A stretch of DNA of 23,470 nucleotides from an uncultured Eubacteriales bacterium (GTDB taxonomy: Bacteria > Bacillota > Clostridia > Lachnospirales > CAYPQA01): contig CAYPQA010000024.1 of the NCBI GenBank assembly GCA_964412725.1, forward strand, positions 1 through 23,470. Direction: 5' to 3'. The notes beneath the pieces were generated by a model. The model did no database searches. It saw nothing but the letters and a program-made list of their open reading frames with translations, and was not told the origin of the DNA. A program made the translations under genes and the position numbers. Positions 1-23,470 of this stretch are shown piece by piece (positions within the stretch are counted from its first letter, which is position 1; the number at the start of each line of letters is the position of its first letter).

Positions 1-183
1 ACCCCTCTCCTTGGAAATTCTACTGTAACAAAAATCAAACGTTTTATTACAGGTCGTGCTTTGTTAAATTTAGGAAATATCACCCCCAATTACATACATA
101 AGAAATCAAAAATTTGCCAAAAAGTATTTTAACACAACCGTGATAAAACGTATAGATTTTTTTACATATTCGTTACAAAAAAA

Positions 184-492
184 CTATTCCTCCGAGCACT
201 TGCGTTGATTCATTTCGTTGTACAATTCGGGAATTTTCAAAATAGGTCTTCCGAACTTTACACCATTATTCTTTTCGGGCGCTATGCCTTCTTGAGATCG
301 TTTTTTGCCGGGTGTCCTGCATATCAAGTAGTTCCTTATGCCACCAAAAGAGAAACGCCTGAAAAAACTTGTGAAAAACTCCAAGGATTTTTCCAAGAAA
401 ATAGTATACAATGCAAAAAGGTTGACAAACGCGTATACAATCAACCCTTTGACAAGGCTCTGACTTTTAGATAAGTTTAACCTTTTTATCAT
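184..492 (-). CDS. hypothetical protein in AT-rich region; the coding status itself is uncertain
   Basis: 102-aa ORF overlapping an equally plausible 89-aa plus-strand ORF (205..474). No recognisable domain. Weak C-terminal resemblance to IS200-type TnpA tails but no HUH motif. Region is AT-rich with no clear RBS. Confidence 0.2.
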   Translation of the reverse strand: MIKRLNLSKSQSLVKGLIVYAFVNLFALYTIFLEKSLEFFTSFFRRFSFGGIRNYLICRTPGKKRSQEGIAPEKNNGVKFGRPILKIPELYNEMNQRKCSEE

Positions 493-584
493 GGGTCACG
501 TTAACGCTATATTCAGCCAACAAAAAACTTTCGCAAAACCTGCCATGATCTGAAGAACGAAAAGGCTTACTCGTATTGCCGGCG

Positions 585-600
585 CAGATTAATTAATCTG
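585..600. repeat. perfect 16-bp palindrome CAGATTAATTAATCTG
   Basis: Read directly from sequence. It is its own reverse complement and lies in non-coding DNA between the ORF at 184..492 and the terminator hairpin at 811..862. Confidence 0.5.
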
Positions 601-810
601 TTTACGGGTGAGAGATATTGTTTGTAGGGTTACATACGCTAATTGGGCTAGCCCGGTATGGTTTTGCGATAAAAATTCAATAATCAAGATGGGATAATAA
701 CAGATAATCCTGTTTTGAAAAGAAATAAAAATTAAACCAAAGCAAAAAGGCTTTTGGGCATTGTTTTGGTTCTTCCGCATGTTTGGGTATTGGTTCTACA
801 TGGTGCTATT

Positions 811-862
811 AAAAAAGGTTGATGCAAACTGACTTTCAATCAGTTCAGCATCAACCTTTTTT
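811..862. terminator. bidirectional Rho-independent terminator, likely ends the minus-strand TA operon
   Basis: A-run (811-816), stem GGTTGATGC (817-825) / GCATCAACC (848-856), T-run (857-862). Sits about 65 nt downstream of the PIN gene stop (928) on the minus strand. Confidence 0.55.
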
Positions 863-927
863 ATGCCCATTATAATTTTATACCCAAACTTAAGAAAGAA
901 CCCTATTTATATGCTCAAAAGCCTTTT

Positions 928-1323
928 TTATACCGTATACCTTAATATAAAATCAGATGGTGTCATTATAAACGATTCAACAGGAAAGTGCCTTATATTG
1001 CCCGTTATAAGGATTGCGCCGCTTGCTTGTGCTATATCATAAAATACTCTGTCGCTTTCATCCGGCATAGGTATGGTGCTTACTGTCGGCTCAATCAATA
1101 TTCCGATTTCTTTGATTGCATTTATAATGGTAGCTTGTGTCTCGGTGGCAATATTTAACCTTGGTCATGATAATACTTCCTTATATTCGGCTAAAATTTT
1201 TAGACTATAGTAAAGCTACGTTTCCTCGTCGTCCGCAATAAAGGCCATGATTCTAGATGGGTTTGCGTGTGGTGATAGTGCTGCCGATATGACAATATTT
1301 GTATCTATAACTATATTTGTCAT
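928..1323 (-). pseudogene. PIN-domain (VapC-like, TIGR00305-type) toxin gene disrupted by two in-frame stop codons
   Basis: Single 132-codon frame starting ATG 1323..1321. The ATG overlaps the antitoxin stop as ATGA. It reads MTNIVIDTNIVISAALSP...DDEET[TAG 1218..1216]LYYSLKILAEYKEVLS[TGA 1167..1165]PRLNIATETQ...PMPDESDRVFYDIAQASGAILITGNIRHFP...TV[TAA 930..928]. PIN hallmarks are retained (DTN at N-terminus, EILAEY, D..D, TGN). No frameshifts; only two nonsense codons. Confidence 0.65.
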
Positions 1324-1628
1324 TGTATTGCGCTCTTTTCTTGCCTATATGCTGCTATTTCATTGTTTATTTCATGCATAGTCATACTATCAGTACCATT
1401 GATAACTGACTGGTTCTGTGAGCTTAAAAAAGCATCTTTAAATACTTTTCTTGCCTGTTTTTCTGGATGAATGTCCGTAACAGAAAACGGTAGTTGACGA
1501 GTTCGCAGAGTTGCCTTTATAAACATATTAAATGCTGTAGTAATATTCATCCCTACGTTATCGCAAAACGTATCAAATTCTTTTTTGATTTCTTCATCAA
1601 CTCTAACAGTTACATTGACTGCTCCCAC
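1320..1628 (-). CDS. RelB/DinJ-family (ribbon-helix-helix) antitoxin
   Basis: N-terminus VNVTVRVDEEIKKEFDTFCDNVGMNITTAFNMFIKATLRTRQLPF resembles DinJ/RelB (COG3077). The tool start GTG 1637 abuts the RBS AGGAAG (1642..1637), so the in-frame GTG at 1628 (9-nt spacing) is the more likely start. The stop overlaps the PIN ATG. Confidence 0.7.
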   Translation of the reverse strand: MGAVNVTVRVDEEIKKEFDTFCDNVGMNITTAFNMFIKATLRTRQLPFSVTDIHPEKQARKVFKDAFLSSQNQSVINGTDSMTMHEINNEIAAYRQEKSAIQ

Positions 1629-1661
1629 AAAAAACACTTCCTTTCATATAATATATACTTA

Positions 1662-1690
1662 ATTATACAGTATATTGTGTGCAAAATCAA
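1662..1690 (-). promoter_or_regulatory. sigma-A-type promoter for the relB/dinJ-PIN operon
   Basis: Minus strand reads TTGATT (1690..1685), a 17-nt spacer, then TGTATAAT (extended -10, hexamer 1667..1662). It lies about 30 nt upstream of the antitoxin start. Confidence 0.4.
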
Positions 1691-1701
1691 TATTTCTTGC
1701 C

Positions 1702-2679
1702 CTATTCAGAGTTCAATTTAAACTGCCTGTATATACGTTCCTTGACCTTTTCGAGAAAATGCTCGGGGCCCAGAACCTTTAGAACGGGGCCGAAACTCAA
1801 AATGCGTATCAAAAGCTCGGTTTCGTCTTGGGTATCATAAAATATGCGGCAGATGAAAAAGTTGTTTTCTTCATCATACTCTGTTTGTTTTTCCCAAGAT
1901 GCAAATTGAAGCATGCAACGTTCAAGCGCGTTACGCTCCTTTGAGATTTGTAAAACTATAGGCTCTGATGAAAAGTTGTTGAAATAACGTTCCGGCTTGA
2001 AATCCGAGGACACATTTTCGCCGGAGATACAAACATCAATAATACGGGACAAATTTAGCGTTATGCCCTTATGTCTTAGATTTTGTAGCGTAACACATAG
2101 CAAGCGGAATTTGTCGTCACGGCTTGAATAGCTTATCTTGTATGGAAACACAGTGTGCTTTGCTGGCGTACGGGAGCTGGTCTCGTAGTTTACATAAATA
2201 ACCTTTCTATCGTTGCAGGCTTGAAGTATGGTTCTGAAATTTCTTATGTATTGCTCATTGTCGTATGGATCGCCGTCGGACGCTGTATCAAAAATATGAA
2301 AATCCTCTTGAAGAAACAACGGCTCGACATCGGCCAGTTCATTATTCAGATATTTAACGTCGTCTTCGGAAAGAAATAGCAGTATTCGCTTATCGGTCAA
2401 CAGCGACTTGATCCAAGACTTTTCCAAAAGCGTCATGGGTCTTTCTGTCTCGGAATTAAGCTTTGAATAGAATTTGCCGTCCTCTTTCTTGTCGAGCAGG
2501 TGCCATTCGTCCGAGAAAAGCTTGGGCAGCATATGAAAGGCACTGTCATAGAACCCATCGGTGCAGACGAGTTTTTCTATATCTGCCCTGTGCATGCCCG
2601 CTTTTGACATATTCAATATCCTTGCCACAACTGTATAATAACAGCCGTAAACCTCCGAAAATAGTAAATCAGATACCAT
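1702..2679 (-). CDS. WYL-domain transcriptional regulator (wHTH-WYL-WCX architecture, PafB/PafC-like)
   Basis: WYL-like core DRKVIYVNYETSSRTPAKHTVFPYKISYSSRDDKFRLLCVT. C-terminal extension ELLIRILSFGPVLKVLGPEHFLEKV matches the WCX/C-terminal motif of WYL regulators. 325 aa is typical for PafB/C, BrxR and CapW. Overlaps the upstream WYL gene by 11 nt (operon). Confidence 0.75.
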   Translation of the reverse strand: MVSDLLFSEVYGCYYTVVARILNMSKAGMHRADIEKLVCTDGFYDSAFHMLPKLFSDEWHLLDKKEDGKFYSKLNSETERPMTLLEKSWIKSLLTDKRILLFLSEDDVKYLNNELADVEPLFLQEDFHIFDTASDGDPYDNEQYIRNFRTILQACNDRKVIYVNYETSSRTPAKHTVFPYKISYSSRDDKFRLLCVTLQNLRHKGITLNLSRIIDVCISGENVSSDFKPERYFNNFSSEPIVLQISKERNALERCMLQFASWEKQTEYDEENNFFICRIFYDTQDETELLIRILSFGPVLKVLGPEHFLEKVKERIYRQFKLNSE

Positions 2680-3898
2680 ATAATTCCTTCATCCTTTTAA
2701 TATCGTTATAAAAGCGGTTAATAACCGTGCTGTCCGTGCCTTCAAGCTGAATTATTCGCCCCATAAAAGTCTTTATCCATGGCGAAATATCGTTAAGGTC
2801 AAACAATTCCTTTGTGTAGAGGAAGATATTCTTGTCCAAATGCACAAGCTCGCCGCCATGTCCCTCTCTTATTATCCTTTCTATTATATACCCCTCTTTT
2901 TCCTCATCTATAAAAAGCTTCATACACACAAGCTGATTCCTATTTCTGCCTCCGAAACAAACTCCCCATACTTTGTCTATATTCTTTTCAAGATTTTCTC
3001 TATAAAGCGGAACCTCGTCGCAAACATCACGCAGTTTTAATGTCATTATATGGTCTAAGCGGTAACTGAAATATCTTCTGGTTTCTGTCTTATACACACA
3101 AACGTAACGACGTCCTGTTGCCGTGCTTACAAAAATTTTCAAAGGTATACCAATGATACTACCCAACTTTTGTGTTTTTTCGCAGTAGTTCTCAAATTCT
3201 ACAGACATATTTTGCCTTATCGCAGTAAGCAGTTGCAAAAGAATGCCGCTCTCTAAGGTGTGAGCCACATAATAATGCTTAAACGCAAAGGTATCGTTCG
3301 AAGTCTGTTCATTATCCATAATATGTCTTCCGATTTCACCAAACGGTGCGGCTCCCTGAAAAAACTTTACAGCCTCTATTAATCCCGGAATCTTTTCCGA
3401 CAAACGGCTGAAATATAAATCCGAAAGACTATAGAGAAGTGTTTTGCCGTTTTTCTTAGCCGTCAAAAGCCCTGCCTTAAGATATTCCGTACACTTTAAC
3501 CTGACCGTCTGCACATCAAACACCTGTTCGCTTTGCTCGGATACAGCGTTCGTGAGCTGTTCGACAGACAATTCCAAGCCTTTTATGAGAACGTCCATAA
3601 TATAGAAATGCAGCATAATATCATTGGCTGTAAAAGCCTTAGACTTCCAAGCCGAATAAAGCGGGTTCACACGGATTTTGGCGCAATCCATTGAAATAAA
3701 AGATGTCTTCCCAGACTTGGTATAGGACCACTTCATATACTCGCCTAAATAACTCTCAATTCGTCGTTTTTCATTGTCGTATGTACGCGGTGATTTATGC
3801 TTAAAATCATTGCGTGACTTAAAGCCATAAATATAAAAATCGCGCATATATACCCTTATCTTATCAAAATTTCTAATTAACTCGTTAAATTCCCTCAT
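2669..3898 (-). CDS. WYL-domain transcriptional regulator, second paralogue, with a roughly 130-aa N-terminal extension
   Basis: wHTH-like segment VQTVRLKCTEYLKAGLLTAKKNGKTLLYSLSDLY, WYL-like core GRRYVCVYKTETRRYFSYRLDHIMTLKL, C-terminal PWIKTFMGRIIQLEG. The tool start is GTG 3937; the first ATG (3898, MREFNELIRN) has a weak GGTGAGAG upstream. Start is uncertain within 3898-3937. Confidence 0.7.
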   Translation of the reverse strand: MREFNELIRNFDKIRVYMRDFYIYGFKSRNDFKHKSPRTYDNEKRRIESYLGEYMKWSYTKSGKTSFISMDCAKIRVNPLYSAWKSKAFTANDIMLHFYIMDVLIKGLELSVEQLTNAVSEQSEQVFDVQTVRLKCTEYLKAGLLTAKKNGKTLLYSLSDLYFSRLSEKIPGLIEAVKFFQGAAPFGEIGRHIMDNEQTSNDTFAFKHYYVAHTLESGILLQLLTAIRQNMSVEFENYCEKTQKLGSIIGIPLKIFVSTATGRRYVCVYKTETRRYFSYRLDHIMTLKLRDVCDEVPLYRENLEKNIDKVWGVCFGGRNRNQLVCMKLFIDEEKEGYIIERIIREGHGGELVHLDKNIFLYTKELFDLNDISPWIKTFMGRIIQLEGTDSTVINRFYNDIKRMKELYGI

Positions 3899-4011
3899 TC
3901 TCTCACCAACTTCGCAACTTTTTTTAAATGATAACACTGCAAATTAATGGTAATATCTTAGCATAGCAAACAAACATTAACAATTAAAATTGAATGAAAG
4001 GATGTGATTAT

Positions 4012-5244
4012 ATGTTTGTTATTGCTAACGAAGATACAAGAGTGCCGATTAAGATTTGGCTTAAGGATGAAAAGAGTTTGGAAGAGAGCTGTATTGAACA
4101 AGCATATAATCTATCCAAGCTGCCGTTTTTGCATAAGTGGGTCGCATTGATGCCCGATACGCATACAGGCATGGGCATGCCAATCGGCGGCGTTATAGCC
4201 ACAACCGACGTTATCATCCCGAATGCGGTTGGCGTTGACATAGGCTGTGGTATGGCTTTCGTGAGCACAAACATCCCTGTTTCCGAAATTAAGGATATTC
4301 AAACCGGAAATGGTATGTTTATAAATGCAATGATAGGCGACATACTCCGCAACATTCCGCTTGGTTTCAGGCACCACAAAAAACCGCAACCTTGTCATAC
4401 GCTTGACGATGCATTTGAAGAACTCGACAAGTACGAGGAAAACGGAGAGCTTTTGGGACAGCTTGAAGCTGGCTATTTCCAAGTTGGAACCTTGGGCGGC
4501 GGCAACCACTTTATAGAACTACAGCAGGATGATGAGGGTTATCTTGCAGTTATGATACACTCGGGGAGCCGTAACTTTGGAAAACAAATTTGTGACGCTT
4601 TTCATAGAACCGCAAGAGAATTAAACATAAAATGGCACAGTGCAGTACCGCCAGAATACAGGCTTGCTTTTCTTCCTGTCGATTCAAAAGAAGGTATTCA
4701 GTACATAAATTGGATGAATCTTGCATTGAACTTTGCGGCTGAAAACCGTCTTAGAATGATTCTTGCTGTAAAAGCCATTCTTGAAAAATGGATCGGCAAG
4801 TACACCGATTTAAGCATTGAGTATGATATGGAAATAAACTGTCACCATAATTATGCGGCCATAGAAAACCATTACAACCAAAACGTATGGGTACACCGCA
4901 AGGGTGCAACAAGGGCAGAATCCGGTGAACTGGCTGTGATACCCGGTGCTATGGGTTCTTACAGCTATGTTGTGGAAGGTCTCGGCAACGAAATGAGTTT
5001 TAAAAGCTCATCTCATGGCGCAGGACGCAGATATTCGAGAAAAGGCGCAATGGCCGCCTTCACCACAGAACAGGTTATGGTCGACTTAAACAAGCAAGGT
5101 GTTGTCTTAGGCAAGTACAATAAAAACGATGTTGCCGAGGAAAGCCGCTTTGCTTACAAAGACATTGACGAAGTTATGGAAAACCAAAAGGATTTGGTTA
5201 AGCCCATAAAGAGATTAAAGACATTAGGTGTAGTAAAAGGATAA
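4012..5244 (+). CDS. rtcB: RtcB RNA 3'-phosphate/2',3'-cyclic phosphate ligase
   Basis: Hallmark RtcB motifs: DTHTGMGMPIGG, HSGSRNFG, CHHNYAAIE, SHGAGRRYSRK. The ATG at 4012 follows RBS AAGGATG at the canonical spacing. The upstream ATG 3994 lacks an RBS. Confidence 0.95.
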   Translation: MFVIANEDTRVPIKIWLKDEKSLEESCIEQAYNLSKLPFLHKWVALMPDTHTGMGMPIGGVIATTDVIIPNAVGVDIGCGMAFVSTNIPVSEIKDIQTGNGMFINAMIGDILRNIPLGFRHHKKPQPCHTLDDAFEELDKYEENGELLGQLEAGYFQVGTLGGGNHFIELQQDDEGYLAVMIHSGSRNFGKQICDAFHRTARELNIKWHSAVPPEYRLAFLPVDSKEGIQYINWMNLALNFAAENRLRMILAVKAILEKWIGKYTDLSIEYDMEINCHHNYAAIENHYNQNVWVHRKGATRAESGELAVIPGAMGSYSYVVEGLGNEMSFKSSSHGAGRRYSRKGAMAAFTTEQVMVDLNKQGVVLGKYNKNDVAEESRFAYKDIDEVMENQKDLVKPIKRLKTLGVVKG

Positions 5245-5264
5245 AAAGAAGGGCTTTTGTCCCT

Positions 5265-5465
5265 CACGGCGCAAGCGGCTCTGCCTACTTGTGTTCCGTC
5301 AATTTAGCGTCTTATGACGCCTTGCATTAAAATTCATGGGTTCAAATCCCATACTCCTTTAAGGAGTTAGCTAAGTGGTAACGCATTTATTTTAAGAATT
5401 AAAAAACGTGCGGCATTCAATGAATCCGCAACACGAATTCGGGCTTGCGGCGAGGCGGATATCGT
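5265..5465 (+). ncRNA. candidate tRNA-mimic (Y-RNA/YrlA-like, circularly permuted tRNA-like) element downstream of rtcB; boundaries are approximate
   Basis: T-arm ATGGG-TTCAAAT-CCCAT (5336-5352) carries the tRNA T-loop consensus. Next comes ACTCCTT (5353-5359), one nt, then its complement AAGGAGT (5361-5367), which forms a closed acceptor-like stem. A D-arm-like GTTA-GCTAAGTGG-TAAC (5366-5382) with the GG dinucleotide follows. Flanking segments CGCAAGC (5270-5276) and GCTTGCG (5443-5449) can pair as an enclosing stem. There is no strong terminator between the rtcB stop and this element, so co-transcription is plausible. Confidence 0.3.
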
Positions 5466-5579
5466 AAAATCAAGCCACCTGTGAAGAAAGCAATTGCTAA
5501 ATATATGCGATGATTTTACTCAAGCTTTGCCCCCCACGAATTTGTGGATTGTAACTACTCATGATTGGAGATGAAAGAT

Positions 5580-6674
5580 ATGAAAATGATAATAAATGAG
5601 AATGAGAGAGGGTTTCTTTTTAAGAACGGTAAGTTTTTGCGTATGATAATGCCGGGTAAGCATAATGTTTTTCCGTTTTTAGGGGACTCGTGCATCAAGA
5701 CACAGATAGGCAGCAGGGTTAACGTAACCAATGTTGAGATTAATGTTCTTTTAACGGACAAGAATTTTTCGGACAGTGTCACAAAGATTGAAGTGCCTGA
5801 TTTTCAATTTGCGTTCCACTCGGAAGACGGACGTATCGTTGAGGTATTGAAATCCGGTACATATTATTTTTGGAATGTCTTTCATAGGCATACATTCCAG
5901 TTTGTTGACATAAGCGAGCCACAGGTAAACTTGCCCAAGGAGATGATGGCACATGTGCCAATCGGCATGTACACAAGAATTGAAGTTCCGGAAGGCGAAA
6001 CGGGATTATTATTCTTCGATGGCAAATTCCGTGAGCAGTTAAGCAGCGGCAGTTATTACTTCTGGAATTATTCTACAAAGGTTACTTGCCAGCTTGTTGA
6101 CACGCGCACCCAACAGCTTGACGTAAATAGTCAGGAGATACTGACAGCTGACAAGGTTTCATTAAGGCTGAATTTCGTCTGCACCTACAAAATTACCGAC
6201 GCTGTGAGCATAAACAACTCGCTTAAAGACTACAAGAATCAGATTTACGTTATAACACAGCTTGCACTTAGGGAATATGTTGGAAGATTGAAATTTGACG
6301 AATTGCTTGAGCAAAAGGACAGCATCGCACGCATTGTGCTCCAAAACCTAAGAGAAAAGCAGTCGGAATTATACGTTGAATTTACGGATGCAGGATTGAA
6401 GGACATAATCTTGCCCGGAGAGATTAGAGAAATTATGAACACAGTTCTCATAGCCGAGAAGAACGCACAAGCCAATGTAATCTCGCGCCGCGAGGAGGTT
6501 GCGTCAACAAGGAGCCTTTTGAACACAGCCAAGCTTATGGACGAAAACACAACGCTATACAAGCTTAAAGAGCTTGAGTTCATAGAAAAGATTTGTGAAA
6601 AGGTTGGAAACATATCCGTAGGAAACGGGAATCTTTTTGAGCAACTAAGCAAGGTTTTTGCACTTACGTCTTGA
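5580..6674 (+). CDS. SPFH/band-7 (stomatin/flotillin/HflK-like) domain protein with no predicted TM segment and a duplicated N-terminal SPFH segment
   Basis: SPFH-type start ENERGFLFKNGKFLRMIMPGKHNVFPFLG...LTDKN. A second copy follows: PEGETGLLFFDGKFREQLSSGSYYFW...LTADKVSLRLNFVCTYKITDA. A coiled-coil-like C-terminal half follows that. The ATG at 5580 has GGAG 9 nt upstream. The tool start at 5565 is a TTG overlapping the RBS. Confidence 0.8.
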   Translation: MKMIINENERGFLFKNGKFLRMIMPGKHNVFPFLGDSCIKTQIGSRVNVTNVEINVLLTDKNFSDSVTKIEVPDFQFAFHSEDGRIVEVLKSGTYYFWNVFHRHTFQFVDISEPQVNLPKEMMAHVPIGMYTRIEVPEGETGLLFFDGKFREQLSSGSYYFWNYSTKVTCQLVDTRTQQLDVNSQEILTADKVSLRLNFVCTYKITDAVSINNSLKDYKNQIYVITQLALREYVGRLKFDELLEQKDSIARIVLQNLREKQSELYVEFTDAGLKDIILPGEIREIMNTVLIAEKNAQANVISRREEVASTRSLLNTAKLMDENTTLYKLKELEFIEKICEKVGNISVGNGNLFEQLSKVFALTS

Positions 6675-6724
6675 CAAAACGGCAATATACCTCCATAATA
6701 TATCTAAACGATATATTATGGAGG
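6671..6724 (+). promoter_or_regulatory. padR promoter with a perfect 15-bp inverted-repeat operator
   Basis: TTGACA (6671-6676), about 18-19 nt, then ATAATAT (6695-6701). The operator is CCTCCATAATATATC (6690-6704), TAAAC, GATATATTATGGAGG (6710-6724). It overlaps the -10 box and the padR RBS GGAGG. Confidence 0.5.
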
Positions 6725-6731
6725 TGTTTTT

Positions 6732-7280
6732 ATGTTGGATTATATTATTCTCGGTATGGTACTTGATAAAGAATTAACCGGCTACGAAATAAAAAAGTAC
6801 ATAGAGAACGGAATAGGAGTTTTCTATAAAGCGAGTTATGGTAGCCTGTACCCCGCATTGAAGAAGTTAACGGTTTCGGGAAACCTAGAGATGAACGAAG
6901 AGCCTAACGGGGGAAGGAAAAAGAATTTCTATAAAATAACGGATGAAGGTAGACAAATCTTTATGGAGTGGCTTGAATCTCCGCTGAATGTATTAGACGG
7001 TACAAATACGCTCTTAGCAAAGGTTTATTTTTTCGACAAACTTTCACCCGACGTTCGAGAACGACAATTGCTGGAGCTTCAAATGAATAATGAAAATTAC
7101 TTGCGCAAGCTACAATCCTTGGAAAAAGAATTTGACAAGATGGAAAACAAGGATTGTTTTTATCACAAGCTCTCCACGCTATATTACGGCATCTGCGTTA
7201 CAGCCGAAACGATAAGATGGTGTCAGCATATCAGAAATGGAAATCCATTGACAGACTTAATCCACAAGGGGGAAAAATGA
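6732..7280 (+). CDS. PadR-family transcriptional regulator
   Basis: N-terminal winged helix typical of PadR: ILGMVLDKELTGYEIKKYIE...YGSLYPALKKL. C-terminal coiled-coil extension. The stop overlaps the start of the downstream MBL gene. Confidence 0.85.
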   Translation: MLDYIILGMVLDKELTGYEIKKYIENGIGVFYKASYGSLYPALKKLTVSGNLEMNEEPNGGRKKNFYKITDEGRQIFMEWLESPLNVLDGTNTLLAKVYFFDKLSPDVRERQLLELQMNNENYLRKLQSLEKEFDKMENKDCFYHKLSTLYYGICVTAETIRWCQHIRNGNPLTDLIHKGEK

Positions 7281-7969
7281 TGGGCGCGAACATTTTAAGA
7301 ATTGACTTAGGTGGCGTAAATTGCTACCTTGTAAAAGGTGAGCAAGGCTTTATACTTTTTGATACGGGCGGTCATATTGTCACAGATAAGCAGTTCTCTG
7401 ATAGGCGTGAGCTTTTAGAAAAAGAACTCAATGCAGCCGGCTGTACTACGAACGATCTTAAGTTAATCGTTTTAACACACGGCGATAACGACCATGCACA
7501 TAATGCCAGTTACCTAAGAAAGATGTACAACGCGAAAATTGCTATGCATGAAGGCGACAGAGAATTAGTCGAAAGTCCAACTATTCAAAAATGGTTAAAA
7601 AGCTTCAATTACCGTTCTCTAATCTACAAATTGGTTTTCATTATACTTCGCAAAACTATTACAACGGTAACGCAAAAAACACTGGATGATTTTGAGCCTT
7701 TTACACCTGATATATTCTTAAAAGACGGCGACAGTCTTTCGCCTTACGGTTTGGACGCTAACGTGTTTCATGTCCCAGGTCACACGGATGGTTCTATTGC
7801 GATTTTCACTTCAAGTGGCGAATTAATTGTCGGAGATACGCTTACAAATACCGATAAGCCCGGAAAAGCTCCAAATGCCTTTAATTTTAAGCAGTTGAAC
7901 GATAGTCTGCTTAAATTAAAGAATCTTCCGATTAAGGCGGTTTATCCAGGACACGGAGCGTCATTTTAG
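7277..7969 (+). CDS. MBL-fold metallo-hydrolase
   Basis: Motifs THGDNDHAHNASYL (HxHxDH) and HVPGHTDGS, later GHG. The ATG at 7277 overlaps the padR stop, with RBS AAGGGGG upstream. The tool start at 7154 lies inside padR. Confidence 0.85.
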   Translation: MMGANILRIDLGGVNCYLVKGEQGFILFDTGGHIVTDKQFSDRRELLEKELNAAGCTTNDLKLIVLTHGDNDHAHNASYLRKMYNAKIAMHEGDRELVESPTIQKWLKSFNYRSLIYKLVFIILRKTITTVTQKTLDDFEPFTPDIFLKDGDSLSPYGLDANVFHVPGHTDGSIAIFTSSGELIVGDTLTNTDKPGKAPNAFNFKQLNDSLLKLKNLPIKAVYPGHGASF

Positions 7970-7992
7970 ATTTAGAGCTATGAATTTTATAA

Positions 7993-8054
7993 TTGACAAA
8001 GCAAAAAATGTGCAGTATCATGAATCAAGTATACATTTTTAAAATATACTATAA
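7993..8054 (+). promoter_or_regulatory. promoter region for the repeat RNA (toxI-like)
   Basis: TTGACA (7993-7998), 17 nt, TATCAT (8016-8021), and/or TATAAT (8049-8054) with a weak -35. Hairpin GGTGAA-ATAG-TTCACC (8056-8071) lies just before the first repeat. Confidence 0.35.
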
Positions 8055-8073
8055 TTGGTGAAATAGTTCACCA

Positions 8074-8178
8074 CGAGTGCTTCGCCACTTTAAGTGCGAC
8101 TTATTGAATTGAGTGCTTCGCCACTTTAAGCGCGACTTATTGAATTAAGTGCTTCGCCACTTTAAGCGCGACTTATGA
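8074..8178 (+). ncRNA. toxI: type III toxin-antitoxin RNA antitoxin (ToxI/AntiQ-like): 2.9 tandem 36-nt direct repeats
   Basis: R1 8074-8109 gagtgcttcgccactttaagtgcgacttattgaatt; R2 8110-8145 is identical except for t>c; R3 8146-8178 is partial. It is immediately followed by an intrinsic terminator and then a ToxN-family gene, the canonical ToxIN layout. The repeat contains CTTTAAGTGC, and GAATT where ToxI has GAAATTC, which resembles Pectobacterium ToxI as I recall it. Confidence 0.7.
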
Positions 8179-8180
8179 TA

Positions 8181-8208
8181 GAGGTGGACTGGTTCCACCT
8201 CTTTTTTT
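8181..8208 (+). terminator. intrinsic terminator between the repeat RNA and the toxin gene
   Basis: GAGGTGGA (8181-8188), loop CTGGT, TCCACCTC (8194-8201), TTTTTTT (8202-8208). This matches the attenuating terminator that sets the toxI:toxN ratio in ToxIN loci. Confidence 0.7.
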
Positions 8209-8222
8209 GGGAGAAAAATATT

Positions 8223-8735
8223 ATGATTGATTTTTACGACGTAGATAAGAAATACATAGAGTTTCTGCAGAATTCAGAAACTGAAGTTAGAGGATTTACT
8301 CGCGTGCCAAATATGGAATACGGAGTTAGAATGCAAAAATTTCTGTGCGGTATTGTACTTAAGATTAATGAAATAAACTACTATGTTCCTGTGACTTCAA
8401 AAAAAGAAAGATTGCCGGATTCAGTACTTGTTTTAATACCCACAGATAAAATCGACCAAATAAAGGGGTCTTTAAAATTCAACTATATGATACCTGTGCC
8501 TGATTTTGCAATAACTGTTCGTAAAATAAACTCAGAACCTGATTTGTCAAGAAGGCGATTTTTAAACGGTCAATTGCTATACTGTCAGAGCATAGAAACG
8601 ATTATTTTGAACCAAGCAAGGCGTACATATAATAAATGGTTTGAAGGCAAAGGCAGTGAACGTTTTTACTATAATTGTTGTGACTTCAAGCTTTTAGAGG
8701 AGAAATACAAAGAGTTTATCGAGACTAACAAATAA
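8223..8735 (+). CDS. toxN: ToxN/AbiQ-family type III TA endoribonuclease toxin
   Basis: 170 aa. N-terminal IDFYDVDKKYIEFLQ matches ToxN KFYTISSKYIEYLK. GIVLKINEINYYVPVTS matches GIVLEIQGHKYLAPLTS. LKFNYMIPV and C-terminal CDFKLLEEKYKEF match CDFAVLEEKYRDF. The ATG at 8223 has GGGAG 9 nt upstream. The tool start 8175 runs through the terminator hairpin and is rejected. Confidence 0.85.
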   Translation: MIDFYDVDKKYIEFLQNSETEVRGFTRVPNMEYGVRMQKFLCGIVLKINEINYYVPVTSKKERLPDSVLVLIPTDKIDQIKGSLKFNYMIPVPDFAITVRKINSEPDLSRRRFLNGQLLYCQSIETIILNQARRTYNKWFEGKGSERFYYNCCDFKLLEEKYKEFIETNK

Positions 8736-8786
8736 AAACCCCCAACAAGGTTTCGCCATGTGGCGCAAACTTGTTGGGGGTTTTTT
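8736..8786 (+). terminator. strong intrinsic terminator after toxN
   Basis: CCCCCAACAAG (8739-8749) pairs with CTTGTTGGGGG (8770-8780), with an inner sub-hairpin CGCCA-T-GTGGCG and a T-run at 8781-8786. Confidence 0.75.
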
Positions 8787-8863
8787 ATTATGCATTGCCT
8801 TAATCTCATCATCCCGATTTTTTTGTAATTTGTAACATTTTTTGTTTTTGTCCCTCCTTGTTT

Positions 8864-8894
8864 AGACAAATTATTTTTAGGGCATTTATTATAA
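8864..8894 (+). promoter_or_regulatory. candidate spoIIG promoter with a possible Spo0A-box-like element
   Basis: TAGACA (8864-8869), 19 nt, TATAAT (8889-8894). TTAGACA resembles a 0A box (TTCGACA) with one mismatch. Weak, by eye only. Confidence 0.25.
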
Positions 8895-8930
8895 TGATGC
8901 ATAAGGGACACCTCTTAATATGGAAAGGCT

Positions 8931-9704
8931 GTGGTAAATGTAGTTATATATGCGGATGTAATCTTTGCTATAAACTTTTTAATGGACTTGATTATTCTAT
9001 GGAGCGTTTCATATTTTGCGAAAAAACATCTAAGAGGCAAGCTTTACCTTGTGCTTGCCGCAGCACTTATGGCGTTGTCCTCTTGTTTCGGATTTTTCAC
9101 GGCCGGTATTTTGAAAATTCTTTTGTCGGTTGTAACGGTTTTTGCGGGTGTTTTTACAGCGTTCAAGATAAATAACATTTTCCGACTGCTTATTGTGTCC
9201 GCATTGATGTATATAGCCGCATTTTTCATAGGCGGTCTTACATTATTTCTTTTTCTGAATGTCAAGTCCTTTTCAATTTTACTATTGGTTTCATCTGCCT
9301 CCCTTTTCTACATAAGCTTTAGTGCCGTTAAATATATCTTTCGCCACTTACCCAAACAAAAGATTTTAAACGTCAGTATAAGCTTTCAGGAAAGGGAGGT
9401 TATTTTGCCTATGCTGGTTGACACAGGCAACTCACTCTCTGAGCCTGTCAGCGGCTTGCCTGTTTTCATTGCGGAGGCTTCAAGACTTGAGAGCATTTTG
9501 AGCGACGAAACTGTTTTGAGGCCTGTTGTGTTTAATACAATCTCGGGCGCGGATACGTGCATGTGTTTTAAGCCCGACCGCGTCTTGGTTGACGGTTTGC
9601 CCATTAATGAAATTTATATAGCTTTGCAAAATATAAAATTTTCAGAGAATAACGTCTATTGCGGCCTTATTAATCCAAAGGCTTTGCCCGACGGATTGTT
9701 TTAG
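8931..9704 (+). CDS. spoIIGA: sporulation sigma-E processing aspartic peptidase SpoIIGA
   Basis: Multi-TM N-terminal half (VIYADVIFAINFLMDLIILW...) and a C-terminal protease domain with LVDTGN (DTG aspartyl-protease motif). Lies immediately upstream of sigE as in Bacillus and Clostridium. GTG start, uncertain by a few codons. Confidence 0.85.
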   Translation: MVNVVIYADVIFAINFLMDLIILWSVSYFAKKHLRGKLYLVLAAALMALSSCFGFFTAGILKILLSVVTVFAGVFTAFKINNIFRLLIVSALMYIAAFFIGGLTLFLFLNVKSFSILLLVSSASLFYISFSAVKYIFRHLPKQKILNVSISFQEREVILPMLVDTGNSLSEPVSGLPVFIAEASRLESILSDETVLRPVVFNTISGADTCMCFKPDRVLVDGLPINEIYIALQNIKFSENNVYCGLINPKALPDGLF

Positions 9705-9724
9705 AGGCTTCTTAAGGAGGATGT

Positions 9725-10462
9725 ATGATAGAGCGATTGTTTAAACAGATTATAAATAAATTTATGACGGAAATTCATAATAAGTACTCTCATAAAGAAT
9801 CAGAGGACGAAGTTTTTTATATAAGCGGTAGTGAGGTGTTGCCATTGCCGCTTAACGCGGACGAGGAGGCTGAGCTTTTGGAACAGCTTGGCGGCGAAAA
9901 TGATGAGAATGTACGTGCAAAGCTTATCGAGCGAAACCTGCGTCTTGTTGTATACATCGCACGAAAATTTGAAAACACGGGCGTTAATATTGAAGATTTA
10001 ATTTCTATCGGAACAATAGGGCTGATAAAATCCATTAACACATTTAAAACGGATAAGAAAATTAAGCTTGCAACCTATGCGTCCAGATGTATTGAAAACG
10101 AGATTTTAATGTATTTGAGAAGGAATACAAAAACAAAAACGGAGGTTTCGATTGATGAGCCGTTGAATGTGGACTGGGAGGGCAACGAGCTTTTGCTTTC
10201 GGATATTCTTGGTACAGACGTGGATATTATATATAGAAATGTCGAGGACGAGGTTGACAGAAGTCTTTTAAATCAAGCCCTAAGCCGTCTTTCAAAACGC
10301 GAAAAACGCATTGTGGAGCTTCGGTTCGGTATAAACTGTGACGGCGAGGAAAAAACCCAAAAGGAGGTTGCCGACATCTTGGGCATTTCACAATCCTACA
10401 TATCAAGGCTCGAAAAAAAGATTATCGGCAGGCTTAAAAAAGAAATATCGGGTATGTTTTGA
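9725..10462 (+). CDS. sigE: RNA polymerase sporulation sigma factor SigE (pro-sigma-E)
   Basis: Pro-sequence with [14 protein letters not shown]. Regions 2-4 are near-identical to B. subtilis SigE: [92 protein letters not shown]. Confidence 0.95.
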
Positions 10463-10469
10463 AAAAATA

Positions 10470-10498
10470 TTGCGTTTTTTGGAAAAATACAGTAGAAT
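10470..10498 (+). promoter_or_regulatory. sigma-A-type promoter upstream of the esterase gene
   Basis: TTGCGT (10470-10475), a 17-nt spacer, then TAGAAT (10493-10498). Confidence 0.45.
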
Positions 10499-10525
10499 AT
10501 TTCAAAAAATTTAAGGACTGATTCT

Positions 10526-11488
10526 ATGCCTCTTATTGATAAGCCGCTTCACGAACTACGTACCTATATGGGTACAAACCCTATGCCGTCGGACTTTGAT
10601 GCATTCTGGGATAGCTCATTGGCTGAAATGCATGCGCTAAATCCTGATGTATATGTTGCGGAATCTTCTTTTAAAGCACCTGGAGCTGTTTGTTGTGATT
10701 TATATTTCACAGGGATGTATGGCTCAAGGATTTATGCAAAGTACCTGCGCCCAAAAAATTACAATGGTAAGCTACCCGCTATCATACAATTCCATGGTTA
10801 CAGAGGCAATTCAGGTGAATGGTGGGATAAGCTTGCTTGGGTGAATGCGGGATTTGCTGTCTTTTCCATGGATTGCCGCGGTCAAGGCGGTAAGTCACAG
10901 GATTTGACCCCCGTTCATGGCACAACCATGTATGGCCAGATTATAAAGGGGCTTTCAGATTCTCCTCAAAAACTGCTATTCAGACAAATCTTCCTTGATG
11001 CCGCACAACTTGCCCGCATTGCACGTTCTTTTGATGAAATTGACGAAAATAGGCTTGCCGCTGTCGGTATTTCACAAGGCGGAGGAATAACCGTTGCTTG
11101 TGCCGCATTGGAGCCTTCGATTAAGCTTGCCGTGCCTATGTATCCGTTTTTAAGTGATTATAAACGCGTTTGGGAAATGGACTTGTGCAAAGATGCTTAT
11201 GACGATTTGCGTATGTATTTCAGATACTTTGACCCATGCCACGAACGTGAAGATGACATATTCTACAGGCTCGGTTATATTGATATCCAAAATCTCGCAA
11301 AGCGCGTTAAAGCCAAGGTGCTCTGGGGAACAGGGCTTTCAGATCCCATATGCCCACCATCCACGCAGTTTGCAGCTTACAATAAGCTTAAATGCGAAAA
11401 AGAAATGAAGATATACCCCGATTTTGCACATGAGCTGCTGCCAGGTTTTTGGGACAACGCGCATACGTTCATATACAACAATTTATAG
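10526..11488 (+). CDS. axe: CE7-family acetyl xylan esterase / cephalosporin-C deacetylase
   Basis: GISQGGG nucleophile motif and a typical CE7 N-terminus (LRTYMGTNPMPSDFDAFW). Characteristic length. RBS AAGGA 9 nt upstream. Confidence 0.85.
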   Translation: MPLIDKPLHELRTYMGTNPMPSDFDAFWDSSLAEMHALNPDVYVAESSFKAPGAVCCDLYFTGMYGSRIYAKYLRPKNYNGKLPAIIQFHGYRGNSGEWWDKLAWVNAGFAVFSMDCRGQGGKSQDLTPVHGTTMYGQIIKGLSDSPQKLLFRQIFLDAAQLARIARSFDEIDENRLAAVGISQGGGITVACAALEPSIKLAVPMYPFLSDYKRVWEMDLCKDAYDDLRMYFRYFDPCHEREDDIFYRLGYIDIQNLAKRVKAKVLWGTGLSDPICPPSTQFAAYNKLKCEKEMKIYPDFAHELLPGFWDNAHTFIYNNL

Positions 11489-11499
11489 GAGGGATATAC

Positions 11500-13131
11500 T
11501 TGCAGTTAATCGACATCACATTGGGACGGTTGCTTGAAGACATTGCGCAGAAATTGCCTAATCAAGATGCCGTTATATACACAGACAGAGATTTCAGAAA
11601 AACTTATAAAGAGTTTAACGAACTTGTAGACACTTACGCAAAAGCTTTCATAAGTCTTGGCATAAAAAAAGATGATAAGGTATCCATTTGGGCAACAAAT
11701 ATCCCAGAATGGCTTATCACACTTTTTGCGTCCGCTAAAATCGGTGCAATTTTGGTAACTGTTAATACAAATTATAAGATTTTTGAGGTTGAATACCTTT
11801 TAAAGCAAAGTGACACACATACACTCATCTTTTGTGACGGTTTTAAGGATTGTAACTATGTAGAGATTATGTCCGAGCTTACAAAAGATAAAGACCGCCT
11901 ACCCTGCCTTCAAAATTGCATACATGTAGGTGAGAACACGCCTGAAGGCATGATGAACTGGAATGAGCTTATTGAACTTTCAAAAAATGTTACAGACGAG
12001 GAATTAAAAGCCATAGGCGACACATTATCGCCGCATGAGGTTGTTAATATGCAATACACCTCAGGTACAACAGGTTTCCCGAAGGGTGTTATGCTCACAC
12101 ATTACAATATTATCAACGATGGCTATGCAATAGGCGAATGTATGAAGTTCTCCGAAAAAGACAGGCTTTGCATTCCTGTACCTTTGTTCCATTGTTTCGG
12201 GCTTGTTTTGGGCGTTATGGCCTGCATAACACATTCTTCGTCGATGGTGCCGGTTAATTATTTCCGCCCCACAGCCGTTATGGACGCGATAACAAAGGAA
12301 AAATGCACAGCAGTTCATGGCGTTCCGACGATGTTCATTGCTATGCTTGAAAATCCGGATTTTGACAAATATGACTTCTCATCCTTAAGAACCGGCATTA
12401 TGGCGGGTTCGCCCTGCCCTGTAGCTGTTATGCAGTCTGTTGTTGATAAAATGAATATGACAGAGATTACAATAGCTTACGGACTTACCGAGGCTTCACC
12501 GGTTTGTACGCAAACGCGCACGGACGACCCGCTTGAACTGCGCGTTTCAACGGTTGGACGCACGTTGCCGTTTATGGAAACAAAGGTTGTAAATCCTGAA
12601 ACGGGTGAAGAATGTCCTCCTAATGTGCCTGGTGAATTTATTGTGCGTGGCTATAACGTTATGAAAGGCTACTATAAAATGCCTGAGGCTACAGCCGCCA
12701 TCATAGACAAAGATGGTTGGCTTCATTCAGGCGATTTAGCAGCCGTTGACGAAAACGGATATTATAAGATTACGGGACGCATAAAGGACATGATAATTCG
12801 CGGCGGTGAGAATATTTACCCCAAAGAGATTGAGGAATTTATATACACGGTGGACGGCGTGCAAGACGTACAAGTTGTAGGCGTGCCCAGTATCGAATAC
12901 GGCGAAGAAATTATGGCCTATATAATTCCAAAAGAAGGCGTGACATTAACCGAGGACGGCATAAAAGAAACGGTTAGGTCAAATATGGCAAGGCACAAGG
13001 TACCAAAATACGTTAAATTTATAGACAGTTTCCCTATGACAGGAAGCGGTAAAATTCAAAAATACAAACTGCGCGAAATGGCTGTTGAAGAATTAAATCT
13101 ACACGATGCGAACAACGTCGTGACAGCTTAA
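11500..13131 (+). CDS. AMP-dependent synthetase/ligase (acyl-CoA ligase family)
   Basis: AMP-binding motif YTSGTTGFPKGVMLTH, followed by GYGLTE and a C-terminal KIQK lysine motif. The tool start 11449 overlaps the esterase gene. A TTG at 11500 has GGAGG 7 nt upstream and gives the typical N-terminus (MQLIDITLGRLLEDIAQKLP). Confidence 0.85.
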   Translation: MQLIDITLGRLLEDIAQKLPNQDAVIYTDRDFRKTYKEFNELVDTYAKAFISLGIKKDDKVSIWATNIPEWLITLFASAKIGAILVTVNTNYKIFEVEYLLKQSDTHTLIFCDGFKDCNYVEIMSELTKDKDRLPCLQNCIHVGENTPEGMMNWNELIELSKNVTDEELKAIGDTLSPHEVVNMQYTSGTTGFPKGVMLTHYNIINDGYAIGECMKFSEKDRLCIPVPLFHCFGLVLGVMACITHSSSMVPVNYFRPTAVMDAITKEKCTAVHGVPTMFIAMLENPDFDKYDFSSLRTGIMAGSPCPVAVMQSVVDKMNMTEITIAYGLTEASPVCTQTRTDDPLELRVSTVGRTLPFMETKVVNPETGEECPPNVPGEFIVRGYNVMKGYYKMPEATAAIIDKDGWLHSGDLAAVDENGYYKITGRIKDMIIRGGENIYPKEIEEFIYTVDGVQDVQVVGVPSIEYGEEIMAYIIPKEGVTLTEDGIKETVRSNMARHKVPKYVKFIDSFPMTGSGKIQKYKLREMAVEELNLHDANNVVTA

Positions 13132-13145
13132 AAGGAGGGTTTTTT

Positions 13146-13955
13146 ATGAAATTAGCGTTTTCCACACTAGCCTGTCCGGACTGGAGCTTTAGCGAAGTGC
13201 TTTCGACCGCAAAGGATTTTGGATTTGATGGTATTGAAGTCAGAGGTATAAAAAACGAAATTTTTGCACCGCGCATAAAAGCCTTTCTTAAGGAAAATAT
13301 AAATGAAACCATCCAAAGGCTTAGTGATTTAAAGCTTGAAATCCCAATGCTCACCTCCGAATGCGTTCTCGGTAACTGCAACGACAAAGTCCTTGAGAAT
13401 GCAAAAGCGTATATTTCTCTTGCGGGCATGCTCAAAGTGCCGTTTGTAAGAATGTTGGTCGAGCCTGGTGCAAGCCCGGACAGCTCACTTAACATCAACC
13501 TTTCACAAGTTGCAGATACTATTCATAGTCTGTTACCAGACGCAAAGTCCAACAACGTTAAAATTCTTATAGAAACAAACGGTATTTTAGCAGATTCAAA
13601 GACCTGCCTGTCATTTATAGAGCCTTTGGCGTCTGACAATCTCGGCATCCTTTGGGATATTCACCACCCATACCGTTATTTTAACGAGGATGTTTCTGGG
13701 ACTTACGAGCGTCTTAAGCCATATATTAACTATATCCATATAAAGGATTCAGAGCTTGTTAACGGCACTATTTCATACAAGCTTATGGGCTATGGTGACA
13801 TGCCAAACGAAAAAGCTATAAATCTTTTGGCCGAAGATAATTACAACGGATACGTTTCGCTTGAATGGGTAAGGCGTTGGAACCGCCAAATGGAAGAACC
13901 GGGCTTAGTCTTACCGCACTATCTCTCATATATGCGGAAGGTTTTAAAAAAATAA
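13146..13955 (+). CDS. sugar phosphate isomerase/epimerase (xylose-isomerase-like TIM barrel)
   Basis: N-terminus MKLAFSTLACPDWSFSEVLSTAKDFGFDGIEVRG is typical of AP-endonuclease-2 / xylose-isomerase-like TIM-barrel proteins. RBS AAGGAGGG. Confidence 0.8.
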   Translation: MKLAFSTLACPDWSFSEVLSTAKDFGFDGIEVRGIKNEIFAPRIKAFLKENINETIQRLSDLKLEIPMLTSECVLGNCNDKVLENAKAYISLAGMLKVPFVRMLVEPGASPDSSLNINLSQVADTIHSLLPDAKSNNVKILIETNGILADSKTCLSFIEPLASDNLGILWDIHHPYRYFNEDVSGTYERLKPYINYIHIKDSELVNGTISYKLMGYGDMPNEKAINLLAEDNYNGYVSLEWVRRWNRQMEEPGLVLPHYLSYMRKVLKK

Positions 13956-13971
13956 AAGGAGTGACTTAATT

Positions 13972-14289
13972 ATGGCAATGGAATTAACAATGGAAAATTT
14001 TGACTCTGAGGTAATGAATTCCGATTTACCTGTTCTTATAGATTTTTGGGCACCATGGTGTGGCCCTTGCAAAATGATTGCACCTATAATCGAAGAACTT
14101 TCAAAAGAGCTTGATGGCACCGTTAAGGTGTGCAAGGTTAATATAGACGACAACCAACAGCTTGCTGTTAAATATAACGTTGCGAGCATACCAACCTTGC
14201 TTGTTTTCAACAAAGGTGAACTTGTGAACACTGCGGTTGGCGCAAGAGGAAAAGACGCTATATTGGATATGGTTAAAAATATCCAATAA
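13972..14289 (+). CDS. trxA: thioredoxin
   Basis: WCGPC active site, 105 aa, thioredoxin fold consensus (LIDFWAPWCGPCKMIAPI...PTLLVFNKGE). Confidence 0.9.
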   Translation: MAMELTMENFDSEVMNSDLPVLIDFWAPWCGPCKMIAPIIEELSKELDGTVKVCKVNIDDNQQLAVKYNVASIPTLLVFNKGELVNTAVGARGKDAILDMVKNIQ

Positions 14290-14336
14290 AAACCCATAAG
14301 GGGATTTTCAGAGGTACAAAGGGGGAAATATCTTAT

Positions 14337-15530
14337 ATGCAAAGCCTTGCTTTAAACGGAGGAAACCCCGTCAGAGAAAGTAAAATTTCTTATGGGCGAC
14401 AATATATAGACGAAGATGATATAAAAGCTGTAAGTGATATTTTAAGACACGAGCCTTTGACCACAGGTCCCATGATTGGAAAATGTGAAGAAGAGCTTTG
14501 CCGTCTTACAGGTGCAAAATATGCCGTACTCATTTCAAATGGTACGGCTGCTTTGCATGCTGCGTGTTATGCAGCAGGGATTGGTTCGGGAGATGAGGTT
14601 ATTGTGTCTCCTTTGACCTTTGCGGCTAGTGCAAACTGTGTCTTATATTGCGGCGGTACGCCTGTATTCGCTGACATCAATGAAAAAACTTGGAACATTT
14701 CGCCCGAAAGTATAGAAAGTCTTGTAACCGAAAAAACAAAGGCTATAATAGCCGTCGATTTTACGGGACAAGCTGTGCAACTTAATGAAATTCAAGATAT
14801 TTGCAAGAGACACAATCTCATACTTATTGAGGACGCCGCTCACTCGATAGGAACTATGTATCATGATAAATATATAGGCAACATCGCCGATTTAACAACG
14901 TTCAGCTTTCATCCGGTTAAGACAATCACCTCGGGCGAAGGCGGCGCAATTTTAACCAATAATAAAGAATATTATGACAAGCTTATACGTTTCCGCTCTC
15001 ATGGAATAACACGTGAACCTGGATTATTCGTTAATGAATGGGATGGTATTCCCTATTACGAACAAATTGAACTCGGATATAATTACAGAATGACAGATAT
15101 ACAAGCAGCCTTATTGAAAAGCCAGTTTAATAAAATCAACATATTTGCAAAAAGACGTTTTGAGATAGTAGATATGTATAACAAGGCTTTCGCAGACCTT
15201 AAAGGCGTTGAAATACAGACTGAAATTCCCGAATCAAAATCCGTAAGGCATTTGTATATCTTGAGGTTTAAGCTTGACAAGTTAAATACAACACGAAAGC
15301 AGATTTATGACGCGCTTTATGCAGAAAATATTTGTTGCAATATCCACTATATCCCTGTTTATTACCACCCCTACTACACAGAATTAGGCTATAAAAAAGG
15401 CCTTTGTCCGATAGCCGAGCAAGTTTACGAGGAAATTCTAACGCTCCCGCTATATTATTCCATGACAGACCAAGATGTGCTTGATGTAATAAACGCTGTT
15501 AAAAAGGTTGTAAGCTATTATGGAGGATAA
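14337..15530 (+). CDS. pseC: DegT/DnrJ/EryC1-family PLP sugar aminotransferase, probably PseC (UDP-4-amino-4,6-dideoxy-N-acetyl-beta-L-altrosamine transaminase)
   Basis: N-terminal ISYGRQYIDEDDIKAVSDILRHEPLTTGP, typical of PseC/DegT. PLP-lysine region FSFHPVKTITSGEGG. Adjacent to pseI and pseG homologues. Confidence 0.75.
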   Translation: MQSLALNGGNPVRESKISYGRQYIDEDDIKAVSDILRHEPLTTGPMIGKCEEELCRLTGAKYAVLISNGTAALHAACYAAGIGSGDEVIVSPLTFAASANCVLYCGGTPVFADINEKTWNISPESIESLVTEKTKAIIAVDFTGQAVQLNEIQDICKRHNLILIEDAAHSIGTMYHDKYIGNIADLTTFSFHPVKTITSGEGGAILTNNKEYYDKLIRFRSHGITREPGLFVNEWDGIPYYEQIELGYNYRMTDIQAALLKSQFNKINIFAKRRFEIVDMYNKAFADLKGVEIQTEIPESKSVRHLYILRFKLDKLNTTRKQIYDALYAENICCNIHYIPVYYHPYYTELGYKKGLCPIAEQVYEEILTLPLYYSMTDQDVLDVINAVKKVVSYYGG

Positions 15531-15532
15531 AA

Positions 15533-16552
15533 ATGGACTTATATAAGCGCATTAGTTCAGGAATTTATTTTATCGCGGAGATGTCTGCGAACCATGCAGG
15601 AAGTTTAGAAAATGCCCTTGCGATTGTCGATGAGGCTAAGGAGGCCGGTGCCGATTGTTTGAAAATCCAGACATACACAGCGGACACCCTTACCATAGAC
15701 TGTGACAATGAATATTTCAAAATCAAAGGCGGCTTGTGGGACGGGTATCGTCTCTATGAATTATACAAAGAGGCCTACACGCCTTGGGAATGGCAGCCAA
15801 AGATAAAAGAACGCTGTGAAGAGCTTGGGATGGATTTTCTTTCAACACCGTTTGACAAAACGGCCGTTGATTTTCTCGAGAATATGAATATTTCCTGCTA
15901 CAAAATTGCTTCATTTGAGCTTGTAGACATCCCTCTCATAAAATATGCGGCAAGCAAAGGCAAGCCTATGATTATATCCTGCGGTATGGGCTCGATCGAA
16001 GAAATTGAAGATGCTGTGAATGCTTGTAAATCTGTGGGGAATAATCAAATTGTTTTGCTTAAGTGTACAAGTGAATATCCCGCTAGGCTTGCGGATATGA
16101 ACCTAGCCACAATAAGCGATATGAAAAGCAGGTTTAACCTTCCTATCGGCCTATCGGATCATTCAATGGGCAACCTCGCCTCTGTTGTTGCAGTTTCGCT
16201 TGGTGCGTGTGTGATTGAAAAGCATTTCTGCTTGGATAGGAAAATCAAAAATCCTGATAGCGAATTCTCAATGGAGCCGCATGAATTTAAAAGCCTTGTA
16301 AAAGAAGTTAGAGATGCTCTAAGCGCAAGAGGCTCTGCATCATATGAACTCACAGAAAAAGAAACAGCTTCAAAGGTATTCAGACGTTCCATATTTTGTA
16401 TAAAAGACATTAAAGCCGGTGAAAAATTCACAGACGAAAATATAAGGGTTATAAGACCCGGTTACGGTGAAAAACCCAAGTATTTTGAGTCATTGATTGG
16501 ACAGGACGCTAAAAAGGATTACTCATTTGGAGAACCTGTTTCCGAAAGATAA
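15533..16552 (+). CDS. pseI: NeuB-family sialic-acid-type synthase, probably pseudaminic acid synthase PseI
   Basis: TIM-barrel NeuB motifs (FIAEMSANHAGSLENALAIVDEAKEAGADCLKIQTY) and a C-terminal SAF domain. Context with pseC/pseG-like genes favours Pse over Neu/Leg, but that cannot be proven from sequence alone. Confidence 0.75.
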   Translation: MDLYKRISSGIYFIAEMSANHAGSLENALAIVDEAKEAGADCLKIQTYTADTLTIDCDNEYFKIKGGLWDGYRLYELYKEAYTPWEWQPKIKERCEELGMDFLSTPFDKTAVDFLENMNISCYKIASFELVDIPLIKYAASKGKPMIISCGMGSIEEIEDAVNACKSVGNNQIVLLKCTSEYPARLADMNLATISDMKSRFNLPIGLSDHSMGNLASVVAVSLGACVIEKHFCLDRKIKNPDSEFSMEPHEFKSLVKEVRDALSARGSASYELTEKETASKVFRRSIFCIKDIKAGEKFTDENIRVIRPGYGEKPKYFESLIGQDAKKDYSFGEPVSER

Positions 16553-16572
16553 AATTCAGAAGGGGTCGCATT

Positions 16573-17235
16573 ATGGCTAATAAAACAACTGACGGTAACT
16601 GTTTCGTCTGTGGTGAAACACTGGGTAAAGTTAAAATGAAGAATCATATAATGAAAGAGCATACGCCAGACGCATTAGAAGAACCTTGTTATTTGATTAA
16701 GGTTGAAGGAAGGCATAATAATAATTATTGGCTTTTCATTGAGGTTAGTAAAACCGCAACCTTTTCTAACCTTGACGGATTTATGCGCGATATATGGTTG
16801 GAATGTTGCGGGCATTTAAGTGCTTTTTCTAATGAATATAATGATGAAATTCCCATGATAAAAAGTATTGGTTCTGTACTTAATGTGAACTCTAAATTCT
16901 ACCACGAATACGATTTTGGTTCTACAACAGAAACAATGTATACGGTTGTAAAAGAATATACACGTCCAAAAACCAAAGAGCAGGTAAGATTATTGGCTAG
17001 AAATGTCCCGATTGAACTCAAATGTAGCGAATGCAGACAGCCTGCCTCATTTATATGTCAGGAATGTATGTATGATTGCGAAAATCCATGTTTTTGCGAT
17101 ACGTGTATCGGCAGCCATGAATGTGATGAGAATATGTATATTGTCATAACAAATTCACCCCGCTGTGGCGAATGCGCATATTGTAACGAAGACGAAAGGT
17201 ATATTTTTAATCCCGATAAGTTAGGTGCATTTTAA
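16573..17235 (+). CDS. Cys-rich protein: N-terminal C2H2-like zinc finger, a pRiA4b-ORF3-like core (tentative) and a Cys-cluster C-terminus
   Basis: CFVCGETLGKVKMKNHIMKEH (CxxC...HxxxxH). Core YLIKVEGRHNNNYWLFIEVSKTATFSNLDGFMRDIWLECCGHLSAF resembles the PF07929 pattern from memory. C-terminal CSECRQPASFICQECMYDCENPCFCDTCIGSHEC and CGECAYC. Good RBS and flanking genes support it being coding. Confidence 0.55.
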   Translation: MANKTTDGNCFVCGETLGKVKMKNHIMKEHTPDALEEPCYLIKVEGRHNNNYWLFIEVSKTATFSNLDGFMRDIWLECCGHLSAFSNEYNDEIPMIKSIGSVLNVNSKFYHEYDFGSTTETMYTVVKEYTRPKTKEQVRLLARNVPIELKCSECRQPASFICQECMYDCENPCFCDTCIGSHECDENMYIVITNSPRCGECAYCNEDERYIFNPDKLGAF

Positions 17236-17265
17236 AAAAGGGAAGCCTATAAAAATGGTGATATT

Positions 17266-18225
17266 GTGAAATTATTATTTTGTACAAATTTTAATCCGGC
17301 TATAGGCTCCGGCCACTTAATGCGCTGTATGTCATTAGCCAAGGCTGCTGTAAAGCTCGGTTGTTCTGTATTTTTTGCTGTTGACAGTGATTATGGCGCT
17401 GACCTAATCACTGCCAACGGCTTTAATTTTGTTGTTTCGGACGCATTGGATGCGATTGAGCAGTTTGAACCGGACTTCACTATCGTTGACAGCTACTCTG
17501 TTACGTATGAATTTCTTTCAAAGCTTAGGTCAAAGACACGTTTGGCTTATATTGATGACCTTTATATGTTTGACTATCCGGTTGACGTACTTATTAATTA
17601 CAACGCTTATGCAGAGAGTATGAATTATAAAATGGAGTGCCGTTATATTTTAGGCCCTGCATACGCACCTTTGAGAGATGAATTTATAGGCTTGCCCACA
17701 AAAAAAGTCGAGCCTATTGTGAAAAATATCTTAATCACAACAGGCTCGACAGATGATTTTGGTTTTTGTTCAACGCTTATCAAAAGAGGAAATTTATCAG
17801 AAGATGTTACCTATAACATAGTTGTCGGGAAGTTTTTTGATGCGGATAAGCTTACAAAACTTGCAGGAAAAAGAATGAATGTAACGCTTCATTTCAACGT
17901 AAGTGCCATGTCAAAGCTTATGCTTGAAAACGACCTTTGCATATCAGCTTGTGGCTCCACGCTTTATGAACTCTGCGCCTGCGGTCTGCCTACGGTTTGC
18001 TTCAGCTTGGCAGATAACCAACTGCCTGGCGCAAAAGCATTCTGCGACAGCGGTCTTATGCTTTATGCGGGAGATGTGAGAACCGGCTTAGAACCCATTG
18101 TGAATAAAGCCTTAGAGTTGATTGAAAGCCTAGATGTCAATGTCAGAAAAGAGCTTTCCTCACGTCAGCAGCTATTGGTTGACGGAATGGGTGCTTTCAG
18201 GGTTATTGAGCAACTTATGCCTTAA
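17266..18225 (+). CDS. pseG: PseG-like UDP-2,4-diacetamido-2,4,6-trideoxy-beta-L-altropyranose hydrolase (GT28-like)
   Basis: N-terminal KLLFCTNFNPAIGSGHLMRCMSLAKA matches the PseG R/K..G.GH..R signature. MurG/GT28-like C-terminal half. GTG start with a weak RBS. Confidence 0.65.
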   Translation: MKLLFCTNFNPAIGSGHLMRCMSLAKAAVKLGCSVFFAVDSDYGADLITANGFNFVVSDALDAIEQFEPDFTIVDSYSVTYEFLSKLRSKTRLAYIDDLYMFDYPVDVLINYNAYAESMNYKMECRYILGPAYAPLRDEFIGLPTKKVEPIVKNILITTGSTDDFGFCSTLIKRGNLSEDVTYNIVVGKFFDADKLTKLAGKRMNVTLHFNVSAMSKLMLENDLCISACGSTLYELCACGLPTVCFSLADNQLPGAKAFCDSGLMLYAGDVRTGLEPIVNKALELIESLDVNVRKELSSRQQLLVDGMGAFRVIEQLMP

Positions 18226-19239
18226 ATCCTCAATAAAATCGGATATAACATCTCTGTTCAACTGGTAATAGACCTTGTTTTGCTCCTTGCCCACAATAAT
18301 AAGACCCAAGGAAACCATCTGGGCTACATGATGAGAAACAGTTGCAGTTGTGATGCCAATGCGCTTTGCAATCTGACTTCCGTACATCCGCTCCTTGCCA
18401 AGCATTAATAAAATTTCAAATTTTGTCTTTTCCGTAATGGTCTTTAAAGCATTAAGCAAATTTTCTTTTGAGAATTCTGAATTGCCCTTATACCGAATCA
18501 TCCAAGCCAAGTTAATACCCCAAAACATCACATAGTTACGATAACAGCCTTGAAATCTAAAGTCCATCGAATTTGAAATAGTAAATCTAGGATAAATTAC
18601 AAAATCGCGATCCTTTGGAAGATTCACCGGTAAATTAAGCTCACTAAAATATCCCTCTGCGCCTAGTTCTTCAAAGCCCTTTCGCATATCAGCAATCGAA
18701 CTTTCCATTGCACCTCTGATGAGGTGTATTTTTTTGCGTAAAAGTTTTTCAACCTTGTCTATTGTTTGTCTAAAGAAATCAAATAGTTCGTCAAAGTTCA
18801 GATATAAAAAAATCAACTTCGACTTCATATCATTTGAGATTTTCTTTGACATAATATATTGAAAAAGCTCGTCTTGAGAATGAATTTCCTTCTCATCGTT
18901 AAAATAATCCACAAAACATGCAAACTTTTCAATTCTCATATTCCCATCTTCATCAAAGCAATATGTGAAGATATTCCAAAGAGGCTCGCTCATACGTTCC
19001 ACATCATATGCACCGTCAAGCTTAAACAAAAACTGTAAATTTTCATTATCCGTTTCAAGGTTTGCCTCAATATATTCCATTATCTCCTTTTCCGGAGCAA
19101 ACCTCTGCGTAATCTGTTTATCATCTTTACAGATTTTCATTAGCTTTTCCTTAAATTCTTCATTCACAACCAAGGATATAGCAAAAATACTTTCAAAGAA
19201 ATAATTAAAATCATCCATTACCTTCCAATTCATTCTCAT
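18172..19239 (-). CDS. regulator with a C-terminal ArsR/SmtB-type winged helix and a large uncharacterised N-terminal domain
   Basis: C-terminus FEILLMLGKERMYGSQIAKRIGITTATVSHHVAQMVSLGLIIVGKEQNKVYYQLN is an ArsR-type HTH. The N-terminal roughly 270 aa has no recognisable domain. The tool start 19317 overlaps the MFS gene. In-frame ATGs at 19239, 19233 and 19218 are the plausible starts. Confidence 0.6.
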   Translation of the reverse strand: MRMNWKVMDDFNYFFESIFAISLVVNEEFKEKLMKICKDDKQITQRFAPEKEIMEYIEANLETDNENLQFLFKLDGAYDVERMSEPLWNIFTYCFDEDGNMRIEKFACFVDYFNDEKEIHSQDELFQYIMSKKISNDMKSKLIFLYLNFDELFDFFRQTIDKVEKLLRKKIHLIRGAMESSIADMRKGFEELGAEGYFSELNLPVNLPKDRDFVIYPRFTISNSMDFRFQGCYRNYVMFWGINLAWMIRYKGNSEFSKENLLNALKTITEKTKFEILLMLGKERMYGSQIAKRIGITTATVSHHVAQMVSLGLIIVGKEQNKVYYQLNRDVISDFIEDLRHKLLNNPESTHSVNQ

Positions 19240-20479
19240 TACCCCTGTCAATAGATTTAAAAGTTCTATTGAAGGATAATACAATAAATATAACAATGGT
19301 TGCAATGCCTGAGACAAAGAAAATTTGATTCACAGTCAGAAATGCTGCGAGAGCTGCAAGTGCGAATGATGCAACGGGCGTAAGCGCCTGCGCAATGGCG
19401 TTGAAAATTGCACCAACGCGGCTTAGATAATCCTTTTCAACGTGCTCCATAAACGCAACATTAACCACAATGCTAATAAACGAACTGCCAAAGCCGAAGA
19501 TAAAAGCAAAGGACACAAGTGAAAAATACACTAAAGATACCGTGCTTAAAAATGAAACGCCCACAAAAGCCACATATGTAATCGCTACAATAATGCCACC
19601 CGTAACAAACAAGGTGACCTTTGAAAATTTATTATTTATCTTTGGAAAGAAAAACGTGCCCAGTATAGTGCCCGATAAGAATGCTGTGCTGAATGCGGAC
19701 AGCGCGTTTTCACCCAATTTCAGACTCTCCTTAACATACGGTGTCATAAGTGAGTTTATGGGCAAAAAAAATACACCAAGCAAACTTCCCACAGCACAAA
19801 TCAAAAAAACAACCTTCTTCGTATAAAGGTATGAAAGACCTTCTTTCATTTCGTGGAAAAATTTTATTTCTGAAACATTTGCAACTTTCTTTGAGAGTTT
19901 CAATGTGCTGATAAAAATAGCGGAAATAAGGAATGTGCCTGCATTTATAAACATAGCACCCTGTAAGCCTGTTGTTGCAATAATTATGCCAAACACAGCC
20001 ATGCCAATCAGGGATGCAAGATTGGAAAACGTTTGGCTAAAAGAGGTCGCAATAGTATACTTTTCCCTCGGAACAATTTCCGGATAGATACCCATACCGG
20101 CTGGTATGCGAAATGCTTCAAATGTGGACATAAGTAAGGTGGAACAAGCAAGGATAAAGACGGAGATGTTGTCCGTCATGTAAAGAAACGCTACGACACT
20201 GACCAATATAGCGCGTCCAAAATCAGTTAACACCATTATACGCTTTTTATCAATGCGTTCTACCCAAACACCCGCGAACGGCATGAACAATATGCTGGGC
20301 AACGAGTTCAGCCCGAAAATAATCGCGGACCAAGCCCGTTGCCCAGTAACTTCATAAACCATCCAAGCAAAAGCCATAGCATCAATGGAATCTCCAAAGC
20401 GGTTTACAACGTTTGCAATAAGTTGCTTTAGATAGTTTTTCTCACTAAGTAAATCTCTGTAGCCCAGCTTCTTGTTCAT
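19211..20479 (-). CDS. MFS transporter (EntS/macrolide-efflux-like, 12 TM)
   Basis: 12 hydrophobic segments, an MFS signature-like GRAILVSV region, 422 aa. RBS GGAGG 6 nt upstream of the ATG. Confidence 0.85.
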   Translation of the reverse strand: MNKKLGYRDLLSEKNYLKQLIANVVNRFGDSIDAMAFAWMVYEVTGQRAWSAIIFGLNSLPSILFMPFAGVWVERIDKKRIMVLTDFGRAILVSVVAFLYMTDNISVFILACSTLLMSTFEAFRIPAGMGIYPEIVPREKYTIATSFSQTFSNLASLIGMAVFGIIIATTGLQGAMFINAGTFLISAIFISTLKLSKKVANVSEIKFFHEMKEGLSYLYTKKVVFLICAVGSLLGVFFLPINSLMTPYVKESLKLGENALSAFSTAFLSGTILGTFFFPKINNKFSKVTLFVTGGIIVAITYVAFVGVSFLSTVSLVYFSLVSFAFIFGFGSSFISIVVNVAFMEHVEKDYLSRVGAIFNAIAQALTPVASFALAALAAFLTVNQIFFVSGIATIVIFIVLSFNRTFKSIDRGNENELEGNG

Positions 20480-20485
20480 ATAAGA

Positions 20486-20536
20486 CCTCCATCTAATATT
20501 TGATATTATACTAATATAATATTAGATGTTTGTCAA
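20486..20536 (-). promoter_or_regulatory. promoter of the MFS/ArsR-like operon overlapped by an 11-bp inverted-repeat operator
   Basis: Minus strand reads TTGACA (20536..20531), 17 nt, then TAGTATAAT. The inverted repeat is CATCTAATATT (20490-20500) and AATATTAGATG (20518-20528) with a 17-bp spacer, spanning the -10 to RBS region. Confidence 0.45.
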
Positions 20537-20541
20537 GCGTT

Positions 20542-21252
20542 TTAAATCTCAATTTTTCTAATTACTTTTATGCACAGAGTGCTAATTAGAATGTAAATAA
20601 ATATCATAATCCCGAATTTATACAAGGGACTAAAGGCTGCAATAGACATGGCGAAACTGTTTCCGCTAAATGTCTCTGTAAAGTGAATAAAAAATTTCGG
20701 CACAATAGTTAAAGAAAATATAAAGGTAAAGTAAGCCACAAAAAAACCTTTGCGGCCAAAGCGCAGAATTATTAAACCAAAAATAATCCCTAAAACTAAC
20801 ATACCAACCATTATAATGAAAAAAATCCAAAGATTATTCACAGTGAAAATATCAAATGCACTTGGATCGGGTAAGGCTATACTGCTGTAGAGAGCCTTAT
20901 TTATAACGCATTCAATACTATTTATGCCATATAACACAAATACACCAAAAACGGCTGTAGAAAGATAGGTTATAATAGATGCTGTAATGTAGTTTTTTCT
21001 GGATATACTCATATTTATATGCTCCTTGAAGCCTTGAGAAAATCCAATTGCACTCCTAATCAAAATCGACAAGGCAATGCCTACAAGACACATAACAGAG
21101 GACATATTTGGATAAGTGTGTGGCTTTGCAAAATACATAATACTGAACAAAAACAAAAATCCGAAAAAATAAAATGCTAACGTTGAAATAAGCATTACCT
21201 TAATGTCAGTGCTAATTTTATGTTTGATTACTTTCAGAACGGTTTCGTCCAT
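20542..21252 (-). CDS. ABC-2-type/YtrC-like membrane permease component
   Basis: About 6 hydrophobic helices and no soluble domain. Last gene of the GntR, ATPase, permease, permease operon. Confidence 0.6.
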   Translation of the reverse strand: MDETVLKVIKHKISTDIKVMLISTLAFYFFGFLFLFSIMYFAKPHTYPNMSSVMCLVGIALSILIRSAIGFSQGFKEHINMSISRKNYITASIITYLSTAVFGVFVLYGINSIECVINKALYSSIALPDPSAFDIFTVNNLWIFFIIMVGMLVLGIIFGLIILRFGRKGFFVAYFTFIFSLTIVPKFFIHFTETFSGNSFAMSIAAFSPLYKFGIMIFIYILISTLCIKVIRKIEI

Positions 21253-21262
21253 ATTAGCCCCC

Positions 21263-21928
21263 TTAATTTTTAATATCCATACGCCTAATCAAAAGCCAGT
21301 TCAAAACAGCTATGACAGCACAGACACAAAGCATTATTAGTATAATATTGGGGTTGTAAAAATAATTGTAAAGTCCCATAAACCCATCCTCAGCCGCACT
21401 TTCAAAAATATTTTTTCCGTCTTTGATAATGTAATAAACTATAAAAACTATAGTTGAAGTTAAAAATGTGGCCATATAGAATACAAAGCCCCATATGCCA
21501 AACCTGTAAATCATAATTCCATAAAGCTCGCCGATTATTCCCAAGAGTATAGTAAAAACAATTACTAAGATAATCCCGCTTGAGCTTAAAAGAGCCACAT
21601 AACCCTTAAATGAACTTATTGCACAGACGCATAAGGTTGCGAATAATGCGTAGATAAGATTGTTAATCTGACCTGAAAGGAAGAAACCCATCCTTGTAGA
21701 CGAAAAGCCCATTCTTGTCTTGAAGTGAATAGTATAACGCGATAGCGAAACAAACAGGGGTGTCAAAATAAACATTAAGATTGAAATAGGGCCGCCCCCA
21801 TTAAATGTACTACCCAACATATATTCATAAAAAATATACATTAAAATAGTAATAGGTATGAGCTGCCAAAGGTTTTGTAAGTACATGTCCGAATCCGTTC
21901 TGAGATTTCTCAAAAATCCACTTTTCAT
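21263..21928 (-). CDS. ABC transporter membrane permease component
   Basis: Polytopic membrane protein. The tool start is a TTG at 22018 inside the ATPase gene. An internal Met (MKSGFLRN, near 21928) is more likely, with a small overlap to the ATPase stop. Start is uncertain. Confidence 0.55.
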   Translation of the reverse strand: MKSGFLRNLRTDSDMYLQNLWQLIPITILMYIFYEYMLGSTFNGGGPISILMFILTPLFVSLSRYTIHFKTRMGFSSTRMGFFLSGQINNLIYALFATLCVCAISSFKGYVALLSSSGIILVIVFTILLGIIGELYGIMIYRFGIWGFVFYMATFLTSTIVFIVYYIIKDGKNIFESAAEDGFMGLYNYFYNPNIILIMLCVCAVIAVLNWLLIRRMDIKN

Positions 21929-21941
21929 TGTCCCACCGCCT

Positions 21942-22811
21942 TTACAGTAATTGCACAAACAGCTTTTGAAGGCTTGCCTGAGAAACGTCAAAGTCATACT
22001 TTGAAATATCAGCTTCAAACGCTTTTATATCGTCTATCTCTATACAAACACTTTTACTGCGCCCGAGTGTTTCGGTATGCACGACTTTATATTTTTTGCA
22101 CAGTTCGTCAATATCCGTATCACGACCGCTGACCATTCTATGACGGGATAATAAAGATTCCGTATTTTCATTTTTAATGATACGCCCATTTTCAATTATG
22201 ATAACATCCTCAAGAACATTCGAGGCCTCGTCAATTATATGTGTGGAAACAACAAAGGTACGCTCCGTTTCAATAAACTCCTCCACCAAAAGCTTATAAA
22301 ACTTATCCCTCATAAAAACATCTAACCCCGCAACCGGTTCGTCCAAAAATGTCATAGGAGACTTTGAAGCAAGCGCAATGACAATCGTGACAGCGGACAG
22401 CATACCTTTTGAAAGCTTGTTTATGCGTTTTGAGGTATCAAGTTCAAATTCTCTTATAAGCTTCTCCGCATAAGCCTTATCCCAATATGGGAACATAAGC
22501 TCTGCTATTTTAAGCAATGCCTTTACCTTTCTCGCATCAGAGCCAAACATAATGGTTGCATTAAGTTCTCTTGAAAAGCAAATCTCATTCAGTGCCTTTT
22601 GATTCTCCCAAACAGGTTCACCGTTATAGGTTACGGTACCCGCTGTAGCCGGATTTTGTGAGCAAAGCAGTCCTAAAAGAGTTGTCTTGCCTGCGCCGTT
22701 ACGTCCGATAAGTCCATAAATTTTATGCGGCTCAAGTGTAAGGTCGATGCCTTTTATAACCTCCTTGGAACCGAAACGTTTAACCAAGCCCTTTGCACTT
22801 ATAGTATTCAT
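21942..22811 (-). CDS. ABC transporter ATP-binding protein
   Basis: Walker A GRNGAGKTT, signature LSKGMLS, Walker B FLDEPVAGLD, H-loop STH. ATGA overlap with the upstream gntR. Confidence 0.9.
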   Translation of the reverse strand: MNTISAKGLVKRFGSKEVIKGIDLTLEPHKIYGLIGRNGAGKTTLLGLLCSQNPATAGTVTYNGEPVWENQKALNEICFSRELNATIMFGSDARKVKALLKIAELMFPYWDKAYAEKLIREFELDTSKRINKLSKGMLSAVTIVIALASKSPMTFLDEPVAGLDVFMRDKFYKLLVEEFIETERTFVVSTHIIDEASNVLEDVIIIENGRIIKNENTESLLSRHRMVSGRDTDIDELCKKYKVVHTETLGRSKSVCIEIDDIKAFEADISKYDFDVSQASLQKLFVQLL

Positions 22812-23173
22812 AGTTCATCCTCCGATATGGTTTTAATAATCTCGTCCTTAGAAACCCCGATTATCGTGGCCTCTCTAAGTAACGGCTTCACAAATTCTGA
22901 ATCAAAACTTTTGCGGCGTTTTGACAATATCATGTCGCGTGCGCCTTCCGAAACAAACATTCCAACACCGCGTTTTTTGTAAAGGATACCGTCCGTTACA
23001 AGTGCGGTTAAACCCTTTGCGGCTGTGTTGGGGTTAATGTTATAGAGCCTTGCAAGCTCGTTCGTTGACAAACATTGTTCATTCTCGTTAACCACTCCTC
23101 GCACAATGTCGTTCTCAATCATTTGCGCAATTTGCAAAAATATTGATTTTTCGTTTGAAAATTCTTGTGGCAT
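22808..23173 (-). CDS. GntR-family (YtrA-like short) transcriptional regulator
   Basis: GntR-type wHTH (LSTNELARLYNINPNTAAKGLTALVTDGILYKKRGVGMFV). 121 aa. Heads an operon with the ABC ATPase and permeases, a YtrA-like arrangement. RBS AGGAGGAA. Confidence 0.85.
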   Translation of the reverse strand: MPQEFSNEKSIFLQIAQMIENDIVRGVVNENEQCLSTNELARLYNINPNTAAKGLTALVTDGILYKKRGVGMFVSEGARDMILSKRRKSFDSEFVKPLLREATIIGVSKDEIIKTISEDEL

Positions 23174-23189
23174 AAATTCCTCCTTTCTC

Positions 23190-23255
23190 TGTTATATCGT
23201 TATGAGGTTACCTATTTATGTATGTAACTATATAACATCTTTTTGAATTTGTCAA
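23190..23255 (-). promoter_or_regulatory. gntR operon promoter with nested inverted repeats (candidate autoregulatory operator)
   Basis: Minus strand reads TTGACA (23255..23250), 17 nt, TATAGT (23232..23227). Inverted repeat TGTTATAT (23190-23197) / ATATAACA (23230-23237). Inner GTTAC (23207-23211) / GTAAC (23224-23228) around the palindrome GGTTACC. Confidence 0.4.
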
Positions 23256-23259
23256 CAAC

Positions 23260-23302
23260 AAAAAAGCCCATCCCAAGGTTTTTCTAAGGATAGGCTTTTT
23301 TT
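23260..23302. terminator. bidirectional intrinsic terminator
   Basis: A-run (23260-23265), AGCCCATCC (23265-23273) pairing with GGATAGGCT (23288-23296) with one mismatch, T-run (23297-23302). Separates the gntR promoter from the convergent partial gene at the window end. Confidence 0.55.
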
Positions 23303-23317
23303 GTGTAACCATTAAAA

Positions 23318-23470
23318 TTTTAAGACATTAATATCTCTTTTGCAATAGACTCTGTTGTTCCAACAATTTGCTTAATCTGAGGAAGCCAATAAAATGTAGA
23401 CGTTTCATCATCGCAGCGAAAGTAAGTATCATCAAAATGGCACAAATAAACCTTTTTATTAAATGCTATT
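23318..23470 (-). CDS. C-terminal fragment of an unidentified protein; the gene continues beyond the window
   Basis: The minus-strand frame stays open from the window edge to TAA at 23320..23318 (...IAFNKKVYLCHFDDTYFRCDDETSTFYWLPQIKQIVGTTESIAKEILMS*), with a terminator just downstream. Too short to identify. Confidence 0.3.

Follow-up and report, generated by a model that had tools for sequence, protein, structure and literature searches.

A pair of WYL-domain regulator genes, the RNA ligase gene rtcB, a tRNA-like RNA and a gene for an SPFH protein form a genuine gene cluster that is widely kept in Clostridia. It was analysed in the window, a stretch of 23,470 nucleotides from an uncultured Eubacteriales bacterium (contig CAYPQA010000024.1). 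Hundreds of Bacillota genomes carry the WYL genes, a conserved promoter motif, rtcB, a multi-domain structured RNA and the gene for the soluble SPFH protein together, in one or other of two gene orders, and the analysis supports the view that the RNA and the four protein-coding genes are a single conserved, functionally linked module. The preferred reading, with a probability of about 0.6, is a repair ribonucleoprotein module of RtcB, SPFH and the tRNA-like RNA, controlled by a dedicated wHTH-WYL-WCX pair. An earlier sequence-only reading had placed two overlapping WYL genes, a divergent rtcB and an SPFH gene in the window, and all were recovered at those positions. The features are as follows.

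1702–2679, minus strand: WYLB, second gene of the pair; 325 aa, with wHTH, three-helix linker, WYL and WCX
2669–3898, minus strand: WYLA, a 409-aa WYL regulator with an extra, highly conserved N-terminal region; the ORF extends to GTG 3937
3911–3934, plus strand: candidate WYL operator, a conserved motif TTCGCAACTTTTTTTAAATGATAA close to the promoter, with the weak -35 ATGATA (3928–3933) inside
3948–3956, plus strand: extended -10 box TGGTAATAT, 17 nt past the -35 of the promoter that serves rtcB, the RNA and SPFH
4012–5244, plus strand: rtcB, RNA ligase gene; the ORF could also begin at 3994
5246–5333, plus strand: RNA 5' domain, with P2 (5248–5254/5259–5265), P3 (5269–5278/5284–5294) and a hairpin (5307–5320)
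5334–5385, plus strand: permuted tRNA-like module, with T-arm, closed acceptor hairpin and D-arm
5410–5429, plus strand: hairpin GCGGCATTC-AAT-GAATCCGC, a candidate from reading, at the site of further tRNA-like arms in relatives
5429–5550, plus strand: RNA 3' domain, with nested helices A (5432–5436/5542–5546), B (5443–5456/5524–5535) and C (5464–5472/5511–5519)
5457–5464 and 5519–5523, plus strand: conserved junction strands of the 3' domain, GGATATCG and CTCAA
5580–6674, plus strand: gene for a soluble SPFH/Band-7 protein of 364 aa whose N-terminal beta segment is present in triplicate
6687–6727, plus strand: 18-bp hairpin with a T run, a terminator-like site and probable operon end

RtcB probably starts at ATG 4012. 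It matches PF01139 over its full length (E=5.5e-113), and its translation shows the motifs DIGCGM, GGGNHF, HSGSR, HHNY and SSHGAGR. Two clades of the ligase occur in the module: the window type, 70–82% identical to the window RtcB in loci sharing its gene order and encoded upstream of the RNA, and another, about 29% identical to it, encoded downstream of SPFH. Both are true RtcB, and the use of two unrelated clades implies that RtcB was recruited at least twice. The SPFH protein, which probably starts at ATG 5580, matches Band_7 (E=5.7e-30). Its maximum Kyte-Doolittle 19-residue mean of 0.87 indicates the lack of a transmembrane segment, as had been proposed. The proposed repetition of the N-terminal segment was also found, but in three copies and not two (R2/R3 z=20, R1/R3 z=8.3). 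More than 7000 homologues exist, the closest among the matches listed being mostly of about 364 aa and several of them named 'slipin family protein'; at least 589 species-level genomes carry a relative.

The WYL genes overlap by 11 nt. The start of WYLA is probably ATG 3898 rather than GTG 3937, because homologue alignments begin there, and its N-terminus is conserved from MxEFxELIKNF onward in alignment A2. WYLA has more than 1000 homologues, many of them with PF13280. The assignment of both proteins as wHTH-WYL-WCX regulators holds for AlphaFold models compared with the PDB, whereas sequence profiles are weak: the Pfam WYL profile matches WYLB with E=4e-4 and gives no match in WYLA. For both regulators the best PDB matches are DriD, PafBC, BrxR, CapW and WYL1, with E of about 1e-10 to 1e-7 over some 320–360 columns. 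The top matches are DriD, PafBC, BrxR and CapW for the WYLA AF2 model (pLDDT 69; E 7e-11 to 1e-5) and PafBC 9fnd and DriD 8tpk/8tp8 for that of WYLB (pLDDT 84; E about 1e-10). A PADLOC Cas-associated WYL model also matches WYLB (7.5e-16). The modelled three-domain fold is thus shared with PafBC of mycobacteria and DriD of Caulobacter, and WYLA and WYLB, like pafB and pafC, are two adjacent paralogous genes. Sequence similarity to PafBC and DriD is, however, negligible (profile E about 0.5–0.9 against the PDB, and E=0.004 for alignment A2 against A3), WYLA carries about 100 extra N-terminal residues, and the WYLA/WYLB regulon appears to be one operon.

The elements are linked far more often than chance would give. 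Linkage was counted from the SPFH side in 80 species-level loci (L001–L080), with denominators that vary per feature. Hallmarks of the RNA were present within 700 nt upstream of SPFH in 73 of 76 loci, the WYL pair adjoined the SPFH locus in 51/60 (85%), and RtcB adjoined in 36 of 50. The reciprocal census, from WYLA homologues in metagenomes, found WYLB following WYLA in all 29 evaluable loci, RtcB adjacent in 22/29, SPFH adjacent in 22/29 and either one in 26/29; the pair therefore does not sit mostly among unrelated neighbours. Of 42 loci with both the WYL pair and SPFH, 9 lack RtcB within the flanks. In the closest relative of the window locus, whose WYLA is 89% identical, the WYL pair and RtcB are kept, while RNA and SPFH are missing. 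Parts of the module are thus able to function separately.

The motif TTCGCAnCTTTTTTT...TGAT lies upstream of the operon promoter in 103 of 163 loci. Among 163 sources (1.75 Mb), 103 contain the pattern T[TC]CGCAnnTTTTTT, with 110 occurrences in all. Whichever gene order a locus has, the pattern always precedes the gene or RNA that comes first in the module. The motif, likely the WYL operator as judged from sequence, is also found at the operon promoter of two loci without adjacent WYL genes (L036 and L067). Equivalent TGnTAnAAT boxes occur in related loci at equal distance from it. The operon promoter was too weak for detection by a consensus promoter scan, which fits activator dependence, and in the window this one activator-type promoter precedes rtcB, RNA and SPFH with no terminator in between. 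As with PafBC, the likely target is an asymmetric site near a poor -35, which fits a heterodimer. The PafBC site lies at -26, whereas the window motif is upstream of the -35, so that the mechanism of activation may differ.

The RNA fills the entire gap between rtcB and SPFH. Across loci it measures 300–550 nt. Compensatory changes support each of its parts, which are a 5' domain, between one and four permuted tRNA-like modules, and a 3' domain. The tRNA mimic had been recognised earlier but understated, being one part of a far larger RNA. In the 5' domain, the conserved GGYGC of P3 pairs with GURU, and 11 of 16 pairs hold through two-sided changes by RNAalifold on 22 sequences (column pair 59–84, for example, is UA in 17 and CG in 5). 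The outer helix P1, seen by eye in relatives, is missing in the window. The tRNA-like element is permuted, as claimed, since its order is T-arm (5336–5352), closed acceptor hairpin (5353–5367) and D-arm (5370–5384). T-arm and acceptor hairpin are perfect in the window, and two of four pairs are left in the D-stem. Counted over 25 modules, pairing holds in 92.6% of cells, compared with 70.6% in shuffles, and two-sided changes affect 85 cells against 26 in shuffles and at most 13 in slid controls. For the 3' domain (alignment A7), the values are 89.9% against 64.5% of cells paired and 110 against 37 cells with two-sided changes, and none of 500 shuffles came up to what was observed on all five measures. 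At the tRNA-like module, model R1 has its sole match in the window, with 59 bits (the window was in its seed). R2, from whose seed the window had been left out, gives 46.8 bits (E=1.6e-10) at the 3' domain, the next match having 9 bits. Both models match essentially only upstream of SPFH, as do all 55 R2 matches in L001–L080, directly. ARAGORN called no tRNA at the element, and no Rfam family exceeded its threshold for the RNA, YrlA reaching only 27 bits where the gathering score is 69. No terminator-like site was found on the plus strand in 5245–5564, as had been stated, the first being at 6615 and 6687.

In the preferred reading, WYLA and WYLB, probably a PafBC-like heterodimer, would act jointly, their site being the asymmetric TTCGCAAC-T7 that closely precedes the weak -35. 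By analogy, the operon would be turned on when the WYL domains bind a nucleic-acid-derived signal. One candidate is single-stranded DNA, the signal of PafBC, DriD and CapW; the other is damaged RNA ends, as suggested by the CARF domain of RtcR. PafBC is a heterodimer for which ssDNA is the activating signal, and its site of action is the promoter (PMC11804915); CapW and DriD are described as binding ssDNA. Like other SPFH proteins, the one encoded here should form a large ring or cage, and it may bind the RNA encoded directly 5' of its gene. The resulting particle could present or mimic the top half of tRNA and assist or direct RtcB in resealing broken tRNA-like substrates. Ro60 with Y RNA, as proposed for rsr-yrlA-rtcBA operons, may serve as a model for this role.

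The RNA could instead be a cis-acting leader (5' UTR) that tunes translation or stability of the SPFH mRNA, e.g., via a protein or ligand, and no trans partner. It always lies on the strand of SPFH and immediately 5' of that gene, is co-transcribed with it in the window without a terminator between, and keeps a near-constant spacing of 127–146 nt from the GGATACCG junction to the start codon in most loci. This is rather unlikely, since the outermost 3' helix stops some 20 nt short of the ribosome-binding site, predictions give neither a terminator/antiterminator nor a pairing that would sequester the RBS, and 300–550 nt with tandem tRNA-like modules are unlike known leaders; moreover, the nearest relative, YrlA, is a trans-acting protein partner (bioRxiv 10.1101/312249). 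The window RNA is also reduced: P1, helix D, the anticodon-like hairpin and the CCCAU/CCGG subdomain are missing, two D-stem pairs are broken, and the gap is 320 nt against 450–1070 nt in the same-order relatives listed. It might therefore be a decaying remnant, with the proteins alone functional and the WYL pair controlling rtcB only, as in the closest relative with just these genes. Yet 19 of 20 evaluable 3'-domain pairs and all P3 pairs are retained (counted on A7 and A8), the R2 score was obtained with a model built without the window, the T-arm and acceptor hairpin are intact, and the SPFH ORF is undamaged and 72–77% identical to its closest relatives, which makes decay unlikely.

An anti-phage or abortive infection role, in which the WYL pair senses infection and the SPFH-RNA particle and RtcB stop it by acting on RNA of the phage or the host, is quite improbable. 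WYL regulators often govern defence systems (BrxR, CapW), WYLB matches Cas-associated models, and the window also contains a ToxN/AbiQ locus and a RelB gene. Against this, no PADLOC model matches SPFH, RtcB or WYLA, and the known chemistry of RtcB is sealing, not cleavage. The suggestion of counter-defence through the adjacent TA modules likewise lacks comparative backing, because flanking genes vary between loci, being mostly metabolic or housekeeping (the window carries spoIIGA-sigE), and a search of IMG/VR viral contigs gave no SPFH relative. It is very improbable that the WYL pair stands beside rtcB and SPFH by accident and regulates only itself or distant genes. Three loci (L129, L131 and L149) do have the pair without RtcB or SPFH nearby, but both censuses and the two gene orders oppose it, and the same motif always lies between regulators and operon.

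Much of the preferred module has precedents. According to Wang et al. 2018 (bioRxiv 10.1101/312249), Burroughs & Aravind 2016 described RtcB beside a Band-7 protein together with an ncRNA predicted to be tRNA-like, 'b7a-tRNA', and noted that YrlA sometimes adjoins Band-7. The role proposed for the system is that of a scaffold or cofactor in RNA ligation; b7a-tRNA was not validated as of 2018. By that account the ligase/scaffold/RNA core was predicted as an RNA-repair system in 2016 and the cluster is mostly not new. The 2016 prediction has the same RtcB, Band-7 and intervening tRNA-like ncRNA, and, as reported there, a YrlA-type RNA beside Band-7 is the arrangement of the window. The tRNA-like part of the window type differs in being one module of a 300–550-nt RNA with conserved 5' and 3' domains. 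An SPFH gene, PaFlo8, also sits inside the rtc locus of P. aeruginosa (PMC13086221), so that the claim of an SPFH partner unprecedented for Rtc systems has to be abandoned. The P. aeruginosa locus has RtcR and RtcA, and the window has neither.

The eukaryotic vault combines a cage-forming protein bearing an SPFH-like domain with small structured non-coding RNAs. The module shares the SPFH-type domain and a structured RNA with it, a likeness in which homology is limited to the SPFH domain and a cage of the window protein is a prediction; TEP1 and PARP partners are absent from the module. The MVP shoulder domain and stomatin are treated together in the literature.

Another parallel in layout is the rsr-yrlA/yrlB-rtcBA operon with RtcR of Salmonella and others, which likewise joins RtcB to an RNA-binding ring or scaffold protein and an ncRNA. 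The tRNA-like domain of YrlA has the same permuted order as the window RNA, which is devoid of a recognisable Ro60-binding stem. Both systems seem to have a dedicated regulator, nucleic-acid-sensing in the rsr operon and, by analogy, the WYL pair in the window. The ORFs scanned contained no RtcR, RtcA or Ro60 domain, in agreement with the sequence-only reading. Replacement of the RtcR/RtcA/Ro60 wiring by the module is supported: where the rsr operon has Ro60, the module has SPFH, and the CARF/sigma-54 activator RtcR gives way to a sigma-70-type promoter with two WYL proteins.

The locus comprises two overlapping regulator genes, WYLA and WYLB, an RNA ligase gene (rtcB) divergent from them, and a Band-7 gene (SPFH) 3' of rtcB, with a non-coding gap between the last two. 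The features are as follows.

1702-2679, (-) strand: WYLB, overlapping WYLA by 11 nt
2669-3937, (-) strand: WYLA as listed among the ORFs; homologue alignments favour a later start
3911-3934: promoter motif, overlapping the weak -35 ATGATA
17 nt after the weak -35: extended -10 TGGTAATAT
3994-5244, (+) strand: rtcB, divergent from the WYL pair
5245-5564: non-coding gap of 320 nt, from rtcB to the SPFH ORF
5565-6674, (+) strand: SPFH ORF

From homologue alignments, the most likely starts are ATG 3898 for WYLA, ATG 4012 for rtcB and ATG 5580 for SPFH. The RtcB assignment is given by Pfam (PF01139, E=5.5e-113 at 3994-5244), and SPFH follows on the same strand 320 nt downstream, so that the RtcB gene adjoins a Band-7 gene. 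In the region scanned, no (+)-strand terminator-like site was found between rtcB and the end of the gap or the SPFH start; the only such sites lie at 6615 and in a strong hairpin after the SPFH stop (6687-6727). As read from the sequence, rtcB, the RNA and SPFH are one transcription unit in the window. The parts listed by the sequence-only reading were all recovered at the locus by Pfam, the ORF listing and structure matches. A domain scan of the ORFs in the window found neither RtcR (CARF plus sigma-54 AAA+) nor RtcA, and no TROVE domain (rsr, Ro60) in any scanned ORF.

The hairpin at 6687-6727 is a perfect 18-bp stem between the SPFH stop and a PadR-family gene (6732-7280). Its 5' arm overlaps the region's best promoter-like site (TTGACA-17-CATAAT, 6671-6699), and the PadR ribosome-binding site sits in its 3' arm; the hairpin may be both operon terminator and PadR operator. 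Further downstream, a type III toxin-antitoxin locus occupies 8075-8735, in which a 36-nt direct repeat, present in 2.8 copies (8075-8176), immediately precedes the gene for a ToxN/AbiQ endoribonuclease (8175-8735; Pfam ToxN_toxin 3e-34, PADLOC AbiQ 5e-28). On the other side, a RelB-family antitoxin gene (1320-1637, (-) strand) stands without an intact toxin partner, and a 56-aa ORF (928-1098, (-) strand) with no Pfam match resembles by eye the C-terminal end of a PIN-domain protein; 928-1637 is probably a decayed toxin-antitoxin module. At 8931-10462, spoIIGA (Peptidase_U4) precedes the gene for a sigma-70-family factor, probably sigE; this pair marks the contig as part of the chromosome of a spore-forming Firmicute and not of a mobile element.

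The SPFH homologue alignment supplied 80 species-level loci (at least 589 genomes matched), in which relatives of the window proteins were located by tblastn. The WYL pair was adjacent in 51 of the 60 SPFH loci with enough upstream sequence. Fifty loci offered both flanks; 42 carried the WYL pair, 36 RtcB and 33 both. Two gene orders recur. Thirteen loci share that of the window, with the WYL pair divergent from rtcB, then the gap and SPFH, and 38 run WYLA, WYLB, gap, SPFH and usually then RtcB. The RtcB of the second order is only about 29% identical to that of the window, yet is a genuine RtcB, so recruitment to these partners has drawn on two distinct RtcB lineages. The reciprocal test, anchored on WYLA in 80 metagenome loci of which 29 were evaluable, returned WYLB in 29, SPFH in 22 and RtcB in 22. 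The linkage of WYL pair, rtcB and SPFH proposed from the window thus recurs in relatives from either anchor. Exceptions are partial loci with unrelated neighbours, holding the WYL pair with RtcB or the WYL pair alone.

Some variants deserve separate mention (L labels denote related loci fetched from other genomes or metagenomes). The closest relative of the window regulators (WYLA 89% and WYLB 81% identical), at L161 4006-7573, shares the promoter motif and the divergent arrangement of WYL pair and rtcB; a convergent 1212-aa gene directly follows rtcB, and neither RNA nor SPFH was found at that locus. An ORF of 203 aa without a Pfam match separates SPFH from RtcB in L054 (9194-9805) and, to judge from the spacing, apparently also in L063 and L076; it may encode another accessory component.

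The regulators are hard to classify by sequence profiles. Pfam gave a sub-threshold WYL match in WYLB and none in WYLA, profile searches of both against the PDB gave no significant match, and a WYLA-WYLB profile-profile comparison was only marginal. Since the WYL fold was barely visible to these methods, both structures were predicted from alignments of 25 homologues each (pLDDT 84 for WYLB and 69 for WYLA, whose N-terminus is poorly modelled). All significant Foldseek matches of both models in the PDB are wHTH-WYL-WCX proteins (DriD, PafBC, BrxR, CapW and the Cas13d-associated WYL1), with E-values of 1e-10 to 1e-5 and alignments that span most of the chain. A different arrangement of the domains in the models keeps the TM-scores low (0.2-0.45). 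WYLB in addition matches the PADLOC Cas-associated WYL model (7.5e-16). On these grounds the earlier wHTH-WYL-WCX call was correct, and both models indicate the three-domain fold of winged HTH, WYL beta-barrel and WCX. The homologue alignment of WYLA contains an extra, highly conserved N-terminal region of about 100 residues. The WYLA-WYLB gene order is fixed in all loci; this, the 11-nt gene overlap and the asymmetry of the target motif hint indirectly at a PafBC-type heterodimer of the two paralogues. Conserved basic residues in the WYL domains (TGRRY/YRLD in WYLA, KFR/LSRI in WYLB) would fit a nucleic-acid ligand, without identifying which.

A candidate operator for these regulators was recognized in the motif (G)TTCGCA(A/G)CTTTTTTT followed by (A/C)(A/C)(A/G)TGA(T/A). 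It occurs 110 times in 103 of 163 sequences, against an expectation by chance of about 0.1 in 1.75 Mb (our own estimate), and always before the first element of the RtcB/SPFH/RNA locus: 80-100 nt before rtcB in divergent loci, and about 35 nt before the -10 box preceding the RNA in co-directional ones. It is also present in L036 and L067, where the WYL genes are non-adjacent. The operon promoter of the window reads as sigma-70 type. The motif is a single asymmetric site upstream of the -35; by analogy, such a site next to a poor -35 would be expected where a heterodimer serves as the activator. Of the two HTHs in PafBC, one reads the promoter motif and the other contacts sigma (PMC11804915), with the site at -26, whereas the window motif lies upstream of the -35. 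Just after the WYLB stop in L021, L024, L035, L042, L047, L054 and others, there is an inverted repeat, AAAAGCTGCGAACTT...AAGTTCGCAGCTTTTTTT, which also resembles an intrinsic terminator of the WYL genes. The promoter motif forms its 3' arm in co-directional loci, where WYL-gene terminator and operator seem to overlap.

The RNA was approached through its tRNA-like module. ARAGORN found no tRNA genes in the window, no Rfam family reached threshold there, and the Rfam tRNA model aligned only a T-arm (14 bits); the identification as a tRNA was rejected. A permissive scan returned the bacterial Y RNA YrlA (RF02553) at 27.2 bits against a gathering threshold of 69, with T-arm, closed acceptor hairpin and D-arm aligned in that order and only that part aligning well. 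This agrees with the circularly permuted tRNA-like element of the sequence-only reading; membership in the YrlA family itself was rejected on the score and on the lack of an rsr neighbour in the window. Counted over 25 modules of relatives, pairing in the three helices is 92.6% versus 70.6% in shuffles; cells changed on both sides number 85, as opposed to 26 in shuffles and no more than 13 in slid controls. The covariance model built for the module finds a single match in the window, at 5334-5385, so that a conserved tRNA-like ncRNA in YrlA-like permuted form is present beside the Band-7 gene. Over 1 Mb of related loci the model gives 64 matches, of which 61 immediately precede SPFH (one to three in each RNA) and three fall at real tRNA genes. 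Five relatives (L010, L013, L020, L029, L054) carry ARAGORN-callable pseudo-tRNAs at this place, which are probably the published b7a-tRNA. Three tandem modules occur at L004 7339-7515, L014 7265-7442 and L005 7561-7748, followed by a fourth T-arm in L004 and L014. Two alternative tRNA-like registers are possible in L004 and L005, because the Rfam tRNA model spans the D-arm of one module to the next T-arm (40 bits at L004 7429-7491).

When the gaps of relatives are read, the module proves to be just the central part of a far longer conserved RNA. The 5' domain of this RNA comprises a hairpin plus a helix formed between the conserved GGYGC and GURU; in that helix, the subgroup to which the window belongs has changed U-A to C-G. 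Its 3' domain has three nested long-range helices, with invariant GGAUACCG and CUCAA strands in the junction; it is 89.9% paired versus 64.5% in shuffles, shows 110 double changes versus 37, and none of 500 shuffles reaches the observed value on all five measures. With the window left out of its seed, a covariance model of this domain finds 5429-5550 at 46.8 bits (E=1.6e-10), and its next match has 9 bits. All 55 matches in related loci lie directly before SPFH, including those in 38 non-seed loci with the other gene order. Selection for structure in this RNA is strong. The whole-gap minimum-free-energy fold was not used as the RNA model. Two pairings were dropped: that of GGATACCG with a 5' CGGTAT motif to close the RNA, since covariation puts GGATACCG in the junction of helices B and C and pairs GGYGC with GURU locally, and a local CCCCGC/GCGUGG hairpin near the 3' end, where the alignment favours the long-range helices A and B. 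No known large ornate RNA of Rfam 15 (ROOL, GOLLD, OLE, HEARO, raiA and others) matched the window at gathering score, and a scan of the RNA region in 10 related loci gave only weak tRNA-model matches inside module arrays.

The SPFH protein (PF01145, E=5.7e-30) has a maximum hydropathy of 0.87 over 19 residues and no transmembrane segment, and it should be soluble because no hydrophobic segment is found. Its description as lacking a membrane span holds; the N-terminal segment thought to be duplicated is a beta segment that occurs three times. Several close homologues are named "slipin family protein" by NCBI, and scores against the HflK equivalog models fall far below their cut-offs.

These elements suggest a mechanism in which binding of a nucleic-acid signal by the WYL domains would lead the WYL pair to activate the promoter. 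The signal may be ssDNA, the ligand of PafBC, DriD and CapW, or, if RtcR is a guide, damaged RNA. The soluble SPFH would oligomerise and bind the RNA encoded in front of its gene, and the resulting particle could help RtcB to find or reseal broken tRNA-like RNAs. We assign this overall picture of regulation, particle and RtcB repair a probability of about 0.6, and each mechanistic step less.

Other explanations have to be weighed. Against chance adjacency, the comparison of loci shows the RtcB/SPFH/RNA/WYL parts to be co-inherited and to share one promoter motif; the flanking genes are otherwise not conserved across loci. The RNA could instead be decaying in this genome. The window version is short (about 5246-5550, against 300-550 nt in relatives), its D-stem retains two of four pairs, and it lacks helix D, one 3' subdomain, an anticodon-like hairpin and the outer helix of the 5' side; the nested helices A, B and C of the 3' domain are kept. 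The RNA might also be a cis-acting leader for SPFH, the gene that it directly precedes in both gene orders, and in the window it shares a transcript, as predicted, with rtcB as well. A defence function is a further alternative; BrxR and CapW, regulators of defence systems, are among the structural matches of the regulators. Against it, no SPFH relatives were found on viral contigs (IMG/VR). Beyond the preferred picture of RtcB-coupled repair lies a joint proposal that we hold to be rather doubtful: that WYLA and WYLB are a second, Firmicute family of heterodimeric WYL regulators, and that the RNA, more than the tRNA look-alike noted before, belongs to an undescribed class of large (about 300-550 nt), ornate, multi-domain ncRNAs with one to four tRNA top-half mimics, forming with an SPFH ring or cage a vault-like or Ro/Y-like particle that works with RtcB.

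The abstract of Burroughs & Aravind 2016 is said to put forward SPFH/Band-7 modules, along with a novel tRNA-like molecule, as cofactors that may act as scaffolds in RNA repair. The core of the locus is accordingly a known prediction for an experimentally untouched kind of system. According to Wang et al. 2018 (bioRxiv 10.1101/312249), citing the 2016 work, some bacteria encode RtcB next to a Band-7 protein and a predicted ncRNA, b7a-tRNA, and YrlA is occasionally the RNA next to Band-7; b7a-tRNA had not been validated experimentally as of that preprint. An SPFH gene, PaFlo8, lies inside the rtc locus of P. aeruginosa (2026 paper, PMC13086221). With that prediction and PaFlo8, the claim that an SPFH partner is unprecedented for Rtc systems falls, while the observation behind the sequence-only reading stands and its interpretation is supported in part. 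Searches on RtcB with SPFH and tRNA-like RNA, b7a-tRNA, YrlA with Band 7, and WYL with RtcB returned no further description, the 2016 paper being represented by its citing preprint alone. The other literature searched makes no mention of a WYL link or of the larger RNA, and in the Weinberg 2017 survey, which covers 224 RNA motifs, neither SPFH nor tRNA-like occurs. PafBC is stated to be the sole reported heterodimeric WYL regulator (2025 paper, PMC11804915). The large RNA, the paired WYL regulators and their candidate operator may be new parts.

The locus bears on the targets that bacterial RtcB ligases repair and on the reason for their frequent linkage to genes for RNA-binding scaffolds and tRNA-like RNAs. 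The locus type is common, with at least 589 species-level genomes, many of gut and rumen Clostridia, and it is compact. Carriers that can be cultivated include Anaerocolumna xylanovorans DSM 12503, Robinsoniella peoriensis, [Clostridium] asparagiforme DSM 15981 and Clostridium sediminicola. As handles it offers a defined promoter motif through which WYL sensing could be approached, a structured RNA whose domains are clearly delimited, and natural variants that lack RtcB, lack RNA and SPFH, or carry one to four tRNA-like modules. Membrane-anchored SPFH proteins such as stomatin, HflK/C and flotillin have an N-terminal anchor or hairpin, unlike the SPFH of the window. If this protein does cage or scaffold RNA, it would represent a role of SPFH proteins away from membranes and would connect them with Ro/Y RNA and vault biology.

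Follow-up and report, generated by a model that had tools for sequence, protein, structure and literature searches.

The spacer between rtcB and an SPFH/Band-7 gene in an uncultured Eubacteriales bacterium raises the question of what kind of RNA it encodes and which protein that RNA works with. In the window, by which we mean the whole 23,470-nucleotide stretch of DNA that was analysed, an earlier sequence-only reading had placed a circularly permuted tRNA-like element at 5265–5465, right after rtcB. It had likened the element to the YrlA-type bacterial Y RNAs, which bind Ro60, and had regarded it as an orphan or differently partnered tRNA mimic, with the SPFH protein or the WYL regulators as possible partners. 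Bacterial RtcB systems are widespread, and their accessory factors are poorly understood.

Genes of the locus

The RNA ligase gene rtcB occupies positions 3994–5244 of the plus strand (Pfam RtcB, E 5.5e-113; stop codon at 5242–5244) and is followed on the same strand by the SPFH/Band-7 ('slipin') gene (5567–6674, with GGAG at 5567–5570 and the ATG at 5580; Pfam Band_7, E 5.7e-30), whose 364-amino-acid product is P0001 (100% identity). On the minus strand, a WYL-domain regulator gene of 325 amino acids (1702–2679; Pfam WYL, E 4e-4; PADLOC WYL, E 7.5e-16) is the second of a divergent regulator pair that stands beside the module in both gene orders described below. The gene at 2669–3937, also on the minus strand, encodes a protein of 409–422 amino acids with no match in Pfam, NCBIfam or PADLOC, and its homologues in two related loci (L083 and L084) carry a WYL match (PF13280) marked as 'weak'; translation probably begins at the ATG at 3898, with the tblastn alignments opening at residue 14. 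A ToxN gene is also found in the window. None of the window ORFs scanned encodes a TROVE domain, as the sequence-only reading had noticed.

The model of the SPFH protein (AF2, pLDDT 84) is made of N-terminal beta repeats, an SPFH domain and a long helix. Foldseek matched it to stomatin, HflK/C and prohibitin, and to the major vault protein (MVP) over about 420–460 columns, and no hydrophobic segment was found in the protein. The protein is soluble and resembles cage-forming SPFH proteins and MVP.

A tRNA mimic with permuted strand order

At 5336–5384 of the plus strand, at the place after rtcB where they had been reported, the window sequence has tRNA arms in permuted order: first a T-arm, then an acceptor-like hairpin that is closed, then a D-arm. 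The T-arm (5336–5352) has a 5-bp stem, AUGGG/CCCAU, and the loop UUCAAAU, and it aligns with positions 46–63 of the Rfam tRNA model. The acceptor-like hairpin (5353–5367, ACUCCUU-U-AAGGAGU) is stacked directly on the T-stem, and its 7-nt inverted repeat physically yields 5–6 bp with a loop of 3–5 nt in RNAfold. There follow, at 5368–5385, the U8-A9 spacer (UA), the D-arm GCUAAGUGGUAACGC and A5385, which corresponds to position 26. To the strand order described earlier can be added a 4-nt variable loop (AUUC, 5332–5335, in which C5335 is position 48) and an anticodon-stem-like closing helix, whose 5' strand UAAA (5328–5331) pairs with its 3' strand UUUA (5386–5389), all on the plus strand.

The D-arm had been drawn with a GUUA/UAAC stem (5366–5369 with 5379–5382). 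The D-arm region is there, but this pairing is one alternative and shares positions with the acceptor stem; by homology, the D-stem consists of G5370-C5384 and C5371-G5383 followed by two mismatches, and has only two canonical pairs in the window. The bases of the tRNA tertiary contacts, read straight from the sequence with tRNA numbering, are kept (U8, A14, G15 with C48 at C5335, G18, G19 and the T-loop UUCRA), and U8, C11, A14 and G18 are invariant columns in alignment A2. The closing stem of the window is made of four A-U pairs, and this together with the weak D-stem suggests that the fold of the window copy may be less tRNA-like than that of its relatives.

ARAGORN called no tRNA gene over the window, and no Rfam family matched the window at its gathering threshold; the element is thus neither an annotated tRNA nor a member of a known RNA family. 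The Rfam tRNA model matched the T-arm alone, at 14 bits. The element also departs from a canonical cloverleaf, with an acceptor closed by a 1–5 nt loop and no anticodon arm with a 7-nt loop.

A covariance model, R2, was built from 18 units of other genomes, with the window left out. Run over both strands of the whole 23.5 kb with filters off, it matched 5332–5389 at 62.5 bits (E about 1e-15), against 7.2 bits for the runner-up in the window; this match is beyond chance. In the alignment of 19 units, 87.6% of cells are paired, compared with 64.2% in shuffles, and covariation reaches 0.627 versus 0.195 shuffled (0 of 500 shuffles as high); adding the closing stem raises the paired cells to 93.8%, again with 0 of 500 shuffles as high. 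The T-stem is 100% paired, with compensatory changes in three of its five pairs (alignment A2). All seven pairs of the acceptor-like hairpin are changed on both sides among the 19 units, and the sequence of this hairpin differs in nearly every locus. The D-stem covaries among relatives, and the closing helix, which reads AUGAU/AUCAU, GUGAU/AUCAC or AGACA/UGUCU in relatives, has both-sided changes in three of five pairs. The compensatory changes that the sequence-only reading had proposed to look for in the T-, acceptor and D-stems are therefore present, and with the closing stem all four helices of the permuted order covary. The unit model also matches the junction between real neighbouring tRNA genes, a kind of false positive already noted by Chen et al. 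(PMC4201824). The tRNA-like unit is a genuine, conserved tRNA mimic with YrlA-type strand order.

A structured RNA of about 300 nt

The element does lie within the span first proposed for it, 5265–5465, but as one domain of a longer RNA: a conserved, structured molecule of about 300 nt that extends from about 5250 to 5546 on the plus strand and fills the spacer between rtcB and SPFH. At the 5' end of the RNA, the hairpin P1 (AGGGC UUUU GUCCCU, 5250–5264) belongs to the minimum free energy (MFE) fold and has an AGGG..CCCU counterpart in relatives. The hairpin P2 (GCGCAAG-C-GGC UCU GCC-UA-CUUGUGU, 5269–5294), also in the MFE fold and with its pairs checked, is 98.6% paired and covaries (0.358 versus 0.151 shuffled; 0 of 200 shuffles as high). 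It is followed by the conserved GUGUUCCG at 5291–5298 (consensus GUAUGCCG), and a small hairpin, GCGUC UUAU GACGC (5307–5320), appears in MFE folds of the window sequence.

Two candidate pairings would link this 5' part to sequences beyond the tRNA-like unit. ACGGCG (5266–5271, consensus GCGGUG) is complementary to UAUCGU (5460–5465) and may form a long-range or pseudoknot pairing; as GCGGUG/UACCGU it pairs in 94% of cells (49 sequences), without covariation because both sides are invariant. UUGC (5322–5325) may form a helix with GCAA (5428–5431) that would enclose the tRNA-like insert; this helix is 89% paired, its covariation score was equalled in 10 of 200 shuffles, and it competes with a local hairpin, GCGG-CAUUCAAUGAAU-CCGC (5410–5429), of the MFE fold. 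Where the window has this hairpin, four relatives (L001, L005, L009 and L046) have a second, terminal T-arm (UGUGG UUCRANU CCACA), to which the hairpin would be homologous, judging by position only.

The tRNA-like unit is accompanied by a separate 3' domain, formed by the helices H_a, H_c and P-x around GGAUACCG, and both are shown to be conserved and covarying. In H_a, CACGAAUU (5432–5439) pairs with AAUUUGUG (5539–5546) at 8 of 8 positions, as in the MFE fold; in its consensus, AUGCAA/UUGCAU, six of six pairs are changed on both sides, and its 3' strand closes the conserved part of the RNA about 20 nt ahead of the SPFH ribosome-binding site. H_c joins GGCGAGGC (5449–5456) to GCUUUGCC (5524–5531), likewise with 8 of 8 pairs, and has all eight pairs of its consensus (CUGAGAAC/GUUUUCAG) changed on both sides. 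The junction inside H_c carries GGAUAUCGU (5457–5465), the window form of the near-invariant octamer of the family, GGAUACCG, whose columns are invariant in alignment A7 and which was found in about 60 loci, usually 115–131 nt ahead of the SPFH start. Next comes the hairpin P-x (5466–5517), in which AAAAUCA (5466–5472) and UGAUUUU (5511–5517) form 7 of 7 pairs around a variable interior; its equivalent in relatives shows both-sided changes in five of six pairs. The segment at 5519–5531 combines the junction CUCAA (5519–5523), of which CU.AA is invariant in A7, with the 3' strand of H_c.

With the window excluded, the 3' domain is 86.1% paired versus 59.1%, its covariation is 0.755 versus 0.247 (0 of 500 shuffles as high) and 19 of its 20 pairs are changed on both sides. 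A model of this domain trained without the window, R3, matches 5428–5549 at 35.9 bits (E 1e-6). The single-sequence MFE fold recovers P1, P2, T, acceptor, H_a, H_c and P-x (z = -3.43), among them the T-arm and acceptor hairpin for which the sequence-only reading had suggested folding the region. RNAalifold, run on the 34 loci with the RNA after a WYL gene aligned over their full length, gave only a rough structure, and the domains were for this reason analysed one by one. The MFE fold leaves the SPFH ribosome-binding site unpaired, and no Rfam cis-regulatory family matched in the spacer.

Two other pairings were discarded. That of a 5' GGUAU with the AUACC of GGAUACCG is 80% paired without covariation, and GGUAU sits in the covarying P2; that of 5268–5277 with 5443–5452, seen in the first MFE fold, is displaced by the covarying P2 and H_c.

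Linkage to the SPFH gene

We compared 80 loci with at least 400 nt upstream of SPFH, the window included, mostly from separate species of Clostridia. In 67 of them, the 750 nt ahead of SPFH contain one to three units on the strand of the SPFH gene, and seven of the 13 loci without a near unit have one further upstream; where relatives carry several units, these are in tandem. An apparent extra ORF or a long spacer separates the RNA from SPFH in about seven loci. Two gene orders were encountered, rtcB-RNA-SPFH as in the window and WYL-terminator-RNA-SPFH-rtcB. In most relatives it is the WYL gene that precedes the RNA, and rtcB is downstream of SPFH, absent or truncated, which speaks against the tie to rtcB that the window alone had suggested; most related loci encode RtcB or RlaP. 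In the second gene order, as read from the sequences, a terminator-like hairpin with a T run follows the preceding WYL gene, and a conserved extended -10 element (TGgTAAAAT) stands immediately upstream of the RNA.

Counterparts exist in Burkholderia, in the order RtcR, RNA, slipin, RtcB, and in E. coli, where a sigma-54-type promoter is followed by the RNA, slipin and RlaP in 1632 of 5426 genomes (30% of complete genomes). A zeta toxin gene lies near the E. coli counterpart. The annotation of one E. coli genome and the feature tables of the best-matching genomes show no RNA feature over this RNA. The Burkholderia RNA, called as a tRNA by ARAGORN, is a near-canonical cloverleaf following an extra T-arm, with a GAAA-capped stem in place of the anticodon loop. 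ARAGORN also calls a tRNA at the position of the element in six related loci, and only one stretch, in L046, passes the Rfam tRNA threshold, without its acceptor stem. The R3 model has no match in E. coli and Burkholderia, and folding the E. coli RNA as a single sequence told us little (z = -1.48); we thus do not claim that the RNA is homologous along its full length across phyla.

As the RNA persists in the RtcR and sigma-54 loci, which have no WYL gene, the proposal that it is a ligand or decoy of the WYL regulators has to be rejected. Among the partners put forward, SPFH fits best: whichever of the two gene orders is present, and in Burkholderia and E. coli as well, the RNA is directly 5' of the SPFH gene. 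Gene order across these genomes shows a genetic tie between the RNA and the SPFH gene, wherever rtcB stands and whichever type of regulator is present.

Possible functions of the RNA

The explanation that we prefer, and consider reasonably probable, is that the window encodes the tRNA-like domain of a roughly 300-nt RNA that is the likely partner of an SPFH scaffold in an RtcB repair module. The RNA would be made as part of the operon transcript, at the 5' end of the SPFH message, and, by analogy with Y RNA and Ro60, would be the cognate partner of an oligomeric SPFH scaffold; the contact between the two is a putative one, suggested by gene linkage only. Its tRNA-shaped module could dock enzymes that recognise the shape of tRNA (RtcB, RlaP or CCA-adding nucleotidyltransferases, RNase P) or, alternatively, could substitute for a damaged tRNA; in either way the SPFH particle would be able to organise tRNA repair or to regulate it. 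Damaged tRNA halves receive nucleotides from RlaP (PMC12776372). The RNA might act in trans after release or in cis while attached to the SPFH message, and its strict 5'-UTR position and fixed spacing from the start codon suit a trans-acting partner and a cis-regulatory leader equally.

It is possible, although we rate the chance as low, that the RNA is such a cis-acting leader, namely a tRNA-shaped operator in the SPFH 5' UTR that mimics the tRNA ligand of SPFH, RtcB or another factor. Free protein would bind the leader and set SPFH translation, and damaged tRNAs would titrate the protein away, a logic that parallels the ThrRS operator and the leaders of ribosomal proteins. Such a role is consistent with the constant position of the RNA directly 5' of SPFH, with the placement of GGAUACCG about 120 nt ahead of the start codon in most loci, with promoter-like elements directly upstream of the RNA in the second gene order of Clostridia and in E. 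coli, with the absence of any plus-strand terminator-like site between rtcB and SPFH (5245–5579), the stretch after the RNA included, and with a final conserved helix that ends about 20 nt ahead of the ribosome-binding site. However, neither a conserved helix sequestering this site nor a terminator/antiterminator pair was seen, some 300 nt of conserved structure and arrays of one to three units exceed the needs of a simple operator, and the loci with an apparent extra ORF or long spacer before SPFH fit it poorly. Y RNAs, moreover, are also embedded in operons and yet act in trans (PMC7790460).

A bolder idea, which we regard as doubtful, combines the leader with the scaffold: the tRNA-like element would be the variable, modular head, in one to three copies, of a large, uncatalogued leader RNA, with a covarying 3' domain and perhaps a pseudoknot, that gates or nucleates the assembly of a soluble, vault-like SPFH cage on its own message. 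If this were true, a bacterial 'mini-vault' ribonucleoprotein would capture damaged tRNAs for repair by RtcB/RlaP, with the mimic as a built-in placeholder or autoregulatory operator, and the Burkholderia cloverleaf set against the closed acceptor of Clostridia and E. coli would show YrlA-type mimics arising from tandem tRNA-like duplications.

A role independent of SPFH, as a decoy or competitive inhibitor whose uncleavable tRNA-shaped module absorbs tRNA-targeting nucleases or modifying toxins, seems improbable to us. The tRNA elbow and the acceptor/T minihelix are retained, the anticodon loop that nucleases usually target is missing in the window and replaced by the GAAA-capped stem in Burkholderia, toxin genes are close by (ToxN here, the zeta toxin in E. 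coli), and a comparable idea has been raised for YrlA (PMC7790460). It would nevertheless leave the strict linkage to SPFH and the conserved non-tRNA 3' domain unexplained, and anticodon nucleases mostly read the very loop that is absent here.

The proposal of the sequence-only reading, in the form of a true YrlA-type Y RNA binding a Ro60/Rsr protein encoded elsewhere in the genome, is very unlikely to be correct. The Rfam scan suggested at that time does return YrlA (RF02553) as the top match of the region (5314–5419, 27.2 bits, E 9e-4 for 471 nt), the permuted tRNA topology is identical in kind, and the rtcB neighbourhood is as in Salmonella. This score is, however, far below the gathering threshold of 69, at which YrlA matches neither the window nor 11 related loci. 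The Rfam YrlA model also has a second helix that separates its terminal stem from its tRNA-like domain, and in the window the 5' side of this helix is deleted. The motif GNCGAAN0-1G near the YrlA 5' end, the likely Rsr contact (PMC4201824), is absent from 5245–5579, and its occurrence in 21 of 80 related loci, at scattered positions, compares with 15 of 80 after shuffling and so represents chance frequency. Published YrlA genes are found no more than 4 kb from Ro60, on the same strand (PMC4201824), whereas no TROVE gene turned up among the window ORFs scanned, in L001 or within 10 kb in the three annotated relatives L083–L085. Membership in the YrlA family is thus not borne out.

A degenerate tRNA gene fragment or integration (att) scar without function of its own, the case that the sequence-only reading had set against itself and one that the ARAGORN result and the 14-bit T-arm match would suit if taken alone, is ruled out by synteny and covariation and has virtually no probability left: the acceptor 5' strand and D-arm come after the 3' half, which is unexpected in a scar, the unit holds a matching place relative to SPFH in 67 of 80 loci with compensatory changes in every stem, no integrase was found near it among the window genes, and no unit was found in viral contigs, nor any SPFH relative in viral contigs and phage records.

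Comparison with known systems

The present analysis gives this RNA a structural definition (unit, closing stem, 3' domain and invariant GGAUACCG) and shows that it belongs with the SPFH gene rather than with rtcB or the regulators; E. coli (strains with the yjbD-lysC island), Burkholderia, Anaerocolumna and Enterocloster are tractable carriers, and Enterocloster lavalensis, [Clostridium] asparagiforme and Anaerocolumna xylanovorans are among the species whose genomes have the RNA. The association as such is not new. Burroughs and Aravind, in Nucleic Acids Research in 2016, reportedly predicted a Band-7-associated tRNA-like RNA of RtcB/SPFH repair systems. A later preprint names the RNA predicted beside RtcB and Band-7 b7a-tRNA, states that it 'strongly resembles an authentic tRNA', reports it as lacking experimental validation in 2018, and adds that YrlA-type RNAs occasionally occur beside a Band-7 gene (bioRxiv 10.1101/312249). 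A later validation was not found in the literature searched, and a Band-7-associated tRNA-like RNA is absent from Rfam. As far as this secondary description goes, the window RNA fits b7a-tRNA: it is tRNA-like, it lies beside a Band-7/SPFH gene in an RtcB repair neighbourhood, with rtcB directly upstream, and its Burkholderia relative is a near-canonical cloverleaf of the sort described. It differs in that the window copy is no cloverleaf, its acceptor being closed by the strand that comes after an upstream T-arm and its anticodon arm lacking, and in that its tRNA-like part, present in relatives as one to three tandem units, is a single domain of a covarying RNA about 300 nt long. On the same secondary description, the class was already predicted computationally in 2016, and the window RNA is a solid member of it and no new kind, so that the novelty implied by calling it an orphan does not stand.

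With YrlA, the RNA shares the permuted series of variable loop, T-arm, closed acceptor, D-arm and closing stem, the elbow nucleotides, the operon-embedded position near rtcB and an acceptor of about 7 bp as in Mycobacterium smegmatis, in whose YrlA the 7-bp acceptor stem is what allows cutting by RNase P and the addition of CCA (PMC4201824). Unlike YrlA, it has no nearby Ro60 gene, GNCGAA motif or Ro-binding helix, has a scaffold of its own (P1, P2, H_a, H_c, P-x and GGAUACCG), and its partner gene is that of SPFH. The chains of T-arm, acceptor, D-arm, anticodon-like hairpin and T-arm in L046 and L005 also look like tandem or permuted tRNA genes arranged head-to-tail. In these chains, however, the acceptor strands of neighbouring units pair across a 3–9 nt loop, and as each hairpin has its own sequence, cutting would not yield normal tRNAs.

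The thrS operator, in the mRNA leader, mimics the anticodon arm of tRNA-Thr. The RNA of the window would resemble it as a tRNA-shaped element in the 5' UTR of a gene whose product presumably handles tRNA, but it copies the elbow and acceptor side, is far larger and shows no overlap with the ribosome-binding site.

The vault (major vault protein and vault RNA) offers a further comparison. The SPFH protein is only 364 amino acids long with about three repeats, it has no TEP1/TROVE or PARP partner, its top structural matches are membrane SPFH proteins (stomatin, HflK/C), and its oligomer and RNA binding are putative here. It shares with MVP the N-terminal beta repeats, the SPFH 'shoulder' domain and the long helix, and in Foldseek the SPFH model aligns in full with MVP chains. 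As in vaults and in the Ro60-Y RNA pair, the protein is encoded with a dedicated small structured RNA, and Ro60-Y RNA, vault-vault RNA and putative SPFH-tRNA-mimic particles would form a testable parallel.

A permuted tRNA-like unit in the rtcB-SPFH spacer

A T-arm, a closed acceptor stem and a D-arm-like region, which the sequence-only reading had placed after rtcB, can all be read on the forward strand at 5336-5384. The T-arm, AUGGG-UUCAAAU-CCCAU (5336-5352), abuts an inverted repeat, ACUCCUU-U-AAGGAGU, which represents the closed acceptor (5353-5367) and is followed by UA and GCUAAGUGGUAACGC (5368-5384). A fourth, closing helix reads UAAA/UUUA in the window (5328-5331 with 5386-5389). The unit keeps bases involved in tRNA tertiary contacts, namely U8, A14, G15 opposite C5335 (position 48) and G18 G19, as assigned by tRNA numbering of the sequence and comparison with the columns that do not vary in the unit alignment, and its T-loop is UUCRA with the closing G-C pair. 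The window copy is on the weak side, since just two pairs of its D-stem are canonical and its closing stem consists of four A-U pairs.

ARAGORN reported zero tRNA in the window, and no Rfam family reached its gathering score there. A scan with the Rfam Y_RNA and tRNA models, proposed with the original reading, upheld YrlA as the best match under permissive thresholds (5314-5419, 27.2 bits, E 9e-4 in a 471-nt search) but not as a family assignment, this score being below gathering, and the tRNA model matched the T-arm alone. As a non-circular test of chance, a covariance model built from 18 units of other genomes was run with filters off on the entire window, both strands included; it matched 5332-5389 at 62.5 bits, the runner-up scoring 7.2 bits.

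The compensatory changes sought in homologous loci are present in all three stems. Among 19 units, pairing in these helices reaches 87.6% of cells (64.2% in shuffles), with a covariation score of 0.627 versus 0.195 (0/500 shuffles as high) and with changes on both sides in all seven acceptor pairs. In the single-unit subfamily nearest to the window, a fourth helix (AUGAU/AUCAU, GUGAU/AUCAC or AGACA/UGUCU) joins the flanks of the unit, with a variable loop of 4-5 nt ahead of the T-arm and a single base past the D-stem; including it, 93.8% of the cells are paired, a value that no shuffle out of 500 attained. The topology of the unit is that of YrlA, and the permuted order first read in the window is borne out by the covariation of the closing helix, T-arm, acceptor and D-arm in relatives.

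Chains of two or three units were observed in some relatives (L046 5496-5720, L005 5381-5589, L003 5549-5696 and L004 5651-5769, each in its own numbering), every unit comprising a T-arm, closed acceptor, D-arm and anticodon-like hairpin, with an orphan T-arm at the end of the chain. They cannot be cut into normal tRNAs because each acceptor hairpin has its own sequence; the sole stretch noted above the Rfam tRNA threshold (L046 5598-5655) lacks its acceptor stem. The unit model also matched junctions of genuine adjacent tRNA genes (L004 587-663, L008 10165-10251, L032 9182-9329), where it joins the T-arm of one gene with the D-arm of the next, a class of false positives of which Chen et al. 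have warned (PMC4201824).

Linkage of the unit to the SPFH gene

The window genome is of the Clostridia type, and spoIIGA and a sigma-factor gene are found at 8931-10462. A divergent gene pair, encoding a WYL regulator and a protein of 409-422 aa, precedes rtcB (3994-5244, forward strand), which is followed by a 335-nt spacer and the SPFH/Band-7 "slipin" gene on the same strand (ATG at 5580), whose protein has thousands of homologues. A genome scan gave 80 loci in two gene orders: that of the window (rtcB, RNA, SPFH) and a commoner one with two regulator genes, a terminator, a gap of ~500 nt, SPFH and a distant RtcB. In both, the T-arm/closed-acceptor/D-arm unit lies in the gap just 5' of SPFH, and we thus consider that it belongs to this gene; its position right after rtcB is true of the window but does not reflect a general tie to rtcB, being limited to one gene order. 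With the unit model R1, 67 of the 80 loci that have enough upstream sequence, the window included, proved to carry the unit on the SPFH strand and no more than 750 nt ahead of that gene (one copy in 61, two in 4, three in 2). Seven further loci (L011, L037, L055, L068, L072, L073 and L076) have it 900-1400 nt upstream; in L011, the one read for this, the intervening sequence looked protein-coding.

The window has no terminator separating the RNA from SPFH. In E. coli and in the second Clostridia gene order, the RNA is immediately preceded by a conserved promoter-like element. Loci in which the RNA comes after the WYL gene (e.g. L010 5490-5560) have a highly conserved block upstream of it, comprising the WYL-gene terminator, CUGCGGACUC...GAGUUCGCAGC with a U run, then CCGTGAAAAA and an extended -10, TGgTAAAAT, ~7 nt ahead of the first conserved RNA base.

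In L085 4468-9511 (the L006 locus), rtcB is a 63-aa remnant, the RNA and SPFH are intact, and genes for RlaP and a CCA-adding-type nucleotidyltransferase adjoin the WYL pair. In L083, the module is preceded, at a distance of a few kb, by FRG-domain and AIPR (abortive-infection) genes (1258-4184), which hints at a defence-island setting. In the window itself, some 1.5 kb beyond the RNA-repair module, is a type III toxin-antitoxin locus (8075-8735) with a ToxI-like RNA antitoxin and an endoribonuclease, in which a ToxN-family ORF (8175-8735) has a tandem repeat of 36 nt (2.8 copies, 96% match) directly upstream.

The unit is one domain of a larger RNA

Sequence conservation spans from just past the rtcB stop to ~20 nt ahead of the SPFH ribosome-binding site, and the unit is one domain of a larger conserved RNA on the forward strand. 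The 5' part contains the hairpins P1 (5250-5264) and P2 (5269-5294), the latter with strong covariation (98.6% of cells paired; score matched by 0/200 shuffles). In the 3' part, the nested helices H_a (5432-5439 with 5539-5546), H_c (5449-5456 with 5524-5531) and P-x (5466-5472 with 5511-5517) enclose a CUCAA junction and a near-invariant octamer, GGAUACCG, which reads GGAUAUCG in the window (5457-5464). In an alignment of 21 diverse relatives from which the window was left out, 86.1% of the cells of these helices are paired versus 59.1% after shuffling, the covariation score is 0.755 versus 0.247, a level seen in 0/500 shuffles, and both partners vary in 19 of the 20 pairs; the corresponding model matched the window at 5428-5549 (35.9 bits, E about 1e-6). 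RNAfold, given the window sequence alone, yielded a fold with z = -3.43 that recovered P1, P2, H_a, H_c and P-x and also the T-arm and acceptor hairpin.

The octamer is 115-131 nt from the SPFH start in most loci and is complementary to an equally invariant 5' GCGGUG (ACGGCG in the window, 5266-5271). A pseudoknot between the two is possible, and as both sides are invariant the candidate pairing shows complementarity without covariation. In three loci (L064, L065, L075), the spacer grows to 650-850 nt through a GC-rich repeat of ~45 nt (GGGCGCCGGGCGGCAAAACGTCUGGC...), present in four to five copies between the 3' part and SPFH; no match to the 3'-domain model was obtained in these loci.

Proteobacterial counterparts

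The Burkholderia order is RtcR, RNA, slipin, RtcB. In Burkholderia arboris (L088 5600-5740), with RtcR divergent upstream and RtcB downstream, slipin is preceded by an extra T-arm and then a true cloverleaf, in which the acceptor strands pair properly and a GAAA tetraloop closes the anticodon stem; ARAGORN called it "tRNA-???". Comparison of the Burkholderia and Clostridial forms suggests that the permuted YrlA-type topology may have arisen from tandem tRNA-like units. In the E. coli order, a sigma-54-type TGGCAC-N5-TCGCA element (TGGCACGCTTCTCGCA) is followed by the RNA, which has a T-arm and a closed acceptor, by slipin and by RlaP. The island (L087 5678-5992, L089 7001-7336) is located between yjbD and lysC, and its RNA/promoter region occurs in 1632 of 5426 complete genomes. 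The L089 island, from a RefSeq genome, has a zeta-toxin gene on the opposite strand. The one RefSeq genome inspected carries no RNA feature annotation over the RNA.

The SPFH protein and a probable role for the RNA

No hydrophobic segment was found in the SPFH protein. Its AlphaFold model (pLDDT 84) comprises, besides the SPFH domain, three N-terminal beta modules and a long C-terminal helix. In Foldseek, the C-terminal 240 residues matched the cage-forming stomatin, HflK/C, prohibitin and erlin, and the full-length model matched chains of the major vault protein. It is thus plausible that the protein forms a soluble oligomeric scaffold that has an RNA of its own. Most likely, the RNA would be transcribed as the 5' portion of the SPFH mRNA and act as a putative partner of the scaffold, where the tRNA mimic would present its acceptor/T minihelix and elbow to those enzymes of the repair module that recognise tRNA. 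Such contacts are credible given the published activity of RlaP on cleaved tRNAs (PMC12776372).

The main alternative is a cis-regulatory role, the RNA being a tRNA-mimicking operator, which may coexist with the partner role. A function as ligand of the WYL regulators, raised by the sequence-only reading, is argued against by the interchangeability of the regulator, as RtcR with sigma-54 replaces the WYL pair in some loci while the RNA stays.

Comparison with YrlA and with a predicted Band-7 system

According to Chen et al., the YrlA gene lies no more than about 4 kb from a Ro60/TROVE gene and shares its strand, and the RNA has a GNCGAAN0-1G motif near its 5' end, thought to contact Rsr, and contains a tRNA-like domain (PMC4201824); only the last feature is common to YrlA and the window RNA. 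The motif is absent from 5245-5579 and is as frequent in relatives as in shuffled sequences, and the window RNA lacks an equivalent of the second helix, which the Rfam YrlA model places between its terminal stem and the tRNA-like domain. A TROVE domain was found neither in the window, as initially noted, nor within 10 kb in three gene-annotated related loci, and none of 11 related loci reached the YrlA threshold. With motif and second helix missing, no TROVE gene in the window or around those three loci, and a score below threshold, we reject a YrlA-type Y RNA in the strict sense.

The kind of system described here had already been predicted. As cited in the discussion of the YrlA structure paper, Burroughs and Aravind (2016) predicted, in some bacteria, RtcB beside a Band-7 protein and a "band 7-associated tRNA", with a YrlA-type RNA occasionally adjoining the Band-7 gene; the same discussion states that this tRNA was not validated (bioRxiv 10.1101/312249). 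The Proteobacterial counterparts fit that description as reported there. We found no experimental work on this RNA, which is uncatalogued, common, E. coli included, and directly testable. To the predicted kind, as known from the citing paper, our analysis adds an anatomy: a scaffold of ~300 nt, tandem units and a putative vault-like partner.

Follow-up and report, generated by a model that had tools for sequence, protein, structure and literature searches.

The window (the whole stretch of DNA analysed, 23.5 kb) carries at positions 7993–8790, next to the sporulation genes spoIIGA-sigE, a series of elements in the order promoter, three 36-nt repeat units, intrinsic terminator, ribosome-binding site, 170-aa open reading frame (ORF) and very strong terminator. 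The individual features, and the evidence for each, are as follows.

7993–8021, + strand: sigma-70-type promoter TTGACA-17 nt-TATCAT (11/12 consensus matches, the best of the region; consensus match only)
8056–8073, + strand: leader hairpin UGGUGAA-AUAG-UUCACCA, directly before ToxI unit 1 (fold -7.9 kcal/mol, z -3.5)
8075–8110, + strand: ToxI unit 1, 36 nt, GAGUGCUUCGCCACUUUAAGUGCGACUUAUUGAAUU (Tandem Repeats Finder, TRF; covariance model, E 3.5e-7; covariation of pseudoknot pairs)
8111–8146, + strand: ToxI unit 2, 36 nt (TRF; covariance model, E 2.1e-7)
8147–8179, + strand: ToxI unit 3, core complete, 3' tail short (CUUAUGAU) (covariance model, E 4e-4 alone, 1.2e-5 in a joint scan)
8180–8208, + strand: intrinsic terminator between toxI and toxN (9-bp stem 8180–8202, 5-nt loop, T7 run; -14.4 kcal/mol, z -3.6)
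8209–8213, + strand: ribosome-binding site GGGAG, 9 nt upstream of the ATG (read from the sequence)
8223–8735, + strand: toxN, 170-aa ToxN/AbiQ-family endoribonuclease (PF13958, PADLOC AbiQ, PDB matches, AF2 model, Foldseek)
8734–8790, + strand: strong terminator 3' of toxN (~23-bp hairpin 8734–8785 and T-run; -33.1 kcal/mol, z -7.3)

The first-pass annotation had described a type III toxin-antitoxin layout beside sporulation genes, with a promoter before the repeats, an intrinsic terminator at 8181–8208 and a strong terminator after the toxin gene. All of these parts were found, with the element coordinates correct to within 1–3 bases, and the arrangement fits the operational criteria that PMC5086642 quotes for type III loci.

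For comparison, toxN relatives were collected from 80 other genomes, mostly Clostridia, by an alignment-based genome scan; a scan with a single protein had returned none. In L083, the closest relative, TTGACA-17-TATAAT stands at the position aligned with the promoter of the window, from which transcription is predicted, again by consensus, to start at ~8028–8030. Hairpins of different sequence occupy the leader site in L083 (GGTGA-AAAA-TCACC) and L084 (GCAGA-TGGT-TCTGC); the leader hairpin may, as a guess, stabilise the 5' end of the ToxI transcript. Of 72 related loci, 69 likewise have a terminator (hairpin and T-run) between the array and toxN, with compensatory changes in L083 and L084. This terminator is expected to let ToxI RNA outnumber toxN mRNA, the role of the terminator between toxI and toxN having been established in Pectobacterium atrosepticum ToxIN (PMC5772629). 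The terminator at 8734–8790 insulates toxN from spoIIGA, and is possibly bidirectional because its hairpin is flanked by an A-run and a T-run.

The toxin gene and its product

A 170-aa ToxN/AbiQ gene starting at ATG 8223 had been proposed from the sequence, together with a search against PF13958 as the check, and the absence of a ToxN fold or AbiQ homology had been named as the outcome that would speak against it. The homology was found, and the fold is predicted. The protein matches Pfam PF13958 (ToxN_toxin) with E 2.2e-34 (119 bits against a cutoff of 25), residues 3–165 aligning with positions 2–159 of the 159-position profile, and the PADLOC AbiQ model with E 3.8e-28; PF13958 was the sole Pfam family matched, and no NCBIfam model matched. 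Significant sequence matches in the PDB were limited to AbiQ (4glk) and ToxN (2xd0, 4ato and 7d8o), with E between 7e-10 and 7e-9. The same four structures came first (4ato, 2xd0, 7d8o, 4glk; TM 0.74–0.80, E 1e-10 to 5e-9) when an AF2 model of the protein (pLDDT 93.7, pTM 0.89) was searched with Foldseek, and were separated by seven orders of magnitude in E-value from the next matches, MazF and CptN (E ~1e-2). The toxin is thus predicted from the model to have the ToxN fold.

In the HMMER alignment to 2xd0, K39, T58, S59 and K61 align with the catalytic K33, T52, S53 and K55, and G43 with the cis-peptide G37, the roles of these residues in ToxN_Pa/Ec being taken from PMC8860590. In a set of 30 homologues, conservation reaches at least 90% at K39 and S59. 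K39, T58, S59 and K61 are therefore the predicted catalytic residues of the window ToxN. The residues that hold the RNA are in part not kept: there is no equivalent of W57, and Y110 is matched by R110. Identity is 38–59% to the toxins of the 80 genome loci and 64–66% to the nearest database relatives, and a lookup of the exact protein found no record; judged by sequence, the window ToxN is a distinct lineage within the ToxN family.

The first-pass annotation had also stated that the ORF caller extended the toxin start through the terminator hairpin. Indeed, the longest ORF begins at ATG 8175, within copy 3; this 186-aa start was rejected because its added codons fall within ToxI unit 3 and the terminator, and because the homologues and the Pfam profile begin at 8223. 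The start codon at 8223 is supported by the N-termini of homologues, and the public protein record for the contig (P0001) already has the 170-aa start. An 80-aa minus-strand ORF (8669–8911) was also rejected, as it overlaps the terminator and is without any support.

The ToxI repeats and their pseudoknot

TRF, which had been proposed as a check of 2.9 tandem 36-nt repeats at 8074–8178, returned an array at 8075–8176 with period 36, 2.8 copies, 96% matches and a score of 190, and no further array with period >20 or score >55 in the 23.5-kb window. The array lies 46 nt 5' of the toxN ATG on the same strand, and its period falls within the ~31–46-nt repeat range of the ToxIN family. A CRISPR-like array was rejected, the units being arranged head-to-tail without spacers. 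A covariance model built from the related loci found exactly three units (8075–8110, 8111–8146 and 8147–8182), and its next best match over the whole window, on both strands, had E > 1. In an Rfam scan of 7900–8900 with E up to 10, only chance matches on the terminators were obtained and no ToxI-type family; since Rfam has no matching family, the assignment as ToxI RNA rests on our own comparative model.

In unit 1, stem 1 of the pseudoknot pairs 8076–8079 with 8086–8089, and stem 2 pairs 8082–8085 with 8096–8099. Unit 2 differs from it solely by C for U at unit position 21, and unit 3 has the tail UAUGAU where the other copies have UAUUGAAUU, a shortening also seen in the third units of L083 and L084. 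The copies had been said to differ by a single t/c polymorphism; in fact they differ at two positions (T/C at position 21, copy 1; G to A at position 1, copy 3). The guess that the T/C site is tolerant fits the family alignment: of the core columns, the one with this site, located between the conserved G and stem 2, varies most.

The association of such units with toxN is general among the related loci. A tandem array of 33–56 nt lies just 5' of toxN in 66 of the 80; the covariance model adds units in 12 of the 14 loci without a tandem-array call. Overall, such an RNA unit on the toxN strand occurs just upstream in at least 77 of the 80. All 153 matches of the model in 412 kb, searched on both strands, were on the toxN strand and no more than ~310 nt upstream of toxN.

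The proposed pairing was examined in alignments. For 56 consensus units aligned with MAFFT without regard to structure, 87.5% of the cells were paired, against 16–62% with slid partners, and double changes amounted to 56 cells, against 21.5 +/- 6.3 after shuffling (0/500 shuffles reached the observed value). Among 116 distinct real copies, 89% of the cells were paired and 155 cells were double changes, against 51 +/- 18 (0/500 shuffles). Stem 1 covaries in these copies although it had been left out of the covariance model: pair 2-18 is AU in 101 and GC in 14, and pair 4-13 is UA in 69, UG in 27 and CG in 14. No double changes were seen in the stem 1 pair G5-C12; by analogy with E. coli ToxI, G5 may be a conserved turn nucleotide, in which case stem 1 would have three or four pairs. 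An apparent break of stem 2 in distant arrays was rejected, since the TRF consensus is a chimera and each real copy keeps a compensated stem 2. Judging from these alignments, compensatory base changes have preserved an H-type pseudoknot in the unit, in agreement with the published ToxI. Its geometry (two 4-bp stems, 0 nt between 2a and 1b, 6-nt loop between 1b and 2b) is that of group I of PMC3401426. It also matches the published template of two nested 3–4-bp stems, a short 2a-1b loop, a longer 1b-2b loop and single-stranded tails, down to the conserved G that precedes stem 2b (PMC3401426, PMC8860590); the G at position 20 and the two A's are conserved. Conservation among close relatives is highest in the single-stranded tails of the unit.

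These data also bear on the idea that the repeats are only a cis-acting leader, i.e. an attenuator or an mRNA-stability element, and provide no trans-acting antitoxin. The array is indeed part of the 5' untranslated region and, like an attenuator, has a terminator behind it, and the nested minimum-free-energy fold of the leader is more stable than those of shuffled sequences (z -3.2). However, the covariation fits a pseudoknot in each unit rather than a long-range leader fold, the conservation of the tails is as expected of a protein recognition site, and action in trans, in the form of processed monomers, has been demonstrated for ToxI (PMC5772629, PMC8860590), to which the units are homologous. 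We therefore regard a purely cis-acting leader as exceedingly improbable, and the reading preferred here is that of three small folded RNA copies which, most likely, restrain the RNA-cutting ToxN toxin encoded downstream.

The array is 89–92% identical in nucleotide sequence to those of the two closest loci, L083 and L084, whose toxN genes are 63–65% identical to that of the window; the three loci also have in common the tail motif UAUUGAAUU, the short UAUGAU tail of the third unit and a leader hairpin conserved in structure. Such a near-constant array beside a diverged toxN is mildly unusual. The more mundane explanation would be constraint on almost every nucleotide of the unit, a 36-nt pseudoknot whose tails are bound by protein. 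An alternative, which we consider unlikely, has a single ToxI type neutralising several diverged ToxNs, with cross-protection between loci; the ToxN of this lineage would then have a distinct fixed recognition site (~UUGA^AUU), usable as a new sequence-specific RNase. By contrast, the Pectobacterium and Bacillus systems are reported to lack cross-talk with each other.

The same comparison is relevant to the question of whether the locus is an inactive remnant, in which the layout has been kept while toxin or RNA no longer works. Decay is common in chromosomal toxin-antitoxin loci, partial loci exist (the metagenome contig L087 has a three-unit array and a terminator with no toxN downstream), and expression of the window locus is a prediction. 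Against this, the ORF spans nearly the whole Pfam profile with its catalytic residues intact, promoter, both terminators and ribosome-binding site are intact, and the repeats have stayed alike both internally and between loci while toxN diverged, which points to continued selection on the RNA. A remnant is accordingly very improbable, and we conclude with high confidence that the chromosomal locus at 7993–8790 is intact and belongs to the ToxIN (ToxN/AbiQ) family of type III toxin-antitoxin modules.

Relation to characterised systems and proposed mechanism

A similarity of the repeat to Pectobacterium ToxI, noted in the first-pass annotation, was borne out by comparison with the published unit AGGTGATTTGCTACCTTTAAGTGCAGCTAGAAATTC (PMC8610362): the 10-mer CTTTAAGTGC is present exactly in copy 1, and 26 of 38 positions are identical (0/500 shuffles were as good). 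On this sequence evidence, the window unit is homologous to P. atrosepticum ToxI. The pECA1039 ToxIN of P. atrosepticum (PDB 2xd0/2xdb/2xdd) likewise consists of promoter, tandem 36-nt ToxI, terminator and toxN, its ToxI is likewise an H-type pseudoknot with single-stranded tails, CUUUAAGUGC is common to both units, and the toxins are alike in fold (TM 0.74–0.78) and in the catalytic K/T/S/K, with a protein identity of ~22%. In contrast, P. atrosepticum ToxIN is plasmid-borne and has 5.5 repeat copies, whereas the window locus is chromosomal, in a spore-forming Firmicute, and has 2.8; loop 1 between the strands of stem 1 is 8 nt in P. atrosepticum and 6 nt in the window; and the tail motif is AGAAAUU in the former and UUGAAUU in the latter, so that a different cleavage specificity is likely.

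The best structural match is the ToxIN of B. thuringiensis pAW63 (PDB 4ato; E 1e-10, TM 0.77, 25% identity), which shares the Gram-positive host and the short array (34 nt x 2.9, PMC5086642, against 36 nt x 2.8) but differs in unit length and sequence and in its plasmid location. Among solved structures, the best sequence match is AbiQ of the L. lactis pSRQ900 AbiQ/antiQ system (PDB 4glk; E 7e-10, identity ~22%), which is also on a plasmid and has 2.8 repeats of 35 nt (PMC5086642); AbiQ has a proven abortive-infection phenotype, which for the window locus is putative. CptIN (PDB 4rmo) and TenpIN also have a tandem-repeat RNA antitoxin 5' of an endoribonuclease toxin, but their toxins belong to other sequence families, and membership of these groups was rejected given the sole Pfam match to PF13958 and the weak match to CptN 4rmo (TM 0.51, E 0.02). 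The ToxIN family and its layout in gut Clostridia were catalogued in 2012 by Blower et al. (PMC3401426), whose loci from Ruminococcus sp. 5_1_39BFAA, Roseburia intestinalis and Eubacterium rectale have the toxin family, layout and pseudoknot template of the window; one of our related loci (L048) is from Ruminococcus sp. 5_1_39BFAA, which has one toxIN locus in Table 1 of that paper. The window locus is thus an ordinary further example of the ToxIN/AbiQ family, and no new system.

From these characterised relatives we infer processing, cut site, complex stoichiometry, toxicity, neutralisation and phage defence for the window locus. A constitutive promoter would drive a ~180-nt transcript, comprising the leader hairpin and three 36-nt ToxI units and mostly ending at the internal terminator; a few transcripts would read through into toxN, and ToxI RNA would therefore be in excess over the protein. 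ToxN, presumably a metal-independent endoribonuclease with K39/T58/S59/K61 as active site, would cut the repeat transcript in the single-stranded tails joining the units, at UUGA^AUUG (8107|8108 and 8143|8144), as predicted by register with P. atrosepticum and E. coli ToxI; a further cut may fall at 8178|8179. [quoted passage not shown] The pseudoknots may then bind ToxN head to tail, blocking the active site in a closed RNA-protein ring, which is 3:3 in solved relatives. Should the supply of labile ToxI end, possibly through phage-induced transcription shut-off or loss of the locus, free ToxN would cut cellular and phage RNAs, and growth arrest or death would follow (abortive infection or addiction). 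It should be noted that the predicted cut motif is GA^AU, against AA^AU or GAAA^U for the enterobacterial ToxNs studied; because of this difference, and because some RNA-holding residues are not conserved, the cleavage specificity is uncertain.

Genomic context and significance

Some of the ToxIN/AbiQ members tested protect bacteria from phages. In the window, no further defence gene and no mobile-element gene (integrase, transposase, conjugation) flanks the cassette, so a defence role is without contextual support. PADLOC matches among seven nearby proteins were limited to a WYL-domain protein at a distance of 5.5 kb and a marginal one of LmuA to the MBL hydrolase, and an exact-pattern search of IMG/VR returned no phage-encoded mimic of the window ToxI.

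A working ToxIN could also be kept by selfish maintenance, that is by addiction or post-segregational killing, as a relic or stabiliser of a mobile element rather than for phage defence; ToxIN, by killing the segregants, is known to make plasmids more stable (PMC5772629). L083 and L085, among the closest relatives, lie amid genes for a TraG-like ATPase and a Tad/T2SS pilus, a conjugative-element context, and GC content is 0.33–0.36 over 8000–9200 against ~0.40 in the flanks. In addition, the flanking genes of the window are common to none of the 80 related loci (RtcB, SPFH, PadR, MBL, SpoIIGA, SigE and AXE1 were all absent within 2.5 kb of toxN), and therefore the cassette appears to move on its own; lookups of SigE and PadR gave only short Logan contigs ending short of the toxIN site. 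On the other hand, the window has none of the mobile-element genes named above beside the cassette, relatives occur in only three phage records, which is uninformative either way on phage linkage, and the two roles are compatible, as characterised ToxIN and AbiQ systems do both. Selfish maintenance in place of defence is consequently a possible but somewhat doubtful explanation.

The locus has its main import for annotation. Gene callers do not see the RNA antitoxin and no Rfam family detects it; the most that annotation shows of such loci is therefore a lone 'ToxN/AbiQ family toxin', while a naive ORF call at the locus carries the toxin start back into the antitoxin. Because the matches of the covariance model lie only before toxN, with none elsewhere in 412 kb on both strands, a ToxI model for Clostridia would be practical. 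The locus opens no new question, but it supplies a predicted new cleavage motif and adds one more chromosomal ToxIN to the candidate defence/addiction repertoire of a spore-forming Clostridium-like organism.

Anatomy of the locus and family of its toxin

[quoted passage not shown] The ToxIN/AbiQ-like reading of the first-pass annotation is borne out by the anatomy, the family membership and the RNA structure; the elements it listed are all present in the sequence at 7975-8800, and all features of the toxIN pair appear intact.

Features of the toxIN locus (forward-strand positions)
7993-8021: promoter match TTGACA-17-TATCAT, upstream of the array; 11/12 consensus positions
8056-8073: leader hairpin just 5' of ToxI unit 1; -7.9 kcal/mol
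8075-8176: ToxI array; period 36, 2.8 copies, 96% matches, score 190 in Tandem Repeats Finder (TRF)
8075-8110, 8111-8146, 8147 to ~8179: ToxI copies 1, 2 and 3
8180-8208: terminator hairpin, 9 bp and T7 run, immediately 3' of the array; -14.4 kcal/mol
ribosome-binding site GGGAG, ending 9 nt ahead of ATG 8223
8223-8735: toxN, 170 aa
8734-8790: second hairpin, ~23 bp and T-run; -33.1 kcal/mol, z -7.3

TRF, which had been proposed as a check, confirmed the array and found no other tandem repeat with a period >20 or a score >55 in the 23.5-kb window. The single t/c polymorphism said to separate the repeats needs correction: the copies vary at two positions, namely at 21, where copy 1 has U and the other two have C, and at 1, where copy 3 has A. 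In addition, the tail of copy 3 is shortened, with CUUAUGAU in place of CUUAUUGAAUU. The ORF track does push the toxin start upstream, the longest mechanical ORF opening at ATG 8175 within copy 3; the public protein record of the contig, P0001, is already annotated as 170 aa. A review (PMC5086642) defines a type III locus, for working purposes, as a tandem array followed by a terminator and then by a ToxN homologue, and this is the layout found here.

The suggested profile search was positive: the sole Pfam match of the protein is ToxN_toxin (PF13958, E 2.2e-34), over the full length of the profile (residues 3-165 on positions 2-159 of 159). PADLOC returned its AbiQ model (3.8e-28), and no NCBIfam model matched. 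The only significant hits in a PDB sequence search were AbiQ (4glk) and the ToxNs 2xd0, 4ato and 7d8o (7e-10 to 7e-9). The same four structures were the best Foldseek matches (TM 0.74-0.80, E 1e-10 to 5e-9) of a confident AlphaFold model built from 30 homologues (pLDDT 93.7, pTM 0.89), with MazF and CptN ranking after them, at E ~1e-2 only.

Mutation of the active-site residues K33, T52, S53 and K55 of E. coli ToxN abolishes toxicity (PMC8860590). Because K39, T58, S59 and K61 align with K33, T52, S53 and K55 in a HMMER alignment with P. atrosepticum ToxN, the catalytic machinery looks intact. In the same alignment G43 is matched with the cis-peptide G37, Q117 with Q117 and Y88 with F88, while W57 has no counterpart and Y110 is aligned to R110; judged from these residues, the RNA-holding surface is conserved only in part.

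Structure and proposed action of the ToxI RNA

The likeness to Pectobacterium ToxI pointed out in the first-pass annotation holds, since copy 1 has CTTTAAGTGC in exact common with the published P. atrosepticum unit, AGGTGATTTGCTACCTTTAAGTGCAGCTAGAAATTC (PMC8610362); 26/38 positions align, and 0/500 shuffles score as high. The units fit an H-type pseudoknot, in which stem 1 pairs positions 2-5 with 12-15 (AGUG/CACU) and stem 2 pairs 8-11 with 22-25 (UCGC/GCGA), with 0 nt between strands 2a and 1b and 6 nt, UUAAG(C/U), between 1b and 2b. Published ToxI has this architecture (PMC3401426, PMC8860590): a pair of nested stems of 3-4 bp, a short 2a-1b loop and a longer 1b-2b loop, a conserved G ahead of stem 2b, and A-minor loop adenines.

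Covariation was first assessed on a MAFFT alignment blind to structure. There, 87.5% of cells were paired, against 16-62% with partners slid by 1-3 columns; compensatory changes occurred in 5/8 pairs, and double-change cells numbered 56, against 21.5 +/- 6.3 in column shuffles. When 116 distinct copies were taken as they stand in the genomes, pairing reached 89% of cells, with 155 double-change cells against 51 +/- 18 (0/500 shuffles as high). In these copies, stem 1 pair 2-18 was AU 101, GC 14 and GU 1, and pair 4-13 was UA 69, UG 27 and CG 14. The stem 1 signal is independent of fitting, because this stem is absent from the covariance model described below. Pair G5-C12 showed no double-sided change and G5 is almost invariant; by analogy with E. 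coli ToxI, G5 may be a conserved turn nucleotide instead of part of a stem pair.

In several distant arrays (L061 185-293; L057, L063, L071, L076, L078) the three copies of a single array differ from each other, with compensatory stem 2 variants (GUUGC/GCAAC, UUCAC/GUGAA, UUCGC/GCGAA). The pseudoknot is kept in every copy, and the TRF consensus is a misleading chimera.

The mechanism that we propose is the established one of the family, applied to this locus. The internal terminator would leave ToxI RNA in excess, ToxN would cleave the array into 36-nt pseudoknots, these would bind and block ToxN, and ToxN would be set free when RNA supply ends. In P. atrosepticum, the terminator between repeats and toxN determines the excess of ToxI over ToxN (PMC5772629). 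In the register of copy 1 aligned with P. atrosepticum ToxI, the Pectobacterium/E. coli cut GAA^AUU would correspond to UUGA^AUUG in the window, with predicted cuts at 8107|8108 and 8143|8144. From characterised relatives we infer the activity of the window ToxN, its stoichiometry with ToxI and any phage-defence or addiction role.

Distribution and genomic context

The nearest proteins in a 5.8-billion-sequence collection are 64-66% identical to the window ToxN. Scanning one genome per species with an alignment as query gave 80 related loci (37-59% identical), mainly from uncultured Clostridia, Lachnospiraceae and Oscillospiraceae, with a few from bins labelled Bacteroidales. Several loci come from bins labelled Bacteroidales, Bacteroides or Alistipes (L015, L040, L052, L064, L066, L068), in a family otherwise from Firmicutes, which might be explained by gut horizontal transfer or by MAG contigs placed in the wrong bin. 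Phage relatives are rare and distant (3 records, <=40% identity); plasmid relatives are common but distant (134 records, <=35%).

A TRF array (33-56 nt, 2-3.9 copies, ending 40-190 nt ahead of toxN) was found in 66/80 loci. A covariance model whose sole structural element is stem 2, built on 56 distinct consensus units, detected units in 12 of the 14 others; one of the remaining two has just 91 nt of upstream sequence. Over 81 sources (412 kb, both strands), all 153 matches at E <=0.01 lay on the toxN strand, at most ~310 nt upstream of toxN. The window itself yielded the three ToxI units and nothing further below E = 1. A hairpin and T-run separated the last unit from toxN in 69/72 loci.

An orphan ToxI-like array (L087 803-945, metagenome contig Ga0131853_10227365) has three units, a terminator and a ribosome-binding site. 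No ToxN-coding sequence lies downstream (tblastn, nothing below E = 1.4), the sole ORF of >=80 aa is upstream of the array (279-551), and the flanking DNA appears internally repetitive. The array may belong to a locus that was disrupted, or may be an antitoxin that stands alone.

Neighbours of the window toxIN
1702-2679, minus: WYL-domain protein (PADLOC WYL 7.5e-16)
2669-3937, minus: 422-aa ORF without Pfam or PADLOC match
3994-5244, plus: RtcB RNA ligase (Pfam E 5.5e-113), 3 kb upstream of toxN
8931-9704: SpoIIGA, downstream
9725-10462: SigE, downstream

Further neighbours are an SPFH protein, PadR and an MBL-fold hydrolase upstream, and an acetyl-xylan esterase and an AMP-binding enzyme downstream. 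The adjoining sporulation genes are thus as first described, and this context indicates an endospore-forming Firmicute host and a chromosomal locus. GC falls to 0.33-0.36 over 8000-9200, against ~0.40 around, and no integrase or further defence system adjoins the cassette. Since its neighbour genes were found around none of the 80 related loci, the cassette moves between contexts. Among the closest relatives, L083 (1-8510) and L085 (1-5057) lie within apparent conjugative elements (TraG-like P-loop ATPase, M23 peptidase, RcpC, TadZ-like and T2SSE/CpaF-like pilus genes), unlike the window copy, which lies between housekeeping and sporulation genes.

RtcB ligates 2',3'-cyclic-phosphate and 5'-OH ends, the products of ToxN-type cleavage. 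Its closeness to toxN is probably coincidental, because RtcB was found within 2.5 kb of toxN in 0/80 related loci. The WYL-domain gene and the 422-aa ORF are divergent from RtcB.

Conservation of RNA and toxin in the closest loci

The toxIN loci closest to the window's, L083 and L084, encode proteins 64-66% identical to its ToxN. Each has exactly three 36-nt units, and their arrays (L083 3853-3957; L084 93-197) are 89-92% identical to the window array (8075-8179), whereas the toxN coding sequences are just 63-65% identical. The tail UAUUGAAUU and the shortened UAUGAU tail of unit 3 are common to all three. A hairpin stands just ahead of unit 1 in each, with differing sequence; terminator differences are compensatory, and the promoter region sequence is unconserved. 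Conservation among the three is specific to the RNA.

Since 2009-2012 the ToxIN family, its layout and its occurrence among Clostridia of the gut have been on record. The one feature deserving specialist attention is that, in the lineage of the window, the RNA is far better conserved than the toxin gene.
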